From Phycisphaerae bacterium (GTDB lineage Bacteria; Planctomycetota; Phycisphaerae; UBA1845; Fen-1342), in assembly GCA_050115495.1 (NCBI GenBank), contig JASFQK010000066.1:1-13223 (forward strand): a stretch of DNA of 13,223 nt, read 5' to 3'. Made by a program: the position numbers and the translations under genes. Below, one piece after another: positions 1 to 13,223 of the stretch (position 1 is the stretch's first letter; the number at the start of each line of letters is the position of its first letter). Under the pieces are notes generated by a model. It was not told the DNA's origin and did not search any database. It saw only the letters and a program-made list of their open reading frames with translations.

Positions 1-49
1 TTCGGTGGACGTCCATCCCAATCTGCGATACGCTCGTCTGCATTCCCAT
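1..49 (-). CDS. IS110-family transposase, N-terminal fragment (truncated by window edge)
   Basis: ATG at 49-47 (alternative 43-41), AGGAG at 60-56; translation MGMQTSVSQIGMDVHR. Confidence 0.75.
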   Translation of the reverse strand, partial: MGMQTSVSQIGMDVHR

Positions 50-126
50 GGCTGTCTCCTGCTTCCAGAGAATCCCACCGGAAACGATAACCGTTCCCGG
101 CAGGAGGCAGCCTTTCATGGGATTAC
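1..126 (-). mobile_element. IS110-family element, left end and transposase 5' fragment (copy 1, pointing out of the window)
   Basis: Exact reverse complement of 13097-13222; identity stops abruptly at 126/127. Contains RBS AGGAG and an ORF beginning MGMQTSVSQIGMDVHR, matching the N-terminal (I/V)GxD(V/L)(H/S/A)K pattern with the first Asp of the IS110 DEDD domain. Confidence 0.8.
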
Positions 127-129
127 AAT

Positions 130-402
130 CTATGTCGCGGACGACCGACCTTCCTTCAGCAGGCCGGCGACGAAGTCGGAGACAATCTCCGCGCCGAGCG
201 TGGCCAGGCGTTCTTCCACATCCTCGGCGAAATGGCCGAGCATCCCTTTGTCGGCCAGCAGGTCCACCACGCGATGATGCAGCCGGCGCATCAAGGCTTG
301 ATCTCGCCGAACCTTCTCGGGCAGGGCGATGTTGATACGGCCCCGGTCGTCCTCCATCGCGTGCAGAGCCACGAGCGGAAACAGCCTCGATTTTCTAGCC
401 AC
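130..402 (-). CDS. Hypothetical 90-aa protein, translationally coupled to the HNH gene
   Basis: GTG at 402 preceded by AAGGAGGAGG; overlaps the upstream ORF by 8 nt (395-402); stop TAG at 132-130. Product MARKSRLFPLVALH...LLKEGRSSAT looks helical; no family recognised. Confidence 0.7.
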   Translation of the reverse strand: MARKSRLFPLVALHAMEDDRGRINIALPEKVRRDQALMRRLHHRVVDLLADKGMLGHFAEDVEERLATLGAEIVSDFVAGLLKEGRSSAT

Positions 403-742
403 GGGGCACCTCCTCCTTCGGCCCAAGGACGGCGTGGGGGAGAATGCTGAAGTGGCCTTCGGCGACGCAGACCTCGATCGTTCGGAAGATCGGCTTGTGG
501 ACCAGCAGGTGGCACGATTTGCACAGGAAGACGAAGCGATCGGGGCGAATCGGCGGGACGTGGTGGATGGTCAGGTTCTCCGTCGAGCCGCAGGCGATGC
601 ACGGCGTGATCTCGACCCGGCCGGTCTTGACCAGCCGCACGGACTTCCGCCGCAGGCGGTTGCGTTTCCGCTGACGGTGTTTGGCGCCCTTCCCCCGGCG
701 TTTTAATTGGATGGGATTCCCGGTACTATCGACAGCAACCAT
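395..742 (-). CDS. Small Zn-binding HNH-endonuclease-like protein (115 aa)
   Basis: GGAGG RBS 6 nt upstream of the ATG; motif CIAC-GSTENLTIHH-VPPIRPDRFVFL-CKSCH-LLVH (CxxC...HH...LCxxCH); very basic N-terminal segment. Confidence 0.75.
   Translation of the reverse strand: MVAVDSTGNPIQLKRRGKGAKHRQRKRNRLRRKSVRLVKTGRVEITPCIACGSTENLTIHHVPPIRPDRFVFLCKSCHLLVHKPIFRTIEVCVAEGHFSILPHAVLGPKEEVPRG
724..729 (+). promoter_or_regulatory. Candidate -10 (TACTAT) of an antisense promoter inside the start of the HNH ORF
   Basis: TACTAT at 724-729 with TTTTAA 17 nt upstream (701-706). The -35 match is weak. Confidence 0.4.
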
Positions 743-947
743 TCTGCACCTCCCGGGGTGTAGCTTGGCCAGAGCCGGGTCGGTGTGTCTGCACCTTCTC
801 GGCTCGCCTTGCGCATAGGCGGAGCCACCGTGTGGTTAGACAGCACAAGCCGCAGCGCCGCAAGGGCGCAGTGGAAGGCTCACGATGACTCCGCGCGTTC
901 CAATTATCTTAAGAAGCGCACGACACAACTTGTCCTGTCTAACCATA
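736..947 (+). ncRNA. Candidate structured cis-antisense RNA / structured leader region
   Basis: Hairpins at 744-763 and 801-826, a GCAA-tetraloop hairpin at about 850-874, and a 19-bp closing stem 831-849/929-947. Several mismatches are G-U pairs on the + strand but C-A on the - strand. Confidence 0.4.
831..947. repeat. 19-bp imperfect inverted repeat (17/19) with 79-nt spacer
   Basis: TGTGGTTAGACAGCACAAG (831-849) versus reverse complement of 929-947, TATGGTTAGACAGGACAAG. Confidence 0.85.
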
Positions 948-951
948 GACA

Positions 952-980
952 AGTATGCCCGATAAACGCGTACAAGTCAA
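952..980 (-). promoter_or_regulatory. Sigma70-type promoter for the HNH operon
   Basis: Minus strand TTGACT (980-975), 17-nt spacer, CATACT (957-952), within an AT-richer patch; predicted start near 945-946. Confidence 0.7.
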
Positions 981-1012
981 GAGAGACCACCCAAAAATGT
1001 CCCTAACGGAAT

Positions 1013-1100
1013 GTAGGGCGGGCCGTGCCCGCCAGCCTCTCCGCGACCAGGAAGATAGGGAATTGACGCGGCCCCCACCGACAGGCGTGGCCCACCCTGC
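1013..1100. repeat. Inverted doublet of GTAG-type REP sequences (REPIN-like)
   Basis: GTAG-GGCGGGC-CGT-GCCCGCC at 1013-1033 (+) and a degenerate GCAG-GGTGGGC-CAC-GCCTGTC at 1100-1080 (-). Confidence 0.6.
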
Positions 1101-1304
1101 CCTCTCGACACGCGTGCACAGCCGGCGTGCAGCGTTCCCGCTCCTGACAACCGCGGATCCCCAAACCTTGACGGACAGCCGGTGTCTCGTATCGTGATGT
1201 GCGGGAGTAGGGTTCTGGGAGATGCGGGATGATCCGGACGGGGAGTTCCGGGTCCAGGTCGACGGGGATGCCGGCCGCTGCACGGCGCCGGCGGGGGTCT
1301 ATCC

Positions 1305-2873
1305 ATGAAAGTTGCGCTCGTTTCCACGTACACGCATCCGATCGCGATCGGCATGCGCTACCTGTCCTCATCACTGAAGACCGCCGGACACGATGTGAAC
1401 GCGATCTTCATGATGTCCCGGCGGGATACAACGAAGCCGGACTGGAACGAGGCTGTATTGGCAGACTTCGTCGAACGCCTGCGCGATCGTGAGCTGATCG
1501 GCCTCAGCCTGATGACGAACAACTTTCACCGGGCGCGCGCGCTGACGGAACGCATCCGCGCCGCCGGCATCCGGGCCCCGATCATCTGGGGCGGCACGCA
1601 TCCGACGATGGCGCCGGCGGAATCGCTGGCGCACGCCGACGCCGTCTGTGTGGGTGAAGGCGAGCAGGCCCTGCTCACGCTGCTGGAACGCATGGCCGCG
1701 GGCCGCGATCCGACGGATATTCCCAGCCTGTGGTTCCGCGGCGGCGGTCCGTTCGGCAATCGCGCCGACGTACGTAACGACATCGCCCCGCTCGAACAGG
1801 ATCTCGACGCCCTGCCCTTCCCCGACTGGGATCTGCTGGCGCAGTGGGTGCCGGGCAAGGAGGGCCTCGAACCGTCGCGGCCGGAGAACATGCGCGGGGC
1901 CATGGATACGTTCCGTCTCGAAACAAGCCGCGGCTGCCCCTACCACTGCACGTTCTGCAACAACACGGCCCTCCAGCTTCTGTACAAGGGCAAGGGACGC
2001 TGGGTCCGGCTGCGCTCGGTGGACAACATCCTGGCAGAAATCCGCCCGATCCTCGCCCAACATCCGCACATCCGCTCCGTCAATTTCGTCGACGACCTGT
2101 TCTTCGTGCGGCGGGAGGAGGAGATCGAGGAGTTCGCGACGCGGTACAACGCAGAGGTCGGCCTGCCGCTGCAACTGGACGCCTTTCCGAACACGGTCAC
2201 GGAGCGAAAGGTCCGCGCCATCGCCCAGGTGCCGATCGAGCTCATCAGCATGGGGATCGAAAGCGCCAGTGAAGATTCGCTCAAGAACGTGTACCAGCGG
2301 CCGACGTCGCTGAAGCGCATCGCCGAGGCGATCGCCACGTTCAAGCGGCACCGCGTGCGAACGGAGTATCACTACATCGTGAGCAACCCGTTCGAGCCCG
2401 AGCGGAACGTGATCGAGACGATGCGGTTCATCGCCGACCACCACCAGGGCCCGTCGGTTCTCCGCGTCTTCCCGCTCATGTTCTACCCCGGCACGCCGCT
2501 GTATCGGCGGGCCTGCCAGGAGGGCATCATCGACGAACGGGACACGGCGGCGTACGACTTCATGGGGACCGGGGCGCTCCAGTTCGCCCGGCACGACTAT
2601 CTCGCCGTCTGGCTCCGGATGGTGCTGAACCTGCGGAACATCGGCGGTCCGCGCTGGCTGGCCCATCGGATGATCGACTTCGCGACCTGCCGGCCGGTAC
2701 GGTTCGTGCTGGATCGGCGGTGGTTCTGTCCGACCGTGTTTGTCGCCTACCAGATTGCTCGGAAAGTCTGGCGAAACTTCATCCACCAGCCGTTCATCCG
2801 CCCGTGGAAGTACCTGCGCGGCCACGCTAATCGGCGGGTCGCGGCCCACCCGGCCGGCCTCGCTCCGACCTAA
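1305..2873 (+). CDS. Cobalamin-binding-domain radical SAM protein (class B methyltransferase-like)
   Basis: N-terminal B12-binding domain (IGMRYLSSSLK...IIWGGTHPT...VCVGEGE), SRGCPYHCTFC CxxxCxxC motif, FVDDLF, MGIESAS, YPGTPLY. Confidence 0.92.
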   Translation: MKVALVSTYTHPIAIGMRYLSSSLKTAGHDVNAIFMMSRRDTTKPDWNEAVLADFVERLRDRELIGLSLMTNNFHRARALTERIRAAGIRAPIIWGGTHPTMAPAESLAHADAVCVGEGEQALLTLLERMAAGRDPTDIPSLWFRGGGPFGNRADVRNDIAPLEQDLDALPFPDWDLLAQWVPGKEGLEPSRPENMRGAMDTFRLETSRGCPYHCTFCNNTALQLLYKGKGRWVRLRSVDNILAEIRPILAQHPHIRSVNFVDDLFFVRREEEIEEFATRYNAEVGLPLQLDAFPNTVTERKVRAIAQVPIELISMGIESASEDSLKNVYQRPTSLKRIAEAIATFKRHRVRTEYHYIVSNPFEPERNVIETMRFIADHHQGPSVLRVFPLMFYPGTPLYRRACQEGIIDERDTAAYDFMGTGALQFARHDYLAVWLRMVLNLRNIGGPRWLAHRMIDFATCRPVRFVLDRRWFCPTVFVAYQIARKVWRNFIHQPFIRPWKYLRGHANRRVAAHPAGLAPT

Positions 2874-2934
2874 CCCGACAACCGGAGTCGGCTACGAAGG
2901 CGACGCCGGCGCAAATCCAAATCGCTAACTGCAA

Positions 2935-2976
2935 TCACCCTGTGGGTTGACCGTATAAAGGGTGACGGCGTAATGT
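2935..2976 (+). promoter_or_regulatory. Possible promoter with an overlapping inverted repeat upstream of the ATPase gene
   Basis: TTGACC (2947-2952) with CGTAAT or TAATGT 16-18 nt downstream; the -35 is bracketed by TCACCCT (2935-2941) and AGGGTGA (2959-2965). Confidence 0.35.
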
Positions 2977-3028
2977 GGCCGCGCCCGGGAGTAGTATCAC
3001 TAAGCCTAGACGGCAACAGAGGTTAGAT

Positions 3029-4708
3029 ATGCCCATCGGGGAAGTCCTGGTCACGAAGGGACTGATAACCCAGGAGCAACTGGACGAGGCCGCCAGCCAG
3101 CGGTCCTCGCCATCCGAGCGACTCGACCAGGTACTGATCCGGGCGGGGCTGGTCCGCGAGCGCGACGTGTTGCAGGTCTTCAGCGAGCAGCTCTCCATTC
3201 CGGTCGTCCAGCTCGAAGAGTCCGACGTCGACCGCGAATTGCTGAAGATCGTGCCCAGTCGGCTGGTGCACAAGTACTCGCTCATGCCCCTCAAGCGAAA
3301 CGGCCGCGGGCTGCGCGTGGCGACGTCCGACCCGTACAACATGTACGCCCTCGACGAGCTGCGCACCTGCATCAACATCCCGGTCGAACCCGTCCTCGCC
3401 ACCAGCACCGAGATCCACAAGCTCATCAAGACCTTCTACGGCGTCGGCGGCGAAGTGCTGACCACGCTCGTGCAGGAACGCGGCGAGCTCGAGGTCGTCG
3501 ATGAGCAGCGCATCGAATCGGCCGACCTCGAAGTGCAGATGGCCCAGGAGGCCTCGGTCGTCAAGCTGGTCAACGAGATCCTGCTCGAAGCCATCGACCA
3601 GCGTTGCAGCGACATCCACTTCGAGCCGTTCGAGACCGATTTCGTCGTCCGCTATCGCGTGGACGGCGTGCTGCACGTGGCGAACGTTCCGCCGGAGATC
3701 CGCCGGTTCAAGAACGCCATCATCAGCCGCATCAAGATTCTGTCGAATTTGAACATCGCCGAGCGGCGGATGCCGCAGGACGGCGGTTTCAAGATCCGGG
3801 CGCACGGCCGCGAGATCGACCTGCGTGTGAGCGTCATCCCCATGGCGTTCGGCGAAGGCGTCGTGCTGCGTATCCTGGACCGCACGGCGGTGAAGCTGAA
3901 CCTGACCGACCTGGGTATGGAAGGCGAGACGCTCGATTCGTTCCACGAGCTGATCCGCCGGCCGCACGGCATCGTCCTGGTCACCGGGCCGACGGGCTCA
4001 GGTAAGACGACGACGCTGTACGCCGCGCTCAAGTCGATCGTCTCTCCCGAGATCAAGATCCTGACCATCGAGGACCCGGTCGAGTACTACCTCGACGGCA
4101 TCAACCAGACGCAGACGCTGCCGAAGATCGGGCTGACGTTCGCCCGGGCCCTGCGCAGCTTCCTGCGTCACGACCCCGACGTCATTCTGGTCGGTGAGAT
4201 TCGTGACCTGGAGACGGCCGACGTGGCCATCAACGCGTCGCTCACGGGCCACCTGGTGTTCAGCACGCTGCACACGAACGACGCCGTCACGGCGACCACG
4301 CGTCTGCTGGACATGGGCGTCGAGCCGTTCCTCGTGTCGAGCTCGATCGAGGCGGTCGTCGCCCAGCGTCTGGTGCGTACGATCTGCCGCGAGTGCAAGG
4401 AGGAATGGACGCCGGAGAACGCGAAGGTCCTGCCGCCGGACTTCAACTATGAACCCGGCGAGATCCTGTACCACGGAGCGGGCTGCCGCGAGTGTCACAA
4501 CACGGGCTTCGCCGGCCGGCGGGCGCTGTACGAGCTGCTGGCCATGACCGATACGCTGCGTGAGCTGATCCTCGAGCGGGCCTCGGCGACCAAGCTGCTC
4601 CACCACGCGAAGAAGGAAGGCCTGAAGCTCATGCGCGACGTCGGCTGGGAGCTCTGCCGCGCCGGCCACACGACGCCGCAGGAAGTGCTGCGTGTGACGA
4701 AGGTGTAA
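3029..4708 (+). CDS. GspE/PulE/PilB-family secretion or pilus assembly ATPase
   Basis: Walker A GPTGSGKTTT, TIEDPVEY, LRHDPDVILVGEIRD, TGHLVFSTLHTN, Zn motif CREC...CREC, and an N-terminal MshEN-like domain. Start placed at ATG 3029 (GAGG upstream) rather than the track's 2975. Confidence 0.93.
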   Translation: MPIGEVLVTKGLITQEQLDEAASQRSSPSERLDQVLIRAGLVRERDVLQVFSEQLSIPVVQLEESDVDRELLKIVPSRLVHKYSLMPLKRNGRGLRVATSDPYNMYALDELRTCINIPVEPVLATSTEIHKLIKTFYGVGGEVLTTLVQERGELEVVDEQRIESADLEVQMAQEASVVKLVNEILLEAIDQRCSDIHFEPFETDFVVRYRVDGVLHVANVPPEIRRFKNAIISRIKILSNLNIAERRMPQDGGFKIRAHGREIDLRVSVIPMAFGEGVVLRILDRTAVKLNLTDLGMEGETLDSFHELIRRPHGIVLVTGPTGSGKTTTLYAALKSIVSPEIKILTIEDPVEYYLDGINQTQTLPKIGLTFARALRSFLRHDPDVILVGEIRDLETADVAINASLTGHLVFSTLHTNDAVTATTRLLDMGVEPFLVSSSIEAVVAQRLVRTICRECKEEWTPENAKVLPPDFNYEPGEILYHGAGCRECHNTGFAGRRALYELLAMTDTLRELILERASATKLLHHAKKEGLKLMRDVGWELCRAGHTTPQEVLRVTKV

Positions 4709-4763
4709 GGCGGCCACCTGCCAGCGCGTTGATTTCGGGGGAAATGACACTACAAATGGGGGG

Positions 4764-6029
4764 ATGCTGCGCAGAGGCAAGGTCATCGTGGCCATGTCCG
4801 GCGGCGTGGATTCGTCCGTCGCCGCCAGCCTGCTGTGCGCGCAGGGGTACGAATGCGTCGGCGTTTTCATGCGGGTCGGGAAGCATGGGGGGGAAGAAAG
4901 GCAACGAGGCAACGAGGCAACGAGGCAACAAGGCGTTGAATCCGAAGATCGGTCGGAGAAACGAGGAAGCCTTCGATCCGCGGGTGCCACTGGTGGCTTG
5001 CCCACCAGTGCCTCAGGTTCCCCCGAGCCAACGGCCGACGCGGAGCCCGGACGGCACGGGGCCGACGACGACGCACCGGATGCAATCCGGTACCACAGTG
5101 GGGCGGACGATGCGCGGGGGATCGCTGACCGGTTGGGCATTCCGTTGCACGTGCTGGATTTCGAGGCGGACTTCGGGCAGATCGTCGAGTACTTCGTGGA
5201 CGAATACGCCCGTGGCCGCACGCCGAACCCGTGCATCGTCTGCAACAGCCGGCTGAAGTTCGGCAAGCTGCTGCGCTTCGCGGACGAACTCGGCGCCGAA
5301 TACGTCGCCACCGGCCACTACGCTCAGATTCTGCGCGAGCCGGCGGGCGTCCGGCTGGCGCGAGCGGTGCACAGCGACAAGGACCAGTCGTACGTGCTGT
5401 TCAGCATCCGCCGGGATGACCTGCGCCGCTGCCTGCTGCCCATCGGCGAGATCGCCGACAAGGCCGAGGTTCGCCGGGTGGCGGAGACGCTCGGCCTGCA
5501 AGTGCACGACAAGCCGGAGAGCCAGGAAATCTGCTTCGTGCCCGACGACGACTACAAGCGGCTCGTGCGCGAGCGGCGGCCGGAGACACTGTGCCCGGGC
5601 GAGATTCGCGACGCCGCCGGACGAACGCTGGGTCGGCACGCGGGAATCGTCAACTACACGATCGGGCAGCGCCGCGGGCTGGGCATCGCCGCCGCCAGGC
5701 CGCTGTACGTAACGCGGCTGGATGCGGCGAGCCACACCGTGTACGTCGGTCCGCGCGAGGAGCTGCTCAGCGCAGGCCTGATCGCCAACCGGATCAACTG
5801 GCTGACGGATCCCCCGCCACCCGATCAGCCGCAACGCGTGAGCATCCGCATTCGCTATCAGCACGCGCCGGCACCCGGCAGCATTCGCCTGCTCGCCGGC
5901 GGCGACGTCGAGGCCCGCTTCGACGAGCCGCAACCGGCGGTCACGCCCGGCCAGGCCGCGGTGTTCTACGGCGGCGACATCGTTCTCGGCGGCGGGTGGA
6001 TCCGGGAGTCCTTGCCGGCAACAGCCTGA
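4764..6029 (+). CDS. mnmA: tRNA 2-thiouridine(34) synthase MnmA
   Basis: AMSGGVDSSVAA PP-loop, GRTPNPCIVCN, ATGHYA, KDQSY, KPESQEICF, YTIGQRRGLG, AVTPGQAAVFY. Confidence 0.96.
   Translation: MLRRGKVIVAMSGGVDSSVAASLLCAQGYECVGVFMRVGKHGGEERQRGNEATRQQGVESEDRSEKRGSLRSAGATGGLPTSASGSPEPTADAEPGRHGADDDAPDAIRYHSGADDARGIADRLGIPLHVLDFEADFGQIVEYFVDEYARGRTPNPCIVCNSRLKFGKLLRFADELGAEYVATGHYAQILREPAGVRLARAVHSDKDQSYVLFSIRRDDLRRCLLPIGEIADKAEVRRVAETLGLQVHDKPESQEICFVPDDDYKRLVRERRPETLCPGEIRDAAGRTLGRHAGIVNYTIGQRRGLGIAAARPLYVTRLDAASHTVYVGPREELLSAGLIANRINWLTDPPPPDQPQRVSIRIRYQHAPAPGSIRLLAGGDVEARFDEPQPAVTPGQAAVFYGGDIVLGGGWIRESLPATA
4899..4934 (+). repeat. 8-bp tandem repeat (AGGCAACG)x3 + AGGCAACA + AGGC inside mnmA
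   Basis: Read directly from the sequence. Confidence 0.9.
4982..5011. repeat. REP-like palindrome inside mnmA
   Basis: GGGTGC-CACTGGTGG-CTTGC-CCACCAGTG-C; perfect 9-bp stem 4988-4996/5002-5010. Confidence 0.6.
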
Positions 6030-6113
6030 CCGGCGTCGACGCGCGGTGACCGGCCCGGCTATCATGCATGCCGATCACTGCCCGAGACGAATCCCGCACG
6101 CCAGGAGAACATC

Positions 6114-6479
6114 ATGTCCAGGGAAGCCAAGCCGCTTTACATCGGCACGAACCGCTTCGTGGCCGCGCTCGACCCGCACACCGGCGAGGAAATCTGGCGG
6201 ACGAAGCTGCCGCGCGGAGGCGGCTATCCGGTCACCATGCTCATCAAAGGTCAGCAGATCTTCTGCGGCTGCTACGGGCACGTCTACTGCCTGGACAAGC
6301 GCACGGGCGAGATCCTCTGGGAAAACGGCCTGCGCGGGATGAGCTACTACACCGTGCTGCTCGCTATGGAAGGTGCCACCGGGCAAACGCTGGACGGGGC
6401 GGCCAGCGAGGACGACCGTCGCCGACGGCAGGCAGCAGCGGCCGCAAGTGGCGCTGCGGCGGGAAGCACGGCAGGCTGA
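6114..6479 (+). CDS. Small PQQ-like beta-propeller repeat protein (121 aa)
   Basis: AGGAG RBS; two repeats, VAALDPHTGEEIWR and VYCLDKRTGEILWE; Ala-rich tail. Confidence 0.85.
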   Translation: MSREAKPLYIGTNRFVAALDPHTGEEIWRTKLPRGGGYPVTMLIKGQQIFCGCYGHVYCLDKRTGEILWENGLRGMSYYTVLLAMEGATGQTLDGAASEDDRRRRQAAAAASGAAAGSTAG

Positions 6480-6481
6480 TC

Positions 6482-7435
6482 TTGGCCAGCGGCTGGACCA
6501 TTCTGCATGGCGGAGCGCTGGGCGACCTGGCCCTGACGGTGCACCTTGCCCTGCGTCTGCCGGGGACCGACGCCGGTCTGCACCTCATCTCGCGGAGCCA
6601 TCCGGGCGAGCTGTCGGCGTGCCGGCCGGCGGTGGACCGGCGTGCTGCCGACGGGCTGGGCATGCACTGGCTGTACGCCGAGCATGATGATCCGCCGCCG
6701 GCAGGGCTCGCGGCGGCCGTGCGCGACGCACGCGTGCTCAATGCACTGGGCGATCGGGGATCAAGCGTGCACGAACGGCTCGCCCTGCTCGCGCCGGCGG
6801 AGCTACACAGCTTCGATCCGCGACCGCGGCCGGGCCTGCAACGCCACATTCTGCAACAGTGGCAGACCGACCTCGAAGCCGGCGGATTGCTCGTCCCGAA
6901 GTGCATCCACCACCGACCGGGGCAGCGCAGCCTCGGCGTGCCCGAGAGCCTGCGTCAACGCGGCCGACGGGTTCTGGCCGACGCCGACGCCGGCGGCGAG
7001 GTCGTTGTCGTGCATCCCGGCAGCGGCGGGCGGCGGAAATGTTGGCCGCTGGCGAACTTTGTTCGCGTCGCGCGCCGGCTGCGCGAATCTGGCCGTGGCG
7101 TGTGCCTGCTGTTAGGGCCGACCGAAGTGGAGTGGTGGTCCGATACGGATTTGAACGCCCTCGCCGACGAGTTCCCCACACTACGTCTGCCCGAGCCGGA
7201 CGTGCTGGCCGCAGCGCTGGCGGCGGCGCGGGCGGTCGTGGCCAACGATTCGGGTCCGGCGCACCTGGCGGCCCTGCTCGGCACACCAACGGTGGCGATC
7301 TTCGGCCCGACGTCGCCGGCGGTGTGGCAGCCGGTGGGCCGCGCGGTGCACGTGCTGCGGGGCGACGCCGAGGTGCGGCCGGATAACTGGGGCCTGGACG
7401 CCGAGCGCGTCGTCGCGCTGGCCTGCGGGGGTTGA
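6482..7435 (+). CDS. Glycosyltransferase family 9 (ADP-heptose:LPS heptosyltransferase-like)
   Basis: GALGD, VVHPGSGGRRKCWP, NDSGPAHLAALLGTPTVAIFGPT motifs. Probable TTG start at 6482, 2 nt after the upstream stop; exact start uncertain. Confidence 0.85.
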   Translation: MASGWTILHGGALGDLALTVHLALRLPGTDAGLHLISRSHPGELSACRPAVDRRAADGLGMHWLYAEHDDPPPAGLAAAVRDARVLNALGDRGSSVHERLALLAPAELHSFDPRPRPGLQRHILQQWQTDLEAGGLLVPKCIHHRPGQRSLGVPESLRQRGRRVLADADAGGEVVVVHPGSGGRRKCWPLANFVRVARRLRESGRGVCLLLGPTEVEWWSDTDLNALADEFPTLRLPEPDVLAAALAAARAVVANDSGPAHLAALLGTPTVAIFGPTSPAVWQPVGRAVHVLRGDAEVRPDNWGLDAERVVALACGG

Positions 7436-7445
7436 GTCGGCGGAT

Positions 7446-7474
7446 TTGCGACCGGCCGCCGCACACCCTACGAT
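7446..7474 (+). promoter_or_regulatory. Sigma70-type promoter for the MBL ribonuclease gene
   Basis: TTGCGA (7446-7451), 17 nt, TACGAT (7469-7474); GGAGG RBS follows. Confidence 0.55.
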
Positions 7475-7501
7475 GCTCCACGCTAACTGGAGGTACAGCG
7501 C

Positions 7502-8902
7502 ATGGCGGAGATTCTGTTTCACGGCGCCGCGGGAGAAGTCACCGGCTCGATGCACATGGTGCGAATCGACGACCACTGGGTCGCCCTCGATTGCGGCATG
7601 TACCAGGGCAAACGAGCCGAATCCGAGGCGAAGAACCGCGAGTGGCCGGTGCCGCCGAAGGAGATCGCCGCCGTCGTCCTCTCGCACGCCCATATCGACC
7701 ACTCGGGCCGGCTGCCGCTGCTGGTCAAGGACGGCTTCGAGGGGCCGATCTACTGCACGCCGGCAACACGCGACCTGTGTGCAATCATGCTGCCCGACTC
7801 AGCACATATACAAGAGGAAGACGTCTACTACGTGAACAAGCGGCGGAAGAAGAAAGGCCTCCCGCCGATCGAAGCCCTGTACACGTACGACCACGCCCTG
7901 GCGGCGATCGGGCTGATCCAGACCGTGTCGTACCGCAATTGGTTCCAGGTCGTGCCGGGGCTGCTGGCCCGCTTCCAGGACGCCGGACACATGCTCGGCT
8001 CAGCGGGCGTGCGCCTGGAGTTCGGTAAGCGCAACGGACATACGCCCTCGCTCTATTACAGCGGCGACGTCGGCCGGCCGGACAAGCCGATCATCCGCGA
8101 CCCGGCGGAGTTTCCGCAGGACCGGACGGTCTTGTGCGAAACGACCTATGGCGGCCGCACCAGCGAGCACGTCATGGCGGCGAAGGAGCACTTCGTCGAC
8201 ATCGTGAAGCGGACGATCGAGCGCGGCGGAAAGCTCATCATTCCGTCATTCGCCGTCGGCCGCACGCAGACGATCGTCTACTTCCTGCACGAGCTGATGA
8301 TCACCGGCGACATCCCGCGCATCCCGGTGTTCGTGGACAGCCCGCTGGCGGTGAACGCCACCGAGGTGTTCAAGATGCACCCGGAGTGCTACGACAGCGA
8401 GGCGCGAGCGTTCCACCGGGTCACCGGGGACATTCTCGGCGGCGGATGCTGCACGTACGTGCGCAGCGTCGACGAGTCGAAGGCCCTGAACCGCCGGCGC
8501 AACCCGTGCGTGATCATCTCCGCCAGCGGGATGTGCGAGGCGGGCCGCATCCGCCATCACATCAAGAACAACATCACCAAGGCCCGCAACACGATCCTCA
8601 TCCCCGGCTACCAGGCGGCGAACACACTTGGTCGGCGGCTGGTCGAGGGCGTCAAAGAGATCACGCTGTTCCACGAGAAGTATCCGGTCGAGGCAGAAGT
8701 CGTGCAGATCCACGGTTTCAGCGGCCACGCCGACCAGGACGACCTGCTCGAGCACTTCCGCGTCCGCCGGCACGACATCAAGCGCGTGCTGCTGGTGCAC
8801 GGTGAGCCGGACCAGTCGCAGGCCTTCGCGCAGAAGCTCGACGAGCTGGGCATCAAGGACGTGCACATCGCCCAGCGCGGGCAGACGATCGAGGTGCAGT
8901 AG
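7502..8902 (+). CDS. Metallo-beta-lactamase fold beta-CASP ribonuclease (YSH1/CPSF73-like)
   Basis: GAAGEVTGS, LDCG, SHAHIDHSG, AGHMLGS, YSGD, ETTYG, FAVGRTQ, SASGMCEAGRIRHH, FSGHAD, LVHGE. Confidence 0.93.
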   Translation: MAEILFHGAAGEVTGSMHMVRIDDHWVALDCGMYQGKRAESEAKNREWPVPPKEIAAVVLSHAHIDHSGRLPLLVKDGFEGPIYCTPATRDLCAIMLPDSAHIQEEDVYYVNKRRKKKGLPPIEALYTYDHALAAIGLIQTVSYRNWFQVVPGLLARFQDAGHMLGSAGVRLEFGKRNGHTPSLYYSGDVGRPDKPIIRDPAEFPQDRTVLCETTYGGRTSEHVMAAKEHFVDIVKRTIERGGKLIIPSFAVGRTQTIVYFLHELMITGDIPRIPVFVDSPLAVNATEVFKMHPECYDSEARAFHRVTGDILGGGCCTYVRSVDESKALNRRRNPCVIISASGMCEAGRIRHHIKNNITKARNTILIPGYQAANTLGRRLVEGVKEITLFHEKYPVEAEVVQIHGFSGHADQDDLLEHFRVRRHDIKRVLLVHGEPDQSQAFAQKLDELGIKDVHIAQRGQTIEVQ

Positions 8903-8913
8903 GCACCGGTCGA

Positions 8914-10773
8914 TCAGCTCAGTCGATGGGCGAGCAGCTTCTCCAGGCTCAGTTCGAGCACGGAGACGGGGTGCTTCAACCCGTAACTCTCCAGCACCTC
9001 CGGGTGCACCTCACCCATCATGCCGATCTGCCGGCCGTCGGTGTCGGTCAGGGCAGCGGCGCGACCGGGGATGAAGCTGGGGTGATCGAGGGCCGCGATG
9101 CGACATTCGCCGGCCATCTCGTGCGTAAACGCGTCGGCGACCGCACGGATGTCGGCGTAACCCACGTGCGTGCCGATCATCGCCGCCGCCAGCAGCCGCT
9201 CTTCGCGAGCGCCGGTCTCGGTCTGCTCGTCGACGTAGCAGCAGTCGCCGACTTCGAAGAGGTACTGCGGCAGATCGTACTGCTTGTTGATGGCCAGTGT
9301 TTCGAGCAACCCCGGCAGAATCGACACGCGGCAGATGGTCTGCTCGGTGCTGACGGGGTTGTCAATGCGGACGGCTTGCGGGTGCGGCGGTGTGCGCCAT
9401 TTCTCGAAAGCCGCCGGCTCGCTGGTTAAAACGAGCGTGATGACCTGGTGGAAGCCGAGGCCGGTCATGATCCTGCGGGCGGTCGCCGACTCTTCCTCGA
9501 TGGGCCGCGGAGCGCCGACCGTGAAGGTCGGCACAAGGGATGGCGTGAGGTTGTCGTAGCCGTAGGCGATCGCGGCGTCTTCCATGAGATCGACCGGGTG
9601 CATCACGTCGTTGCGGTAGGCGGGGACGAGGACGCTGATGCGTTCCGCACCACCGGCTTCATCAACGCCGTGGCCCATCGATTCGAGCAGCTCGGCTAAC
9701 TGGGCCGTGTTCAGATCGGTGCCGATGGTGGCCGCCGCCTCGGCGACGTCAACGGTCATCTCGGTCGGGGCGAGTTCCGGTGTGATGCGCACACCGTCCG
9801 GAGCCTCGATCATGACGCACTCAATCTGAATCTCGGGCATGATCTCCTTGAGGCTGGTGACCATGATGTTCAGGGCCCGATCGACCGTGCGCTGCGACAG
9901 GCCGGTGACGTCGATGAAGAACTGCCGCGTGTTCATCGTGACGCGGGTCGATTCGCTGTTGATGATCGGCGGCATGGACAGGACGGTGCCCTCGCCGTCA
10001 CGCAGCAGCGGGTACTTCTTCAGCGGCTTCAGCAGATGGGCGTAGGCCTGGCCAGTCTTGTGCTGGGCCAGGATCTCCGCGGGCGTGATCGCGCTATTGG
10101 GGTTATCCGGCGGGAAGCCGAGCGGGACGAAGGTGAGCTCGTCCGGAGCGACGGCGTCGTAGTGGAAGACTTCGCCACGCAGCGTATCCAGGTCGTACAC
10201 ACCAATCGACGCGAGTTTGCGGTCGCGGCCGAGGGCCCAGTGCAGATCCTCCTGGAGGTTCATGACCATCTTGATCGAGTTGTGGTCGAGCTGAACGCCG
10301 CGAACGACGGCACAGGAGATGTACGGCCGCCAGCTGTCCTCGTTGGAAAGCTGCGGATCGACCTGCACGCGGAGGCGGGCGGCGGACAGAGGATAATCGA
10401 CCAGACCGGTCTGCACGCCGAGGTAGCCGCGGATGTAGCGGGCCATTCCGCCGGGATCGAAGATGTCCGGGCGGACGGCGAGCATGTCGAGGCGGAGGAC
10501 GGTGTTCGGGCCGAGGCCGTCCAGCGAGTCCGGGTCGTCGCGGAAATCGGCGCCGCAATTGGAGCAGTTCAGCGGGGCGCCCTGTGCCTCGGTGCGGTCG
10601 TAGATCTTCCCGCAAACGCGGCAGAGGAACTGCTGCGTTTCGGCGACCTCGGCGACCTCGCAGCCCATCCGCGGCAGCAGTTCGGCGAGTTCCTCGACCT
10701 TCATCCGCGGCGCCCCCTCCCCCTCCGCAATCCGCGCCAGTAGCATATCAACCGGCATATCTATGATCGGCAC
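8914..10773 (-). CDS. pheT: Phenylalanine-tRNA ligase beta subunit, short archaeal/eukaryotic type
   Basis: RPDI, LHWALGRDRKLASIGVYDLD, VLSMPPIINS, PAYRNDVMHPVDLMEDAAIAYGY, LFEVGD, GEVHPEVL. GTG start at 10773 with GGAGG 7 nt upstream, overlapping the pheS stop; 619 aa. Confidence 0.93.
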   Translation of the reverse strand: MPIIDMPVDMLLARIAEGEGAPRMKVEELAELLPRMGCEVAEVAETQQFLCRVCGKIYDRTEAQGAPLNCSNCGADFRDDPDSLDGLGPNTVLRLDMLAVRPDIFDPGGMARYIRGYLGVQTGLVDYPLSAARLRVQVDPQLSNEDSWRPYISCAVVRGVQLDHNSIKMVMNLQEDLHWALGRDRKLASIGVYDLDTLRGEVFHYDAVAPDELTFVPLGFPPDNPNSAITPAEILAQHKTGQAYAHLLKPLKKYPLLRDGEGTVLSMPPIINSESTRVTMNTRQFFIDVTGLSQRTVDRALNIMVTSLKEIMPEIQIECVMIEAPDGVRITPELAPTEMTVDVAEAAATIGTDLNTAQLAELLESMGHGVDEAGGAERISVLVPAYRNDVMHPVDLMEDAAIAYGYDNLTPSLVPTFTVGAPRPIEEESATARRIMTGLGFHQVITLVLTSEPAAFEKWRTPPHPQAVRIDNPVSTEQTICRVSILPGLLETLAINKQYDLPQYLFEVGDCCYVDEQTETGAREERLLAAAMIGTHVGYADIRAVADAFTHEMAGECRIAALDHPSFIPGRAAALTDTDGRQIGMMGEVHPEVLESYGLKHPVSVLELSLEKLLAHRLS

Positions 10774-12290
10774 AGGGGTTCCTCCCTCAGCCAGGGCATG
10801 GTCGCGAAATAGAGTTCGCTGATGGATTTGAGGCCGTGCGTCATCATCGCCAAGCGTTCGAGGCCAAGGCCCCACGCCAGGATGCGATCGGTGATGCCGA
10901 GCGGCAGCGTCACTTCCGGACGAAAGACGCCGGAGCCGCCCATCTCGACCCAGTCCTTCCGGCTCTCCATGTACAGGTGCACTTCCGCCGACGGCTCCGT
11001 ATACGGGAAGAAGCTCGGCGTGACCTTCACCTTCGGGAAGCCCATCTTCTGATAGAACGCGGTGAGCGTGCCGATCAGCGTCGCCAGGCTCGCCTTCGCA
11101 TCGACGATGATCCCATCGACCTGGTGGAACACGGGCAGATGCTTGTAGTCCACCGTCTCTCGGCGGAACACGGGGCCGATAATGAAGTACTTGCCGGCCC
11201 GGCCTTGCGTGTGGCGGTGCACAGCGCGGCAGGTCGCCGCCGTCGTATGCGTACGCAGCACCGGCCGCGTGGCCAGGTCCCGGCTCCAGCGATACTGCCA
11301 GCCGGTCGAACCCGTCCCGCCGCCGTTCTCGTGCGTCGCCTTGATCCGTTCGACGAGGTCCTCATCCGGCAGCGAGGATCGCTCCGGCCGGGCGACGTAG
11401 AACGTGTCCTGCATATCGCGGGCTGGGTGGTCCTGCGGCTGGAACAGCGCGTCGAAGTCCCAGAAGCTCGACTCGACCCACGGGCTGACGATCTCCTCGA
11501 ACCCCATCTCGAGGAACACCCGGCGAACGCGGTCGAGCGTCCGCTGAAACGCGTGCTCCTTGCCCGGATAGAGCTTCTTCGCCGCCAGCGTGACGTCGTA
11601 GGGCTGAATGTCGACGTTGCGCCACTGCCCGTCGGCGAGGAGATCGGGCGTGAGCTGGGTGACCCGCCGGCGGCCCTGGACGCCGCTGGCCAACAAATCG
11701 CGACCGGCGGGCGTAATCGACACGTCCCGCCGCGTCCGCTGCTTGATCGTAAGGAAGCCCTTGCGCTTGCCGAGCAGCTTCTGGGCATCGGCCACGGGCA
11801 GGCCCTCGGCTTCGAGGTCGGCCCGCGTCGCCACCCGCCCGCCGGCGAGCGCCTTGATCAGCACCTCGTCCGGCTGGGGCTGGTCGGCAGAGCGGCCGCC
11901 CTCTTCGAGGACCAGCAGGTCGCCCTTCTTGCTCGCCCACTGCCGCTGGCCGAGCCAACGGAGCGTCCCGCCCACCTGGCCCGCGTTGAGGCCGCAGTGG
12001 CTCGGCACCTCGGTCAGCGGGCACTGGCCACCCTGGGCTTTCAGCACGTCCAGGACAACCCGCTCGGGCAGCGGGGCCTCGACGAACGCCTCGCCCTCTG
12101 GTCCGAGTCGAAACTCGTCGTAGGGCGCTTCCTCGATGGCGACGTATCCGGCCTGTTGCAGGGTCACGCAGGCGGCGGTGACGGGAGCCTGGTCGAGGCT
12201 CATCTGTTCTGCCAGGTCCGATATCGACATCGGACCGTCGGCCTGCCCGAGGCGCTGCAACACGTCAAAACTGGTTTGCGGTAACTCCAT
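10761..12290 (-). CDS. pheS: Phenylalanine-tRNA ligase alpha subunit, long archaeal/eukaryotic type
   Basis: FDALFQPQDHPARDMQDTF, LRTHTT, VFRRE, FHQVDG, FFPYTEPSAE, GSGVFRPEV, AWGLGLERLAM; 509 aa with a ~200-aa N-terminal extension. Confidence 0.96.
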   Translation of the reverse strand: MELPQTSFDVLQRLGQADGPMSISDLAEQMSLDQAPVTAACVTLQQAGYVAIEEAPYDEFRLGPEGEAFVEAPLPERVVLDVLKAQGGQCPLTEVPSHCGLNAGQVGGTLRWLGQRQWASKKGDLLVLEEGGRSADQPQPDEVLIKALAGGRVATRADLEAEGLPVADAQKLLGKRKGFLTIKQRTRRDVSITPAGRDLLASGVQGRRRVTQLTPDLLADGQWRNVDIQPYDVTLAAKKLYPGKEHAFQRTLDRVRRVFLEMGFEEIVSPWVESSFWDFDALFQPQDHPARDMQDTFYVARPERSSLPDEDLVERIKATHENGGGTGSTGWQYRWSRDLATRPVLRTHTTAATCRAVHRHTQGRAGKYFIIGPVFRRETVDYKHLPVFHQVDGIIVDAKASLATLIGTLTAFYQKMGFPKVKVTPSFFPYTEPSAEVHLYMESRKDWVEMGGSGVFRPEVTLPLGITDRILAWGLGLERLAMMTHGLKSISELYFATMPWLREEPLCRS

Positions 12291-12659
12291 TCCACGTTCC
12301 TCGCTGTGCGGAACACGCCTGTGTATCGCAAGCCGCGCCCGGACTCAACTGCCGGCGGCCCGGATTGGCAGATTTCGGACCCGCCGGGCGTGCGGGTTAT
12401 ATCGGCCTATCGCGTCTGCGGACGTTTTTTCTTTGCCACGCCGGTGGGCGGATCCCATAAACGGTCCGTTCGGTCGGCGCTCAGGGCGGATTGTGGCACG
12501 CTGTCGTCCGCAACGCTCAGAACCGCTCCCGGAAGTCCGACGAACCCCCGCCGAGGTGGCCTAGAATTCGGTGCAACGAGACACAGGTGACGACAGGGTC
12601 GCCTCACCGGTTGTACTCGACCCACAGCCCGGTGAAGTTTCCTGTGGAGGAAAGAAGCC

Positions 12660-12932
12660 ATGGACGAAACGCAGTTCCAGAAGAAGCTAGCCGAGCTGGT
12701 CGCGCAGATCGAGAACCTGCCGGAGGGCGAACGCGAGCGTCTACGCGAGCTCGCCGCCGAGACCAAGCAACGCCACGAAGACATCAAGCGCAGCGTACGG
12801 AGCCTCCAGGAGAACATTGATTTCCTGCGGATGGGCATCAAGTACATGCTGTTCGACCTGGAAGCCACTCGCCGCGAGAACGGTCAGCTCCGCAAGCTGC
12901 TGGAGCGTGACCACGGTAACGATCAGCAGTAA
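12660..12932 (+). CDS. Small coiled-coil hypothetical protein (90 aa)
   Basis: GGAGG RBS, host-like codon usage, heptad pattern. The C-terminal IKYMLFDLEATRREN resembles a planctomycete family as I recall it (not verified). Confidence 0.85.
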   Translation: MDETQFQKKLAELVAQIENLPEGERERLRELAAETKQRHEDIKRSVRSLQENIDFLRMGIKYMLFDLEATRRENGQLRKLLERDHGNDQQ

Positions 12933-13034
12933 CAGGACCCCAAGCCAGCGGCAGACGGCCCTGGCCAGGGGCCGCCAGCCAAGACCCAGCCTCGTACGTT
13001 GTTGTCACTTGCCATGCCTCCTTGTGCGACGACA

Positions 13035-13072
13035 GGTCCCGGCGGTCCGCCGACCGCCGGGTACCTTTTTTT
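13035..13072 (+). terminator. Rho-independent terminator
   Basis: Stem CCCGGCGGTC (13038-13047) / GACCGCCGGG (13052-13061), 4-nt loop, T7 run at 13066-13072. Confidence 0.88.
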
Positions 13073-13096
13073 ATGCCCGCTCGCCAGCGACCACCC

Positions 13097-13223
13097 GTAA
13101 TCCCATGAAAGGCTGCCTCCTGCCGGGAACGGTTATCGTTTCCGGTGGGATTCTCTGGAAGCAGGAGACAGCCATGGGAATGCAGACGAGCGTATCGCAG
13201 ATTGGGATGGACGTCCACCGAAA
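13097..13223 (+). mobile_element. IS110-family element, left end and transposase 5' fragment (copy 2, pointing out of the window)
   Basis: Identical to 1-126 in inverted orientation; 77-nt non-coding end followed by ATG at 13174. Confidence 0.8.
13174..13223 (+). CDS. IS110-family transposase, N-terminal fragment (truncated by window edge)
   Basis: AGGAG RBS at 13163-13167; translation MGMQTSVSQIGMDVHR. Confidence 0.75.
   Translation, partial: MGMQTSVSQIGMDVHR

Follow-up and report, generated by a model that had tools for sequence, protein, structure and literature searches.

The minus strand of the window, a whole 13-kb contig (13,223 nucleotides) of a 5.97-Mb genome, carries a module composed of a promoter, a leader of ∼205 nt, a 115-aa HNH reading frame (ORF1) and a coupled 90-aa frame (ORF2), flanked by a divergent radical-SAM gene and, at 1–126, by the end of a repeated element. 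Comparison of its copies shows that the promoter of the mRNA and a second promoter, embedded antisense within ORF1, are both conserved, that the leader contains a covarying helix (P1) and two complementary elements (a' and a), that these RNA structures each prefer one of the two strands, that ORF1 is under purifying selection, and that the module has spread in multiple copies. The explanation I favor, with a probability slightly under one half (roughly 0.45), is that of a selfish nuclease cassette resembling a type I toxin-antitoxin system, with two RNA locks and processing-dependent activation. Judged by the tests run, the module is not a member of symE/SymR, PtaRNA1, C4 or OMEGA. No description of an antisense-controlled HNH module, or of such a module from Phycisphaerae, was found in the literature searched; two non-membrane type I toxins are named in the review literature consulted, SymE and RalR, neither of which is an HNH protein.

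Layout, surroundings and copies of the module

The mRNA promoter (952..980, minus strand) reads TTGACT-17-CATACT, with the -35 at 980–975 and the -10 at 957–952, and the predicted transcript start is near 945. It is one of 2 promoter-like sites identified by the promoter scan in positions 1–2500, where 0.4 are expected, and the pattern TTGAC-17-CAT[AG]CT, which served as inclusion filter for the aligned leaders, is found in 22/22 of these, at a distance of 237–243 nt from the start codon. Also kept in all 22 copies is a T-rich stretch of the mRNA strand 5' of the -35 (981–1000), possibly an UP element or operator. The Shine-Dalgarno sequence GGAGG (749..753, minus strand) is invariant in 22/22, and is followed by ORF1 (395..742, minus strand; a basic helix and a CxxC/CxxC HNH-type domain) and ORF2 (130..402, minus strand), which begins with GTG at 402 and overlaps the 3' end of ORF1, stop codon included, by 8 nt. 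An earlier note on this DNA had already described the promoter, the ribosome-binding site and the two coupled frames, all of which are borne out here, but it had overlooked the multi-copy state of the module and the separate covarying domain formed by the first ∼130 nt of the leader.

Just after ORF2 lies the end of a multi-copy element (1..126, minus strand) that is not part of the module, and which I take to be IS110-like from the N-terminal motif of its frame, as it resembles an IS110 transposase. The same 126-nt end is found at four contig ends, namely window 1–126, window 13097–13222 (inverted), C7 and C24, all joined at a shared GTA junction. On the other side, the shared sequence of the own-genome copies begins at a palindrome (1013..1033, plus strand), and a second one is found at ∼1078–1100; both are presumably REP-like, and the first is probably context rather than part of the module. 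Since the paralogue on contig C28 has a REP at the corresponding place, the element copy at 126 may have landed in one. The genome contains 168 copies of the REP core GTAGGG[CT]GG and 6 Y1 transposase matches. REP-borne mobility of the module was nonetheless rejected, as the core is found within 150 nt upstream in 4/4 own-genome copies and in 0/18 others.

Four leaders are found in this genome: that of the window, that of a whole copy on C28 (88% identity to the window over 907 nt), and those of two copies truncated within ORF1 by the end of their contig. Contig C61 (L022:1603-1661) also contains, amid repeats, a 55-nt piece of ORF1 that is probably what is left of a fifth own-genome copy. A relative, G516, possesses 9 whole leaders and 1 partial leader, dispersed over its chromosome; runs of N, which were kept unaltered, break ORF1 in 7 of the 9 whole copies. 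In the order, a DNA search with two candidates scored per genome matched 7/279 genomes, two of the seven being the own genome and a chance match of 24 nt, and found no module DNA in 71 other genomes of the family, nor in 6 of the genus; plasmid and phage DNA searches gave chance matches only. Protein searches retrieved 50 close relatives of ORF1, those named being from Phycisphaerales and Planctomycetota, and 117 of ORF2.

The alignment used below consists of 22 distinct leaders; that these are mutually related and come from about ten sources counts against the best explanation. Excluded from it were L006 and L011 (contig without leader), L034 and L048 (5' half only), L028 and L033 (divergent variant), L029 (chance match), L012, L014 and L015 (distant HNH proteins, no match to the leader model), and duplicates. 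Scanning 52 of 71 ORFs, flanking or in the module, identified no family common to the loci as a group, and no transposase or integrase common to their neighbours; one integrase fragment, TIR domains in 2 loci and AAA_13 in 1 were the matches of note. The module is inserted in unrelated genes and in intergenic regions, and these sites showed no target in common. The spread is therefore patchy and intragenomic, and in this the module resembles symE, for which scattered, multi-copy occurrence without a common mobility gene is described (PMC1891008).

The antisense unit within ORF1

A promoter is predicted on the opposite strand inside ORF1 (701..729, plus strand), with the -10 TACTAT at 724–729, corresponding to ORF1 nt 14–19, and the -35 TTTTAA at 701–706. 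The latter is weak, matching 3/6 positions of the consensus, which is why the promoter scan missed it, and this counts against the best explanation. In E. coli K-12, the symR -10 (TAGAAT) is the complement of symE nt 14–19, so the equivalence of position suggested in the earlier note is correct; a -10-like hexamer is present at this register in 6/8 of the symE-family loci examined. The same register supports the plus-strand RNA start proposed in that note, but shifts it from 736 to 737, since SymR starts opposite symE nt 6.

Across the 22 copies the embedded -10 is TACTAT in 14, TACCAT in 7 and TACGAT in 1. Conservation in homologues, which the earlier note had named as a test, is thus complete: the hexamer reads TAnnAT in 22/22, even where the amino acid changes, against a background of 1/1281 gene starts with TAnnAT at that register (7/1281 with TAnnnT). 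T is the third base of ORF1 codons 5 and 6 in all copies, while the genome uses T in 13–24% of such codons, and codon 6 varies among Ser, Gly and Arg at the position tolerated by the promoter; elsewhere in the frame, the Ser99 codon is AGC in 10/11. These comparisons indicate that conservation of the -10 acts at the DNA level and that protein constraint does not explain it. The embedded promoter accounts for the conservation of the ORF1 N-terminus.

The predicted transcript is a cis-antisense RNA of SymR/PtaRNA1 type (737..812, plus strand; approximate ends), ∼75 nt in length and with two hairpins, a fold that is predicted in 22/22 copies over the Shine-Dalgarno sequence and start codon. The second hairpin (772–805, plus strand) has a variable loop at 786–791: its stems are 98% conserved, and 18 loop variants are found among the 22 copies. 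In all of these the antisense strand gives it the greater stability, by 2–8 kcal/mol, and its wobble pairs (0 GU on the mRNA strand vs 22 AC) also point to the antisense strand.

An Rfam scan of 1400 nt around the module identified nothing relevant. In narrowed stretches, chosen post hoc, a whole-model match to PtaRNA1 was obtained at 736–809 (plus strand; 18.4 bits, E 0.087, against a cut-off of 47), and the same place in homologue L005 matched PtaRNA1 (21.1 bits, E 0.041) and symR (19.5 bits, E 0.16, against a gathering score of 61; a true symE locus reaches 52.4). No symR match was listed for the window. These are resemblances, not memberships, and scores so far below the cut-offs, reached only after narrowing, count against the best explanation. 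PtaRNA1 (Rfam RF01811) is the best Rfam match, over the whole model and on the same strand and place; the comparison is with the Rfam model alone, its score of 18–21 bits is far from 47, and the loci described here are chromosomal and from Phycisphaerae. The likeness to symE/SymR (Rfam RF01809; PMC1891008) extends to the -10 at ORF nt 14–19, to a ∼75-nt two-hairpin RNA, here predicted, over the ribosome site and start codon, and to a non-membrane cargo of ∼115 aa. In contrast, the cargo here is an HNH protein with a coupled ORF, not the AbrB-fold SymE, and identity with SymE was rejected, as neither ORF, nor anything in the whole genome, matches PF08845. Taken with the shared register, the 22/22 conservation of the -10 and hairpins, and the sub-threshold full-length matches, a symE/SymR-like layout is supported, and the predicted antisense RNA very probably acts as a brake on ORF1.

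The same antisense hairpin is found on a viral contig (L117:1-120), 62 nt before a CxxC ORF and without the 5' domain. This ORF, which has a TAAAAT hexamer at nt 13–18, breaks off with the contig after 19 residues. The gene directly 5' of the viral hairpin is, from its resemblance, probably what I take to be a tail-chaperone gene. Separately, a Klebsiella symE homologue (L065:442-700) is preceded not by a SymR cassette but by a leader of C4/isrK type, suggesting that cargo and RNA control are swapped in the symE family too.

The 5' leader domain

The first ∼130 nt of the leader form a separate covarying domain that is absent from E. coli symE. All its elements are on the minus strand. The P1 helix pairs a 5' arm (925..944) with a 3' arm (834..853), and encloses a copy-specific linker (895..924; 53% mean identity over 22 copies), the near-invariant 14-nt element a' (881..894), and a small 5-bp hairpin, P3 (855..869), which is part of the RNAalifold consensus and shows one-sided changes only. 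Element a (819..832), downstream of P1, is complementary to a', and can pair with it, with the ribosome site or with the start-codon region. The ∼200-nt structured leader of the earlier note holds for this domain (z -4.6 in the window, median z -4.0 over the 22 copies), whereas the leader as a whole folds modestly (z -1.87).

P1 is the best-supported structure of the leader. Over its 19 pairs, 96.3% of cells are paired, and 14 pairs and 96 cells show double changes; 0/500 shuffles reach 96 cells and 2/500 reach 14 pairs, while slid controls pair 33–53%. The covariation that the earlier note had proposed to look for in the upstream RNA is therefore strong in P1. For a'/a, 99.7% of cells are paired, with 4 one-sided changes and no double changes, so that this pairing rests on conservation, on wobble-compatible changes and on a divergent variant from G509 (L033:1426-1589, L028:4-130). 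The leader of that variant shares the antisense unit but not the 5' region, which is AT-rich, and contig ends truncate its ORF; the a'/a core is kept, and a' is hidden in another, upstream hairpin. A 14-bp helix arises in 5/300 shuffles, and this, together with the lack of double changes, counts against the best explanation. Pairing of element a with the ribosome site (95.9% of cells) also shows no double changes. A second pairing, b'/b, was rejected, since it is mismatched in 19/22 copies and has no covariation excess.

Folding predicts that P1 and a'/a are mutually exclusive. In full leaders a'/a is below 0.5 in 18/22, mostly with P1 formed, and removal of the P1 5' arm lets a'/a form in 22/22. 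Wobble pairs (GU vs AC) place both helices on the mRNA strand, with 58 vs 8 for P1 and 44 vs 1 for a'/a; as the second antisense hairpin shows the opposite preference, these counts provide independent support that both strands are transcribed. However, a strong on/off switch at the ribosome site was not reproduced by folding: the median opening energy changes from 12.0 to 11.2 kcal/mol between the full and switched forms, with a gain above 1 kcal/mol in 9/22 copies, and from 8.8 to 8.5 kcal/mol in a shorter window. This small gain counts against the best explanation. A processing-dependent switch is an even bet; if real, the covarying 5' domain would be a new RNA switch without an Rfam family.

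The geometry of this domain also brings to mind the phage regulators C4 (P1/P7), CI (P4) and IsrK (RF01695, RF03163, RF01394), which share a stem-closed domain at the transcript 5' end and a loop complementary to a downstream leader site. On their model, the 5' domain would be cut out as a small RNA, whose a' would bind a in trans on new transcripts, repressing as C4/CI do or activating as IsrK does. This would fit the coincidence of the 5' end of P1 with the predicted transcript start, the closure by P1 of a domain of several arms that encloses a', and the exclusion of P1 in cis by the 14-bp a'/a helix; IsrK is described as activating its own long isoform in trans (PMC4825925), and C4 pairing sequences as presented in loops (PMC12197685). 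I regard this as quite unlikely, as no Rfam match to C4, c4-a1b1 or isrK was found, while a true C4 locus scores 66.7 bits; there is here one invariant site instead of two coded sites, a' and a being near-invariant and so carrying no specificity code, the b'/b pairing fails as noted above, no upstream target site is seen in the leader alignment, and there is no antirepressor gene.

The six G516 paralogues compared are 98% identical over the first 84 nt of ORF1, but only 62% in the P1 arms, 48% in the linker and 47% in the antisense loop. The loop variation is what would be expected if the antisense pairs avoid cross-talk. For P1 and the linker, the divergence could reflect old leaders with a recently homogenised ORF1, a fast turnover of the inverted repeat, or a specificity code. 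With ten paralogues bearing private loops on one chromosome, orthogonality of the antisense RNAs is directly testable, and the copies could supply orthogonal RNA switches.

A specificity code would be expected if the leader were a scaffold RNA and the linker a guide, as in an RNA-guided mini-nuclease of IshB/OMEGA type; IshB combines a PLMP with an HNH domain (PMC10734217), and here too a structured RNA immediately precedes an HNH ORF, and copies that are almost identical elsewhere have different linkers. The earlier note had offered an RNA-associated nuclease as an alternative, which gained no support; a relation to IshB/omegaRNA, prompted by the look of the ORF1 N-terminus, was rejected. PLMP similarity is absent (hhalign probability 0.4% against nine IscB N-termini; RRXRR in 0/38 homologues), no RuvC is present, the leader RNA model, R1, misses four IscB loci, and the Rfam scans gave no HEARO match. 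As guides, the linkers have own-genome matches of only 13–15 nt, which is chance level. A 20-nt viral match of the window's linker, the one of 22 scanned against viruses, involves four contigs that represent one gene in related viruses, and does not extend. The variable part is also internal, and the P1 arms vary as much. I consider this reading very improbable. Because the leader parts are 47–62% identical beside 98% identical coding DNA, the 5' domain could also be imagined as a released scaffold binding ORF1, or ORF1 and ORF2, the linker programming the recognition of each copy; such a tiny, RNA-directed HNH system without relation to IscB, carrying a SymR-type brake in addition, is likewise a distant prospect. 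Two other genomes, G652 and G709, contain 9 and 6 RRXRR (IscB/IsrB-type) matches.

The encoded proteins and the proposed mechanism

The HNH-like character attributed to ORF1 in the earlier note is upheld by profile searches. Pfam HNH matches ORF1 weakly (E 0.011, under the cut-off), and does so at E ≤ 1 in 37/38 homologues; three PHROG HNH families (phrog_2340, phrog_1271, phrog_8048) match residues 15–83 at 1e-5. Residues H60, H78, H82, C51, C74 and C77 are present in 38/38 homologues, C48 in 37 and H61 in 36, providing the HH motif, the helix His and the zinc-binding CxxC pairs of an HNH protein, while the position of the canonical Asn is Arg in 36/38; I presume for these residues, the structural Asn included, their customary roles. 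The best fold match is the nicking Gme HNH (Z 4.4, rmsd 5.6, 76 aligned; model pLDDT 64), and Foldseek with the ORF1 model returned nothing at E ≤ 0.001. The Arg substitution and the weak fold matches count against the best explanation. With a median dN/dS of 0.24, and all 78 pairs below 1, ORF1 is under purifying selection along its length, and I lean slightly towards it being an active, toxic nuclease. As a defence system the module was rejected, with no PADLOC match for the window's proteins and weak ones (E 0.007–0.04) in 2/5 homologues.

By sequence, the nearest families to ORF1 are those of phages, although no ORF1 relative was found in the viral contigs searched. Similarity to free-standing phage HNH endonucleases covers residues 15–83, and a viral contig has the same antisense hairpin; the module differs from these by a conserved C-terminal segment, ORF2 and the 5' RNA domain. 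This kinship is the starting point for regarding the module as a homing-type selfish nuclease. In that case the RNA locks would serve only to limit the supply of a nicking HNH enzyme, which would drive the copying or gene conversion of the cassette encoding it, any killing being incidental. Recombination homogenising ORF1 would be expected to give the 98% identical ORF1 starts beside leader parts at 47–62%, and the neighbours share no transposase or integrase. Yet the insertion sites are unrelated and no common target was seen in them, and I judge homing to be unlikely, although it is, with the trans-acting C4/IsrK-like RNA, one of the two chief alternatives.

In the favored reading of a toxin-antitoxin-like cassette, the strong promoter would produce a bicistronic ORF1-ORF2 mRNA. 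During transcription, P1 would close before element a emerges, trapping a' in its loop, and the free element a would fold over the translation start, resulting in a stable, poorly translated full-length message. The promoter inside ORF1 would produce the ∼75-nt SymR/PtaRNA1-type RNA, which would meet the mRNA at the copy-specific loop and cover the ribosome site and start codon. If P1 is then cleaved or trimmed, a' may become free to pair with a. The resulting form would go either to translation or to capture by the antisense RNA, similar to hok and tisB, whose activation is reported to depend on processing (PMC4147584). Were the antisense RNA lost, ORF1, as a small zinc-binding HNH nuclease, and ORF2 would be made and the cell harmed, and this harm would keep the cassette in place. 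With hok/Sok and tisB/IstR-1 (PMC4147584), the module shares a long structured leader, alternative folds and translational coupling, as well as the processing proposed here; it differs in having no hydrophobic peptide toxin, and in a predicted antisense RNA that covers the start codon directly. On the simplest history, a phage HNH gene with a SymR-type brake may have gained a promoter, a switching 5' domain and a partner gene, before spreading within some Phycisphaerae chromosomes. If real, this would make the SymR/PtaRNA1 cassette a brake transferable from one cargo or phylum to another, stacked here on the new switch.

The partner gene is coupled at -8 in 9/13 loci with a whole ORF1; in one it runs off the contig, and in three it is missing or broken, which fits poorly with the idea of an essential inhibitor. 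Tandem duplicates of ORF2 are found at L004, L007 and L010. These duplicates, and the start at -8 wherever ORF2 is intact, would suit an arrangement in which ORF1 is mainly a coupling frame, like mok, through which Sok is described as acting (PMC4147584), with ORF2 as the effector. I find this improbable, since purifying selection acts on ORF1 along its length, some of its Cys and His residues are invariant, and 3/13 loci have it with no intact ORF2 alongside. Within the cassette as I interpret it, ORF2 would most likely be a modulator or inhibitor of ORF1.

ORF2 belongs to no known family: none of its 117 relatives has a Pfam domain, its best fold match (Z 5.0, on a model of pLDDT 60) indicates no clear fold, and an Atlas search gave no usable match. 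A histone fold was considered and is not supported, with E 0.12–0.24 against the TAF12 profile; when five bacterial histones were compared, the hhalign probability was 0.8%, and the 25 Pfam families shown for 94 ORF2 members include none of histones. Histone-fold genes as such (L112-L116) are present in 5 of the 301 genomes searched in the phylum.
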